Below, one piece after another: positions 1 to 64,000 of a DNA stretch of 64,000 bases. The notes below the pieces were generated by a model. That model was not told the origin of the DNA. It searched no databases and saw nothing but the letters and a program-made list of their open reading frames with translations. The position numbers were made by a program, and so were the translations under genes. The DNA lies in assembly GCA_964252035.1 (NCBI GenBank), contig OZ176200.1, one strand, 5' to 3'. This DNA comes from Podarcis erhardii (taxonomy: Eukaryota). Within the stretch, counting starts at the first letter, position 1. Every line of letters begins with the position of its first letter.

Positions 1-380
1 CTGAAAGAAGTTTTTCTCAGCTCCACTGTAGCTTTTGAGAGTTTACTAGACGTTATCCACATAGTCATTATCCTTGAGCAGTTGCCAAGGCCTCAGCACC
101 AACCCCGGGCTCCTTCCCATTGTGCCACCACTTGCTTGCCAGGCCATCTGCCTCTCAGGTGGGGAAGCAGCAACAGCAGCAAGGAACCACAAAATCCCTG
201 GCTCCCTCCCCTCCCCTCTAGCTGGAGGTAAGGATTGTTCCTTATCACTGCCTGCCTACCAGCTGTTGCAGTGACACAACAAAGGAAAGGGGTGGTTCCA
301 CAGAAAGGGCATCTTGCCAAGCCCCGCCTCCCAAACCTGGAGCTGGCCTTGTTCAAGCGTCTCTGAGGAGACATTCACTG

Positions 381-409
381 CAGCAGCAGCAGCAGCAGCA
401 GCAGCAGCA
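381..409. repeat. (CAG)~10 microsatellite in FNTB intron 11
   Basis: Uninterrupted cagcagcag run read directly from the sequence. Confidence 0.95.
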
Positions 410-1957
410 CTGGGGCAATCTCACAAGAAAATGCTTCTCTTCGAAATGTTCCCAGTGCAAGAGGGACATTTCCCCATGAGAGGAATAAGGAATGCACAAT
501 GAGAAGCAAAGTTCACAGTTCAAGGCTGTAATCATACTTGACGCATACCACACAGCAGGAGAATCTGGCTTGGGATGGAGGGTCATGGAAGAGAACGGGA
601 AGGCTATGCCTGTTGAAAGCTCACAGACCAAAGGAAATCATATCTGGAGCTCACACTGCCTATGCAGAAAGACAAGAGCCTCAGCAAGCACCCCTCTTTC
701 ATTATACTTCCTATTCTGCCTTATCCGCATTGCTCTTTATCACAAGCCTCACTCCTTCCTCCTAACCTGTCAAGCCCTGTTATCTCAAATGCTGTGAAAT
801 TAAGCATCCATAGCCACCATGCGACTTGCAACAACAACAAACTATTTGGTGTGGCAAGTGCGCTACTCACATCCACCACCCCCCCCCCACACAAAAAAAA
901 ACATCATTTCTGGTCTTGCCTGATTATTTTTTATTATTATTTATTGAATTTATATACTGCCCTATATCTGGAGGTCTCAGGGTGGTTCACAGTCTAACCA
1001 CTGTGTGGTATCCTTTTCTGCCTTTGGCTATGTCACAGAGGGGGAAGGTTCATGCCAAATTTCTGGCACACTTTCCTGCTGAGAAGAGTTAAAATATAAA
1101 GGAAACCCAAAACTGCCACACACCAAATTTGAGATGTTTCTACCCTAATCTTTAAGAGGCAGGCCTATGAAGATGCAGAGGCAACAGGATACTGAGGCCT
1201 GTTGGCTGTGGAATGTCACCACCTGCCTTCCTCAGTAGCAAGGGCGGCCCTCTCTGAAGACCTTTTTAACATGGCTGTGAAAAGGGAAGGGAGGGGATTC
1301 AGAGTTCCTGCCTTATCTCACTAGCCGGAGTGTCTGAAAGCAGCCTTTAGGCCAAGGCATGGCGCCAATGAAGGCTGCCATTACCAGTGCACAGTGAGAT
1401 GGCAAAAAAGTGAATGAAATCAATTCACCGCTGTAACACACATACTGAATTTTCACTAGTGTCTCCAGGATTATGAGTTGCAGACAGGATTTACTTGCAG
1501 CTGAATGGCATCCTCAAAAGCACTAGCTTACTTTCCACCTATTCAAAAGTATGTGATTGGAAATTCTGTTATGAACTAACTTGTTCTGCACCACTTGGAC
1601 TAAGATGCAGATCAGAACATAGTTATCCTTTGGATTCTGCAGTTCTCCCAGTTTTGTTATGCACGTCTCTGCTTAAATAGCAATATAAAAGCATTTGTGT
1701 TTTAGGAGAAAATTGTTCAATTTTTGAGAGAAAATAACAAATTTTGTGGCAATTTCCATATTTAAATATGTAAATAAATGCAATTTTCATTAATTTAATT
1801 TAAAAAAAATTGATGAAATATGTGAAATGTGATAGAACAGATTTAGGAATGGATCGGAGCGGCATCTTCCTGATCTGTGTCACTTTCACTTGGGTTCATT
1901 CCTAAGACACACACAAAACACATGCACAAACTCATCCACATCCCTGGCATAGCTTAC

Positions 1958-2072
1958 CAGACGGTTCTCTGGCACTCCTAGCACTACTTCATGGAGAAGG
2001 TCCCCACTGCCAAAATGCTGTGCTATCGACAGCCCACTGAGGCAATAGCAGGTATGGTAAAAATCCCGGAAC
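1958..2072 (-). CDS. FNTB: Farnesyltransferase beta, exon 11 (115 bp)
   Basis: Acceptor ccAG, donor GTaagc. Translates (K)FRDFYHTCYCLSGLSIAQHFGSGDLLHEVVLGVPENRL, including the Zn-ligand His of FYHT. Confidence 0.97.
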
Positions 2073-2256
2073 CTGGCGGTAGAAACATACATAAGGTTGA
2101 GGTGAGTGAGAAACTGGAAGCCCAACTGTTCCACTCAGCCACCCTCAGGGGCAAAATCTCCATTTGTTTCAGTGCAGGGTACGCAAAGCCCCAAGTTGGG
2201 TGCCAGATTAGTTTCCCGTAATCATCTTCTTTGTGATATTCTTTCACCTTATAGTA

Positions 2257-3114
2257 CAGTTGTACCTTGGTTCCCAAACGGCTTGGCTCCCGAACAAATT
2301 GGCTTCCAAACGCCGCAAACCTGGAAGTACTGTATTTTTCACTCTGTAGGACGCACCGGACCATAGGACGCACCTTGTTTTAGAGGGGGAGAACAAGAAA
2401 AAAAAAATCTCCCCCTCTCCGCCCAGCACTCCTTCAGTGAAGCAGCAGGAGGCATTGCGCAGAGCGGGGGAGAATTTCCCCCCTCTTGTTCTCCCCCTCT
2501 AAAACAAGGTGCGTCCTATGGTCCAGTGCGTCCTACAGAGCGAAAAATACGTTTTTTCCCCCCTTCTTCACCCCCAGCTGGGAGAGGTGGCGCACAGCTA
2601 TGGCAGCAGCCTCTTTAGCCGCACGCCACCTCTCCGGCAGGGAGAGGCTGCTCACGGCTATGGCAATACTCCCACCTCCCGCAAAAGCCCACAGGAGCCG
2701 CACACCCTTTAGGGAGTGCGCGGCTCCTGTGGGCTTTTCTACGAGGAGGGAGAAGGGACTGACTGGCTGCGTCAGTCCCTTCTCCCTCCTGAGGAAAAGC
2801 CCGCAAGAGCCGCACGGAGCTTGTGTGCAGCTTTTGGGGGCTTTTCCTACCTACCTTCCCCCTGCATTTGCCCCATAGGACGCACACACATTTCCCCTTC
2901 ATTTTTGGAGGGGGGAAAGTGCATCCTATAGTGCGAAAAATACAGTAAGTGTTCTGGCTTGCAAACTTTTTTTGGAAGCCGAATGTCCATTTCAGCTGTT
3001 GACATTGTTTCCAGGGCCAATCAGCCAATCAGAAGCTGCGTCTTGGTTTGCGAATGTTTTGGAAGTTGAACCGACTTCCAAAATGGATTGAGTTTAGGAA
3101 CCAAGGTACCACTG
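2257..3114. mobile_element. Tc1/mariner-type MITE (~240 bp) interrupted by a nested insertion
   Basis: 18-bp TIRs cagt(t/g)gtaccttggttcc, TA on both sides. Removing the nested element and one TA leaves 73+167=240 bp. Confidence 0.85.
2330..2945. mobile_element. Second Tc1/mariner-type MITE nested at a TA, with internal foldbacks
   Basis: 27-bp TIRs ctgtatttttc(a/g)c(t/a)ct(g/a)tagga(c/t)gcac, TA duplication at 2328-29 and 2946-47. Ends are homologous to the copy at 4196-4454. Confidence 0.85.
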
Positions 3115-3222
3115 TACTTATGTTTAAAAAACCGCTTGTAAATTTAATCCCAGTCATGGGTATTCCTGCTGTATGCTGAGTCACAAGTAAAGATTTTCTC
3201 AGTTAGGGTGACCAACACTCAC

Positions 3223-3334
3223 TTGCCCGGCTTGTCCAAGAGGCCCCCGGCAGGGCACTGGCAGCATAGTAGGATGTACTCTTGAAGCGCTTCCTGGTCA
3301 AACATCCAGTGTGTCATACTGAGGGCAGAGTCAC
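3223..3334 (-). CDS. FNTB: Farnesyltransferase beta, exon 10 (112 bp)
   Basis: ttttAG / GTgagt. Translates (G)DSALSMTHWMFDQEALQEYILLCCQCPAGGLLDKPG(K). Confidence 0.97.
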
Positions 3335-4195
3335 CTAAAAGGAACAAAAACCCCAGTAAGAGGCTAACACTTCCACTGGAGAAAGAGCAGGCCAACAGGA
3401 AGACACCAAATGGAAGACTGCACTCCCTCCCTTCTTCCGCTTTGCAAGGGCGGAGCTACGGCCACCCACTTTTGGGCCTTGTCCACACAGAAGCCTTCCA
3501 TTTTCGCTATCGGGCAGTCATTTCCTTGTTCCTTAATCTAATGAGAGAAAGCAAGGACAGCAAGCAGATAACAAGCAGCAGCTTGTGGAGGGGATGCAAG
3601 AAGGAAAGGTGGAAGGGAAGCACGCAAGGAGTATGTGCTGGCAGAGTTCATCTGAGGCAGTTAACCTAATAATAGAAATTCATTGCATCCTGCGAATAGA
3701 ACTCTCCTCTCTTGCGTGTTGAAACTGTCTCCTCCATCGTGCAAAATGGTTCATCTGGCTAGTATTCCAGCTCTGAGGTCCAACAGAAGAAGGTTGCAGA
3801 GTGTGCTTTCATTTTGCTTTTAAAAGCAACATAACCCCTACTCCCTGCTATTGTCACTTTTAAATTGTTGCCAGTTCCTACAGTGATAGCGCAACAGGGA
3901 TATTTAGGTACATGCTGGGCTGGTATGCCAAAGGAACCGGTAACCCTGCACAGATATGCTTATAAACAAACCATCATGCCCCACATCGCTTCAGACTGGT
4001 CCTCTGACACTGGCCACATCCAGAGATTTCGGGAAGTTTTAAAATCACAGAGCATCAAGCTAGCACCGTACGTTCAATAAGTGAGGAAAGTGTTGGAGAT
4101 TTCCTTGTACATATGGATGCCATGAATATACTGCTTAGTAACTAACCACAACCCAATTTTTCCTTAGATGAGTAGGTCCTTTTAAAATTAAATTA

Positions 4196-4454
4196 CTGTA
4201 TTTTTCACTCTATAAGATGCACCAGACCACAAGACGCACCTAGTTTTTGGAGGAGGAAAACAAGAAAAAAAATATTCTGAATCTCAGAAGCCAGAACAGC
4301 AAGAAGGATTGCTGTGCAGTGAAAGCAGCAATCCCTCTTGCTGTTCTGACTTCTGGGATAGCTGTACAGTCTGCATTCGCTCCATAAGACGCACACACAT
4401 TTCCCCTTACTTTTTAGGAGGGAAAAAGTGAGTCTTATAGAGCAAAAAATATGG
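4196..4454. mobile_element. Tc1/mariner-type MITE (259 bp), same family as 2330-2945
   Basis: TA-ctgtatttttcactctataag...cttatagagcaaaaaatatgg-TA. The 3' segment acgcacacacatttcccctt is shared with the nested copy. Confidence 0.8.
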
Positions 4455-5190
4455 TATACCCTGATACATCTGTAAGCAGAGAGTTCTGTGGAGCAATTGT
4501 GCATTTTAATATATATATATTTAAATTTCACCTATTACATTGCCCTCTTGCATCTAGTGGAGAGAGAGGCAAGAAAGGAGGGCATCCACCCCTTTTGCTC
4601 ATAAATCACCCTCCCAGGAACCCCCCTCCCCCCAAAACCCCACCCCAGTTTAGGGTGACGGTTGTGCATTAAAGTGCAGTTATTGCTTGGGTCCCTTTTT
4701 CCTCTTAGAGTGCAACTGTCACATCAGCTGCCCATCAGCTTCGCAAAATCTCTGCAAGGACAGTAGTTAAGTGAAGGGGAGTTGGAAAGTTTGGCTGTGA
4801 AGGTGCGGGGAGGTAAACATGGAAAAAGCAGGTGAATGAGGGACATTTGGGGGGGGGGGAGTGGAGGGCAAGTACTGAGGAAGAATGGCACTGGCACTCT
4901 TTGATACAATGACATTTTTCATGGGTCCCCCAACAGCTTTGTTATTTTCAATCCTATGACATGTTGATGCCGGTTCTACTGTAACAATGAAAGGGAGGTT
5001 GTTGGTTTTTTTAGTTTCCACAAGGACAGAGAATACAAATGCTGCAGAGAAGCACATATTGTGTCTTTTGCTCACGCTAGGCTCCTCAAACGAAACACTC
5101 CACATCTAACAGTTTGGGGGTGAGAGGAAGCAAGTGAAAGGGGCAGCATACCTGGGGAATTGTGGACAAGCCTGCAGTGCTCAGACTCAC

Positions 5191-5323
5191 CTTTGGCATG
5201 CAGGGCTCGATGTAAGAGAGGCAGCAAGCCAGCCTGCCAGAATGAGTAGCAGCCATCTACCAGCTTGTTACAACGGCCCTGAAACCCTCCTTCAAAACGC
5301 ATCTGGCGGCTTGTAACCCAGTG
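5191..5323 (-). CDS. FNTB: Farnesyltransferase beta, exon 9 (133 bp)
   Basis: ctAG / GTgagt. Translates HWVTSRQMRFEGGFQGRCNKLVDGCYSFWQAGLLPLLHRALHAK(G), with the Zn ligands D and C of VDGCY. Confidence 0.98.
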
Positions 5324-6299
5324 CTAGCAGGGAGAGAAAGCAAACATCACTATTGCTCAGTGCAGCCACAGGACCTGCTCCACCCAGCGGATATATCAAT
5401 GGAGACAACTGCAGACCCCTAGCACAGTCTGGGGAGTCGGAGGGCACACACCCGTCCCCCCGTCCCCTTCATGTGTTTCCTGCAGCAAAACCTAACATGC
5501 CCAGGTTGCCACGGAAAATATGAAGAGGTTTTTGATAATTAAACTAAACGAGGAAACAAGCAACCAAGCAAACCAATAAAACTGGAAATGAGAAATTACG
5601 GCACGTTGGTGAACATTAAGAGATCATGTTTCTATCTTATGAATGGCCCTGAGATCCTGCCATTTCAGGTTTGAATCAAATTATTTCTTTATTTCCCGGT
5701 GCTGCACGTATGCACGGTTACATGCCAGCTAATCACGCATCAGTGGGGGATGCCCGTATTTGAAGACAGTTACAGACAAAATGGGGTTTCACGATATTAT
5801 GAAATAATGTTAGAAATGGTACATGTTTCCTTTTAATCAATTAATGCAGAGCTCAAGGGAATGATTATGAATATGTGCTGTGAATGTACAGACAGACACT
5901 TTTAGGGAGAGCATAAGAATGGAAGGGGCAGGGCAAAAGGAGAATCCCAATCCCAGATACTGAAATCCAGTGGGATCCTATGTTTTGGCATTGTGATGGC
6001 TATGACAGTGCCTTCTGCACTGATAAGGCTCCATCTAGAGTGCCTCTTCCACAAAGGAAAAGGGTTCCTTCATTTGAAGAAGAAGAGGCAAGGGATTTTC
6101 ACTGGTTACTCTGTGCCGCCTGCAGTTCTGCTCTGAAGGGTCCCCTGACGCTCTGGAGCAGCTTTATGGGGAATGCTAAAATTCACTTCTCCACCCATGA
6201 ACAGTGGTCTGCTCATGGGAGCTCTGGATCTGAGCCATAGTGAATGTTGAAACAGCAGCACAGAGAGAATTAGAACCAGGCTGGCAAATGGTTACTTAC

Positions 6300-6429
6300 C
6301 AATAAGCTTTTCAGATTCAAGACGTGCTCACTTTTCAGAATGACCAGTGCTGCCAGTCCACAGAAAGTGTACCCTCCGTGAGCCTCCATGCCAGGGACGC
6401 CACCGATCCCACCCTCCCAGTTCTGGCAT
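6300..6429 (-). CDS. FNTB: Farnesyltransferase beta, exon 8 (130 bp)
   Basis: ttAG / GTaagt. Translates (R)CQNWEGGIGGVPGMEAHGGYTFCGLAALVILKSEHVLNLKSLL, a prenyltransferase repeat. Confidence 0.97.
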
Positions 6430-6617
6430 CTAATTCAAAAGCAAAGCACAAAAACAGGGGGGGAAACCACAGGATATGTTTTCTTGTCCACAATACAACA
6501 ATTATCTTCATGCTCGTTCTCTAGACTCCTGCTGCTGGGCAGGTAACTACACTCAAACTTGGCAACCAAAGAAGCACTGGGTGTCCAAGGCCAAACAAGA
6601 GCTAAGTGTTTTCCTAC

Positions 6618-6704
6618 CTTGCTATCCAGTCCGCTGTCCCTTCAAAGAGAGTTGGTGTGATGATGTTGGTAAGCGAGGCCACCGATGCAGCACAATACGC
6701 ACTC
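6618..6704 (-). CDS. FNTB: Farnesyltransferase beta, exon 7 (87 bp)
   Basis: tcAG / GTagga. Translates (R)SAYCAASVASLTNIITPTLFEGTADWIA(R). Confidence 0.97.
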
Positions 6705-7708
6705 CTGAGATTTAAATAAGAGACTATTTAACTTCTACACATGGATGAAGAATGATGCAAGCCGAGCTACTGCTGTCAGGGAGACACCATATTAAACTGC
6801 ACAATCCACCACCCAGCCATGACCGTAGAAATGTCACAAAGAGAGTACTTGGAAGTTAAGTCATTCTATACTCAAGACTTGGTTTTAATATCTGAGCAAC
6901 CCTGAGAAGGCATTTGCTCAATGTACTCAATCAGCTTGTTGGCAAGGGTGGGAGGAGAGGGAGGGAGAGAAAGAAAGAAAGAGGGAGAGAGAGACCATGT
7001 TTTGTTTGTTTTAAAATAAAATTACTCTGGATGAGGCTATTAGAATGGAAGGTACACCAGGAGCTAAATTCAGAAGAGTTTACCCCAGTGCATCCATTTC
7101 TTTCCTTCCTTGATGCACCAAGGGACTGGTATCCTAGATTTATATTAGTAGCCACGGAAAGATACTGAGCGGATTTCAATATTGTTAATTAAGACAGAAA
7201 AAGCCTTGCTCACAACATTATTCATTGAAATCCCAGGGGAAGAAAAATAAAGGTTACATTCTTCCCTGAAAGAAGAGCCAGAGCTTCATTTAAAATGGTT
7301 TGTCACAGCAAGCCACTGTACAAGTTGAAAAAGATTTTCTTCTTCAGCTTTAGAATCTGCTGCACCAAAACAAACTGGCCATGTCTGCCATTCTTTCCAC
7401 ATGCAAGCACTTCTCTTGAACTGCAGCCAAGGACTGCCTTTTCCTGCCCCCTAGAGGGACAAGCCAGGAATATTTAACATCACTTACAGCTGAAAGAAGC
7501 AAATAATGGCTCCCATAATCTTCCTAACATTAGAAGCCAGACCTTATTCCACCACTGAAGTTTAGCTACACTATTACAAAACAGGATTAATGCTTGTTGT
7601 GCTAAGACAAAACTCTCTACGAACACCATTGCTACAAAAATTTCATCAGAACCCAAAGCTGCTGCTGAGCATCACATGAAAGAAATACTTGAAACATTTC
7701 CAACACAC

Positions 7709-7792
7709 CTGACATCCACCTCTCCCCCTATGTGCATGATGAAGGAGCCATCAGGCTGCTTCAGGGAATACAAATAGTCCAGAAGCTTCTCT
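7709..7792 (-). CDS. FNTB: Farnesyltransferase beta, exon 6 (84 bp)
   Basis: tttcAG / GTgtgt. Translates (R)EKLLDYLYSLKQPDGSFIMHIGGEVDV(R). Confidence 0.97.
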
Positions 7793-8745
7793 CTGAAAAA
7801 ACAATAGAGAACATTTATCCCTATTAAGAGGGGGAAAACAACTGAGATGCTGGAAGAGCCAACCCACATGAATGAAAATGCGCTTCAGGATCATCTAGGC
7901 CAGGGGTTTTCAGTTTTTCGCTGGCTAAGGAACCCCTCCAACATGTCATGATATCCTATGGCAACCCAGCCCCCTCTCCCTACCAATAAGAGCCCCCCGC
8001 CAACTTTCCCTCCGAAAAAGCAGGTTCCACAACTTCTTCTGACTTTGTCCCCACCACCGTGTTTTCATGTTAAGGTAAAACCTGGTATTCCATTGCCCTG
8101 CTGTACAAGCCTAAATAAAAGAAATACATCATCTCACACAACCTCCATGTTTGGACCCACAGCTCCCAGAGAAAGACTGATTTTGACCATTTCATCACTG
8201 GTGTCACATGATGCACTATGGGACTAGATCAGGCTGCGTGTGACTTGTGGTCACTCCCACTCTTTGAGTGGGGACGCCTGGCTGGTGCAGGATGGGAAAG
8301 TGATGTGCCTGAGGTGTACGTTGGAATGCCTAGCGATGAAAGTGGACTCCAAAGGTTCCGCAGAACCCTGGTTAAAAACATGAACCTGGACTAACCACCT
8401 AGATTTATTTTTTCTAAATCTGGAGCTAACCCTTCTCTAGCCCTGGAGTGCAAGAAAGGCCTGAGCGCCAGGAAGAGCTTTGCTCTCCTTGATTCAAAGC
8501 AAAGGAAGCTACCAACAAGTGGACGGGAGGCAGTGTGGTGGATGTAGACACCAAGCAGCACATTGTGGCAAAGGCTGTGTTGGGAAAGGGCCACCAGCCC
8601 AGCTTACCAGCTAACCTTTCTTCTTCAGCAAGTAGGAAGCCTGAAGAGGGGGACTGTACTGGCAGACATTGGTCAAGAATGCTTCAGGCTTCACCTAATA
8701 TCTAGGATCTGAGCAGAGGGGAGGGGGTCCCTGCTACGATTTTAC

Positions 8746-8892
8746 CTGTTGATAACACTGTATGCCTCTTCAGTCCCAATAATGCAGAGAGCATTGACGG
8801 CTGCGTACGTTGGAGCAAGATGTGGGTACTGGTTTGGTCCCCCTCCAAAGCCTCCGCTGGGGCTCTGACAGCGGCTCAGGAACTGGCACACA
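8746..8892 (-). CDS. FNTB: Farnesyltransferase beta, exon 5 (147 bp)
   Basis: ctAG / GTaaaa. Translates (D)VCQFLSRCQSPSGGFGGGPNQYPHLAPTYAAVNALCIIGTEEAYSVIN(R). Confidence 0.97.
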
Positions 8893-9700
8893 CTAGGCAC
8901 AGAGGAAAGACCAAGGGCAAACTTTGTTTTTATAAGCAAGAAGCATTTAAACACAAAACAAGCAGCACAGGGCCTTCCTGGGCTAAGAAATAAGGACCGC
9001 AGCTCTTATACTAGCAGCAGTGTTTGACAATGTGCCAGTGGCACTACAGTCCATTGCCACATTGCGCAGAAGGAAGGGGGAAATTGAAGTGAATGTACAA
9101 CTCGGACACTAAATGAATTGGGTTGGATCTGGAGAAGCTGGACTCCAGTCAAATAATGAGGCTCTCATGCTTCCCTTGGCAGCCGTGTCCACATACATCT
9201 CCCAACACACCAGAAGTTGCTCCCAATAATCACAAGTGGGATGAGGTACAGGAGAACTGCAGCGGGAGAGGAAAATATCAGCAGAAAGCGAGGAAGGCCT
9301 TGCACTCGAACGAAGGACCCCCTGGACTCTATGGAAGGTTCTCTCTCACCAGAGCCATCTAACTGAATCTCAACAGCAGAACAAGCATTCTCCTCCACTT
9401 TTGCCATTCTATTCCATTGTTTGTTATTGTTTTAATCCTAATATACACAAAGGTCTGTTACAGGCGCCCTTTCCCAGGCTCTCCCCCCAATCTATTTTGG
9501 GACAGAAGCTGCCAACATGGAAGGCCTTTGCGATCAAAGAGGGTTTGTCTCTCCCCACCCTTAAAATATTGATTTGGGGCATCGTTTAATGACCTACTGT
9601 AATTTACATTTTACTTATTAAGAAACAAATAACACTGAGAACAACACCCCCCACAATAAGTATTTTAATTTAAGAACAACGTACACACAATATATGTGTA

Positions 9701-9942
9701 CAGTGGTACCTCGGGTTAAGTAATTAATTCGTTCCGGAGGTCCGTACTTAACCTGAAACTGTTCTTATCCTGAAGCACCACTTTAGCTAATGGGGCCTCC
9801 TGCTGCTGCCGCGCCGCCGGAGCACGATTTCTGTTCTCATCCTGAAGCAAAGTTCTTAACCTGAAGCACTATTTCTGGGTTAGTGGAGTCTGTAACCTGA
9901 AGCGTATGTAACCTGAAGTGTATGTAACCCGAGGTACCACTG
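9701..9942. mobile_element. Tc1/mariner-type MITE family A, copy 1 (242 bp)
   Basis: Perfect 18-bp TIRs cagtggtacctcgggtta, TA flanks, repeated subterminal aacctgaag motifs. Confidence 0.9.
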
Positions 9943-11067
9943 TATATGGAAATTTTTGCAATGCAACTGCAGTAGTCACACATTGAAATGCAACACATCC
10001 AGCCCCAGACCAAGGAGGGCAGGCCACAGAAAGTGCAAATCTACTCATCTACAACAAATCTTGTTGTAGGTGGCAACAATACTGCAAAGCAACATTCAGA
10101 GTGCCTTCTGGACATGCTGATTAAAGGAACAAAACTCCTTTCCCTAATGGTTATATTTCGCAGCAACAGTAGCTCCCAGATATGGATCTGAACTTTTGAA
10201 ATACCAATCAGGATAATTTAATGTATAACCAAGTTATGCAGAACACATTGTATGTTTCTAAAGTAACAAAGTGACTTGAAATCTGTAAAGGGTGTTAAAA
10301 AGTATTACAAATTACCACAAAAACAAGGTTCGTTTCAACATTTCCCAAAATTTTGCAACTCAAATTCTGCTCAACCCAATTCCTCCTGAGTGAAAGCGAC
10401 CCAAGCTTACTAATTTTCCCTCTTTCTCCTTACAAATTGCAAAACTTCTCTTCTTTGAAAAACAATTTGCAACCAATACTTCTTTCAAATGCAATAACCT
10501 TCTCTCTCCTAACTACCACCACCCTTTCTACACACATAGATTTTCAAACCCTACAGGGAATGGGTTTCTTTCTCCTAGTGGCTGAAGCTGATCTCTTACC
10601 GCCACCATCTTTGCTGATCACAAGATGCACCAAATGCTTCTACTCGAGGAAAAGCTATTGAGAGGTCATTGTTGGAGCAAAGACAATGCACTGTTGTATT
10701 TCAAAAAAATGCTCTTATGCATCATGCAGGGACATTGGGAGGTTAGCCCAGAGAGGCACACACTGTGCAAAGATAAGGAAAACTTCTGGAAGTTAATTTC
10801 TCCTATAATGTTTAAGTCAGAAAGTTGAGCAGAAGGTTTTTCAGGTTATACTTAGTCCTTATTTCTCTAAATTTTGAGTTCTGAATTTACCTCCAAGTGT
10901 CTAGATAGGAAACGTTGCTAAATAGCTTGCTAACAAAAGAGAAACTCTGAAAACACGTAATTCAATTCAAAGCTCTGCCCAAAGATCATCTTTTGTTTCT
11001 GAGACATCAACAGAAGCCGCCTGCATAATTTTTGAGCTTCTCAACAACGACTCCCAGCAGTTATGTA

Positions 11068-11309
11068 CAGTGGTACCTCGGGTTAAGTACTTAATTCGTT
11101 CTGGAGGTCTGTTCTTAACCTGAAACCGTTCTTAACCTGAAGCACCACTTTAGCTAATGGGGCCTCCTGCTGCTGCCGCGCCGCCGGAGCACGATTTCTG
11201 TTCTCATCCTGAAGCAAAGTTCTTAACCTGAGGTAATATTTCTGGGTTGGCAGAGTCTGTAACCTGAAGCATATGTAACCTGAAGCGTATGTAACCCGAG
11301 GTACCACTG
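11068..11309. mobile_element. MITE family A, copy 2 (242 bp)
   Basis: Same TIRs and TA flanks; about 94% identical to copy 1 by eye. Confidence 0.9.
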
Positions 11310-11380
11310 TAATGACAATGCTCGGAATAAATGGCAAAGTGTTTTGCAGGAACGGAAGTGAAATATAAAACAAATCTTAC

Positions 11381-11472
11381 TCTGAAGTTACAGATTCCGG
11401 GATGGGTTCCTCAAGCAGTTCAAGGCTGTGCAAGATCCAGTAGCACAACCATGGGCGGCTGGCATCTAGACA
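11381..11472 (-). CDS. FNTB: Farnesyltransferase beta, exon 4 (92 bp)
   Basis: caAG / GTaaga. Translates CLDASRPWLCYWILHSLELLEEPIPESVTS(D), with the substrate-pocket Trp residues of PWLCYW. Confidence 0.97.
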
Positions 11473-12035
11473 CTTGGAAGAGAAAACGACAGCTGTTAAA
11501 ATCCATGACTGACACAGCTGTATTTGTTACACTCCAACAAAAGGAGGGCAAAGAAGGCGAATCAGAACTGGAAAGTAAGAGGTTTAGAAGGATAAAGGAC
11601 ACCAATTTATGAAGGGAATTTACATACCTCTTTAAGAATAGCTTCATTATTCACACAATTCCAAGCTAACATGAGAACCTCTTTTCATTTATCACCAAAT
11701 GGACAGAGCAAAAGACACGGGTAACAAATATTTAGCTTTCAACCCCAGAGGAGCCAGCACTACAAGTGAAGTGGCTCCTAGAAAATGGATTTAGCAAGGT
11801 AAACGGGAACGCAGCCAGTGTTTCTAGGGCCTACAAAAGTGCCCCTCAGTGAGACAGGAAAAGGAAGTCCCTTGATACCTCAGATTCCAGAGAAAAGTTA
11901 AAGAAACCTCAGCTGTAGAAAAAGCAAGGAGGATAATGAGCCATAATCATGTTAACCCACCATCAAATATTTTTCCACTAACAGCATATAAGCAGGAAGG
12001 AAACAGTACAAACTTGTTCAGCCAGAAGGGATTAC

Positions 12036-12108
12036 CTCATAGGCATCTGTCAGTTGTCTCAGCCCTCTCTTCAGGTAGTGGAAGTGTTTCTCTCGCTGCA
12101 AAACAAAC
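12036..12108 (-). CDS. FNTB: Farnesyltransferase beta, exon 3 (73 bp)
   Basis: ttcAG / GTaatc. Translates (Q)FVLQREKHFHYLKRGLRQLTDAYE. Confidence 0.97.
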
Positions 12109-12639
12109 CTGAAGGATAGACCAAAAGATATACAAATGATCAAAGAGTCATAAAGCCACGTAAGTGCTCTACAGCCATGTGTGTTTGTTTAACCCTCCTT
12201 TAAAACCATCCAGGATAGTGGGCATCTCATCTGAAGTCCATATGGTAATAGTGCAGAGAGAGACAGGAGGGAAACAGTGCAGATGGGATTGACAGAGGAA
12301 GTATTCTTAAGTTATTCCTAGAAAAATGATACCTGTAGAGCAAAGGCCCCAGGAGGAGCTGATAAAGACGGGAGCAGGGAGGACCAGGGAGAACACGCAA
12401 GACATTGAAGCAAAGATGAGAAGAGAGATGAAGCCGCTGTTCATAATTTTATAAACCTGTGATCATGTCCCTCCTGAGACATCTTTTTCAAAATTAAAGG
12501 CCAAACTAGAAGTGACATCATTCACACAACAGCAATTGTGTGGTTTTTATTTATTTATTATTAGGTAAACAGCAGGAGCAAGGAGCCAATTTGGACCGGG
12601 GCCCTGGCAAGGGGATCAGACCCCTGCATCTGCTGTGGG

Positions 12640-12765
12640 TAGGGTTGCCATATGTCTGGAAAACTTTTTTGTCATATGCCAAAAAAAAAAAAAGCTCAAC
12701 TTTGGGCAAAACTAAAAAAAAGCTCAAGAACTCTTCTGTCTGGATTTTGAAATATGGCAACCCTA
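12640..12765. mobile_element. hAT-type MITE (126 bp)
   Basis: 14-bp TIRs tagggttgccatat; 8-bp TSD gctgtggg/gctgtgtg (7/8). Confidence 0.8.
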
Positions 12766-13148
12766 GCTGTGTGTATTGGAAGAAAAGCTCCCATTTGTGC
12801 CAGTCGAAGCTTTCCTTCCAATGCTAACCAGCAGGCATGGGGGCCAGCTCAGCACTATCCATTTTGTAATGGAAAGACCAGAACCATCTAAAGTATTGTA
12901 AATATGAGTTTACCACAACTCTATATAAAGGCATTGCTTGAATCCTAAGAGAAAGGAAGGCAGCTCACAAGAAAGTCACCCAGTACTTCCTCACTATTGC
13001 AGCTACCTACACACATACCCCATTCCCCAAAAGCCTCTCCAGAAAGTTGAGGGCTCTCCTGAACAATGTGGGATGGGGTATATAAATCAGCAGTCAAACA
13101 AGAAGATGGAGTGAGTGGAGGAAAGATTGCATGGATACAATAACTTAC

Positions 13149-13213
13149 TGCGCGTCATGATGATTTGTCTTATAAGCATCAAAGACCTCTTGGACTATAT
13201 CTTCTACTTTTGT
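13149..13213 (-). CDS. FNTB: Farnesyltransferase beta, exon 2 (65 bp)
   Basis: ttgcAG / GTaagt. Translates TKVEDIVQEVFDAYKTNHHDA(Q); phase 0 start and phase 2 end fit exons 1 and 3. Confidence 0.95.
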
Positions 13214-13774
13214 CTGCAACAAGTTAAAGGGACAAAGAACAGGTACAATAACTATGGGTGGGGAGGATGCAGAGAACACTATATACTAGCATTTACTATT
13301 ACTATTATTATTAAAATAATTTCTACACCACTTTTTTCAAAGGTCTCAAAGCAATTTACTATGTAAATTAACATGCAAGACAAAACATTACAAAATATCA
13401 AAGTAAAACATTAGAGATGGACCCATTTAATGCAGCATATGTAACAGGAAAGCAAAATATTTTCTTATACATAAAAACATGACAGCTAAAAATCAGAATG
13501 CAAGAACCCCTCTGCACTCAGAAGACAGCACTATTACAAAAGAACCATTATAGCACAAATGGAGCAATATGGCGTGGCATGCCAAGAAGAAAAGTGTCTA
13601 CGGCAGCTGTGAGTAATTGTTAAAAGGGTGTCAGAGTTCAAGAGGGCTGCTGCTGCTCCAGTTTTATAAAAACAACACAGAAGCTCGTAAAAGAAGTGGA
13701 TGGTAAAAAATAACAAGCTATAGCTCCTTTAGTATATCACATCTACACAACTGCTGCCCGTGAGGAAAGGCCAC

Positions 13775-13920
13775 AGATGAAAGGCAGAATGTCCCATGTT
13801 CAATCCCGGGCATCTCCAGGTATGACAAGGAAAAAGACTCTAGTCCAAAATTAAGATAGGCAGCACAGAGGTAGATGGGTCAATGGTTTGACCTGGTCTA
13901 GGGCAACTTCATATGTGCCT
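13775..13920 (+). mobile_element. Degenerate tRNA-derived SINE (family of 58411-58585)
   Basis: atgttcaatcccgggcatctccaggta...gatgggtcaatggtttgac matches the better-preserved copy in the GPX2 intron. Ends are approximate. Confidence 0.5.
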
Positions 13921-14959
13921 GTGGTTCAGTGTTGCAGCACACAATCAAAAAGGCTCTTCTGCTCCCAGGACATCCCAACCCATGTAGCACTGTACAGTAT
14001 GCACAACCCAGGCTGATCTTTGTGGGGTGGGGGGAGTTGACCACAGGTACTTTCCAAGAATCACTGTGGGGTTTAGCATCCTTAAGAGCACATAGCTAGA
14101 ATCAAGACACATAATGAAGCCCTCCACCCATCTCCTCAGTGAAAAGTACCATCAAACAGAATGCATGGGAGCAAAATCAATAGTTGGTATGATAGGAAAC
14201 ATTAGATTAGATCACATATATATTTAGGCAGCAGAGGACACAACACTTGCAAAATCTTGTTGCGAGGCACTCCATTTGGATAGAATGGAGTCATTTTTAG
14301 TGCATTGTTCCATCTATAAATATATATGTATGGAGAAAGAGAGAGTAACTGGCAACAGTGAGTGGAGGGCGTTTCGCCGTGGAATGAGAAACTTGCAGGC
14401 TAATAACTTACTGCTGCCATGCTAATATATATTAAGCTAAGCTCTGGCTTAGTTTTCCCGCTGCTTTTACCATAACTGTCTGCCAACACAGTGACATTAT
14501 GAATTGATATATTATTTGTGAGATACCACCATTTCAGTAAGGAGCATCTTAAAGGTGATGGGACTTTCTGCTGACAAGGCAAGGACTTGTTCCACCTGCC
14601 TTGCCCCACCCTCCAACCCTCGGAGCCTAGAAGCCTTCAGAACGCAGTTACTGCGTCTTTTGATGAACTGAGTGGAAATCTGAGTCATGGGGATGGAGAA
14701 AGAGTATGTGTGAATTCAACAGTGCTTAGTTTTGTTTTTGTTTGTTAGTTTGTTAATGTTCACATTGTGTTGTGGATTATGAGTGCTGCAAATGCTTTGT
14801 GAATCTTATAATATAACTTTTCTTGTGGTTGTGCTGTTTAGCCTGTTTTTTAAGTCGCTTAGTTAATAGTGTTTCATACAAGGTGGTTGTTTTACTGATG
14901 ATTTGTTAAATTATTTTGTATGATTTATGTTGTAATTGGGATGTTTTACTATGCTAATA

Positions 14960-15201
14960 CAGTGGTACCTCAGTTTTTTAATGTAATCTGTTCCAGAAGA
15001 CTGTTCGAATTCTGAAACGTTCAAAAACCGAGGACGCAACAGCCGACAGCTAGGCCCCAGGATCTTGCACTCAGCAGAAGCCGCATGGCATGTTCAACTT
15101 CTGAGGTGTGTTCAAAAACCGAAGCATTTACTTCCAGGTTTATGGCGTTTGTAAACCGAAATGTTCGTCAACGGAGATGTTCAAAAACCGAGGTACCACT
15201 G
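14960..15201. mobile_element. Tc1/mariner-type MITE, related subfamily (242 bp)
   Basis: TA-cagtggtacctc...gaggtaccactg-TA. The internal sequence resembles the outer element at 2257-3114. Confidence 0.8.
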
Positions 15202-18200
15202 TATTTGTAAGCCGCTTTGTGATTTGTATGAGTGAAAAGAGGCATAGAAATATAATAAATGAATTGCTTAATGAAAGACAGAAAATGGGGAAGAAGTGCA
15301 AGAAGGAGAGAAGCATGGCAGCAGGTATTTAAACACAACGAAAGGGTTCCATATTTCACTTCTCTTAAGCTGCTGCTCCAGCTCCCAACAAAAGAAAGGG
15401 AACTGCTATGAAGCATGCATGGGGGAGTGGAAGTAATTAGAAACCAGGCTCACTGATAGAGGCGGAGGGGAAATAGCGAGGGGAGACAGAGAGGAAGGAG
15501 CTCAGCACATCATAAGGTTGGGTGTAATAGGTGAGGAAAGGTTCTAGAAACTAGGAGTTGCAGAATCAGTGCAAGGTGTGTGCATGAATGCTCTTAGTTT
15601 TAATAATTTGCCTATAGCATCAAAGCAGCCAGGCTAAGCTGAAGCCAGCACTAAATACGCAGCAACAGAACAGGGAAATCTGTGAGGTCTCTGACTAGCT
15701 CATGCTATATTCCTACTCTATGGCTACATGAACAAAGAAATCCACATTGGCATTCACATCCTTATTCCACAGCTCACCTTAATTGGGGCCACAAAGCCTC
15801 AATTGACACTTTCCTGCTCTTTTGCCCTGGTATCTAATGTTTTCTCACTGTCTCGGATTTGAAAAGTGCTGCCTTCTCCATTAAAGGTCAGATTCTAGGG
15901 AGAGATAATGAGCAGCAATCACCCCTCAGGGATGTCTCAGGCCTCCAGCAAGGAAGCAAGTCCAACTAGTAATCATGTTTACTGGATGACTGTAATTTCA
16001 GCTGCTTTGGTCTGAACAGTGGAAAGTGGCAAGTGCAACTAAAATCAGAAGTAGGCCACAAAATCCAAGACTACATCCACACAATACGTGTAAAGCAAAT
16101 GACATCTCCACAAAGAATCCTGAGAACTCTGATTTACCTCTCATGGAGCTACAATTCACAGCACTTTTAACTACAGTTCACAGGATTGTTTGGGGGAACT
16201 CATGTGCCTTAAATGTATCGTCTGAATGCACCCTAGTATAGCACATCAAATGCATTCGGTTTCTAATACATAGAACTATTTTGCCAGCCACATATGCTTT
16301 GACTTTAGCAAATTTCTTTCCAGAACCTTAGGAAAGGCAGTTGGCTTCCCCTCAATTTCAGAGCTTCTCTCAAGGATTGAGTACTATTTGGAAGGGAAGG
16401 GGTCAAATGAACTAAGCAACTGAGTAACTTTACATAAGTTCCTTTCGCTCAGCTTTGCAGCTATAGAAACCATGACCATCAAGAAAAAGATGGTCAAACA
16501 CTATCGGTTAAGCAAGATTTATAAATAATCATAATTTGTTCATTGTCCCGCCAGTTGAACTTCAAAGAATGAAGTATTTCCATGACTAAAAGGACTTAAT
16601 TAAAACCAGTAGAAGGATAATTTAAGTCCTATAAACTCTAGGATAGTCATTTCCATGATTTAACTGGAAATGATTTACTGCATAATTATTTTATGCAACC
16701 AAGCAAACCAAAGGAAAATCATAACTATTAGTGCTCTACTCAGCTGTGTCTATCCAACACTACTTATCCATTTATGCTCTGATTTTACACAAGTAAGTTT
16801 GTTAAATCTCTGTCTTCTATAGCCTGTCTTCCTGAGCCAAAGAGCTCAATTCTTATGAAGGGGCATACCTGGCCACGCCCATCCAACTTTTGCACAATTA
16901 AAAAACCAGTGGTATTATGTCAGAAATATGAATGACAGGCTTTAGCCTAATGAAGTTAACAGAACAAGTGGTTTGAGACTTGCAGCTTTGAAATACTTTT
17001 AACTGTCCTGTCTACCAGTGGTCTTGGGGAATATTGTGAGCTGAATACTACATAAAATAGATACAACAAGGTGGTGTACAACATAAGAACATAAAAATAT
17101 ACTGGATTACTACAATTTTGCCATCTATATTTCTGAGGGAAAGTATATGCAGGTCTTAACACACAATCACCATAGGAAGCAGGTCTAGCAATACCTATCA
17201 CATTTTCCACTTAGAAATATGGGTCACCTTACACAAAGTCAGATGACTGTCCAACCAGCATTGAAGAACAGTCAGCCCAAGTGCAGGTAGAGGTCTTTCC
17301 TCTCACTGATTAATTCCAGAAACTGAGAAGAACTTGTTTATGTCATGGATATGCCCTACTAACTAAAGCTCAACCCCCTTTATCCCCTTCTGGTCAATAA
17401 TTAAGATGTCTTCCACAGAGAACAAAAAGGATATAATCACTGAAATACAGAGACCTTTCAGCAGGTAACTTGAATGCTTAAAATATATCAGTAAATTGCT
17501 CCACACATTTTACTAACACAACCAAATTGTGATGTGATTGAAAGGATGCCTTTGATTGATTCCACAGGGGTAGCCATGTTTCTTTGTTGGTGAATCAGCT
17601 ATGTTTGTTTCTTGCCCTTTCTTAAACACAGCAGCATACATACAACAAAACTGCTGAGTGTTTCACTACATATTGAGAAAGATGTAGTCTTACATTTAGT
17701 TCAGTGTTTAAAAAAACACACACCATATTATATGATGGAGGACCTGGGGCTAGCATGCTTTGAACAGTTATCCTATGGAGCCTTGTAACTTGCTGATCAC
17801 CAGAGTCCTTCTCTCTGAGTCCTGATAGTTTCTTGCAGCCCTTCTGTCCCCAATCTTTGAATTCCAAGCCTATGTCCTTGCTCCTCTGTGAGTTCAAGCC
17901 TTTTATCTGTTCACCTCTTGTTGTTTGTGAGCACTCAAAACGTGTACATCAGGTTGATGCCTTCCCATTATCTGCTGTTTTAGAAGCATCATCCTCCACA
18001 TTGACTTTTCAAAGGTCACGTAGTTCCAAGGCTACCTTCCCCCTGAACATTGCAAACAATGCTCCGTAATCAAATGTGGCAGCCAGGCGGGTCAGGAACT
18101 GCTTACCATGCAAATTTCAAACAGGTTTTATAAAGGCATAAAGTTACAAAGTGTCACAGTAATTAAGCACTGGCAGGAATAAATGCTTAATCATTAAGGT

Positions 18201-18638
18201 TTATAATATTGATGTAATATAAAATACCCACTTCTCTTTCCCTCAAAATACTTATGCCTGCCTTTTATCTCCAAAAAGGTTAAAGCTTTGCCTGTTTCCA
18301 AATGTATCAGTCCTCACAACTTTTTTGTTTAAGGTTATGGAAGCAATGTCCTCCTACACAGTTTGGTGTTCCAGTACTGTACTTAAATTAAGAAATTCAG
18401 TGTTCTTCACTACCACTGAATTTCTAAATTTAAGTACTGGAACACCAAACTGTGTAGGAGGACAAAGACATGTACATCATTGTCACTGTGCACCTCTCAA
18501 TTCAGTCTCTGACCTTACGTAGGAAAGAACCACAAAGGGATTTGTGATTACTTGATCTGTCTGCACGATTGGGGAACCTGATAAAAGTGTCCATGACAGA
18601 ACTGGGTAAGAAGGGTGGTGAGAGATAGCAGCTAGTGG

Positions 18639-18818
18639 CAGTGGCGTAGTGTGGGTTGTCAGCACCCGGGGCAAGGCAAGTAATTTGCGCCCCCTAACCC
18701 GTGGATTTGCGCCCCCTAACCCGTGGATTTGCGCCCCCTAACCCGTGGATTTGCCCTAACCCCAGATGTTGCGCCCGGTGCGGCCGGCCCCCCCTGCACC
18801 CCCCACGCTACGCCACTG
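18639..18818. mobile_element. hAT-type MITE (180 bp) with an internal 22-bp tandem repeat
   Basis: TIRs cagtggcgtag(t/c)gtggg; perfect 8-bp TSD gctagtgg at 18631-38 and 18819-26. Confidence 0.9.
18683..18762. repeat. Minisatellite (atttgcgccccctaacccgtgg) x3 plus a partial unit
   Basis: Three identical 22-bp units at 18683, 18705 and 18727, then a truncated unit. Confidence 0.95.
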
Positions 18819-19519
18819 GCTAGTGGAAAGGGAACTGGTGTGAGATGCAACCCCTTATCCTTTGAACCCAGCACTCTCTATAACCATTGTTACCTTGCTT
18901 GTGTTTTTTAAAAAATAGGTACAGTAATATATTTTTCTAAGACCACTTCTGTTAGCATACAAATAGGCAGACTTAAAAGTTGCAGGGATACAGTAAACTC
19001 TGGATATGAATAGGATGTGTGCCTATAACTACAAATAGGTGTGAGCTGGAAGTGGGGAAGTTTGGCTGAAGGAGATGGGGAAACACCACTATTAAAACCA
19101 CTTTGAATCTCCATCTGTCCCAATATATAGATTCCCCAAAGGTAGGGCGAGTCTTGAAGTGGTGTCCAAATTCACAAACTGCGAGGAACACCAGCAGCAC
19201 ACCCACGTTTTTCTCCTGTTTCCCCACAAACAGTTACTCTCTAACAAGGTTTCAAACAACAAAAGAGGAGGTGCAAAACGGTTCTCCAACGTGTGCAGAC
19301 AAGGAACTCCATCGTGTGTGATGGGAAGCGGACAAATGGCAAAAAACAGAAGCGACTTAAGCATATTAATGAATCAGCTTCCATGGGCAATGGACTACCT
19401 GAAATGGACTTGAGGCGGCACATGGCGAAGTAGAGGCTAAACCAAATCTAACAAGATAATATACCTCAAAAAAGCCCCACCCCACAACCCTGGAGATTCT
19501 CACTGTGCTGAGCACAATG

Positions 19520-20100
19520 GATCTACAGGGCGGCCACCGGGGCATCGTTCTCTCTCCGCCCGTGCAGAGAAACAGACCGGACCCCTGAAGCCACACGCCC
19601 GCGAAGTGCACCCTGGGAGTTGTAGTCCCTCTCCCTGGAAAGAGGGGGCGGCTCCCAGCCCCACCTGCTCTGCTGAAGTGAGGGTCCGAACTCCGTCGTC
19701 CTCCAGCCTCTCCCGGCCCGCTTCCGTGCCGCCCCGCCGGTAGCGTCTCCTGTCGGCGACGGGCTGGGTAGAAGCGGCGGCCGCCATGATCCCACAGAGC
19801 CGCTCAGCCCGCGCGACTGAGGCTGGCAGCCCGAGAGGCAGTGTGCTCAAGCCCGGCTACGGCGGCTCGCTGAAGGCAAGAAAGGTCCGAGCGCGCTGCT
19901 CAAGTACTATATACTGTAGCAGCTTCGCCCAAACGCGCCGGGAAGCGCCGGCGGCAGCGTCGGCAACTCGCTGCCGCCCCCACGTGGCGGCTATTTTAAC
20001 CCGCCAGTTTCAGCTCTCATAATGTGCCAGAGATGCGGCAAGCGACTGCTAGACGCTGTGATCCCAAGTGGGAATCCTCTCTCTCTGACGCAATGCGCCC
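19520..20100 (-). promoter_or_regulatory. CpG island / FNTB promoter region
   Basis: Marked CpG and GC enrichment around exon 1. E-box CACGTG at 19981-86 next to a GC box; ACTACAACTCCCA motif on the minus strand at 19614-26. Boundaries are approximate. Confidence 0.75.
19665..19787 (-). CDS. FNTB: Farnesyltransferase beta, exon 1 (123 bp coding)
   Basis: atcATGG start, donor CAG/GTgggg. Translates MAAAASTQPVADRRRYRRGGTEAGRERLEDDGVRTLTSAEQ; the C-terminal half resembles the recalled mammalian RERLQDDSVETVTSIEQ. Confidence 0.9.
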
Positions 20101-20728
20101 TGCTGAAGGGCTGGGGGAAGCACAAGAGGGATCCCTCAAACCAGTTTAACTACAGGGACTAGAGCTGTCCATGCGGCATGAAAAGGGAGTTCCCCTCACT
20201 CTTCACAGACCAGTTTATTTAAAGGGGAAGTGGGTTCCCAAGTTACTTGCCCTGCTTTTTAGCCTTGCGTTAGCGAGTGAGTGCGTGAGCTGAGCAGACA
20301 ACAGCTCCTGGAAATCTCTAGGCAGTCTGCTTGTTGTAAGGCAATTCTCCCTTTCCAGCGTCGACAGGTGGTGTGTGGGAAGAGTTGCTCTCCGGTGGCT
20401 CCAGATGGAAAACTGAACTCCTACTTACCATGACTGTGCTTTGTTCCCAGTCTCCTTGCCGGTTTAAGAGTGCTGCATCGCTCGCGACTTCAGTAGGCCT
20501 AGGGAACTTGTGGTCTCCTAGTTTTTTGCACTCCTGTTATCCCTGACCGTTGGCCACGCTGGCTGGGGCTGCTGGGAATAGGAGCCTAACAATACCTGGT
20601 CACAGGTTACCCCATCCTTGCTGTAGTGGCTTCAAAAGTATACTTTATTATGTTTCCCTTCTCTCCCCGCCCCCCACAAACACATGCACAGGTTCTCTTC
20701 AGATTTGAGCAACGCAGAGATCAGCAGG

Positions 20729-20738
20729 AATAATAATG

Positions 20739-20777
<39 letters not shown>

Positions 20778-20833
20778 GTTTATTTATACCCCACCCATCT
20801 GGCAAGGTTTCCCCAGCCACTCTGGGCAGCTCA
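20729..20833 (-). mobile_element. L2-type LINE (or L2-tailed SINE) 3' end with a (TAT)n tail seen as (AAT)~16
   Basis: Reverse complement gctgcccagagtggctggggaaaccttgccagatgggtggggtataaataaac(tat)n is homologous to 27095-27272. Family assignment is from recall. Confidence 0.65.
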
Positions 20834-21079
20834 GTATTAGTTGTGGATCCAGCTAGAGTGCTAAATAATCCCTTTTCAAGGGTGAAACTAGGCTCATTTT
20901 CACCCAGGTCAAAGACCCAGTTTGGCATACACACACCTGATGTGCATTTGCGTACACACATCACAAGCTGGGAGCCTCAATGGCGCCCCTCTGGAGGTTT
21001 CACCTGGGACAAAAAAACCTGGCTAGCCCCCCTATAGCTATGGCTCTGCCCTTTTTATGCCTATCTTGCATTTCCAGTA

Positions 21080-21305
21080 CAGTGGTACCTCGGGTTAAGA
21101 ACTTAATTCATTCCGGAAGTCCATTCTTATCCTGAAACTGTTCTTAACCTGAAGCACCACTTTAGCTAATGGGGCCTCCTGCTGCCACCGCACCACTGCT
21201 GTGTGATTTCTGTTCTCATCCTGAAGCAAAGTTCTTAACCCGAGGTACTATTTCTGGGTTAGCAGAGTCTGTAACCTGAAGCATATGTAACCTGAGGTAC
21301 CACTG
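21080..21305. mobile_element. MITE family A, copy 3 (226 bp)
   Basis: TA-cagtggtacctcgggttaag...gaggtaccactg-TA. Confidence 0.88.
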
Positions 21306-21960
21306 TATTTAAAACTAGCTATGATCATTCAAATGTAAGGAGGAGGAGAGATTTTGCTCAACAAAGGGGAATTATTGTGCGCTTTGAGAGAAATTGATTG
21401 ATAACAACTGAAGTGGACAGAGGAGTAGGGTTCCAACCTGGGTTCATTGGAGTGGAGCCTAGGACCCTGAGTGGTTCTCTTTCTTCAGGTTAGTTCTTGG
21501 TTTCTTTTTTTGTGTGCCCCCCCCCCAAATAGGCATTGTGTGTGGGCTGACATTCATCTCTCTCGTTTAAGAAAATCTGCCTCCAATTTTTCCTCTCCTG
21601 AAACTGAAGGGACTGAAATCTTTGTATTTCTCAACATGAGCAGGCCAGCTTGTGTGACAGCATTAGTTTTAAAATAGCTGCATTTTCCTTTTTCTATGAA
21701 CAGGCAAGCTTTACAACTGCAGTGCCCCATCTGCCCTAATGAACCAGTCTTCATGGGATGCACATAAAGGTCTTCATGTGAGACACCAAATCAAGCTCTC
21801 AGTTCAGAAAACCTGGGAGGAGAACCTATGCAGAAACAAAGAGGTGGAGAAATTTAAAAATTGCTTCAAAATAAGTTTAACCCATCTTCTCCAAGATTCA
21901 GAAGGAAACTGCAACTTAGGGTAACACTTACATGTATCTCATGAAGTGTTCTCTAGTGAC

Positions 21961-22094
21961 CAGTGCTTTTTTCTAAAAAAATGTTTAGGGGTACTCCCCT
22001 TTTCCTACTCATATTGAAATACTGCCCCTCAATGAGGCCAAACTTAGATTCACAAATGTTTAGGGGTATGCGTACCCCCAGAAAAAAAGCACTG
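21961..22094. mobile_element. hAT-type MITE (134 bp)
   Basis: TIRs cagtgctttttt(t)ct; perfect 8-bp TSD ctagtgac on both sides. Confidence 0.88.
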
Positions 22095-24023
22095 CTAGTG
22101 ACTATTCCACAAAAGCTTTCTGAAGAACTGTAGTCCAGTTCTTCAGAGCAAATAGCTGCAGTCATGTGAGAAACTGATGTTCAAGGATTTCAAGGCAGAA
22201 TAGTAGAAATGGAAAAGCAGGTGGTGCATTTAAATCAACATATTTTCTTCGTCTTTTAATGTTTGAATTAGTGTGTTTTTAAAATATACAACACAAATTA
22301 CTACAACAAAATCCCTAATCCACCCCTCCCCACGTATGACTGATTAATGGTATTAGAGTGAGAATTATCTTTTCGATGTAACATATAAGCACAGTCCAGG
22401 AAAATCTTATGGTGCTCCAGTTTGTTCATACAGATGGTGAGGAGTACGCTTAAGATACATTAAATCATGAAGATCATATTTAAATCAACATTTTTGTTTA
22501 TCTTCTACCCAACTATAAATTGTTTGCCGTTAAATTCCTGCAATAAAACGTTGTGTTGAGGATGAAATAGCCGTATTATTTATTAGACACGTGTTGTTTA
22601 AGTGTTGCTGTCTGCATAAAAAGTAGGTAGACATTTTAGTCCCCTGTACTTGCTCAAGCCATATTTACAACGAAAATACAAATCAATATTTTAATTTCCT
22701 TTAGATGTGCAGACCTCTACCATGCTGCAATAAACCCAATAGTACAGGAAATTATTCACAGAGACAACAGCTCCCAAAAGAAGCACGGGCATAATCTAGA
22801 GTTGTAATGAGCTAACTGTCACAGAATGGGACACAGGAAGTACAATTCAATCAATGGGAAGTGTGTAGTAGTGGTCACAACTGGACCAAATATCCTCTTG
22901 AAAGGCTCAGAGGATAAATCCTTAGACCTGCAATCCAAAAGAATCTTATGTGTTGTGGATCCAAATTGCTGAGCAAGTTAAAGGTGTCTATATTTAGGCT
23001 GCTGTCATGAAATTCAAGAAAAACAAAAGAGGTTTTGTTCTGTTTATGAAGCTTTTGCTCCACAGTTCAAAGCAGGGGTGGGAAACATTTTCTGGCTGGA
23101 GGGCCAGATTCTTATCTTCCCACTCCTGAAGGGCCAAATTTGACAGGTGGGTGGGGCCACCTACCTGTCAGTGGCCTCTGCACTTTGGAGCAGCAGGGCA
23201 GGAGGAAATTCTAAAAATGATTGGAAAGTGTAGAATAAGGTAAAATAATTTATTTTGAAATTTGTAAGAGATGGTGTTCTATTTTTAGACTGATAACACA
23301 AACTTTGAGAATATAAATATCCTTAAGCAAGAGCAGAAGGATGGAACAGACCAAGTGCAATAATCTTGCCAAACTCATTGCTTTAACATGGGGAACAAGA
23401 AGCTTATAAATGCCATGAATGCTGTTCAGTTGAAAGGTATTCACTGTTTAATGTAAAAATGAATGGCGTAACTAACATTCTTGGTATTGAGAGGCTGGGA
23501 GTTAAAATAATATCACCTTCTTTTGACTGACACTGATAGCCTTCGCTGCCCTATGGTAAGTGAATATGAAGTAATTATAGAAATTCCTCTGGATGAGATT
23601 ATTCAGCAGTTACAGATTTTCTCATCCTGACACAAAGAATATATCTTCCACATTTATCAGCAATAGTGAAATTCCACGTTTTAAAAAGCTTATGAAATGT
23701 ACAGTAGCTTAAAGTAGTGGTAAAAAAGAGCCTAAGTAGCTGTGCAGATTTATTTGTTTATACACAATTGCCCCATTTTAAAATAAAATTAAGAAATCCC
23801 CTCTGCCAGCACCAATGTCTATTGGACAGACATGTTTGTTGTTCACAGCATAGCATAAAATTTGACCAACTCGTTTAGCAATTCAGTGTTAAAATAAGAC
23901 GCTTCCTTTCATGCTATCTTTAATGTTGATGTTTTGTGTCATATTGCATGAGAAGTGCACATTACATGAGAGGGATGTCGAATGCAGGTGCAGACAGTGA
24001 GCAGGCAGCCAGGTTTGTTATTA

Positions 24024-24331
24024 AAGGTAAAGGTAAAGGGACCCCTGACCATTAGGTCCAGTCGTGACCAACTCTGGGGTTGCAGCGCTCATCTCGCTTT
24101 ATTGGCTGAGGGAGCCGGCGTACAGCTTCCGGGTCATGTGGCCAGCATGACTAACACACTTCTGGCAAACCAGAGCAGTGCACGGAAACGCCGTTTACCT
24201 TCCCGTTGGAGCGGTATCTATTTATCTACTTACACTTTGACGTGCCCCGTCATGGGGATTCGAACCACCGACCTTCTGATCGGCAAGTCCTAGGCTCTGT
24301 GGTTTAACCCACAGCGCCACCCGCGTCTCTT
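24024..24331 (-). mobile_element. Sauria SINE (tRNA head, (ACCTTT)n tail) with an internal deletion
   Basis: Minus strand has the A-box ggtggcgctgtgg, the B-box ggttcgaatcc and the tail ccctttacctttaccttt. 13-bp TSD aggtttgttatta at 24011-23 and 24332-44. Confidence 0.9.
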
Positions 24332-25736
24332 AGGTTTGTTATTACATGCCTACAAACTGAATGATAGTGTAGAAAGCAAAACAGTAATCATAATCATTAC
24401 TACTTTAGTGTTTATTTAGCATTTTCATTTAGGAGCCTTGATGTTCTCTGTTTCTATAGTCTCCATTTCTAGAGGAGGTGACTAAGATGAACCAAGTGTT
24501 CTAGATGCCCTAAGCAAAGTGAATACCGGTAGATTACATTCAAGTTTGGTGGCATAATCTGAAATAGACCCATTAACAGTTTTCTCAGAGTGGCTGAAAC
24601 TTTCCCAGTTATGTAATGTTTGAGATAAAAGTGTGTCCTTGGCCTGCTAGTCTCCTTAAGCATTACAGGTATTAACTGTCATGCAGTCTCCATCTGCTTC
24701 GTTTCCTCCCCTGTCAACAATCTGAAACGATTCATTCAAAATAGAACAGCAATGTAAGGAAGGTGTCGCTTGTTCTAATGCACCTTGTTAGTCACATGGA
24801 GCTGATCCTCTGTATATTTTCTGAGGGCTCATGCATATGCAATATTGCTTGAACTACAGATATAAAAGTCTTCCTGTGTACATTGAGCAGCTCAGAGAAC
24901 ACTCCTGCTTTTGGCAGAAGTGAGGTCACTGTCATAGAGATCTGCCATAGCAACCAACGTGGGTACTGACAGATTCAAAGAAGGAACACTCATGTCAGTC
25001 ATTATGGAGCTTAAGATGCATAAGAGAGATGTATTTGCACTAGTGAGAGCCTAAACATACTTATTCTAAAGTAAGCTCTGTTGTTTGCAATAGGGCTTAC
25101 TCACAGATACATGTGCATAGTTTCGGCCAATTCAATGACTCCATGCTCATAATTTTGTCAATATATAACTCTATATTCTTAAGGAGTAAGCCAGTGCTTG
25201 CTTGCTTCATGTAATGCAATGATGTCATTTTGAGTTTGCTTGCCTTTTAATCTGCTTACAAATATGTACTGAGAAAGGCGGGCCTTGTTGCCTTGAAGCT
25301 GATCTATGACAAACAGAGAAATGTGTTTATCAGGCTATGTATTGTGCAGCCTTGATAAAATATTACACCTTTTCTCTGCCTCTGCTCTCAGTCTGTAACT
25401 TGTAAATTAGCAGCTCTGATCCTCTGCCTTAGGATGTTGCTTTGGGAGTAACACCACAAGCAGCTCAGGATGGGAAGAACTTGTCAAAGGGAGAAAATAT
25501 GTTGATTATCACACGCTTATTCTGAATCCTCTTGAAATCAGCAATCATTCACTGCTGCTAACTTCGTGCTTGGCTAGCAGAGCACATATCTAGTGGATTA
25601 CATATGTAGCAAAATACTGTTTACTGAGAAGAAAACCCCACTTATTTCAACTGAATTTGGCCACAATTCTGTTCACACTTTCTGGGAGTAAACCCCACTG
25701 AACTCAATGTGACCTACTTTTGTGTAGTCCTGCATA

Positions 25737-25857
25737 CCACATGACCTGGAAAGCTGTCTGTCAAATGCTGGCTCCCTCAGCCTGAAAAGCGAGATGAGCA
25801 CTGCACCCCATAGTCACCTTTGACTGGACTTAACCATCCAGGGGTCCTTTGGCTTTA
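25737..25857 (+). mobile_element. Older, 5'-truncated Sauria SINE 3' part
   Basis: ccacatgacctggaaagctg...gcgagatgagcactgcacccc...ccaggggtccttt aligns with the 3' half of the other two copies. Confidence 0.65.
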
Positions 25858-25980
25858 TCTGTGTTGTAAACCCCTCCCCCCACCCAGTCTGTTCATTGCA
25901 CTTTTCCACATTTTAAGTCATTATCTATTTTTTCTATTGTCACAGTGCCTAACTCTCTCCCCACTCCTTGATGTTCTATG

Positions 25981-26143
25981 CAGTGGCGTCCAAACTTTTT
26001 TCAAGTGGGCCAGATTCAATGAAGTGAAGGGCCGTGAGGGCCAACCAAAGTTGTTAACTTTTTTTAATTGTTCTTGAGCTTTTTTTTTAGGATTTTAGCT
26101 CAGGAAATAAACTGCCAGATTAAATGGACTTTGGACACACCTG
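25981..26143. mobile_element. Degenerate hAT-type MITE
   Basis: Imperfect TIRs cagtggcgtccaaac / gactttggacacacctg; TSD only partly preserved. Confidence 0.5.
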
Positions 26144-27049
26144 TCGTATGGCGCGTTTCATGAAGACCCCATCCTGCTTAGAATACACACAGGGTGTATT
26201 TACTACCTCCAGGCCAGAAAATAAAAATAATCAGTACTTTTAAGGGAAAGTATTTCAGTACTCAGTGCTTTTAACAGGAAAACAATCACAGGCGCAGAGA
26301 TCAATCAGGAAGCAAAAGAAATAAAATTCAAACAGAATGTTGGCTTAGAATGGGTTACATTCACCTGCATTGCCTGGGAATTATAATTTACATACACCCC
26401 TAGTCAAACAGGCTACAGCACTTTAGCCACATACAGCAAAGCTTCTTTCTCCTTTTGTCCTAAAAGGTAGCATGCATAGAATTAAGATACTGACAAACCA
26501 GATTTGTCAGTTTAGGGACCTGGGGCAAACTTAAGAGAAGAAAAGAAGCAAACAAAAGCAAAGGTGCAAAACGGGTGACATCAGTTCTAACCAATCTCAG
26601 ACCTTCCTCTCAAGGTGCTCAATGTACGTAAAATATTTACATTTCCTAAAGCATGAAATGTCAACTAGTTTCCTTGACATTCACAAGTTTCAGGATTGGA
26701 CAGATTTTAAGGCTGCTGTCTTGCTGATCGTAAATCCTGCTGAGATCAATTGGATTAAGTTTGAGCAAGTATGAAATTAAGTTGGATTTCCCATCTCTTC
26801 TAGCAAGAGCTTTTAGTAACTGCTTATATAATTGATTGGCCATTGATTTGGGCAGGGAAATCAATCGTTCAGGAAGGACACCATTTAAAATTTTACAATC
26901 CATAGGGTTTTTAAAAAATGATTTCTAAATTATACTCTTGACATAGCAAACTGCTTATGCTTCCTTCTCTTCACTCCCTTGCAAGTTACCTTTCATTTAA
27001 CTGGGTATGTATGTGGTTTATATGCTACTCATTATATAGCGCATGCATG

Positions 27050-27052
<3 letters not shown>

Positions 27053-27094
<42 letters not shown>
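27053..27094. repeat. (AC)21 microsatellite
   Basis: Read directly from the sequence. Confidence 0.97.
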
Positions 27095-27096
<2 letters not shown>

Positions 27097-27272
27097 CAGC
27101 CCTGTTTAGGGAAGTTTTTAATGTTTGATGTTTTATTGTATTTTTAATATTTTGTTGGAAGCCACCCAGAGTGGCTAGGGAAACCCAGCCAGATGGGCAG
27201 GGTATGTATGTATGTATGTATGTATAAATAATAAATAAATAAATGTATAAATAAATAAATATCATCATCATC
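27095..27272 (+). mobile_element. L2-type LINE 3' end with a simple-repeat tail
   Basis: gccacccagagtggctagggaaacccagccagatgggcagggt followed by (atgt)n(aaat)n(atc)n; homologous to 20729-20833. Confidence 0.65.
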
Positions 27273-27794
27273 ATGGCAAACACTCATATTTCTATGCCAA
27301 TCATATTTTAGAAGCAGGAGCTGCAGTGTGGAGAGCTGCTGTTCAGGTTCCAGTCGGCTAGCCATGCACTCTTCCAAAATCTTCCATTCCATCCACCTGT
27401 TTTCCCACCCCACCCCCTAAACAGCTGGCATCCCATAGCCACTGAGAGAGTCCCCCTCCATTACTGCCCTTTCTCCTGAGCTAAGTCTCCAGTTCTGAAC
27501 ACAGCCCTAAGGAACTCTGGCTAATCCTCAAATATAACCCTGGATTTCCCACCCTCTCAACTTTCATGTGTGTGTGTCTTTTGAGGATGGGGAGTGGATA
27601 AATAATTGACCAAGCAAATATGCCTATAAAATCCTTCTGAGTTCAGGGAACAAGAGAAGTTACAGAGCTCTCTGGCCTTAATTTCTTGCAAACAAGGTGT
27701 ATCCCGAGCAGATAACCACAGAGAAATTTGGTCCCTCATTTATCCCCGATACCTGCAAACTGGATTTCTCTTTAGTTACCGTATCCATAGCGAC

Positions 27795-28289
27795 CAGGGC
27801 CGGATTTAGGTCTGATGAGGCCCTAAGCCACTGAAGGTAATGGGACCCTTTATATGTCCAGCTGTCCTTTGTCAACAACAAATTGTCATTTTTTGTGTGT
27901 TGAATATATGCTATATGGTAATTTATGGACCTAATAGGTATCTGAAGCTATTTGCACATAACAAAATATGTATTCTATCAAAGTAATTGTTGAACTGAAA
28001 CACAATTAAGAAGTGTATTAATGGTGAAATAGTTAAGAAGTACGTTAATAGTGAAATAATTACCAGTGATATTTTAGGGAGCAGGCTAGCAGGCGGGGCC
28101 CATTACTTACATCATAGGAGCCTACACAACACAAAACACTGCATGTAGGTTTTATTTTATTTGTTTTTTATCTTATATTTTGGAAATGTACATCCAGGTG
28201 TGTTTTTTTCTTTAATTTTTTTTTGGGGGGGGCAAGAGAGTGGGGCCCTAAGCTATAACTTGTTTAGCTTAAACGTAAATCCGGCACTG
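27795..28289. mobile_element. hAT-type non-autonomous element (495 bp)
   Basis: 14-bp TIRs cag(g/t)gccggattta; decayed 8-bp TSD atagcgac/atggcgat (6/8, two transitions). Confidence 0.8.
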
Positions 28290-29320
28290 ATGGCGATGGA
28301 AACTCGTGATTCTGCGCCCGCTCCCGAGCTTCTCACCCCATCTTACTCGGCCTATGTCCCAGGGGCCCGCCCCGGCTTCGGCAACAGGCGCCGCAGCTTG
28401 GCCTGCTCGCCTTCATTTGAGCGGGCCGCCTTCCCTTCTTCTCCGCCCCTTCTGTTGGTTGTTAGGCACGTGGTGCAAAGCGAGCACGCCGGCTGGCTGG
28501 CGAGCGCAATTTCGCCCGAAAAGCGCCGGCTGCTGCGTCCCGACTCTGCGCGTCCGAGGCGCCCGCCTTGCGCGCCCCTGTTTCCCCTGCGCTCTCCAAT
28601 AGGGAGCGGTAGGAGCACCTTTGCAGACCTCCCCGCTTGGCGCTGCGAGAGCGGGGAAGTGATTCCCTCCCCGGCGCCAGCGCCTCGGCAGCAGCCTTCA
28701 ATTTCTCCCGCTCTTCTGGAGGCTCTCCCTCCTTCCTTCCTTCCTTCCTTCCACCTCGCTTCGCCCGCCGCCGGGTCTTGCGGCTGGGGCTGCCTCTACC
28801 CAGACGCGCACGGACGCCGCGGGCGGAGGAGAGCGCGCTTAGCTGGGATGGCAGCGGATGCCGCGCGGGGCTGAAGCCGGAGCGGCGCCCGCCATGGCCA
28901 AGCAGTACGACGTGCTCTTTCGCCTGCTGCTCATCGGGGACTCGGGCGTGGGCAAGACCTGCTTGCTGTGCCGCTTCACCGACAACGAGTTCCACCCTTC
29001 GCACATCTCCACCATCGGTACGCCGGGGCGGGTAGGGGAGGAAGAGAAGTCGCGGGGGGGGGATCTGCCAGCCTGGCCTCTTCCACCGTCTCCACCGGGA
29101 GCGGGGACAAAGGCGGAGGAGGACCGACGAGATTCGCCCTCGAACAAGAGGGAGCCGCAGCGACTCCTTCGTAGGGCATCATCGGGGGCCCGGCTGGAGG
29201 GAGGGAGACCTCGTGGGTCACGTTTGCGGCCTTGGGGGCATCGCTGCTGGACTGGGGGGGAGGGGTGGCTGGGTTGCATCGCGCGTAAAGACACTGCGTC
29301 TTTGGCACGGATTAAGATGT
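28290..29320 (+). promoter_or_regulatory. CpG island / RAB15 promoter and exon 1
   Basis: Dense CpG, GC boxes, E-box CACGTG at 28467-72. Boundaries are approximate. Confidence 0.8.
28894..29017 (+). CDS. RAB15: Ras-related protein Rab-15, exon 1 (124 bp coding)
   Basis: Kozak gccATGG. Translates [41 protein letters not shown](G), including the P-loop; donor G/GTacgc. Confidence 0.98.
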
Positions 29321-29590
29321 ACCTGCACAGCTGCCCATAGCAAGCCCCGAGAGGTGATTCAGATCTGAGGCTCAGGCTCCCTGAAGCAAAGCTGACACCC
29401 CTTACTAAGGCAGGGATCGCGAAAAGCGCCCCTTCTCCCTGAAATCCCGGTCCTCCCCCCTTCAGTGCCTTTGCTTCCAGTTACCTGTTGTTAGATGCTG
29501 CACCAATACCGGGCCTTGGCTCCTGCGTTGCCTGTGTTGGGAGCTAGTTTTTGTTCAATAACCGCCAGGCTCTCCGGTCACTGTACATGT

Positions 29591-29594
<4 letters not shown>

Positions 29595-29621
<27 letters not shown>
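29595..29621. repeat. (GCT)9 microsatellite
   Basis: Read directly from the sequence. Confidence 0.95.
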
Positions 29622-30564
29622 AAATGCAGTAATGCCAGCTCACCTCAAAGGTGAAAATAAATGCGACGTCATTGTTCGAAAATATGAGGTAGGCATAACA
29701 CCATGAGTCATATGGGGGTGGGGAGAGGATGGAAGAGAGAAAGCCAGAGGGAAGGCAGACCCGTTTTGCTTTCTGAAATCCCCAGTGGTGGCTATGCTAG
29801 TCCCAGGGAATAAAGTCGGCTCCTCATGAGCTCTTAAAAAAAACAGCCCTCTGATAAGTCCTACGTGAGCCTAATAAACCCATAACGTGGAATATGCCTG
29901 TTTCTTAGGAGCATCTGCTTTTTTGTGGGTGTTAGCAGGCAGATATGTGTGCTGAGAATCTGGAAGCAGCTACTGTATGAGCCCGTTCTATTTTTAGACA
30001 CAGGAGTGACTTGTGGGAGCATGCTGGTGAGCTCAGAACATAACACACAAAGCATCCTTAAGAGAGACTAAACATTGGATGTGCCCCGTTTTTCTGAGTG
30101 ATATGCAGGGCCAAGAGCAGATGATAGGATAAACTTTGGTTTTAGCTGCTTGTAATACCAGGCCTTTATATTTTGCATTTATATTCCACCTTTTCTCCAA
30201 TGAGCTCAAGGTAGTAGAGATTTTTGGGTGGTTTCTTTTTGCTTTTGCAATGGGGTTTAGTTGGTTGGGAAAGACATTGCCTGCTCTCCCCCCGCCCCAT
30301 TTTATTTATTGGGAGTCTAGGTGTTTTGGCCAGTTGAGGGGCGGTTCTGAGCATCACCAGTTTTTCTTCTGTGAAATGGGTACTTTATGGTGCATTTGAC
30401 AGTTTCTTAGATTTCAGAATACGTCCTTATGCCCCAAAAGGTTGGGGACCCCTGCCACGACAGCTGCACCACACTAGCTCCAATGGTTTGCCTTTACTGT
30501 TGGACCCAGTGTGCCTCTGGATACCAGTTGCCAGAAACTGCAGGTTTGGAGAATGCTGTTGCAC

Positions 30565-30672
30565 CCGGGTCCTGCTTGTTGGCTTCCTATGGTCATCTGG
30601 TTGTCCACTGTGAAAACAGAGTGCTGGACTAAATGGGCCTTGGCCTGATCCAGCAGGGCTCTTCTTCTGTTA
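30565..30672 (+). mobile_element. Interspersed repeat 3' fragment (SINE/CR1-like tail, family unassigned)
   Basis: gtcctgcttg...catctggttg...ctggact...gatccagcagggctcttctt recurs at 62354-62447 (+) and near 33706-33790 (-). Confidence 0.5.
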
Positions 30673-30697
30673 GCTCTGTTGGTCATGAAACACATTA

Positions 30698-30921
30698 CAG
30701 TGGTATCTCAGGTTAAGAACTTAATTCATTCTGGAGGTCTGTTCTTAACCTGAAACTGTTCTTACCCTGAGGTACCACATTAGCTAATGGGGCCTCCCGC
30801 TGCTGCTGCACCACTGCCGCACGATTTCTGTTCTCATCCTGAAGCAAAGTTCTTAACCCGAGGTACTATTTCACGGTTAGCGGAGTCTAACCTGAAGCGT
30901 CTGTAACCTGAGGTACCACTG
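30698..30921. mobile_element. MITE family A, copy 4 (224 bp)
   Basis: TA-cagtggtatctcaggttaag...gaggtaccactg-TA. Confidence 0.88.
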
Positions 30922-32995
30922 TAAATAAAAAGGGACTTTTTAAAACATGGAGGTTCCCAGAGAATGACCTCAGTCAGGCCCCACAGTTCTGAAATTAGGC
31001 ACAAGGCTTTCATCTCAGAAGGTGTGACTACTAGTGTGCCTTTCATTTTTAGAAATGTAGCGAATGTCCAAAAATAACTTGTAGATCGTGCAGGATTTTT
31101 TTGGGTGATGGTGAGATAATGAAGCATTGCCTGAAATGTGGTAAAAGAAGGCTGTGGCTGAGCTTCCCCACCTGCCTCTGACTTTGCCTGCCAAGGGCAA
31201 CATGTTGATGTTTTCCTGTAGAAACCATTCGTTTCTACCATTGTGCTAGGCTGCATAACCTATAGCAGGGGTGGGGGACATATTTTTTTCAGTCCAAGGG
31301 CCACATTCCCTTCTGGGCAACTGTCCAGGGGCCACATGCCAGTGGGTGGGGCCAGAGGCCAAGGTGGGTGGAGCAACGAAAGCAAATTTTACATCTATAC
31401 AATAAGTTAGTTTGTTCACACATTCTCTATCCTCCATCCAGGCAAGCAAAAGGCAATGCAGGTTTTCAAGGACACATTCCAGGCAGTCAAAAGTATTCAA
31501 GGAAAGGGTTAGGGGTGTGGCCTGGGGAGAGAAGGTGCCATATAGAGAGGTGTGATTGGCTGCATTTGGCCTCTGGGCCTGAAGCTCCCCAGCTATGGCT
31601 CGATTCCTCAGGCTTGCATTCAGCGGCTGGCAGCTTGAGAAGAAAGCTGCTTTGGGGCATGTCCATCTTGACACAGCGCCATCTGAAAGAGCTCTGTAGC
31701 CCATATCAGGCATAGGACTTGCAAGTAAAGCCAACATGCATGTGGGTTGGGGAGGGTTGGGCATTAGTATTGAAGCTATTAATTTCAGATTTGAGTATTT
31801 GGTCAGTTTGCAAGCTTATGATGGAATCGTTCTGGAAAGTGAGAAGTTCCCATTTTCCTCCATCATCCCATCTGTTTGGGACTGATGGGTGTTGAAGTTC
31901 AGTAGCCTTGGGGTGGAAGACACAGGTTTCCCCATCCCTGCCATACACCGAAGAATTGCATATTCCAGTATTTAGCTTTCTGGCCAATAAGTTACTTTCC
32001 TATCATGGTCTATTTTACGAAATAGGATGAAATTCCCTTTACTTCCTGTTTAATTGCTTTTGTAGTCAGTAGTCAAGAAAAAAATAAATTGGGATTTTTA
32101 AAAGAGTAATTTGTAAGAGTAATTTAAAGAGAAAATTTTCAGTTTACATTGGAAAACGTTCATTTGCTCTAGAGAGTGGTCTAAGTTAGCAAGTTTATAT
32201 TACTAGTATTTAGTAAACCAACCTAAAATCATTGACACTGCCAAGCTTGCATAATATTTGTTTGCAGTTGGCATCCATTGTTACTAGCAAACTTATGAAA
32301 AGGAAAATTGTCCATACAGAAATAAAGCTCTGGTTTTCAAAAGCTTTCTTGGAACTTCTGGTGCTAAGAAAGCAAGGTTTTTTGCTTAGTCCCATGATTT
32401 CTTGTAAATCATGCTTTTCCAAATTTCACCCAATTCCTCACTCGTGATATGTATTTGCATCCATATGTTACAGAGTCTCTCCTCTCTTCTGCTCCTCCAG
32501 TTGCTTAATATCCTCCAATAAGTCACTCATTCTTCCAGTAACTTATCTGGCCAGTGAGCAGGCTTTAAGCTTTATTACAATTTGTAGAATCCTGAGGGTC
32601 ACCAACTGAAGCCAAGTGTAAAATAGTGCTTCAAGAAGGCAGACACACATTAAGAATCAAGCACATATTCAGTCCAGGGCAAAAATCCATTCCTGGTTTC
32701 TTTGTTCAAGCCCTTTAATTTAGCAAGGGAAGCCTTTTAGTTGTTGCTATTGTCAAACAATTGAGAAACACTTACTAATCTACTGCAAAACACCCAGAGA
32801 TCTACCAAGTGGATCGTGGCCTACCTTCTACCTAATGCTGCTGCCGTCCAATGTACCATGGGAATAATGGTAGTAAACAAGAATGGCCACTGCCACTTCC
32901 ACTTCCAGGGTGTGCCCTAACTACCCCATTTGTAGGCTTGTAGCAAAATATACTACTCACAGTGGTGTTCACTCAGGGAGATTACCTCCTTTTAG

Positions 32996-33116
32996 CAAGG
33001 GTGGCTCCACCAGATATTTGTAGGACTCCCATCAGTCCCAGCCAACATGGCAATGGTAAGGAATAATAGGAGTTGTAGTCCATCAACATTTGGAGGGCCA
33101 CAGGTCCCCCACTCTG
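32996..33116. mobile_element. Palindromic ~120-bp MITE (actacaactccca family); related copies at about 31820-31935, 34820-34890, 41498-41622, 46620-46742 and 59050-59120
   Basis: Recurrent ccctccanatgttg...actacaactcccatc...gggagttgtagtcca...tggagggcca architecture. Ends are approximate. Confidence 0.55.
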
Positions 33117-34879
33117 CTTTATAGGGGGGAAATCAGGTATTAAATGGTCTTCATTCAGGTGAGTAGGCAGTGAAGACTATCACTAGGTTGGGTTTTTAGC
33201 CCCCACTTCCCTATTCTCCTGAGATGGAACATTAGGAGGGTTGTGGAAGAGTGGAGTTAACAGAAGTGCCACCTCTCTTGAAAAGCTTGTTCTTCATGTG
33301 ACCTGCTGCTTAGATATGCTTGAGCTTAAACCCACTCAGGTTGACCATGGCCGGTTTTAGCCAGGTAGCTTGTATGTATGAATAGCTTTGTAATGGGATA
33401 TGTTCCTCCTTGAGTTTATATTTTCTCCAGCAGTGGACCATTTCCAAAATGGTCCTGTTCTCCCACACGGTGACGCAAGCACACAGTCCTCATCTGCGTT
33501 AAGTTAATGAAGTTCTCATTGTGACCACAGAGCGAGTAGAAAATGCCTTGCGGAGTACAAAGGATCACTTTCAACTTGTTCCTGCTTGGTGAATCGTGCA
33601 CGATATGTGAGTCACCCTCAGAAAGCTACACAATTTTCTGAGGAGAAAATAAACTTAATCTTGGATCAGGGAGCTTTTTTTGTGCAGAATGCAAGGCTTT
33701 GTTTTGCTGGATCAGGCCAAGTGTCCATCTAGTTCAGCGATCTGTGTCCCAACAGAAGCTAGCTGGGTTCCTGGAGGAAATTTATAAGCAAGGCATGAGG
33801 GTCACCGTCCCTTTTGGTTTGCAATCAGTTTCTGATCATTGGAACTATATTGCGTCTTAACATTTATTTCTCATAGTTAACAACTACTGGTAGATGTACG
33901 AACCTGCCTCCACCAAGGGAGACCACTGGTCCACCTACCTTGGTCTTTCCTTCTCTACCCTGATAGGCAGCACCTTTCCAGGCTTTCAGATGAGTCCCTT
34001 CCCTCAGCCATGTCTGAAGATGCCAGCAATTGGACCTGGGGCCTTTTCCATGCAAAGTACCTGCCTGTTCTGTAGCCTCTAACCTGCCCAATCATGGATC
34101 TAAAAACTGTTGTCTTATGCATTCACTTCTGGGTTTGATTGCCACAGTTTCTTAAGCTATGGCTGACATGAGGAAGGCCTCATGCAAGGCTTATAAACCT
34201 GGTACTCTCAAGCAGCTCTACCCTGCCCTGCAACCAGAAGAATGACAAACTCAGAAGAGAAATATTTCAAGGCAGCAGGTAGGTGCTTGGTTTGGGCATA
34301 TGTGTTAGTGCTGAGGTGTTTTGTCAGCCAAGCTTTATTGCACTGTGGCACACCACCTTGGAAAGACGGGTTGCGTAGGAAGCTGTGTGCAGCTTTGGTG
34401 GCATTTATCTTGCAGTCCCCTGTGCTGCTGAAAGGTATCTGCTTCTTCAGCAGTGTGGGCAAGCGGCTGCAGTAGAAACTTCAAAGAAACACACAGAGGC
34501 TTTGGTGCTTTCTGCTTTTGCTGGCTGTCCTGCAGAGAACTGGGGAGTTGGGCTGTCGTTCTTATACAAGGAGAAAAGGCTTCAAAAGAATCTAGACCAG
34601 TTCACAGATAAGTTGAAGCTGCGCAGCCTACTAAGGTTAGATCTCCAACCTCTGACAAAATGAACATACCTTTCATGGGTATGTTCCCTACTCCAGTAAG
34701 ATTTTCTTGTCCTGTTTTTATACACACACACATACACACACCATGGCTGAGCATGCAAAGGCAACATACGTTAGATTGTATAGTAAACTATTCTTTATGA
34801 CCCACATTGGTCTAGACCAGAGGTGGACAGCCAGCGCCCCTCCATATGTTGTTGGACTCCAACTGTCATCAACCCCACC

Positions 34880-35370
34880 AATGGCCAGGCCCAGCTCTGG
34901 GATGGAAATAGCCTTGGTCACCCTGGTGGATGATGTGCTCTGGAGGAAGGAAGGATGGAAGGAGTGCTACCCTGTTAGTATCAAAAGCCACTGAGAAGTC
35001 CAGGAAAGCTATCAACCATAGTATCCTTCTGGGTCAACTATTGGGTATTGGACTTAGTGGACACTTTTTTACATTTGTTCTTGTTGTTCCATGATGGAAG
35101 TTCTCGGGTGATAATGTTGGGCAAATCTTGCCCTGTGCCCTATGGCTTTCAGGGTGCCCCAGGGCTCTGTTTTGTCTTCCGTGTGTTTTAAGAGCTGCAT
35201 GAAGCTACTGGGGGAAGTCATCCAAAGGTTGATGACATGGAACTCTGTCTTTCTTTTCCATCTTCTGATATCAGGTTTTAGAAACTCTAAACTGGTGCCT
35301 GGAGGCAATTCTGAGATGGATGAGGGTGAACAAGCAGAGGTTAAATCTAGGCAAGACAAAGGTGCTGTGG
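34880..35370 (+). mobile_element. Decayed L2-clade LINE reverse transcriptase fragment
   Basis: Frameshifted RT motifs: EIALVTLVDD, VPQGSVLS..F...MKLLGEVI, RLNLGKTK-like. Confidence 0.7.
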
Positions 35371-35485
35371 GCTGGGATATTCCCCAGATGAGGTTCCACT
35401 TCACCTTAAAGACCCAAGTCCGCATTGCAAATGCTGCTGGCTTGGGTGCTGAATAGTGAAGCCCAAGTAGTGTTGGTAGCTAGGG

Positions 35486-35617
35486 TAAGGTTCCAGACAT
35501 CCCTGTTTCCCGGGGACAGTCCCCAGATTTACAAATCAGTCCCTTGACAAAATCCATCTATTTAGTAGGAAGTTGAAAAGTGTCCCCGGATTCATTGAAA
35601 AAAATCTGGTAACCTTG
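35486..35617. mobile_element. hAT-type MITE (~132 bp)
   Basis: TIRs aaggtt(a)ccaga; TSD agctaggg/acctaggg (7/8). Confidence 0.7.
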
Positions 35618-36695
35618 ACCTAGGGGTGTGTTTCATTCATTTCAGCTGGTATGCCAATGGTGGCCATTTCTGCAGAGGACAAAATTAGCCACAGTGATCT
35701 ATTTCCAGACTAGATGCAGATAAGGCACTCTGCACAGGACTGCCTTTAAATAGTGTCTAGAAACTTCAACTGGTCCAAAAAGCAGTCGCCATAGTCCTGA
35801 TGGGTATACTGTTGTCAGCGTCAACAACATCTATATTATAGCAAGTATAGTGGCCCATTTTAAAGGGCTGGTTTTAAACTTTGAAGCCCTAAAAGGTTTA
35901 AGCTGTGAGCTGTCTGGCAGCAGCTGTGACATCTTGCCCACACACTGAGACCTCAACCAGAGGCCTGCTTGGTGTGTTTACTCCGTAGTTCTGTGAGATT
36001 GGTGACCATCAGAGTGAGAGCACTAGTTGGAGTTGATTAAAATGAGCTCTGCCTAGCTACTGACTCTGCTGTAGTGTTATGGAGTTTGTATGAATATGTC
36101 AACTGCTCAGAAGTTTAAAAGAACTGTCAGCGCTGTATAGCAAGGCTAGAGACAGGTTGGGCTGCTGGTGAGAAGGAGTTCAACAGAGAAGGGAGGATCC
36201 AGCTCCTTAACAATGGTGATCTACTCTTAGATTGTGTGTGTGTGAATGTTGTTTGCATATTCACATCGTGGGATGGTTGTGCAGTAGACTGAAGAGAAGA
36301 TAGATATGGGGGAAGAAATTCAATGTAGCACCATGGCATTGGTTCTGTCAGTGCAAGCATTTCAGCTCATCCAATGGAATGATTCCCCCCCCCCTTCTCC
36401 CTTCCCCCAAGCATTGTTTTGGGGGAAACTATCAAGCCCCCTAAGAGCCAATTTTTGGACGGGGGGAAGCAGTGTTGCACTAGTGGAAGGACTTGCACAA
36501 TCTTCTGCTAGTGGGACTCGATTGAATCAAGCCCAAGGAAGATGCTGCATGTGAGAAACACGTACATGGATATTTGTGGGTCTCCATATATATGTTCTAA
36601 ACATCACATAAACTACCGTAATTACACTCAGCAGAATCTACTGGTTAGGGATGAAGTTGCCCTTGTAACTTATCTTTTGCTTTTGTTATTCACAG

Positions 36696-36756
36696 GAGTT
36701 GATTTTAAAATGAAGACTATAGAAGTAGATGGCATTAAGGTCCGAATACAGATCTG
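36696..36756 (+). CDS. RAB15: Rab-15 exon 2 (61 bp)
   Basis: cacAG / GTaagt. Translates (G)VDFKMKTIEVDGIKVRIQI(W). Confidence 0.98.
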
Positions 36757-36789
36757 GTAAGTGGTTTTAGCTATTGCAATGTAGATCTT

Positions 36790-36980
36790 CGGACAGAGAG
36801 CTGAACTCTGGATCTGGGAGACCAGATGAGAGTTCCTTGCTGTGAATACATTGTGAGAACTTTGATGAGTTGCCCATTCTCAGCCTCAGTTATTTTATCT
36901 GTAAAATAGGAATGGCAAGTAACTCAGCCAGCAAGATTTCCATAAAGTGAACATGCAGAGAGATTGTAAAGCACTCTGTA
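36790..36980 (+). mobile_element. Ancient CORE-SINE (MIR-like) remnant
   Basis: ctcagcctcagttattttatctgtaaaataggaat resembles the MIR/CORE consensus as recalled. Highly decayed. Confidence 0.45.
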
Positions 36981-38493
36981 GATGAAGTACTTGGTAAATT
37001 ATCAAAAGTAGCAGGGAATCAATAAGTGGTTATTGAACGCCATCTGCAAAGGGAGGTCCAGTAGGACTGAGAGGGAGAGGCCATTTGGGTTCCTGGGCAG
37101 TAATGTAACAGGCTGTTATATACCATGTGTGTAGTGTGGCCTTCCTGTGGTTGCCTGAATGGGGACTGGGGCTATTTTTGGGGGTGTGGATTAAAGCTCC
37201 ATGCCTAAACTGCAACAGAGGCCATTTCAAACTATTGTTGTTGTTATTTCGAAAAACATACTTTTTTTAGGTAGTGTTAGTGTTACCCCAGCACCACTGG
37301 TGCTTTATCCTGTTTTCATGCAATAGAAGGGGAGTGGCTTTGACCCAGGAAGTTTTCCACTTTATGGTGTTGGTTTCTAATGGGGGGGGGGGTGAAATAA
37401 TGGGGTGGGGGTCTTAGATAGCATTCAAATAACTAATTAAAAACAAAATAAGTCTTTTTAAAATGGGACACGGTTGCTTCATTGTACGTCAGCATGAAAA
37501 TAATGATATATCTTTCTAGGAAGATCCTAGATGTGATTGTCTTGACAGGAGCAGATTTAAAACTGCCCAGCAGGGAGCAGCCAAATTGCATAAACCTCCA
37601 TAGCTGAAGTGATCCTGTGTGTTCTTGGGTGCCTGTACTGCAAGGAAATCGCCTTGTGACAATATTAGTGACGATGACCATTTGTGGATCAAAGAGCAAG
37701 TCGGTCATAAGATGATACTGCAGAGCAACAATTAGTCATGCTTTTTGACGACTTGACTGCAGTTTAGCACAAATCTGCTGTTTGGGCTTGTCTTCTGACG
37801 TGGCAGAAAGTCAAGGCTGCATGTTAGGAAGTGTGTTTGGCAGCTACTTTAGCAGGGGTGAGGAGGAGGAATTTGTGTAATGTTGAGAACTGCTCCTGGC
37901 TATCCCATCGCTCACTTTGTATAATACAGAGTGTGATCTGGAATAACAGGGCCCAGTCCATTACATCAGCTGAGGCAGTTACCATTTGGCTCCTCTTCTC
38001 CATGAACTATTTCTGTTCCAGCTGGTCACTCTAAGAACTACTATGTAGCTCTTAAAGAACAGATGCCCAACTTTTCTTATTTTCTTCTTCCTTTTGCCTC
38101 TTGCATCATGGATCTTAGTTTGCAAGTCTGTGGGTAGTGGCTCTTTTGTTCTTTAATCACTTTGGAAACGATTAGCAGAATCCCAACAGTGCACAAGGAG
38201 ACCTCAGCTTGCACAACAGGACTTCACCTTCCTCTCCTCTCCTTGCAGCCCCTTCCCCCCTTCTCTGGAGCTTATCCCAACCCTCCTGTGCTGATTCATA
38301 AGCAGAAGTCTGTTCCACTCACTCATGGGCAGCGCTGGATACAACCCAATAGCTGATGATAATAATTCTCTTGTCCATGTGAGCGCCAACTCTGCTGCAG
38401 TCCAGATGGATCATGTGGATAAAAATTGCAGTGCATGGCCCTCAGTCTGTGTGTAACTTGGAGTAACTCTAATGACATCTGCTTTTGTTCCAG

Positions 38494-38554
38494 GGACACT
38501 GCAGGTCAGGAGCGATACCAGACCATCACGAAGCAGTACTACAGGCGAGCCCAG
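38494..38554 (+). CDS. RAB15: Rab-15 exon 3 (61 bp)
   Basis: ttccAG / GTaaaa. Translates (W)DTAGQERYQTITKQYYRRAQ, the G3/switch II region. Confidence 0.98.
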
Positions 38555-38763
38555 GTAAAACTGTTTTCTCCTAGACTAGAAGTAGCACAAAAAGCATAGA
38601 GAGACCTGGGAAGGACTAGCTGACTTTTGCAGGAATTGTCCCAGCATTGGACTCAGTGCTATTTCTCTGACATCTTCATCTGTTGCCAGAGATACAAGCA
38701 TAGTGTAACCAAAATTCATGGAGGTGACCTGACAGAGGTGGACATTCTCTCCATTTTTTGATA

Positions 38764-39092
38764 CAGTGGTGCCTCGCAAGACGAAATAAATCCGTTCCGT
38801 GAGGCTCTTCGTATAGCGGTTTTTTCGTCTTGCGAAGCAAGCCCATTGACAGCTTAACGGATTAGCGCTATTAGCGGTTTAGCGGCTTTTAGCGGATCAG
38901 CTGATAAGCGGCTTAGGGCTTAGGAAAAGGGGGGGGGAAGGGGGGAAAAACCCCGCAGGAACTTGCAAGACCCTTTCGTCTTGTGAAGCAAACCCATAGG
39001 GAAATTCGTTTTGCGAAGCGCCTCCAAAACGGAAAACCCTTTCGTCTAGCGGGTTTTTTCTTGCGAGGCGTTCGTCTTGCGGGGCACCACTG
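38764..39092. mobile_element. Tc1/mariner-type MITE (329 bp)
   Basis: 21-bp TIRs cagtggtgcc(t/c)cgcaagacga, TA flanks. Confidence 0.88.
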
Positions 39093-39580
39093 TATTGAGT
39101 GGAATTAAACATTGTGCTAAGGAGATCATCCTGCTGAATTGAATCTCGCCTCCCTTTCACCCATGCACTATTCTAGGGGTTTTCCCTACCCTCCGAAGCA
39201 GAATTGGGGGGGGGCACATGGAGAGGAGGTGGTAGTATTGTTGCACCAGTGGATCTTGTTGCAGTAGCTTCTGCAAGTGCAACAACTTAGTTGAATCCAG
39301 ACCATAAGTTCCTACTTGGAGACAGACACAGAGAGAGACACACAACTTTGGGGCTAATGCTGACAAAGGTTAGCACTGGAACACAGAAAGGGTCCCAACA
39401 TTAAACCTCAGCTAAATTGAAAGGCAGCAAGTCAGCAGTCCCGGGTTGGGGATGTCAGATGGCCTCGAGGGCTGAAGACAAGCTGCATACTTTAGGAATT
39501 TAGTGTTACTGATGCTAGCTTGGTGCATAAAATGCAGTGATGTTGGCCCATGAGAAAGCAGTCCAAAAATCCACAGATTG

Positions 39581-40169
39581 CATGCAGCCTTCCCCACGCA
39601 GCCTCTGTCTGTAGGGTGGGCAGAGTGGGAGGAGGCAAGCAGACTGATAATGCCCCACGGGAAAGGCGCTGGCTGCAGCGATCGAAGATATCTCTCCCCT
39701 CCGCGCCTTTCCCGTGGGCAGAGGCTGCGTGGGGGAGGCTGCATGTGTGACCTGTAGTGTCTTTGTGCAGCTCCATTTGTGTGTGGGCGGTGCAACGTTA
39801 CACAGAAGGAGTGCAATATTTCACTGATGTTAAAGGCACGGTGGGTGGGGGGATATTACTTCAATCGCCGCGCTCCTCCTGTGTAACGTTGCGTCACCCG
39901 CACACAAATGGAGCTGCGTGAAGACACTGCACGGCAAAAACGGATTGCCTACAGCCTCCCTCCCCGCTGTAGGGCGGGCAGAGTGGGAGGAGGCAAGCAG
40001 ACTACGGAGGCCCCACGGCTTGCCACTACCAGGAGCTGCGACTGCTAGAGCAAGTTCCGTATTTATTTTTATATATATTTAATTGCTATATTCCGTGGAT
40101 AAGACAACCCATGTTTTTAGACCTAAAAAACTGGGTAAAAATCCTCGTCTTATAGACAGAAAAATACGG
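39581..40169. mobile_element. Hairpin-rich, probably left-truncated Tc1/mariner-type element
   Basis: The right end cttatagacagaaaaatacgg-TA resembles the TIR of the 4196 family. Two long internal inverted repeats. No left TIR found. Confidence 0.5.
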
Positions 40170-40773
40170 TAAATGTTGTGCCCCCTGACTGTTGCCTGTA
40201 GATCAGCTGTCACCTGCCATTTGATGCCCTGAGCCATAGTGGTGCTAGATCTCTGAGACATGAAGCCTAGTGTATAAGGAGCGTTTAGTAGAACTGCAGC
40301 CAAAGAAGCCTGCTGTATTGCTGCAGGGAATGCAGACTGATTAGCCAGGTCCCCAGGGGGAAAGACTGACATATTCATTAAACAGTTGTCTGTTATCTAG
40401 TATGGTGGCAGCCTGCTCTGTAACAATCTTGTAGGAACAACTGTCAAAACACAAATGCTTTTGGTTTATCGGTAGTAGTTAAAGGCCACATCTGCCATGA
40501 AGGTTTCACAAGGAGCTTGGCCTACATGCAGATGCATGCAGAATCTAACAGGACAGAAGAAAGAATAATCCCCAAATGTCTAGTTCCTCTTCTTCAACCC
40601 TCCAGCATAATTCCTGGGCAGAGGGTGCATAGGGAATGTCCTATTAAATTAACAATTACACACATACACACACCCCCCTACCTACCTTCCCTGTAAGTAG
40701 AAGTCATTTCACCTTTGGGTTTATGATGCACGTTTTACTCCATTCTGTTTTCTTGACCTGGTTCTCTCCCCAG

Positions 40774-40851
40774 GGGATATTCTTGGTGTACGACATCAGC
40801 AGTGAGCGCTCATACCAGCACATCATGAAATGGGCCAGTGATGTAGATGAG
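40774..40851 (+). CDS. RAB15: Rab-15 exon 4 (78 bp)
   Basis: cccAG / GTaagc. Translates GIFLVYDISSERSYQHIMKWASDVDE. Confidence 0.98.
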
Positions 40852-42105
40852 GTAAGCAAGGAGGTCTCCCTGCTTCTTCCCCCTATTGTTGGGGACTGTT
40901 GGCCCCAGTGTGGGAGAAGTTGCCATGGCAAAATCGGATGAACTGCTCCTGCTCAAGGCCTGTGTCTGTATATACATGCACTCTCTTGTCTTGAGAAGCC
41001 TTGTTCAAACAGAGAAATAGCACGTTTGGCTTAGGTGCTTGGTTTATCTAGAGATTGTAGGATTAAAATAGCCTTGGGAATTCAACGGACACTCCGGATG
41101 TCCTTGAAAAAGGCATAACACTTTTGGGGTGTCCTTATTTCCTGTAAAAGGACTTGTACCTTGTATAAGCTCCTCAGTATTTAGCAAGTGCTAACTAGAA
41201 GTTTATGCAGGGACTAGAAGAACATCTAATAAACCTTAACCGTGTTTTAAATCTGAGCTGTATTATGCCAGCAAAAGGCAGTTCTTTATTTTTTAATAAT
41301 AACAATTATGTTGTTTTGCATGTAAACCATCCAGTGAATATTTATTGATAGGTGGCTACGTATATAAATGTAATAATAAATAAAATACACTGCTGTTGAA
41401 TAACTGATGGAGGCATCTTGGATACTGCCAGGGTGCTAACTTTGTGTCCTTGTGCTCATACATTCTGCCTTTACACTGTTAGGGAATTTTTATAGATTAG
41501 CCTTTGCCAGGTTGGTGCCCTCCAAATGTGTTGAGACTACAACTCCCATCAGCCTCAGCCAGTCCTGGGGCTAATGAGAGTTGTGGTCCAGAACACCTGG
41601 AGGCACTGGGCTGGTGAAGGTGGTGCCCATTTTGACATGGTGACTCTTAACACTCTGCCACAACTGGCACTGAAGTAATCTACTGCTTTTGCAGTGAACC
41701 TAACGGGGAGATGAACAGGTCTGGACTGAAGGAGATGCTGTTGGGCATGTGTGATCAACTCTGTTGGCCCCTGGATTTGGGGGGATTTTCTAGCTGCCCT
41801 GTTTCTTTGATTGGCCTTGGTCTATGGAAGCCCTGTTTTCTGTAAGACCATCCTGCGATTCTTTTAATTGCTTTGTTAAGATCAGAAATGCGTTGGGCGC
41901 TGCCATTTTCCAGATGTTTGTGTTGCAGCGGTGGAAGAAGCCATTTGCTATGAAAATTCTCTGCCCTGTGCAACAGTTAAAAGGCAACAGGAATGGTGCA
42001 TTTGACAATCCCAAGTCTGAACTGTGCCGTACAGCTCAGCTTTTAACTATGCTGCTTCTAATCTGTGCTGATTGGGATGGGCTAAAGTCTCTCCCTCCTC
42101 TCCAG

Positions 42106-42195
42106 TATGCCCCAGATGGCGTCCAGAAGATCCTCATTGGGAATAAAGCAGACGAGGAGGAGAAGAGGCAAGTAGGCAAAGAGCAAGGCCTCCAG
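42106..42195 (+). CDS. RAB15: Rab-15 exon 5 (90 bp)
   Basis: tccAG / GTaaac. Translates YAPDGVQKILIGNKADEEEKRQVGKEQGLQ, including G4 NKAD. Confidence 0.98.
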
Positions 42196-42329
42196 GTAAA
42201 CTTCTTGGGTAACTGCTAGTTGTTCTCCTTTGAGACCTAAGCCTCTCTCATAGCAGATGATATAATAAAACTGACAGTGCCAGGTGGGTCAGATGGTCTG
42301 TACTACCTAGGGTCTCAAACAGGGCCCCC

Positions 42330-42408
42330 TCATAGCCCTACCTGAAGATGATGGGGATTGAACCTCTGACCTTCTATATGCAAAGCAGATGCTCTGCTAC
42401 TGAGCTAT
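42330..42408 (-). mobile_element. tRNA-derived SINE head (family of 58411-58585)
   Basis: Reverse complement tagctcagtagcagagcatctgctttgcatatagaaggtcagaggttcaatcccc. Confidence 0.65.
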
Positions 42409-43402
42409 TTCTGTTCACTCAGGCCTTGTAAATAACGATATGGTCTGGGCCTCTCTTTTTTAAAAATCTGTTTTAACTTTGGTTTTATGTTTAAAATGGT
42501 TTTCATAATTATTAATTGTGAGATGCCCAGAGAACCTTGTTATGGTATGGCGTACAAGTGTCCACTAGCCAGGCAGGCTGCAATGCTAACCAAGGGCCTG
42601 GTCAATGGCAGTCTCCACGGCAGCTGTACTAACCACAAGCATTTTTATATGGCTGTAGTGGCAGCCCCCTTATCCTCCATTTTCAGTGCCTTGTGGGAAA
42701 CTTATTGGGCTCTGGGGAGAGCATTATTCAGGAACCTATGTTTGATTGAAGCCAACTTGTTCCACACTGTACCGCTTCAAATGACAAAGGGGGGCTCATA
42801 TGTTTGGATCTTGCCCCAACCAAATTCCTCTATATAAGACAATGGCATTGTCAGGAACCCTTCTTGCTATGGGATAGGTTCTGTTGTTGTTGTTCAGAAG
42901 CACATGCAGTTGTGTGAGACCCCCACATAGTCTGGTATAGTCAGGAACAGGTTGATTGCCTCGTCTGCTGTGGGTGTGAACCAGGGCAGAGTCTGATCTA
43001 GAAAACTAGATGGTAGGAGCAGTTAAATTTTGTCAATGTCCAGGAACTTGTGGAAATGGGTTCTGGAAGCTGGTTTTCTTCTGGCAAAGACAAGCTCAGT
43101 TTTACAGTGTCCCCGGGTCACTGTTTATATTAGAGATGGCACTGGGGTCTGGAGCTGGACTTAATTTTACTAGTTTTTCCAGCCCTGGTTAATCAGAGAG
43201 AGATGCTGTGCCTGTAACAGTGCTCTTTTCCCCCCATTCAGAAACTTCAAATGTTACCTAGCCTGTTTTTAAAAAAATAATACAAGTTATCTTCTCAGTC
43301 TTGGAGGTGGTGATGTTCTAGTTTCTTCAGATCTATCTGTACAATCTATTGACAGCCACTATTATACCTGTATGTAAAGCTGTCGGAACTTCTGTCTTCC
43401 AG

Positions 43403-43468
43403 CTGGCCAAGGAGTATGGCATGGATTTCTATGAAACAAGTGCCTGCACCAACGTAAACATCAAAGAG
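43403..43468 (+). CDS. RAB15: Rab-15 exon 6 (66 bp)
   Basis: ttccAG / GTaaga. Translates LAKEYGMDFYETSACTNVNIKE, including G5 ETSA. Confidence 0.98.
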
Positions 43469-44238
43469 GTAAGAACTCTGCATATGGAACTTCCAGGTGT
43501 CTGGTGCTTTGCAGCCAGTGTATCACCTTTGCAGAGCAAGTGGAGATACAGAACAAAAGAGAGTTCATGATGGAAAATCCTTGGGCTCACCTGTAGTTTT
43601 TGACCATAGCAGCCAGTAGGCACCTCACCTTTGGGAGAGAAAGCAAAGTTGCACTATATATTGTTGCAAATGTAACATATATATTTTATTTAATCTCAGA
43701 AGTACTTACACTTATGTACGGTGGTGTATCTGGATTCACACCCCCCCATCTACTGTAGCCTTTCGTGCCATATCCCATACCTGTTCTGGGTGGTCTCTAA
43801 ACCCTCAGGAGTGGCTTGCAGTGGGCAGCAGAATTGGCAAAAATGGCGTCCACTGGATACACCCCTATGTGTGATAATGTTAGCAATTAGTGTCAAAACT
43901 CATACATAGATGGAGCAGGTGCCCACTGTTAATCTCAGTGGGACATATTATACATGCACGTAACTCCTGCTTAAAACTGGATTGTAAATTGACTCTTGCC
44001 TTAGCAAATAAAATTTGCCATCAAGTGGGAAACCAAACTGAAAGTTTGAGAAGTAGTTTTTTGTTTTGCTTTTTAATCTACCTCAAATGTCTAAAACATT
44101 TAGACATGTGCACCCAAGCACACTAGTAAATACATTGTGGGCTAGTAACTTGTGTAGACTTGTTTGCTGATCTAAAGCTATGTACTAAACCTCACTTTTT
44201 AAAAAAAAAACAACAGCAACAACCCTCATGTCTTTCAG

Positions 44239-44397
44239 TCTTTCACTCGTCTGACAGAGCTGGTCCTGCAGGCCCACAAGAAGGAGCTGGACGGACTCCG
44301 CACGTATGCGGCTGATGAACTGAACCTGGTTGAGCTGGAGGAGGAGGCAAGCAAGCCAGAGGGCACAGAGCACTCCCCCAAGACCTGCTGGTGCTGA
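44239..44397 (+). CDS. RAB15: Rab-15 exon 7 (159 bp coding incl. TGA)
   Basis: tttcAG. Translates SFTRLTELVLQAHKKELDGLRTYAADELNLVELEEEASKPEGTEHSPKTCWC*. Total CDS is 639 bp = 212 aa, with a CXC geranylgeranylation motif. Confidence 0.98.
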   Translation, partial: SFTRLTELVLQAHKKELDGLRTYAADELNLVELEEEASKPEGTEHSPKTCWC

Positions 44398-47300
44398 AAC
44401 CCTCCCAGTGCTCTTCCTTTTCTTCTGTCCCCCAGTGCAGGCAGAGAGGCTGCCACCTAGAGAGGGCTCCATCTCTTTGGTCTCTGGTTGCCTGCCTGCC
44501 TGCCTGCCCACTCTCTGCCCTGCTGGATCCTCTTTGGATTTCCTGGTGTTTCTCCTTGATTGGTGATTTCTGTTGTTCCCCCAAACTCCCTGGATCCAAA
44601 TCTCTCTTCGGGGGGGCTCACAATATGCAGAACATCACCCCGCCACCTTTGCGGAAGAGCTGTGGTTGGCGATCGCAGCAGCCGAGGCCCATTCAGCAGC
44701 CTCTCAACCTCCAGGTGCTCTGCAGCCTTGCCCTTTTCCAGAGGGCAGCTGAGCCGGCTGGGTTCTGTGCCTGGGTGCAACTAGGCCTGTCCTCTGAGAA
44801 CAGGGCTCTCAAGGAGGGAGGAATGTCCCGCTTCATTCACTCTCCTCCAGACAGACCGTTTGCTTGCACACCCTCAATAGCAGGCCTGCTGAAGGCTTGT
44901 CCGTTTGTATCCGCCCCCCGCCCCCACCCATACATTGCCTTGCCATTTCAGCACCTGCCCTAATGCCTGCACACCTTTGTGCAGGGTTGGGGCTTTGCGG
45001 CTGTATTGGATACAGTGTCTTGTACATACCTGGCTGCCTGGAGGTTGTTGTTAAAAAAAACCTCTCATCACGGCACCTCGCCAAATTGGGGCTTGTTCCA
45101 AAGTGCGCAGTGGCATCTCTTGCCCTGCTAAGTGTAAGCTGCTGGGAGCAGCAAGAGTCTAGCCCTGCTGGGAAAAGGGGTAGGATGATGGAAATTTGGG
45201 GCTTTAAATTCAGACTCGTCTTACCAGCTGCAAAGAATGTTTGCTTCTTCCCAGGCCAAACTAGGCTCCCATTTTGTAACTCCTTGGAGCCTTGTATAGC
45301 ACACCAAGCAAAATCCTTGCCTACTATTATTTACTCTAACATTTTGTAGGGCATCTTCGCTTGGCTCCCCTTGGGTATCTTTGGTGGTGCAGGTACATCA
45401 GGCACCCGCTTAGCCTATATCCCTGCACCAATGGAGGCAGAGCCCACCCTATCTGTGTGTAACCTGTGTGGAACTGGCTTTGAGAGCCCCCTTGGAATGA
45501 CTTTCCCAACTATTCACCAAAGCGCTGATATGGAAACACACTGTAATCTGTGCATAGAGCCTTCCCTCGTTTGTTTCTTCTCACTCTTGAGGTCCAACCT
45601 GTAAGGAGTTGTTCAAGACCCTTTCATGGGCTCTTTTTAGAAGTTCCTCCACAGAAGGAATTTCCTTGGAAGCTCAGCCTGGTAGATTCCAGGGTATCCA
45701 ATTTATTTGGTTCTTTTGCCATGTGCTGCTTAACATGGCTTGATCCGAGCAAACTGAAACCAGCCTGCCTGCCTGCATGTTGTACCAGCATCCCCCTCTC
45801 ACCTTGACATGCTTGGCGGGGGAGGCCTAAAGACACCTGGCAGTATGCCATGGTAATTCTAATCTATATGTGCCTGCCTGCTCCAGAGTAGCTGCTCCCT
45901 GCGTGCCAACACCTTGGGGAGGCGAAGACTCCTTTCCCTTCCTACGTACATGCCAGCAATGGGCTACATTTGCGGATCTAGAAAGGATGGGTGTCAACCA
46001 GAGGCTTTCTGGGTGGGATGGCGGTGCATAAGTCCTCCTGCTGCCTAGAGAGGCTGCCTTTGATGGAGGGGGTGGGGCTTAGGCACAATCCATTTGAGTG
46101 ATAGAAAATGGTTCTTATATCCATGTGATGATCTGCCCTTCCCTAGCCAGGTCATACCAGAGAGCAGACTGATCTACATTTCCCTGCTCATTTTTCCTCT
46201 TCCTCCTCCAGTTGGTTGTTGACTTTCTGTCTTAGAGCAGATGAAAAATATTTTTACCCAGTGAAGGAGAGGAAGGATAGTAGCGGGAATAAAGTTGGCT
46301 GCCCTGAAAGCAAGGGTGCCTTGCATTTCCAAAAAAGGCTCCATTCTCAAAACCACCAGTTTTACCTCTCTCTTTGTGCTGGGTGGGTTTGAACAGGTAT
46401 CAAGCCACTGGAAATGTAAGGGGGAAACAGTGGAGTTCTACACACAGTGCCTGCTGTTGGCAGGAGCAGCTCTCCTGTAGCCACAGTCCCTTAGGAAGAC
46501 CCCAGTCCCAGGGTCTGGGAAGAAAGAGGCACGAAAAGGCTTGACCACAAGGGACTGCTTCCTGCAAGACCTAGTGTGAAGCTGGAGATATTGTAGACAC
46601 TAATTAGAGACACACGTAGCTGGTAGCCTGTTTAGTTTTTGAACTACAACTCCCACCATACCTGACCATAGGGCCGTGCTGGCTGTGACGGTATGAGGGG
46701 AGCTGGAATCAAACAACACCTGGAGGACCAAAGCTTCCTCTCAGCCATGATGTAGTAGGACCCAAATTCTGTCAGAACAGGTGAAAATGCAAGGAAACGA
46801 GGACTTGTGCAGGTGGGGAACTAGGCATCTTTGCCCTGAGAGAGGAGGCATGTAGAGACTGAGGGAAATGGATGAGCCACAGCAAAGGAAGAGCTTTTTG
46901 CCTCTTTTGTAAGCCCAAACTCGGTTGATTTGATTGGTTGAGGCCTTGCTGGCTTTGGTCTGCCTAGCTTGTTAGGAGGTTGGAATGAAGACTGAGGGCC
47001 AATCCTTGCACAGAGTGTCTATGTGGCCTGTGTTGTCTTCTCTCCCCACCCCCAGCTCCTGTTTTCTGACTGGATTGCACTGCACCCAAGGTGAATGGGC
47101 ATGCTGTAAGTGCAGAAAGCAGGTTTGCACAACCACTTAAACCTACATGTGGAAGGCCCGTGGCAGCATGCAGAACTGCCATGCTAAGGCATAAGTGTGA
47201 TGAGAAATGTGGAATAACTCACTTGGCATGTTCTCAGTGCAACTGGGAAACAAAAAACAACAGTGGCTAGCTAGCTGCCTGCAGAGAGTGGTTGTCTCAG

Positions 47301-48186
47301 CTGGTTCCTGGCTGTCTCTTGCACCCAGTTATTTAAAGCTCTGTTGCTAGAGCTGCCCTCAAGGTGGTCTGTCTGAAAGGATCGAAGAGAGGGATGTCAT
47401 TCTGTCCCTGAAATGAGCACAGGAGGCTTCTCAGTATCTCTGGCTCTGCAAGCTAGGAGGGCCCAAAGATGTCCCCACTGTAGCTCTTCCTTGCCTGCTG
47501 CAATTCAGCGCCGCTTGCTCCACCTAGGATCTAAGACCATATCCCACCAATATAATAGAAGCTGGGCTGCTGATGCTGTTAACTATAACGCACAAACTAC
47601 TAGACTCCAATGTAATCTTCACAACACACAAGACCAGAAAGGGGAACAGGTGAGGAGCTCTTTGCCTTGCTTATGGCGTGAGCTGGAGTCCTTCTTGTGT
47701 AGAGTCAGCAATGGCCTCTTAACTGGGTTGAACTCACAAACAAGTGGTTGACGAAGCCTCTGGTTCCCAACACTGAGCAAAACGAGCCACACTAACGGTG
47801 TGCATTCTGGGTCATTAAGACAACTCTTTCAGTGCGAGAAAAGCTCCCTAATCAATGCTGATTTTTCTCTGTGCAGATTGGAGTGGTGCTCTCAGGAGGC
47901 CACAAAGTGCTTCTTGGTTTCAGGCCAGTGCTTGGGGAAGGGAGGATGAGTCTGGGAATCTAGCACTCTCCAGTATTCTGAGGCTGCCTCCGTCCTGTTG
48001 AGTCACGGATCATTCTGTCTGTAGCAGAAACCGTTGCATATAAACTTGTCATGGGATCCAGCCAAACTTAGAACTTTCTGAATCCTCTGCTGTGTCTGTA
48101 ATTTGTGGACTTTGCACTTTGACTGGGTTTCCTTGTATGGCCTGTCATTGTAACTCATGATTTTAAACAAGAAAGATCTTTACAAA

Positions 48187-48192
48187 AATAAA
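48187..48192 (+). terminator. Candidate RAB15 polyadenylation signal AATAAA (alternatives at 46288 and 49926)
   Basis: AATAAA after an AT-rich stretch with a GT-rich segment downstream. Which site is used cannot be determined from sequence alone. Confidence 0.4.
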
Positions 48193-49991
48193 GATTCTCA
48201 AAGTGGTTGGTGGCTGCTCTAGTTCCTTGCTGGGTGGCTAACCCGGTCCTCTGCAACGAAGAAGCTGTGTTGCTGCTAAGAATCTCACTTGAAGTGAAAT
48301 CCAGGAGGTCAAACAGCAAATGCTTCCCTATGTAGAGAACACATTCAGAATAGAGCTATGTTTAATTCATGCTGCAAATGGGCTCAGTTGCACAAGAAAG
48401 GAGCCGAAGAAGCAAACCAGGGGTGGAACGGATGTAGCTTGGCACATGCATCAGTGCAACCAGCTTTTGTCCAGAAAAATTGCGACAAGCAAGGATTAGT
48501 TCTGCCCACATGGGACCACCTGGAATTGGCAGAGTCCTGGAGTGAACATTATATGTATTTGCAGCTATTTTTGTACTGTAGCGAGGAATATAAAATCCCT
48601 CCTTCAAAAGGAGACTGCAAGATCTCAAGCTGCCTGCTACTCTCTGCATCAATTTACTTGGGTGGGGAATCTGTAGTCTGCCAGATGTTTCTGAACACCT
48701 TTTGGGCCCTAGTCTGCATAGTCAGTCTCCAGGGTTGATAGAAGTTGTGGGTCAACAGGAGGACCACAGCTTAGATGTTTTCAAACAGATGCCGCAGGAT
48801 AGTGGCATGCTGTTAAACCCTATCTCCCTCTATCTTTAAATCCTGCAACAGTACAAATTTAGAGGAAGGAAGAGCAAACAAGTCGTCATCCAGAGTTTCC
48901 TCCACACCCCATAGTCTCTCAATAGAGTGAAATCATGTTGTAGGTTTTCCTACAGTAGCTACATCTGCTGTTGGACAATGGATGTTCAGAACATGTTCTA
49001 CCTCCTCTGGTGGAGGCAGTGTGCCTCTGAATGCCAGCTGCAGGGAATCACAAGTGGGAAGAGCCCCATCACACTCAGGACCTGTGTATGGGCTTCCTAT
49101 AGTGTGAGAACAGGGTGGGCCTTTGGCCTCACCCAGCAAGGCTCTTAGGCTATGTTTTAGCTAGGTGTACACAAGAATGTTGAGCTGGCCCTAAGCCTGT
49201 ATTGCTGTCTGGCCTATTTGATGCACTCAATTCAGGCAGCAGGGGTGTGAATCTGGTTTCGTAGTCTGTAGTATAGACAGATTTCACATGGTTGATGTAG
49301 CTGTTTGGAGCTCTTTGTGCTTTTCATGTTCTTAGACTGCTTTGCTGAGGCACTGAGGTAACTTGCATTAAGATAAGTCCTCCATCCTATATTCTTTTTT
49401 ATTATTATTCTGCTCATCAGCAAAATAGTAATAAGCTCCCAGAGCGCATCTTGCGGATCCATAAAAACAAGACAATCCCTGCCCTCGGGCTTACATTCTA
49501 AAAGACACAACACAAAATGAAAACTGATCAGGAGGGAAAAGGAAATAAGCAAGCTCAAGTACCCGTTCTTCTAAGAGCCAGCTAGGATAGATACACTTTA
49601 CTGGAAGGAGCCAAGAGTTGCTGGTGTCTGAACTGTGCTGGTGGAGTGGCCCTGTATCCCTTCCCTCCTCTGCTACAGAAAATTATCTGATCTCTGTACT
49701 TTGGTTACATGCCCCAGCTTCCTCTACTTGAGCTTACAGGGAATCTGATCCAGCTGTTAATAATTCAGCCTGCTCCTCCTCGTGGCAAGAGAAGCAGGAT
49801 TCTCATTAGAGGTTTTCATTATCAAGCTGTTTTTGGAAAGGGGACGTGCATTCCAGCAGTGGAAGTAATTTTTCTTTTTTCCTTTCAAAACACTGCTATA
49901 ATTCTCAGAACAGACCTCAGCAGTCAATAAAAAAACTATTATGAGAAAGGTTTGCATCTATTCTCGGTTTACACAAGACATGATAAATACT

Positions 49992-52900
49992 TTAAGTGTT
50001 TCTTGGGCCTTTTTGCAAATTTCCCCTACTTCGAGATCAATTTGAGATCAGACACAGAAAAAAGAATCATTTGGGACGCAAGTAAAGCCGTGATGCGTGG
50101 CTTCCTAATACAACAGAATTCAATAAAGAGGAAAAAGCAGAATGAGAAGAAAGAGAAAATTTGGAATCTAATAAAAGAAGGGGAGAAGAAATTGAGATCT
50201 AAGCCTAAATCCCAGGAGATATTAAGAGAAATAAAATTCTATCAAACACAATATATGGAATTGACGAACCAGGAAATAGAATGGAAAATTAAACAAATGA
50301 GACAAAAGACTTTTGAATCTGCAGATAAATGTGGGAAGCTACTGTCTTGGCAACTGAAAAAGAGACAAAAATTGAACACAGTGACATCACTCGAAGTAGA
50401 TGGGAAGTCTATTAATAAACCAAATGAGATAAGTAATTGTTTTCAAAGTTTCTTTAAGAAATTATACAAACAAGGGCCAAAAAATGAACAGGAGATAGAA
50501 GAATTTATTGGAAAATACGGACTATCAAAAATCTCTGAAAACAACAGAAGGAGTTTAAACGAGAAAATTACAGACCAAGAAATAGAGAGTGCCATCCAGG
50601 ATATGAAGCTGGGAAAATCACCAGGACCAGATGGATTAACTGCGAGATATTATAAAGTATTGAAGGATTGGTTAATACAACCATTGAAAGAAGTCTGCAA
50701 CCAAATTTTGGAGGGGAAAAAGGCTCCCGAATCGTGGAAGGAAGCATTCATCTCACTTATACCAAAGACAGAAACTGAGAAACATCAAGTCAAGAATTAC
50801 CGCCCTATATCACTTTTGAACGTGGATTATAAAATTTTTGCAGACATTCTAGCAAAAAGATTCAAAAAAGTGCTGTTAGAGGAGATTCACAGGGACCAAA
50901 CAGGCTTTCTACCAGGCAGGCATTTGTCAGACAATGTGAGGAATATTATAGATATTCTAGAACTTTTGGAAACTGACATAAATAGAAAAGCTGTTTTGAT
51001 TTTTGTGGATGCAGAGAAAGCCTTTGACAATATTTGTTGGAGTTTTATGAAGAGGAATCTCCAAGGAATGGGGGTAGGCAAGAACTTTGAAAATGGTATA
51101 AGTGCAATTTATTCTGAGCAAAAGGCCAAACTTATTGTAAATGGTATGGTTATGGATGAAATTCCAATAGAGAAAGGGACACGACAGGGATGCCCAATTT
51201 CCCCTCTATTGTTTATATCGGTACTGGAGGTTTTCCTTAACATGATTAGAAGAGACCAGCTGGTTAAAGGTATACAGGTCGGAACTAAACATTATAAGCT
51301 AAGAGCATTTGCAGATGACCTAGTTTTGACACTACAACAGCCAGAAACTAGCACAAAAAGAGTTTTGGAACTTATTGAAATATTTGGTCAGGTAGCAGGT
51401 TTTAAATTGAATAAACACAAGACAAAGGTGTTGGAAAAAAATCTCACGGTGGGGGAAAAAGATAGTTTTCAAAGAGAAACGGGTTTGGAAATTACTAAAA
51501 AGGTAAAATATCTGGGGGTGAACTTAACATCTAAGAATGTGAATCTATTTAAAGATAATTATGAGAAATGCTGGGCTGAAGTGAAGAAAGATTTCGATAT
51601 ATGGTCAAGATTGAGACTTTCCTTGTTAGGCCGAATTGCTGTAATTAAGATGAATGTATTGCCGAGATTGTTGTTTTTGTTCCAGACATTGCAAATTTTA
51701 GATAAGATGGACTGTTTCAAGAAGTGGCAGAAAGATATATCTAAATTTGTCTGGCAGGGCAAAAAACCCAGAATTAAATTCAAGATTTTGACTGATGCAA
51801 AGGATAGAGGGGGCTTTGCCCTGCCGGACTTAAAACTTTATTATGAAGCAGCAGCTTTTTGCTGGCTGAAACCATGGCTACTTCTTGAGAATACAGATAT
51901 TCTGGACTTGGAAGGTTATGATAATAGTTTTGGTTGGCATGCATATTTATGGTATGACAAGGTAAAGGTACACAGAAATTTTAAAAATCATATTATTAGG
52001 AAAGCATTGTATAATGTATGGAATCGATATAAAGATTTGTTTGAAAGTAAAACCCCCAGGTGGCTGTCACCAATGGAAGCTAAGGCGGTAAAAAGATTGA
52101 ACATGGATACAGACTGGCCAAAATATTGTGAAATTATAGAATATGATGGTGAAAAGTTGAAACTACAGAGTTTTGAGAAATTGAAACCTAAAGTCCGAGA
52201 CTGGTTACATTATTACCAGATTAATGAAACTTTTAAGCAGGACAGAAAACTAGGATTTCAGAAGGAGAGGTCAAAGTTAGAAACAGAATTGCTAGAACCC
52301 AATACTAAGAATTTGTCTAGAATGTATAATCTGCTGCTAAAATGGAACACACAAGATGAAACGGTTAAATCAGCCATGATTAAGTGGGCACAAGATATTG
52401 GTCATGATATTATGTTTGCTGACTGGGAGCAGTTATGGACCACAGGTATTAAATTTACGGCATGTAGTGCCCTGAAAGAGAACATAATGAAAATGATCTA
52501 TAGGTGGTACATGACCCCAGTCAAGCTTGCAAAGATATATCATTTGCCCAATAACAATTGCTGGAAGTGTAATGAATGTGAAGGAACTTTTTATCACCTT
52601 TGGTGGACCTGCCCAAAGATTAAGGCCTACTGGGAAATGATCTATAATGAAATTAAGAAAATCCTTAAGTGGACATTTGTAAAGAAACCGGAGGCTTTTC
52701 TCTTGGGCATGGTCGGCCAATTGGTACCAAAGAAAGATAGGACCTTTTTTATGTACGCAACAACAGCAGCAAGAATCCTTTTGGCGAAGTATTGGAAGAC
52801 TAAAGAATTACCTACTCTGGAAGAATGGCAGACCAAGGTGACTGAATTTATGGGACTGGCAGAGATGACCGGCAGAATCCGTGACCAGAAGAAAGAGACA

Positions 52901-53184
52901 GTGGAGGAGGACTGGAAAAAATTTAAAATCTATCTTAAAAATTGTTGTAAAATTTCGGAATGTTAAGATGTCAGGGGATTGGACACTAAGAATTACAGCT
53001 ATAAATCGAAATTTATAAAGCAGAAACTCTTTTTAAAGAGAATTAAATATAAAAATGGGATGAAGAATTGCTAAAAATTTTGAAATTTGGATGCAGTGAA
53101 GGGGAGGTTTGGGGAAGTCGCATTATGTTTGTTTTGTTTTTTCTTTATGTTGTAAAATCAATAAAAATTATTATAAAAAAAAAA
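49992..53184 (+). mobile_element. Young 5'-truncated L1-clade LINE (3.2 kb) with an inverted 5' tip
   Basis: Perfect 17-bp TSD aagacatgataaatact (49975-91 and 53185-201), AATAAA at 53160, A-tail, and an open ORF2 with RT. Confidence 0.96.
50027..52966 (+). CDS. L1 ORF2p fragment (RT and C-terminal CCHC; endonuclease missing)
   Basis: Motifs KSPGPDG, YRPISLLNVDYK, DAEKAFD, GTRQGCPISPLLF, FADD, YLGV and CWKC...HLWWTC. No stops; first ATG at 50093. Confidence 0.9.
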   Translation, partial: YFEINLRSDTEKRIIWDASKAVMRGFLIQQNSIKRKKQNEKKEKIWNLIKEGEKKLRSKPKSQEILREIKFYQTQYMELTNQEIEWKIKQMRQKTFESADKCGKLLSWQLKKRQKLNTVTSLEVDGKSINKPNEISNCFQSFFKKLYKQGPKNEQEIEEFIGKYGLSKISENNRRSLNEKITDQEIESAIQDMKLGKSPGPDGLTARYYKVLKDWLIQPLKEVCNQILEGKKAPESWKEAFISLIPKTETEKHQVKNYRPISLLNVDYKIFADILAKRFKKVLLEEIHRDQTGFLPGRHLSDNVRNIIDILELLETDINRKAVLIFVDAEKAFDNICWSFMKRNLQGMGVGKNFENGISAIYSEQKAKLIVNGMVMDEIPIEKGTRQGCPISPLLFISVLEVFLNMIRRDQLVKGIQVGTKHYKLRAFADDLVLTLQQPETSTKRVLELIEIFGQVAGFKLNKHKTKVLEKNLTVGEKDSFQRETGLEITKKVKYLGVNLTSKNVNLFKDNYEKCWAEVKKDFDIWSRLRLSLLGRIAVIKMNVLPRLLFLFQTLQILDKMDCFKKWQKDISKFVWQGKKPRIKFKILTDAKDRGGFALPDLKLYYEAAAFCWLKPWLLLENTDILDLEGYDNSFGWHAYLWYDKVKVHRNFKNHIIRKALYNVWNRYKDLFESKTPRWLSPMEAKAVKRLNMDTDWPKYCEIIEYDGEKLKLQSFEKLKPKVRDWLHYYQINETFKQDRKLGFQKERSKLETELLEPNTKNLSRMYNLLLKWNTQDETVKSAMIKWAQDIGHDIMFADWEQLWTTGIKFTACSALKENIMKMIYRWYMTPVKLAKIYHLPNNNCWKCNECEGTFYHLWWTCPKIKAYWEMIYNEIKKILKWTFVKKPEAFLLGMVGQLVPKKDRTFFMYATTAARILLAKYWKTKELPTLEEWQTKVTEFMGLAEMTGRIRDQKKETVEEDWKKFKIYLKNCCKISEC

Positions 53185-53612
53185 AAGACATGATAAATAC
53201 TGTAATGCCACCCCTACTTCATTGAACCATGAGACATTTCAGGGGAGTTGTTCTTAACTGGGCCGGGTCTCATTTTGGGATGAGGGCACTGGAGGCATGC
53301 CATTGTTTTGTCATAATACTTGTTCTTAATTGAAAATATACATGTTGAGCATAGGTGAAGATACAGTGTTAAACCACTCCAACAAATACCGAAGTTCACT
53401 GTACCTCAGCTGTGTTTGTGGTGGGCGAAACTGCCCCTTCTGACACCGATGTTGCTGCTGCTTACCTGGCTGGGGCTGGCTGGGTGGGACAATGGTGAGG
53501 TCAGAGCTATGGGTTGACCACCAGCCAACCTGATGTTCCCAGTGGTGCAACTGTGTGGCCCCAAACGTCTTGTTCCCTCCCCATCCAGGTAAGCAACAGT
53601 GACACCCCTGAC

Positions 53613-53642
53613 ACTTAACGGTCAGGGGTCCCTTTACCTTTT
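53613..53642 (+). mobile_element. 30-bp Sauria SINE/RTE-type 3' tail fragment
   Basis: acttaacggtcaggggtccctttacctttt matches the SINE tail. Confidence 0.5.
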
Positions 53643-54798
53643 ACGTAGAGAAAGCTGGAAAAGGAAAGGAAAAGAGCAGCCCATTTTGATCTCTGCCAAC
53701 CATTAATGCAGACAGCCATTAAGAGCCATTGGCCTGCAATTCACTAACTATGAGGATCTGCTAAGTGGTATCTTCTCTGCCAGGTCTGAAGCACCCAATT
53801 AGCCGCTCTTTACAATCAAAGAATTGGAAACCTCTCCCAGCCCAGCTCATCTATTCAATCCTGTAGCAATACAAATTGCATAAGGAATATATGTGAGGAA
53901 ATGTTCTTTGCTCGCATAACAATTTAGCAAAGCTAGTTACTTGACAATATTTTTTTTTAATCCTTTATGCTTAGTCGAATGATATACCATACACTGCTAC
54001 ATACACCTGTGTGTGCCCTCAGTATGTCCAAAGGGACAATTTGCACACCCTTTCAAATGTAGAGTTCTTACTTTTGATAGATGGTTATCCTGAGTGGTAA
54101 TTATAAGCATCAAGGAAAAGGCTAGTAGTCCTTACCAAGTTGGGTCAATTCACTAGCCCAGCTGCCAGTCTGTTGCCTTGCGGGAGACCAATTTGCTGTC
54201 AACCTCAATGGCTCCTTTTTGCCATAAAGGCTCAGAAAGAATCTGCTGCTTCCTCCCCTAGTATTTGTTCTATCTGTAAAACGCAGGTTCTTCATCATCA
54301 TTAGCGTCTGAATAGGGAGAGAGTGGTGATTAACTGTATCATCAGCTGCAGGAAGGCTGACAAATGTGACTGTTCTCTGGGGCCCTTTCATAGACATCTT
54401 CAGCAGACTGTATCAAATGGACTATCTCAATAGTACACCTCAGAGAGGTGGTTCAGAAAGAAAAAGAAGACATGGCACATGGCTTCCAAAAGAGATGCCA
54501 ATTCCTGCTTCAGACACTCTGTATGGTGCTCCCTCCACCAACAAAGTCTTATAATACTTATGTTTGGATGCAGCGTATTATTCCCAAAAGATTGGTTGAT
54601 TTTTCTTTCTTTAAACAAGTGGTTCCCAATTAGAGGTCCAGGGACCCCTGGGGGTCTACAGAATGCACCCAGGGGGTCCATGGCCCCGTCCCTTGCCTCC
54701 CCCCCCCCAACTATTTTGTCATTTTTGCATGGTAATAGTACAAATTTTATGGTCTGTTTTAGCCCTGAGAGATTTTTCAATATATTGGCCAAAACTGA

Positions 54799-54930
54799 TT
54801 TTTTTTTTATTAAAAAAATATTTTTATTAAACATTTTCTTGGTTTACAAAAGTATATGCCTTGTCTCTTTTTTCAGGTTGTACAGTCTTTCTTACAAATC
54901 AGTTACATTGGTTTTGAAATCACACCAGGA
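54799..54930 (-). mobile_element. L1-like 3' UTR / poly(A) fragment
   Basis: A T-run followed by tttattaaacatttt, i.e. AATAAA plus an A-tail on the minus strand. No TSD found. Confidence 0.4.
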
Positions 54931-55439
54931 TAACGATTTTGACCTAGCAATTCACAGCAACATATCGCTGCTAGCATGATATTGCTGCTGATTTGAGCTG
55001 CCTTCCCTCATGCTGAAGGAAAACAGGGTAGCTGATTGCCCTCGCTTCAAGGCACCATGGCACTACCTTCCCCTGGCACTGAGGCGGAACAGCTTTTCTC
55101 AGTCAGCAGGAAAGGAGCAGCAGCCACAGCGGCAGCTTGATCTCCCCCCCCCCCCCACTCATCCCCATCCCCTCCCACTCAACCCATGCAGTGGATGGAG
55201 GTGACTCTACTTCCTATCCTCCCCCCACCCATCCGATCTCTGCAGCTGTTCTTCCCCTCATCCCCATGCCTGATCTGCACCCACCCCACCCACCAGATCT
55301 CCATGAATGCTCTTTCCCTCATCCCCACACCTGATCTCCAATTTCAGACCTTGGGATATTTCAGAATATCACCATGTTTAGCTGCTGATATATCACAATG
55401 TTGAAAACGAGATATTGCTCAGCCCTAGTTTGTTTTCTA

Positions 55440-55790
55440 AGGTAAAGGGACCCCTGACCATTAGGTCCAGTCATGACCGACTCTGGGGTTGCAGCGCTCA
55501 TCTCCCTTTACTGGCCGAGGGAGCCAGCATACAGCTTGCAGGTCATGTGGCCAGCATAACTAAGCCGCTTCTGGCGAACCAGAGCATCGCACGGGAACGC
55601 CGTTTACCTTCCCGCCGGAGCGGGACCTATTTATTTACTTGCACTTTGACGTGCTTTCAAACTGCTAGGTTGGCAGGAGCAGAGACCGAGCAACGGGACC
55701 TTACCCCGTCGCAGGGATTCGAACTGCTGACCTTCTGATCAGCAAGTCCTAGGCTCTGTGGTTTAACCCACAGCGCCACCCACGTCCCAC
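55440..55790 (-). mobile_element. Full-length Sauria SINE
   Basis: A and B boxes plus tail; 11-bp TSD tttgttttcta at 55429-39 and 55791-801. Confidence 0.92.
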
Positions 55791-55859
55791 TTTGTTTTCT
55801 AGTATACCTAAAATCCTCTACAGGAGGCAGTGGAAGACTGGAGTGCCTGGAAGGTAAGA

Positions 55860-56590
55860 TAAAATTTTATTCGCATTAGCCATTGGCCATAGCAACAGTA
55901 AAACATTACAGTATACGCAGAAATGGAAGTTTGATATAAGAGCACAATTTAAAGTCCTGACTCAGCCGTCAGTTAGTGGCCCTTATTCTGATTGCCCCTG
56001 CCATGAACCTAGCAACCTTTGCTGTTATCTGCTCATTTTGATCTGATAGAAGGACATTGTGGCAGTGGTTGAGCGCCCTGGGATGGTTAGTATCAGTGGG
56101 GTGATGATCTCGTTCCTCAGGTCTTTGTAGAGAGCCGCTTTTCCGGGGCTACCATCTCCACAGGGGCAAAGACGTTTCTCAGGCGGGATCTTTTGGAATC
56201 GACCCTCAAGTACCGCAGATGACAAAACATCCAGTCTTACAAGTGTAAAAGCACGTCTGTATTTTGGGATAAGAAGTTTGTGCAGATATGGAGCCAGAGA
56301 ATCAAAATGGAGAGGTGGAAAATGAACATACCAAGGGCAGAATTTCCTTATAGTGGCCAGGTTGTTCTGATGCTCGATAGCTTTTAGACATTGACCAATT
56401 AGACTGTTTGCTTTAGTAGGGCCCATAGTGAGTAGGTGTTGTGGGGATAGGCCACAAGAGTGAAGTTTTTGATAGACGGTTTTAAGCCAGGCACTTTTTT
56501 GGGAGTCTTGAAGTACTAGGGATAGTAAACTGGGGGGATTTGAGTTTAGGCGGAGCCAGAAGTTAAGAGTTCTTTGCCAAGTCCAGACAC
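55860..56590 (-). mobile_element. 3' fragment of a non-LTR retrotransposon (RTEX/L2-Crack-like C-terminus)
   Basis: ORF segment RAFTLVRLDVLSSAVLEGRFQKIPPEKRLCPCG..LYKDLR resembles the zinc-knuckle tail of non-L1 LINEs and is followed by a minus-strand AATAAA. The clade call is tentative. Confidence 0.6.
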
Positions 56591-57994
56591 GACTAAACGA
56601 CTAAACCACAACAACAAAATCCCCTGCTTACTAGGGGCTACCACCCCACATTTTGTTCAAAAAATTGCTTTGCAGAGGTAACTACCATAGAGTCGGCAAC
56701 GTAGCCAAGCCCCTGGGGTGGGTGGGCATGCCCTGCAGCTAGGCCGCCCAGGGGGGTGGGGCAAGCTGCCAGAACTGTGTCCCTTCCAGCGCCCTCCACC
56801 TGTAGGATGCATGCACCAGCCCACCACCGCCTGCAAAAACAGGCAGCTCTGATGCCCTGCAGTCACTCACAGTCGCCCTCCTGCTGGAGGGCAGCTGAGG
56901 TGGAGGTGGCAGGCGGATGCCAACCCCACGCTGCTTTTTTACTCCCAGGAGAGACGCCATGGCTTGGGCACACTGAAGGCCCAGCCCCGCTCCGGGTGCC
57001 AGTGCGTGCCAGTTGCATCCTTCTCAGCCGCCATTCGGAGGCGGGGGTGGGGGTGGGGGGAGACACAGCAGCTCAGCGCACTAAGAGCCCAGCCCCAGGC
57101 TGTGCTGCTTTTGGGAGCAGTTCACCGGGCTCTGGGGTGCTTGGACTTGCGCTTCACCTTAGGATCTGGCATGCCACCCCCAATGTAAGTGCCACCCGGG
57201 ATTCCCGCCCCCTAGTTATCAAAATTTTCAAAAGCGTCCATGGCTTGGCTTTTGAAAAATAGGAGGTCCTCAGTAATTAGCTAATTGGGAACCACTGCTC
57301 TTAATGCAGACACTACTCAAAACACACACACTACACCTCAGTAGACATGAAATGCTCATAGGCTGTTGGGGGTGGGGATGGAAAACTGTGGGAGAGATGG
57401 AGCGTCTGGAACCCAGAAGAGAAGAACTCCATGCAGCAACACTTTGTTGCAGATTCAACAGGAAACAATTCTCGGGCCCTGCTATAAATGGTTCAAAACA
57501 GCAGCAAATTCTTACAACACACCAATTTTTCACACCAATTCCGGCTCTGATATCGTACTGCAAATGTGCCTTCACTGGGCTCCACAGAGAAATTTGCAGG
57601 ATGAACTTATGCAGTACTAAGCCTATATAGTTTTGCCCAGCCTAACTATTTCCTGACCTCTGTTAATGATCCCGAAGTGCTACTACAAAAGCAACAAACC
57701 GCTGCATTTTCAGTTCTTGCCCTCCCAGCCCAGGCTGCAATGCTAAGCACATTTCCGAGGGAATAAGTTCTACTGAGCACAGTGGGACTTACTCCCGAGG
57801 ATCACACTGGCATTCTCCGAGTCAAGCTCCTTTGTCTTAAGCAACATGAATTATTGAGAGCTGGCCTAAGTATCACCGTGGCTTGGATATCCTTCCTCAG
57901 CTACATGCTTGCAATGGAACACACCGTGGCCTGACCTGCGCCTTTTGTTCCGAATCAGTAAAGAGCTGGATCGATAACAGGCAATGGCTCCACT

Positions 57995-58060
57995 TTCCGC
58001 CCATCCCAGCAGGACCCGGGTGCAGCCAATCGCATGAACCCACAGAGGAGCATTTTAAGC
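57995..58060 (+). promoter_or_regulatory. Putative GPX2 core promoter
   Basis: GC box CCGCCC at 57997, CCAAT at 58026 and a TATA-like ttttaa near 58053, 70-130 bp upstream of the ATG. Confidence 0.45.
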
Positions 58061-58124
58061 AAGTCACTGTATCTGCAAGGGGCTCACTGCTGTCCTGTTG
58101 CTGCTGCCCGTGGTCCTTGCAGCC

Positions 58125-58346
58125 ATGACTCCCATAGCCAAATCTTTCTACGATCTCAACGCCACCGACCTCCAAGGGGAGAAGGTGGATTTCAACAACT
58201 TCAGAGGGAGGGTGGTCTTGATAGAAAATGTAGCCTCCCTCTGAGGCACTACGGTAAGGGATTACACCCAGATGAACCAGCTGCAGAGCAAATACCCTCG
58301 ACGGTTGGTTGTGCTGGGTTTCCCTTGCAACCAGTTTGGCTACCAG
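58125..58346 (+). CDS. GPX2: Glutathione peroxidase 2, exon 1 (222 bp; Sec TGA at 58242-58244)
   Basis: gccATG. Translates [74 protein letters not shown]; donor CAG/GTaagt. Confidence 0.97.
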
Positions 58347-58410
58347 GTAAGTGACCTGGTTCATTCTCTCTTTGGCCAGCCTTTATTGGCAAAAGATGGC
58401 TCCATCTCTC

Positions 58411-58585
58411 AGCCTTATACAAAGTCAGACCATCTGGCTCAGTATTGCTGACACTGACTGGTGGCATGGCGGCAGTCCAAACCTTTAGACAGGTGTTTCC
58501 CAGCCCTACCTGGAGCTGCCGGGGATTGAACCTGGGACCTTTTGCATGCAAAGCAGACGCTCTTCCGCTGAGCTACAGCTCCCCC
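58411..58585 (-). mobile_element. tRNA-Ala(TGC)-derived SINE in the GPX2 intron
   Basis: A 72-nt cloverleaf-like head (58582-58511) continues into a SINE body aggtagggctgggaaac... that is shared with other copies in the window. Confidence 0.85.
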
Positions 58586-60904
58586 ATCAAGTAAGCCCAT
58601 TCTCTTCAATACCCTATCATCATTCCTTTGTGGATCCTATGTGCACTTGTTTGAGAAGTAAGGGATTGCAGCCCCTATTAACTTAATGGGGCTTTGCTCC
58701 CACACAGGAGGGTCAAGCTGCATGTGTATTGTGTAGGAGGGATAATTTTACTTATCCGAAAGACTCCTGGACTGTGACTTCTGAATAACTGTTCAATCCT
58801 GCAGGATTCTCAGGAGAAGAGAGAAGCAAAGTGCCAGGTGAATAAAATTCAAATACATTGTTCAGAAACAATTCAATTGCTATAAATTGACACTTATTCT
58901 GGCTCTTCTGTTAAGAGATGCACATGTAATTTAGCATATTTACGACCCTATAATATTGCCACTTTTAAAGGCATCACAAAGGCTCTATTTAGAACAAAAA
59001 TGTAGAAATTTTTAAGAGAATGTCTGTGTACACAGCATACATTTAAAGCACATGACTCCTCCCAAAGAATCCTGGGAACTGTAGTTTGTTAAAGGTTCGT
59101 GGAAATGTAGTTCTGCCAGAGGAAACTTTGGATCACTCCTTGATTCCAGAGAAAGCCATTATTATCTACGCCAGTTACATTGTTTTTACTATTCCTATTA
59201 TTATTTTATTTATGACACTCCATCCACCCTACAGTCTGAGGGGGTGTTAAAAACAGTTTAAACTTACTATTATAAAAAATGCAATCGTAAAAACTAATAA
59301 AAAGTAACAAAAGCTCATACAATTGCTTATGTTATATTTAGATTTCCAATCTTTCTGCATTATAAATATTAGAGGCCATTTTCTTTAAAAAAAAGGGGGG
59401 GGAGATGCTTGATTCAAGAAGGTGTACACCATCCAAATATTGACTTATACTTTCTTCTGCTATCAACTTAGATACACTGATTATTATTTTTTTACTTTAG
59501 CTTTTTAGTTTTTTTGAGCTGCTTCGTTATAGGTATCTATTTTTTCACTAGGGATCAGTCAGGAGTTTAATTCAGTCACCGTTTGTGATCCTGACACTAC
59601 TTGCATCAGTTCCTGAGCTTGCCCTTAATCCATATGAAGATTTCTGTTGCCCATCATGCCAGGTGCCCAGAAAGGAAATTACTTGTCGCCACTTGTTTGT
59701 TCGGGGATAAACTTTGCTAGCAATAATGCATGGGCTTTGTGCTAGCACACTAAACACATGACTTTGTCCCTTTCACTGCAGGCAGCAGAGGATGTGGTAG
59801 AAGTAGCTCTCATCAGTCTAGGAGCCAGCTATGAGGATTTTGTAAGGATGTTTGCAGACATGGGAGCAATTTGCAACAGGATTGTTTGTCTCGCCAAGGC
59901 TGCTGCTACTTGAGTGTAAATCCCCCTGAACAATGAGTTCCTGCTGAGTAAACAGGCACAGGATTGTTCTATAAATTGTAAAGCGGCAGACAAACCTAAA
60001 ATAGGTAGCCCTGATTAGAATGACAGAACTGAGAAAGACCTAAGGTCATTGCCAGTCCACACTCTCAAAACTGTCTCTGTGCTGTCTTCAGCAGGCAGCG
60101 CCTTCCTCAGTGCCAAACACTGAACACAAAGGACCTGAATATAAAACAAATGCCATTGGCCAGCCTACCCAAGGAGAAAATATTCTTGGCACTGAACCAC
60201 AAATGCACCACACTTATTTCCAGTTGTGGAAACCTAACACCCTAGAATAGAGATAACAGGTTATTCCACCCCCCACCCCCCACCCCCGAGAGCCACAGTC
60301 ACTCTTGGCCAATCATCTCGCGGCCTCATGCTGCAGAGGGGCAAGCCACTCCTCTCTCCCACATGCAACCACACTCCTCACCACCCCAGATAGGATCCAT
60401 ATAAGAAGGTCTGAAAACAAAAGATGTGTTCATAAGACTTTTAAAAATAAAAAAACAAAGGTTCACTGCACGTAGCACTTGACAGAATCCAGCCAACTTT
60501 AGAGTCAGTATTCTACAATTCCAGAAAGACTTCTAGAGTCTAGCAGCGTCTGTGGGAGGGGGATACTGCAAAATGCTAAAAGAACATGAAAATCATCCCA
60601 CTGGTCAAAATGAAGATGATTCGAAACAAATTATTGCTTATAAACACATATATGAAACTCTTGCCTTGAAAGCAATGAGAATCCTTGTTTCTCACATCTG
60701 TTCTAGGGAGCCAGCCCCAGAATGTTGTGCAATATCCTCTTGTATGAGCTTCAGCCCTTGCAAGGAAGACACTTTCACATAAGTCAAGCCAGCCATGCAT
60801 TTGAGCATAGCAGGAACCAAAGCAAGATGGCATCCAAAGTACTCTGGGCTTGACCTGTACAGGGTGTCCCAATGCTCATTGTGCTTCCCGCTTCTCTCCA
60901 TCAG

Positions 60905-61255
60905 GAGAACTGCACGAATGAAGAGATCCTCAACAGCCTGAAGTATGTGCGGCCTGGGTCCGGATTCGAACCCAACTTTACCCTTTGCCAGAAATGCGAG
61001 GTGAACGGCATGAACACCCACTCCGTCTTTGCCTACTTGAAGGACAAACTTCCTTACCCAGATGACAACCCTTCCTGTTTCATGATGGAACCCAAGTTCA
61101 TCATTTGGAGCCCGGTGCACCGCCATGACATCTCCTGGAACTTTGAGAAGTTCCTGGTGGGGCCCGAAGGCGAGCCTTTCAAGCGCTACAGCCCCCGATT
61201 CCTCACCACCAACATCGAGCCCGACATCCAGCGCCTCCTGAAGCTTGCCAAATAA
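60905..61255 (+). CDS. GPX2: Glutathione peroxidase 2, exon 2 (351 bp incl. TAA)
   Basis: atcAG. Translates [18 protein letters not shown]...[22 protein letters not shown]...RLLKLAK*. Total 190 aa, with the catalytic tetrad U/Q/W/N. Confidence 0.97.
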
Positions 61256-61673
61256 GAGGAGAACAAGCATCCCCAAGATTATTCCAGTGGAGACTGGTCC
61301 ATTAGGGCAACCTCTGCCTGCCCTCACCTTATTTCTTACAAACGCCCTGGGAGGTGGCTTCCTCCTCTTCCTTCTCCGTTTTGCTCTTGTAGAACTCAGA
61401 AGGAAGGAGGCAAAACTAGAGTTAGTGGGCTCTGTTTGTCATTGGACCTGGCCCCACTTACTGGCCCCAATGGGCACCAGCCACCACTGGATTATTCTAA
61501 GTGTCTTGATGTAGCAAAGCAGGTCATAAGAATGGCTTGACGTTCACTGCGCTGTGATCATGGGTGTCTCCTCCCTGCCCACCTGTAGAAAAAAACCCAC
61601 GCCCCAACTCCCTCACCTTCTTTCTGAGTGTATCAGGTGCTTCCTCCTAGCTCCTGACAGAGCCAACATCAGA

Positions 61674-61734
61674 CTTTTACTGAGTGACGGTGCCCTCCTA
61701 AAGCTCAACGGAGGGGGCCCGAAAGGTGTAAAGG
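61674..61734 (+). promoter_or_regulatory. SECIS element (GUGA-type core) in the GPX2 3' UTR
   Basis: Helix I cuuuuac/guaaagg (7 bp); core UGAC/CGAA with tandem G.A pairs; helix II ggugcccucc/ggagggggcc (9 of 10 paired); apical loop uAAAgcucaac. Confidence 0.9.
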
Positions 61735-61784
61735 TGCTGATTCCCTGGCCCTTGCTTGCTGGGCACTCCTTGTTTCATGAGTCC

Positions 61785-61790
61785 AATAAA
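61785..61790 (+). terminator. GPX2 polyadenylation signal AATAAA
   Basis: AATAAA 51 bp downstream of the SECIS. Confidence 0.75.
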
Positions 61791-62353
61791 TGAGTTGACG
61801 AATCCCCCCTTGTTTTCTTATCACACACCTTTAAAATGGTTGCTTTTGCTTCCTAGGCTGAAAAAGCCAAAAACCTCGTCTGTTTCCCATTTCTGGCCTT
61901 TGATGTCCTTTTTATTCCCATTTCCCATAAATCGTGGCATTAAACAAAGCAGTATGTGTACAAGACCAGGCCGAATCACCGGGGGCCATTTATTAGCTTA
62001 ATATTTCTGTCCTTCCACATCCCCCAAAGGCGCCAACCATTCAACAAGGCTTGAAAAATGACCCTAAACTCTGCTAGGTAAAAGCATTCCCTGCTACAAT
62101 TCATTCCCCCCGTGAAAGTATAGACTTAACAAATATGACTTGCAGTATTCTATCAGGCCCCTTTGTCTTAAGATATTGGGACTATACCTAGTTAGAAAAT
62201 TTACATGCTGTCCCAGCTCCATGCAGTAAGTATTAAAATGCCCAGCTTTGTTAACACGTATTGCTAGTGCAGCGCAAATAAATTGGGCTTTACTAAGCAA
62301 AGTAAATCATAATACCAGTTGCTGGAAACCGCAGGAGAGGAGAGTACTCTGGT

Positions 62354-62447
62354 GCTCAGCTCCTGTTTACGGGCTTTCCATAAGCATCTGGTTGGCACTG
62401 TGAGATCAGAAGGCTAGACTCGATCCAGAAAGCTCTTCTTATGTTCT
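62354..62447 (+). mobile_element. Interspersed repeat 3' fragment (family of 30565-30672)
   Basis: catctggttggcactgtgag...gatccagaaagctcttcttatgttct. Confidence 0.5.
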
Positions 62448-64000
62448 GATGCTCAATGCAAGTGGAAGAAGCTCTTCCTAATCCAGAGAAAAATCAGGCA
62501 ATTAAGATTCTAATTTTGTGGAATCTACCACCTCCACTTCTGATTATATCGCTTTTAGCGGCACCAAACCTCCTGCTTCTGCTTTTGTCTTGCCAGCTGA
62601 ACTCAGGTGAGCCATTTATGTCTCTATTTTTCTTTATATGCTTTTCCTGCTCACATCCAACTCATTGGAACCTGCTCTACTCTTTACCATACTCTTATGC
62701 ACATCTCAGGAAACATCCAGAAGCCTCTTCTATCTCATTAAAGAATTTATATCATAGTTTACTCTTTGTTTAACCTAGGGCAAATAAAATGCAAAATGCC
62801 CCAATCTGGGATTTAGGTTTGAGGGGCATGCACCTGGCACCCACTGCAGAAAAGCTGACCTGGTCTCATGAATTCTGCAGGCGGATGAAATGTCTGCAGT
62901 TCTGTTTATCATTCCTCCTCCACCACCACCACCACCCGCTTTCATCTGACAGTGGCAGACTGCAGCACTCCCCGTCGCTGGCACTCTGTCCAACCAGCCA
63001 GGGAGAGCTGGCCACAAAGGTAAAGCAGAATTGTGGGGTGCCAAATGACTCCAAAAACTGTCAAGGTGAATGAGAGGGCACAAAGCAGGTGCAAAAGGAG
63101 ACGCCCGAGTTAGGAAATGGTAAACCTGAGTATGTCTTGACAAAATGCCTTTTGCTTAAGGAAAGGCTAGTCTGATGTATGCCAGAGCTGCACAGGAGAT
63201 TTAATTGCTGAGATTCATTATGATCATTTTAAATGATAAGCCCTGCTTCCCTGCACCTGGCCTTGCCACATCACAAACTACAATCCCAGTCTCTATATGC
63301 ATGCCCCGCTTATTCAATAAACTTCTCTTAAAGATCATGGGGAGCCTAATGCAGCTCCAGCGGCTGTCCTTTCACCCTCACGAAGAGACACATTAGCAAA
63401 GTTTTGACTAGAGAGAGCATAAGGAACGATAGAACAAATTAGAGGTGCCCCCCCCCCGGTCACGATACAGCTTTCTGCAGGTATCTTAATATGCTGTATG
63501 GAACAAGGCCAGCTTTTGCAAACTGGGTCAGCTGTACAATGCGACGTGACTTCCATTCAAAGCAAGGCCTGCTCTTAACGGGAGTCACATTGCCAGATGG
63601 ATGAAGAGGGAGATTCAACGCTCGCCATGTTCTGCCACTGCTCACCTGTATGACCCTGGGAGAGTCTACGCTCTTCAGGTATTGTAGAACCATAAAAAGC
63701 AATAATAAAAGCATGCTGTGGACCACAAAGAAAGGATGGGCGTTTTGCACATCAACACAGCCCCTGTTATTTGCAGGGTCGTTATTTCCAATGCATCCCT
63801 TACGCTGTTAATTGAATGAGGTGGCTGCTGTAGTTTTCTTCATGCACTTCAGAATATCAAGGCCTGTTTACTGTATTTACAGCACCGTATTTCATGGCAA
63901 GTCCTTCAGCAGGAATGAGGAGACTGGGACCAGCCGCTACCACATTTTTGACTGGCTGCAATACAAAGACTTTCCCCTGAAGTGCTTAAAGTGCAAGAGG

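What the first reader, a model, noticed from the sequence alone, without database searches (positions are those of the whole stretch)
49992..50026. Inverted 5' tip of the L1: a twin-priming signature in a reptile
Seen: the 35 bp after the TSD read FKCFLGLFANFP in the ORF frame, which does not look like L1. Their reverse complement reads GGG GAA ATT TGC AAA AAG GCC CAA GAA ACA CTT AA(A G) = GEICKKAQETLK. This fits directly ahead of YFEINLRSDTEKRIIWDASKAVMRG, where 50027 resumes in sense, with about one codon lost. The TSD 3' end (..ct) supplies a 2-nt microhomology at the inversion point. Established: 5' inversion with a small deletion and microhomology is the twin-priming product described for mammalian L1. 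I cannot establish here how often it is documented in squamates. That the peptide is contiguous in the source element is inferred from the typical post-endonuclease helix pattern.
Basis: partly seen in the sequence, partly recalled or inferred. Interest (0 to 1): 0.7.

Follow-up and report, generated by a model that had tools for sequence, protein, structure and literature searches.

The report
Lizard L1 insertion with flipped tip
A young, dead 3.2-kb copy of an L1 jumping gene in a wall-lizard (Podarcis) genome has its first 33-35 bases back to front inside one 17-base target duplication; this is the "twin priming" footprint well known from human L1, so it is a clean but ordinary example in a little-studied host.

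Summary
Window 49992-53184 is one L1 insertion, 3193 bp long. It sits between perfect 17-bp target-site duplications at 49975-49991 and 53185-53201. Contigs from three related organisms' runs show the empty site with a single copy of the 17-mer.

From 50026/27 the element is sense ORF2: 979 intact codons starting just after the endonuclease domain, then a 3' UTR, AATAAA and a 10-12 nt A tail. The first 33-35 bp (49992-50024/26) are the reverse complement of the ORF2 stretch that lies directly upstream in longer copies. Four results show this:
- 45 of 50 relatives carry the peptide in sense, one residue (D) before YFEINLR.
- Two P. lilfordi L1 copies align colinearly at the DNA level.
- Antisense L1 contigs run through the tip into upstream ORF2.
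- Only 1-4 nt are missing between the two pieces.

The target-side end of the tip is the L1 position next to the sense start, and the duplication's last two bases (CT) match L1. This geometry is what twin priming predicts.

What is unusual is the very short inverted cDNA; human medians are about 290-750 bp. I found no squamate L1 report among the held papers. This scan has already noted similar structures elsewhere in this genome. Interest is low to moderate.

The parts
49975..49991 (.). Left target-site duplication, 17 bp (AAGACATGATAAATACT). Its 3' end (..ACT) is the presumed top-strand primer.
   Evidence: Exact repeat found twice in the window. It is a single copy in the empty-site contigs of X18 and X19, where 17 letters fit both sides.
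49992..50024 (-). Inverted L1 ORF2 piece, 33 bp certain. It is antisense to the codons for (E)EICKKAQ(K/E)TLK that precede D-YFEINLR in longer copies.
   Evidence: Translation. Position in relatives. Reverse-strand DNA alignment to L001 and L002 directly upstream of the sense start. X15 contigs that match the + strand up to 50024 then continue with letters whose reverse complement encodes RMNDTLFGD(E), the ORF2 sequence further upstream (table 7).
50025..50026 (.). Internal junction. 50025 C fits neither piece: it may be untemplated, a later substitution, or a variant of the source. 50026 C fits both pieces: the G of GAG in antisense, or the C of GAC in sense.
   Evidence: Antisense contigs stop matching at 50024, while a near-identical sense contig (X20 record 24, 1 mismatch in 239) starts matching at 50026. 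Comparison with L001 and L002.
50027..52966 (+). Sense L1 ORF2 from residue ~267 of ~1244 to the stop. It has 979 intact codons, an RT domain and a C-terminal Cys-rich motif. The endonuclease domain, ORF1 and 5' UTR are absent.
   Evidence: ORF list. Pfam RVT_1 at 2.6e-37. 91% identity to P0001 residues 267-1244.
52967..53174 (+). L1 3' UTR, with AATAAA at 53160-53165.
   Evidence: Read directly. Aligns to the 3' ends of L001 and L002.
53175..53184 (+). A tail, 10 nt. Two further A's are shared with the TSD.
   Evidence: Read directly.
53185..53201 (.). Right target-site duplication, 17 bp.

Best explanation
This is a single, recent L1 retrotransposition event of the twin-priming type.

Inferred sequence of events:
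1. The bottom strand was nicked at the left edge of the 17-bp target, and that end primed reverse transcription at the A tail. This cDNA ran 3.15 kb, to just after the endonuclease-coding part of ORF2.
2. The top strand was nicked 17 bp downstream. Its free 3' end (..ATACT) paired through its last two bases with AG in the ORF2 sequence CTTAAAGAC of the same RNA.
3. That end primed a second, antisense cDNA, which stopped after only about 33-35 nt.
4. The first cDNA stopped 1-4 nt short of this second priming site.
5. The two cDNA ends were joined with zero or one base of homology and perhaps one untemplated base (50025). The gaps were filled, which duplicated the 17-bp target.

What is shown: the single insertion, its exact borders, the inverted orientation and source position of the tip, the near-contiguity of the two pieces, and the 2-nt match.

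What is inferred: the order of events, the use of one RNA molecule, and which polymerase made the short cDNA.

The copy lacks a promoter, ORF1 and the endonuclease, so it was dead on arrival.
For: One insertion:
- Perfect 17-bp TSDs.
- Empty-site contigs in three other organisms' runs that skip exactly 49975/49992 to 53184/53201 (table 5).

The tip is inverted L1 from the adjacent upstream position:
- Peptide GEICKKAQETLK against EEI[CY]KKAQKTLK-D-YFEINLR in longer relatives. 45 of 50 relatives place it one residue before the anchor.
- Reverse-strand DNA alignment next to the sense start in L001 and L002.
- Tip identity to L002 (81%) equals that of the rest of the element (82.5%).
- Antisense L1 contigs continue from 50024 into upstream ORF2 (table 7).

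Geometry:
- The TSD-side end of the tip maps to L002 5794 and the sense part starts at L002 5799. That leaves a 4-nt gap (AGAT/AGAC). AG of it equals the reverse complement of the TSD's last two bases, and C may be 50026.
- Human data report that the end of the non-inverted cDNA and the start of the inverted cDNA usually lie close together, and that 18-22% of L1 insertions are of this type (PMC12016303).
- The model as described in PMC2837659 predicts exactly this architecture.
Against: - The inverted cDNA is far shorter (33-35 nt) than typical human cases, whose medians are 292 and 751 bp.
- The microhomology at the priming site is only 2 nt, about 1 in 16 by chance.
- The internal junction has at most 1 nt of homology, with one unexplained base.
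- The first-strand nick site reads TCTT/GT (or GTC/TT) rather than the human TTTT/A consensus.
- A 4-nt direct repeat (TACT, 49988-49991 and 50027-50030) flanks the tip. The model does not predict this.
- Sequence alone cannot separate twin priming from a hairpin route.
Confidence: 0.8

Rival explanations
1. Self-primed (snap-back) hairpin. The first cDNA ran about 38 nt further, to the position of the tip's inner end. Its 3' end folded back and primed second-strand synthesis at the position where the sense part now starts. The ~35-nt loop was then opened at its 5' base, so the loop ended up on the top strand as an inverted tip.
For: - It gives the same strand architecture and the same near-contiguity of the two pieces seen.
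- It would explain naturally why the inverted piece is so short.
- Another L1 in this genome with a 44-nt flipped tip was noted by the scan (s1-268867, unchecked).
- Hairpin self-priming by reverse transcriptases is established knowledge from classical cDNA cloning. I have not tested it here.
Against: - It needs more steps: hairpin opening at one exact place, then joining of a 3' overhang to a 5' overhang of the same strand. Even so, the 17-bp TSD is perfect on both sides.
- Only 1 nt (50026) could pair the folded-back end with its priming site.
- The 2-nt match of the TSD end to L1 is not predicted by this route.
Confidence: 0.12
2. Ordinary 5'-truncated insertion that began about 38 nt further upstream, followed later by a 35-bp micro-inversion (with a 1-4 nt loss) at its very tip.
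For: Micro-inversions of this size exist in vertebrate genomes (PMC8755829, listed, not read). The sequence alone does not date the inversion relative to the insertion.
Against: - One inversion breakpoint would have to fall exactly on the TSD/L1 boundary (49991|49992) in a very young element. The element has an intact 979-codon ORF and perfect TSDs, is absent from three related organisms' runs, and is probably still polymorphic.
- No inverted repeats flank the segment.
Confidence: 0.05
3. The 35 bp are unrelated filler DNA, or the normal sense sequence of this L1 family, and the peptide resemblance is chance.
For: None found. The tip happens to be open in the ORF frame (FKCFLGLFANFP).
Against: - tblastn homology to full-length ORF2 starts only at 50027.
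- All relatives have the segment in the opposite orientation at the adjacent position.
- DNA alignments and contig continuation agree.
Confidence: 0.01

Closest known systems
Twin-priming (5'-inverted) L1 insertions of human and other mammals (Ostertag and Kazazian 2001, cited from PMC2837659 and PMC12016303)
   Same: - One TSD pair.
- A sense 3' part with an A tail.
- An antisense 5' part from the adjacent upstream L1 region.
- A small loss at the breakpoint.
- The inverted piece's TSD-side end next to the sense start in L1 coordinates.
- Short complementarity between the target's 3' end and L1.
   Different: - The host is a lacertid lizard, and the L1 family is only about 42-45% identical in ORF2 to Anolis L1 families.
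- The inverted cDNA is 33-35 nt, against medians of about 290-750 bp in humans.
- The nick site is not TTTT/A.
Twin-priming variants with one extremely short cDNA (Meyer et al. 2010, Mob DNA, PMC2837659)
   Same: One of the two cDNAs is tens of bases long. Standard pipelines that require two recognisable L1 fragments therefore miss the event.
   Different: There the short product is the A-tail-primed cDNA, giving a 5' poly(T). Here the short product is the internally primed, inverted cDNA.
Simple 5'-truncated L1 insertions with microhomology at the 5' junction (established knowledge, not tested here)
   Same: Truncation inside ORF2, a perfect TSD and an A tail. The TSD end (TACT) even shares 4 nt with the first sense bases (TACT at 50027-50030), as such junctions often do.
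   Different: Thirty-five bases of antisense L1 lie between the TSD and the sense start.
Head-to-head L1/LINE chimeras with snRNA or 7SK, and 5'-inverted BovB/SINE copies, noted by this scan in the same genome (s1-232448, s1-225620, s1-220687, s1-217716; unchecked notes)
   Same: Two oppositely oriented cDNAs inside one TSD in the same lizard genome. Several have short (44-61 nt) inverted pieces.
   Different: Those involve a second RNA species or non-L1 machinery. Here both pieces come from adjacent parts of one L1 sequence.

Membership tests
Twin-priming (5'-inverted) L1 insertion | A single insertion bounded by one pair of target-site duplications | tested here: met
   The 17-bp repeat occurs exactly twice. 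Empty-site contigs in X18, X19 and X20 skip the whole 3193 bp plus one TSD copy.
Twin-priming (5'-inverted) L1 insertion | A 3' segment in sense orientation ending in an A tail next to the TSD | tested here: met
   50027-53174 is sense ORF2 plus 3' UTR, and the A run at 53175-53184 abuts the TSD.
Twin-priming (5'-inverted) L1 insertion | A 5' segment that is sequence of the same element in the opposite orientation | tested here: met
   peptide; DNA; antisense contigs continue into upstream ORF2.
Twin-priming (5'-inverted) L1 insertion | The two segments are adjacent in the source element, with only a small deletion or duplication. The TSD-side end of the inverted piece is the coordinate next to the sense start. 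| tested here: met
   The tip's TSD-side end maps to L002 5794 and the sense start to L002 5799. The gap is 4 nt at most and 1 nt if both ambiguous matches are counted.
Twin-priming (5'-inverted) L1 insertion | Complementarity between the top-strand 3' end at the target and the L1 RNA at the internal priming site | tested here: inconclusive
   2 nt match (TSD ..CT against L1 AG) and the third base mismatches. Chance is about 1 in 16.
Twin-priming (5'-inverted) L1 insertion | L1 endonuclease-type first-strand nick site (human consensus TTTT/A) | tested here: inconclusive
   The bottom strand reads TCTT/GT, or GTC/TT if the two shared A's belong to the tail. It is pyrimidine-rich before the nick but not the human consensus. 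I do not know the preference of lizard L1 endonuclease.
Twin-priming (5'-inverted) L1 insertion | Two reverse-transcription starts on one RNA molecule during integration | not testable with these tools
   This needs a retrotransposition assay or a statistical survey of many junctions.
L1-clade LINE | ORF2 with an APE-type endonuclease and a reverse transcriptase, an ORF1 of the L1 type in the family, an A tail, and long variable TSDs | tested here: met
   RVT_1 in the window copy. Relatives of 1244-1246 aa carry PF03372 plus PF00078, and one Anolis relative carries PF02994. L002's upstream ORF is Exo_endo_phos. ORF1 of this particular family was not examined.

The most novel reading that the evidence does not exclude
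Ultra-short inverted tips (about 30-60 nt) may be a recurrent class of lizard L1 integration product that has gone uncounted. They could arise because top-strand-primed synthesis by this L1 is very poorly processive. Alternatively they could arise by a different route: self-primed hairpin loops that are opened and kept. If so, the true rate of double-primed integration in squamates, and perhaps in mammals, where pipelines ignore pieces under about 50 bp, would be underestimated.
Probability: 0.12. Interest if true: 0.45.

Novelty: new member of a known kind. Interest (0 to 1): 0.25.

Why it matters
The finding shows, with exact breakpoints and an empty-site control, that an L1 family of a lacertid lizard leaves the same 5'-inversion footprint as mammalian L1. 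That fits the second-strand steps of L1 integration being shared across amniote L1 lineages.

In practice, a 33-35 nt flipped tip is invisible to repeat annotation. It makes a spurious in-frame extension of the ORF, and events of this kind will be under-counted.

The locus is also a very young L1 insertion that is probably still segregating. It could serve as a marker, and as a pointer to a recently active L1 subfamily in Podarcis.

It does not reveal a new mechanism.

Tried and rejected
- **Fetching DNA for the closest full-length relatives.** This failed. They are UniRef-only P. muralis proteins with no gene position on record. I used two more distant P. lilfordi copies reached through P0024 and P0162, plus the Logan contigs.
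- **Other L1 copies in the window for an internal comparison.** None were found with 14 diverse L1 ORF2 queries, so no local rate could be estimated.
No tool here searches a lizard assembly.
- **The original twin-priming paper.** It is not held, so I cite it through PMC2837659 and PMC12016303.
- **Two literature searches with min_terms** returned only off-topic papers, and one call failed on a short term.
- **Readings considered and rejected:** foldback copying of the cDNA's own end (a palindromic or P-nucleotide-like addition) would duplicate the adjacent downstream sequence in inverted form, whereas the tip is unique upstream sequence absent from the sense part; and chance resemblance or filler DNA.
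- **Hypothetical un-inverted cDNA.** I did not fold one, because that would need letters placed at the junction.

Full report
**What is at the site.**
- The window reads ...AAGACATGATAAATACT | 35 nt | TACTTCGAGATC... at 49975-50038.
- The 17-mer recurs once, at 53185-53201, directly after a run of A's. No second occurrence is expected by chance.
- Between the repeats lie 3193 bp.
- From 50027 an open frame of 979 codons runs to a stop at 52964-52966. It has a reverse-transcriptase domain (RVT_1, 2.6e-37) and a Cys-rich C-terminus of the L1 kind.
- It is followed by a ~208-nt 3' UTR, with AATAAA at 53160-53165 and a 10-12 nt A tail.

**Family and host.**
- The best protein matches are UniRef "reverse transcriptase domain-containing" proteins of Podarcis muralis (91% for P0001). 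P. lilfordi follows, then Anolis L1-like ORF2 proteins at 42-46%.
- Full-length relatives are 1244-1246 aa, with an endonuclease domain (PF03372) ahead of the RT.
- The window copy aligns to residues 267-1244 of P0001 and to nothing upstream.
- It is therefore a 5'-truncated L1 of a lacertid lizard, lacking the 5' UTR, ORF1 and the endonuclease.

**One insertion, with exact borders.** I laid Logan contigs of four runs on 49500-53500.
- In two other organisms (X18, X19) a single contig joins 49974 to 53185. It skips 3210 letters, with 17 letters fitting either side.
- In a third (X20) a contig joins 49991 to 53209, with a few changed letters.
- Flank divergence is about 1-3%, so these are close relatives with an empty site holding one copy of the 17-mer.
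- This fixes the insertion as 49992-53184. It also shows that the 35 nt under study arrived with the L1, not with the flank.

**The tip is inverted L1 from the adjacent upstream position.**
- The reverse complement of 49991-50026 reads GEICKKAQETLK.
- Longer relatives read ...RDEEIYKKAQKTLK-D-YFEINLR..., with variants FCKKAL, VCKKAQ and IVKKAQ.
- Among 50 relatives that hold the anchor and at least 40 residues before it, the best ungapped match of the 12-mer lies exactly one residue before YFEINLR in 45, with 7-9 of 12 identities.
- Shuffled versions of the peptide reached 8 identities anywhere in any of these proteins only once in 300 trials.
- I fetched two P. lilfordi L1 copies that extend further 5' (L001, L002). 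The sense part aligns from window 50027 to L001 4106 and L002 5799, at 82.5% over 3.1 kb.
- The tip aligns on the opposite strand to L001 4096-4070 and L002 5794-5763, immediately upstream and at the same identity.
- In the source-like run X15, three contigs match the window's + strand up to 50024 and then continue with 30 letters. The reverse complement of those letters encodes RMNDTLFGD(E), the ORF2 residues that precede EEICKK in the relatives (table 7). These are closer L1 copies lying antisense, and they run straight through the tip.
- A near-identical sense contig in X20 (1 mismatch in 239) starts matching at 50026 and has 222 more letters upstream that do not match the window (table 8).

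**Breakpoints.**
- In L1 coordinates the source reads ...GAG GAA ATT TGC ... ACA CTT AAA GAC TAC TTC GAG... The letters come from the window's two pieces, from the X15 loose end, and from L001 and L002, which have GAT for the D codon.
- The inverted piece covers the stretch from GAAATT, plus the preceding G, to CTTAA.
- The next two L1 bases (AG) equal the reverse complement of the TSD's last two bases (CT).
- The sense piece starts at TAC, or at the C before it.
- At the internal junction, 50025 (C) fits neither piece and 50026 (C) fits both.

**Mechanism.**
- The end of the inverted piece that touches the TSD is the L1 position adjacent to the start of the sense piece. This is what is expected if the top-strand 3' end (..ACT) primed on the L1 RNA just upstream of where the first cDNA stopped. 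That is the twin-priming model as drawn in PMC2837659.
- In humans the end of the non-inverted cDNA and the start of the inverted cDNA are likewise usually close. There, 18-22% of L1 insertions are of this type (PMC12016303).
- The unusual feature here is length. The inverted cDNA is 33-35 nt, against human medians of 292 bp (somatic) and 751 bp (germline).
- Copying of the short second cDNA and of the TSD by the first strand, after an end-to-end template jump, would explain the single orphan base at 50025. This step is inferred.
- I put twin priming at about 0.8.

**Rivals.**
- Hairpin route (about 0.12). The first cDNA runs ~38 nt further, folds back, primes its own second strand at the sense start, and the loop is opened at its 5' base. 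This gives the same product and would suit a very short tip. It needs more steps, gives no reason for the 2-nt match at the TSD, and sits poorly with perfectly kept TSDs.
- Later micro-inversion (about 0.05). One breakpoint would have to fall exactly on the TSD/L1 border of a very young element.
- Foldback copying of the cDNA's own end is excluded, because the tip is not a copy of the adjacent sense sequence.
- Chance or filler DNA is excluded by the tests above.

**Age.**
- The 979-codon frame is intact and the TSDs are perfect.
- Three related organisms' runs lack the insertion.
- A copy differing at 1 of 239 positions exists in another organism's run.
- In X15, contig 1 matches through the left TSD and four more letters with one mismatch, then has 9 unmatched letters. 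Contig 8 begins exactly at 53185.
- This is the pattern expected for the empty allele read through by k=31 unitigs that overlap by 30 letters (17 + 13) and break at a branch. It suggests that the individual carries both the empty and the filled allele. I did not see the 9 letters themselves, so this is an inference.

**Literature and earlier notes.**
- 106 held papers contain "twin priming". The 40 listed concern human or other mammalian L1, apart from one on an in-vitro LINE integration system and one on retroelement-based transgene insertion.
- The four that also mention lizards or Anolis do not describe an L1 5' inversion in a squamate. The Anolis LINE polymorphism paper cites the twin-priming paper only for truncation.
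- This is absence from the held library, not proof of absence.
- The scan's own notes hold 12 "twin priming" findings, of which 8 were shown, all in this genome. They include another L1 with a 44-nt flipped tip in a 17-bp TSD (s1-268867) and L1/7SK chimeras. I did not test them. They suggest the pattern is recurrent here, and they lower the surprise.

**Verdict.** This is a new example of a known kind in a little-studied host, with an unusually short inverted piece. Interest is 0.25.

Noticed in passing
window 49988-49991 and 50027-50030: The same four bases (TACT) end the left TSD and begin the sense L1 part, so a 4-nt direct repeat flanks the inverted tip. In a simple 5'-truncated insertion this would be the classic junction microhomology. 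Twin priming does not predict it. It may be chance (about 1 in 256 for one register).
   Followed up: partly
window 49975-50004 and 53185-53214 (run X15 contigs, table 8): In the source-like run, the upstream-flank contig ends 13 letters past the TSD, with one mismatch and 9 unmatched letters. The downstream contig starts exactly at the TSD. That is a 30-letter (k-1) overlap typical of an empty-allele path meeting a branch, so the sequenced individual is probably heterozygous for this L1 insertion.
   Followed up: partly
window 50026-50264 (run X20, record 24): A 461-nt contig from another organism's run differs at 1 of 239 positions and carries 222 more letters upstream. This suggests that a nearly identical, longer L1 copy exists there and that this subfamily was active very recently across close relatives.
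   Followed up: no
window 49952-52966: The mechanical ORF (TTG start, 1004 aa) begins in the flank and reads in frame through the TSD and the inverted tip (FKCFLGLFANFP) into ORF2. The extension is an accident of the inversion, not coding sequence, and could mislead gene callers.
   Followed up: yes
window 49500-49633: This bin has roughly 4-10 times the contig depth of the next flank bins (49634-49901) in all four runs (table 2), so another repeated element probably lies at or before 49633.
   Followed up: no
L001 4007-4942 and 5001-6860; L002 5001-5840: In the P. lilfordi assembly, single L1 ORF2 copies are annotated as separate hypothetical genes. One is named exodeoxyribonuclease III. Some L1 fragments are thus being annotated as host proteins in Podarcis gene sets.
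   Followed up: no
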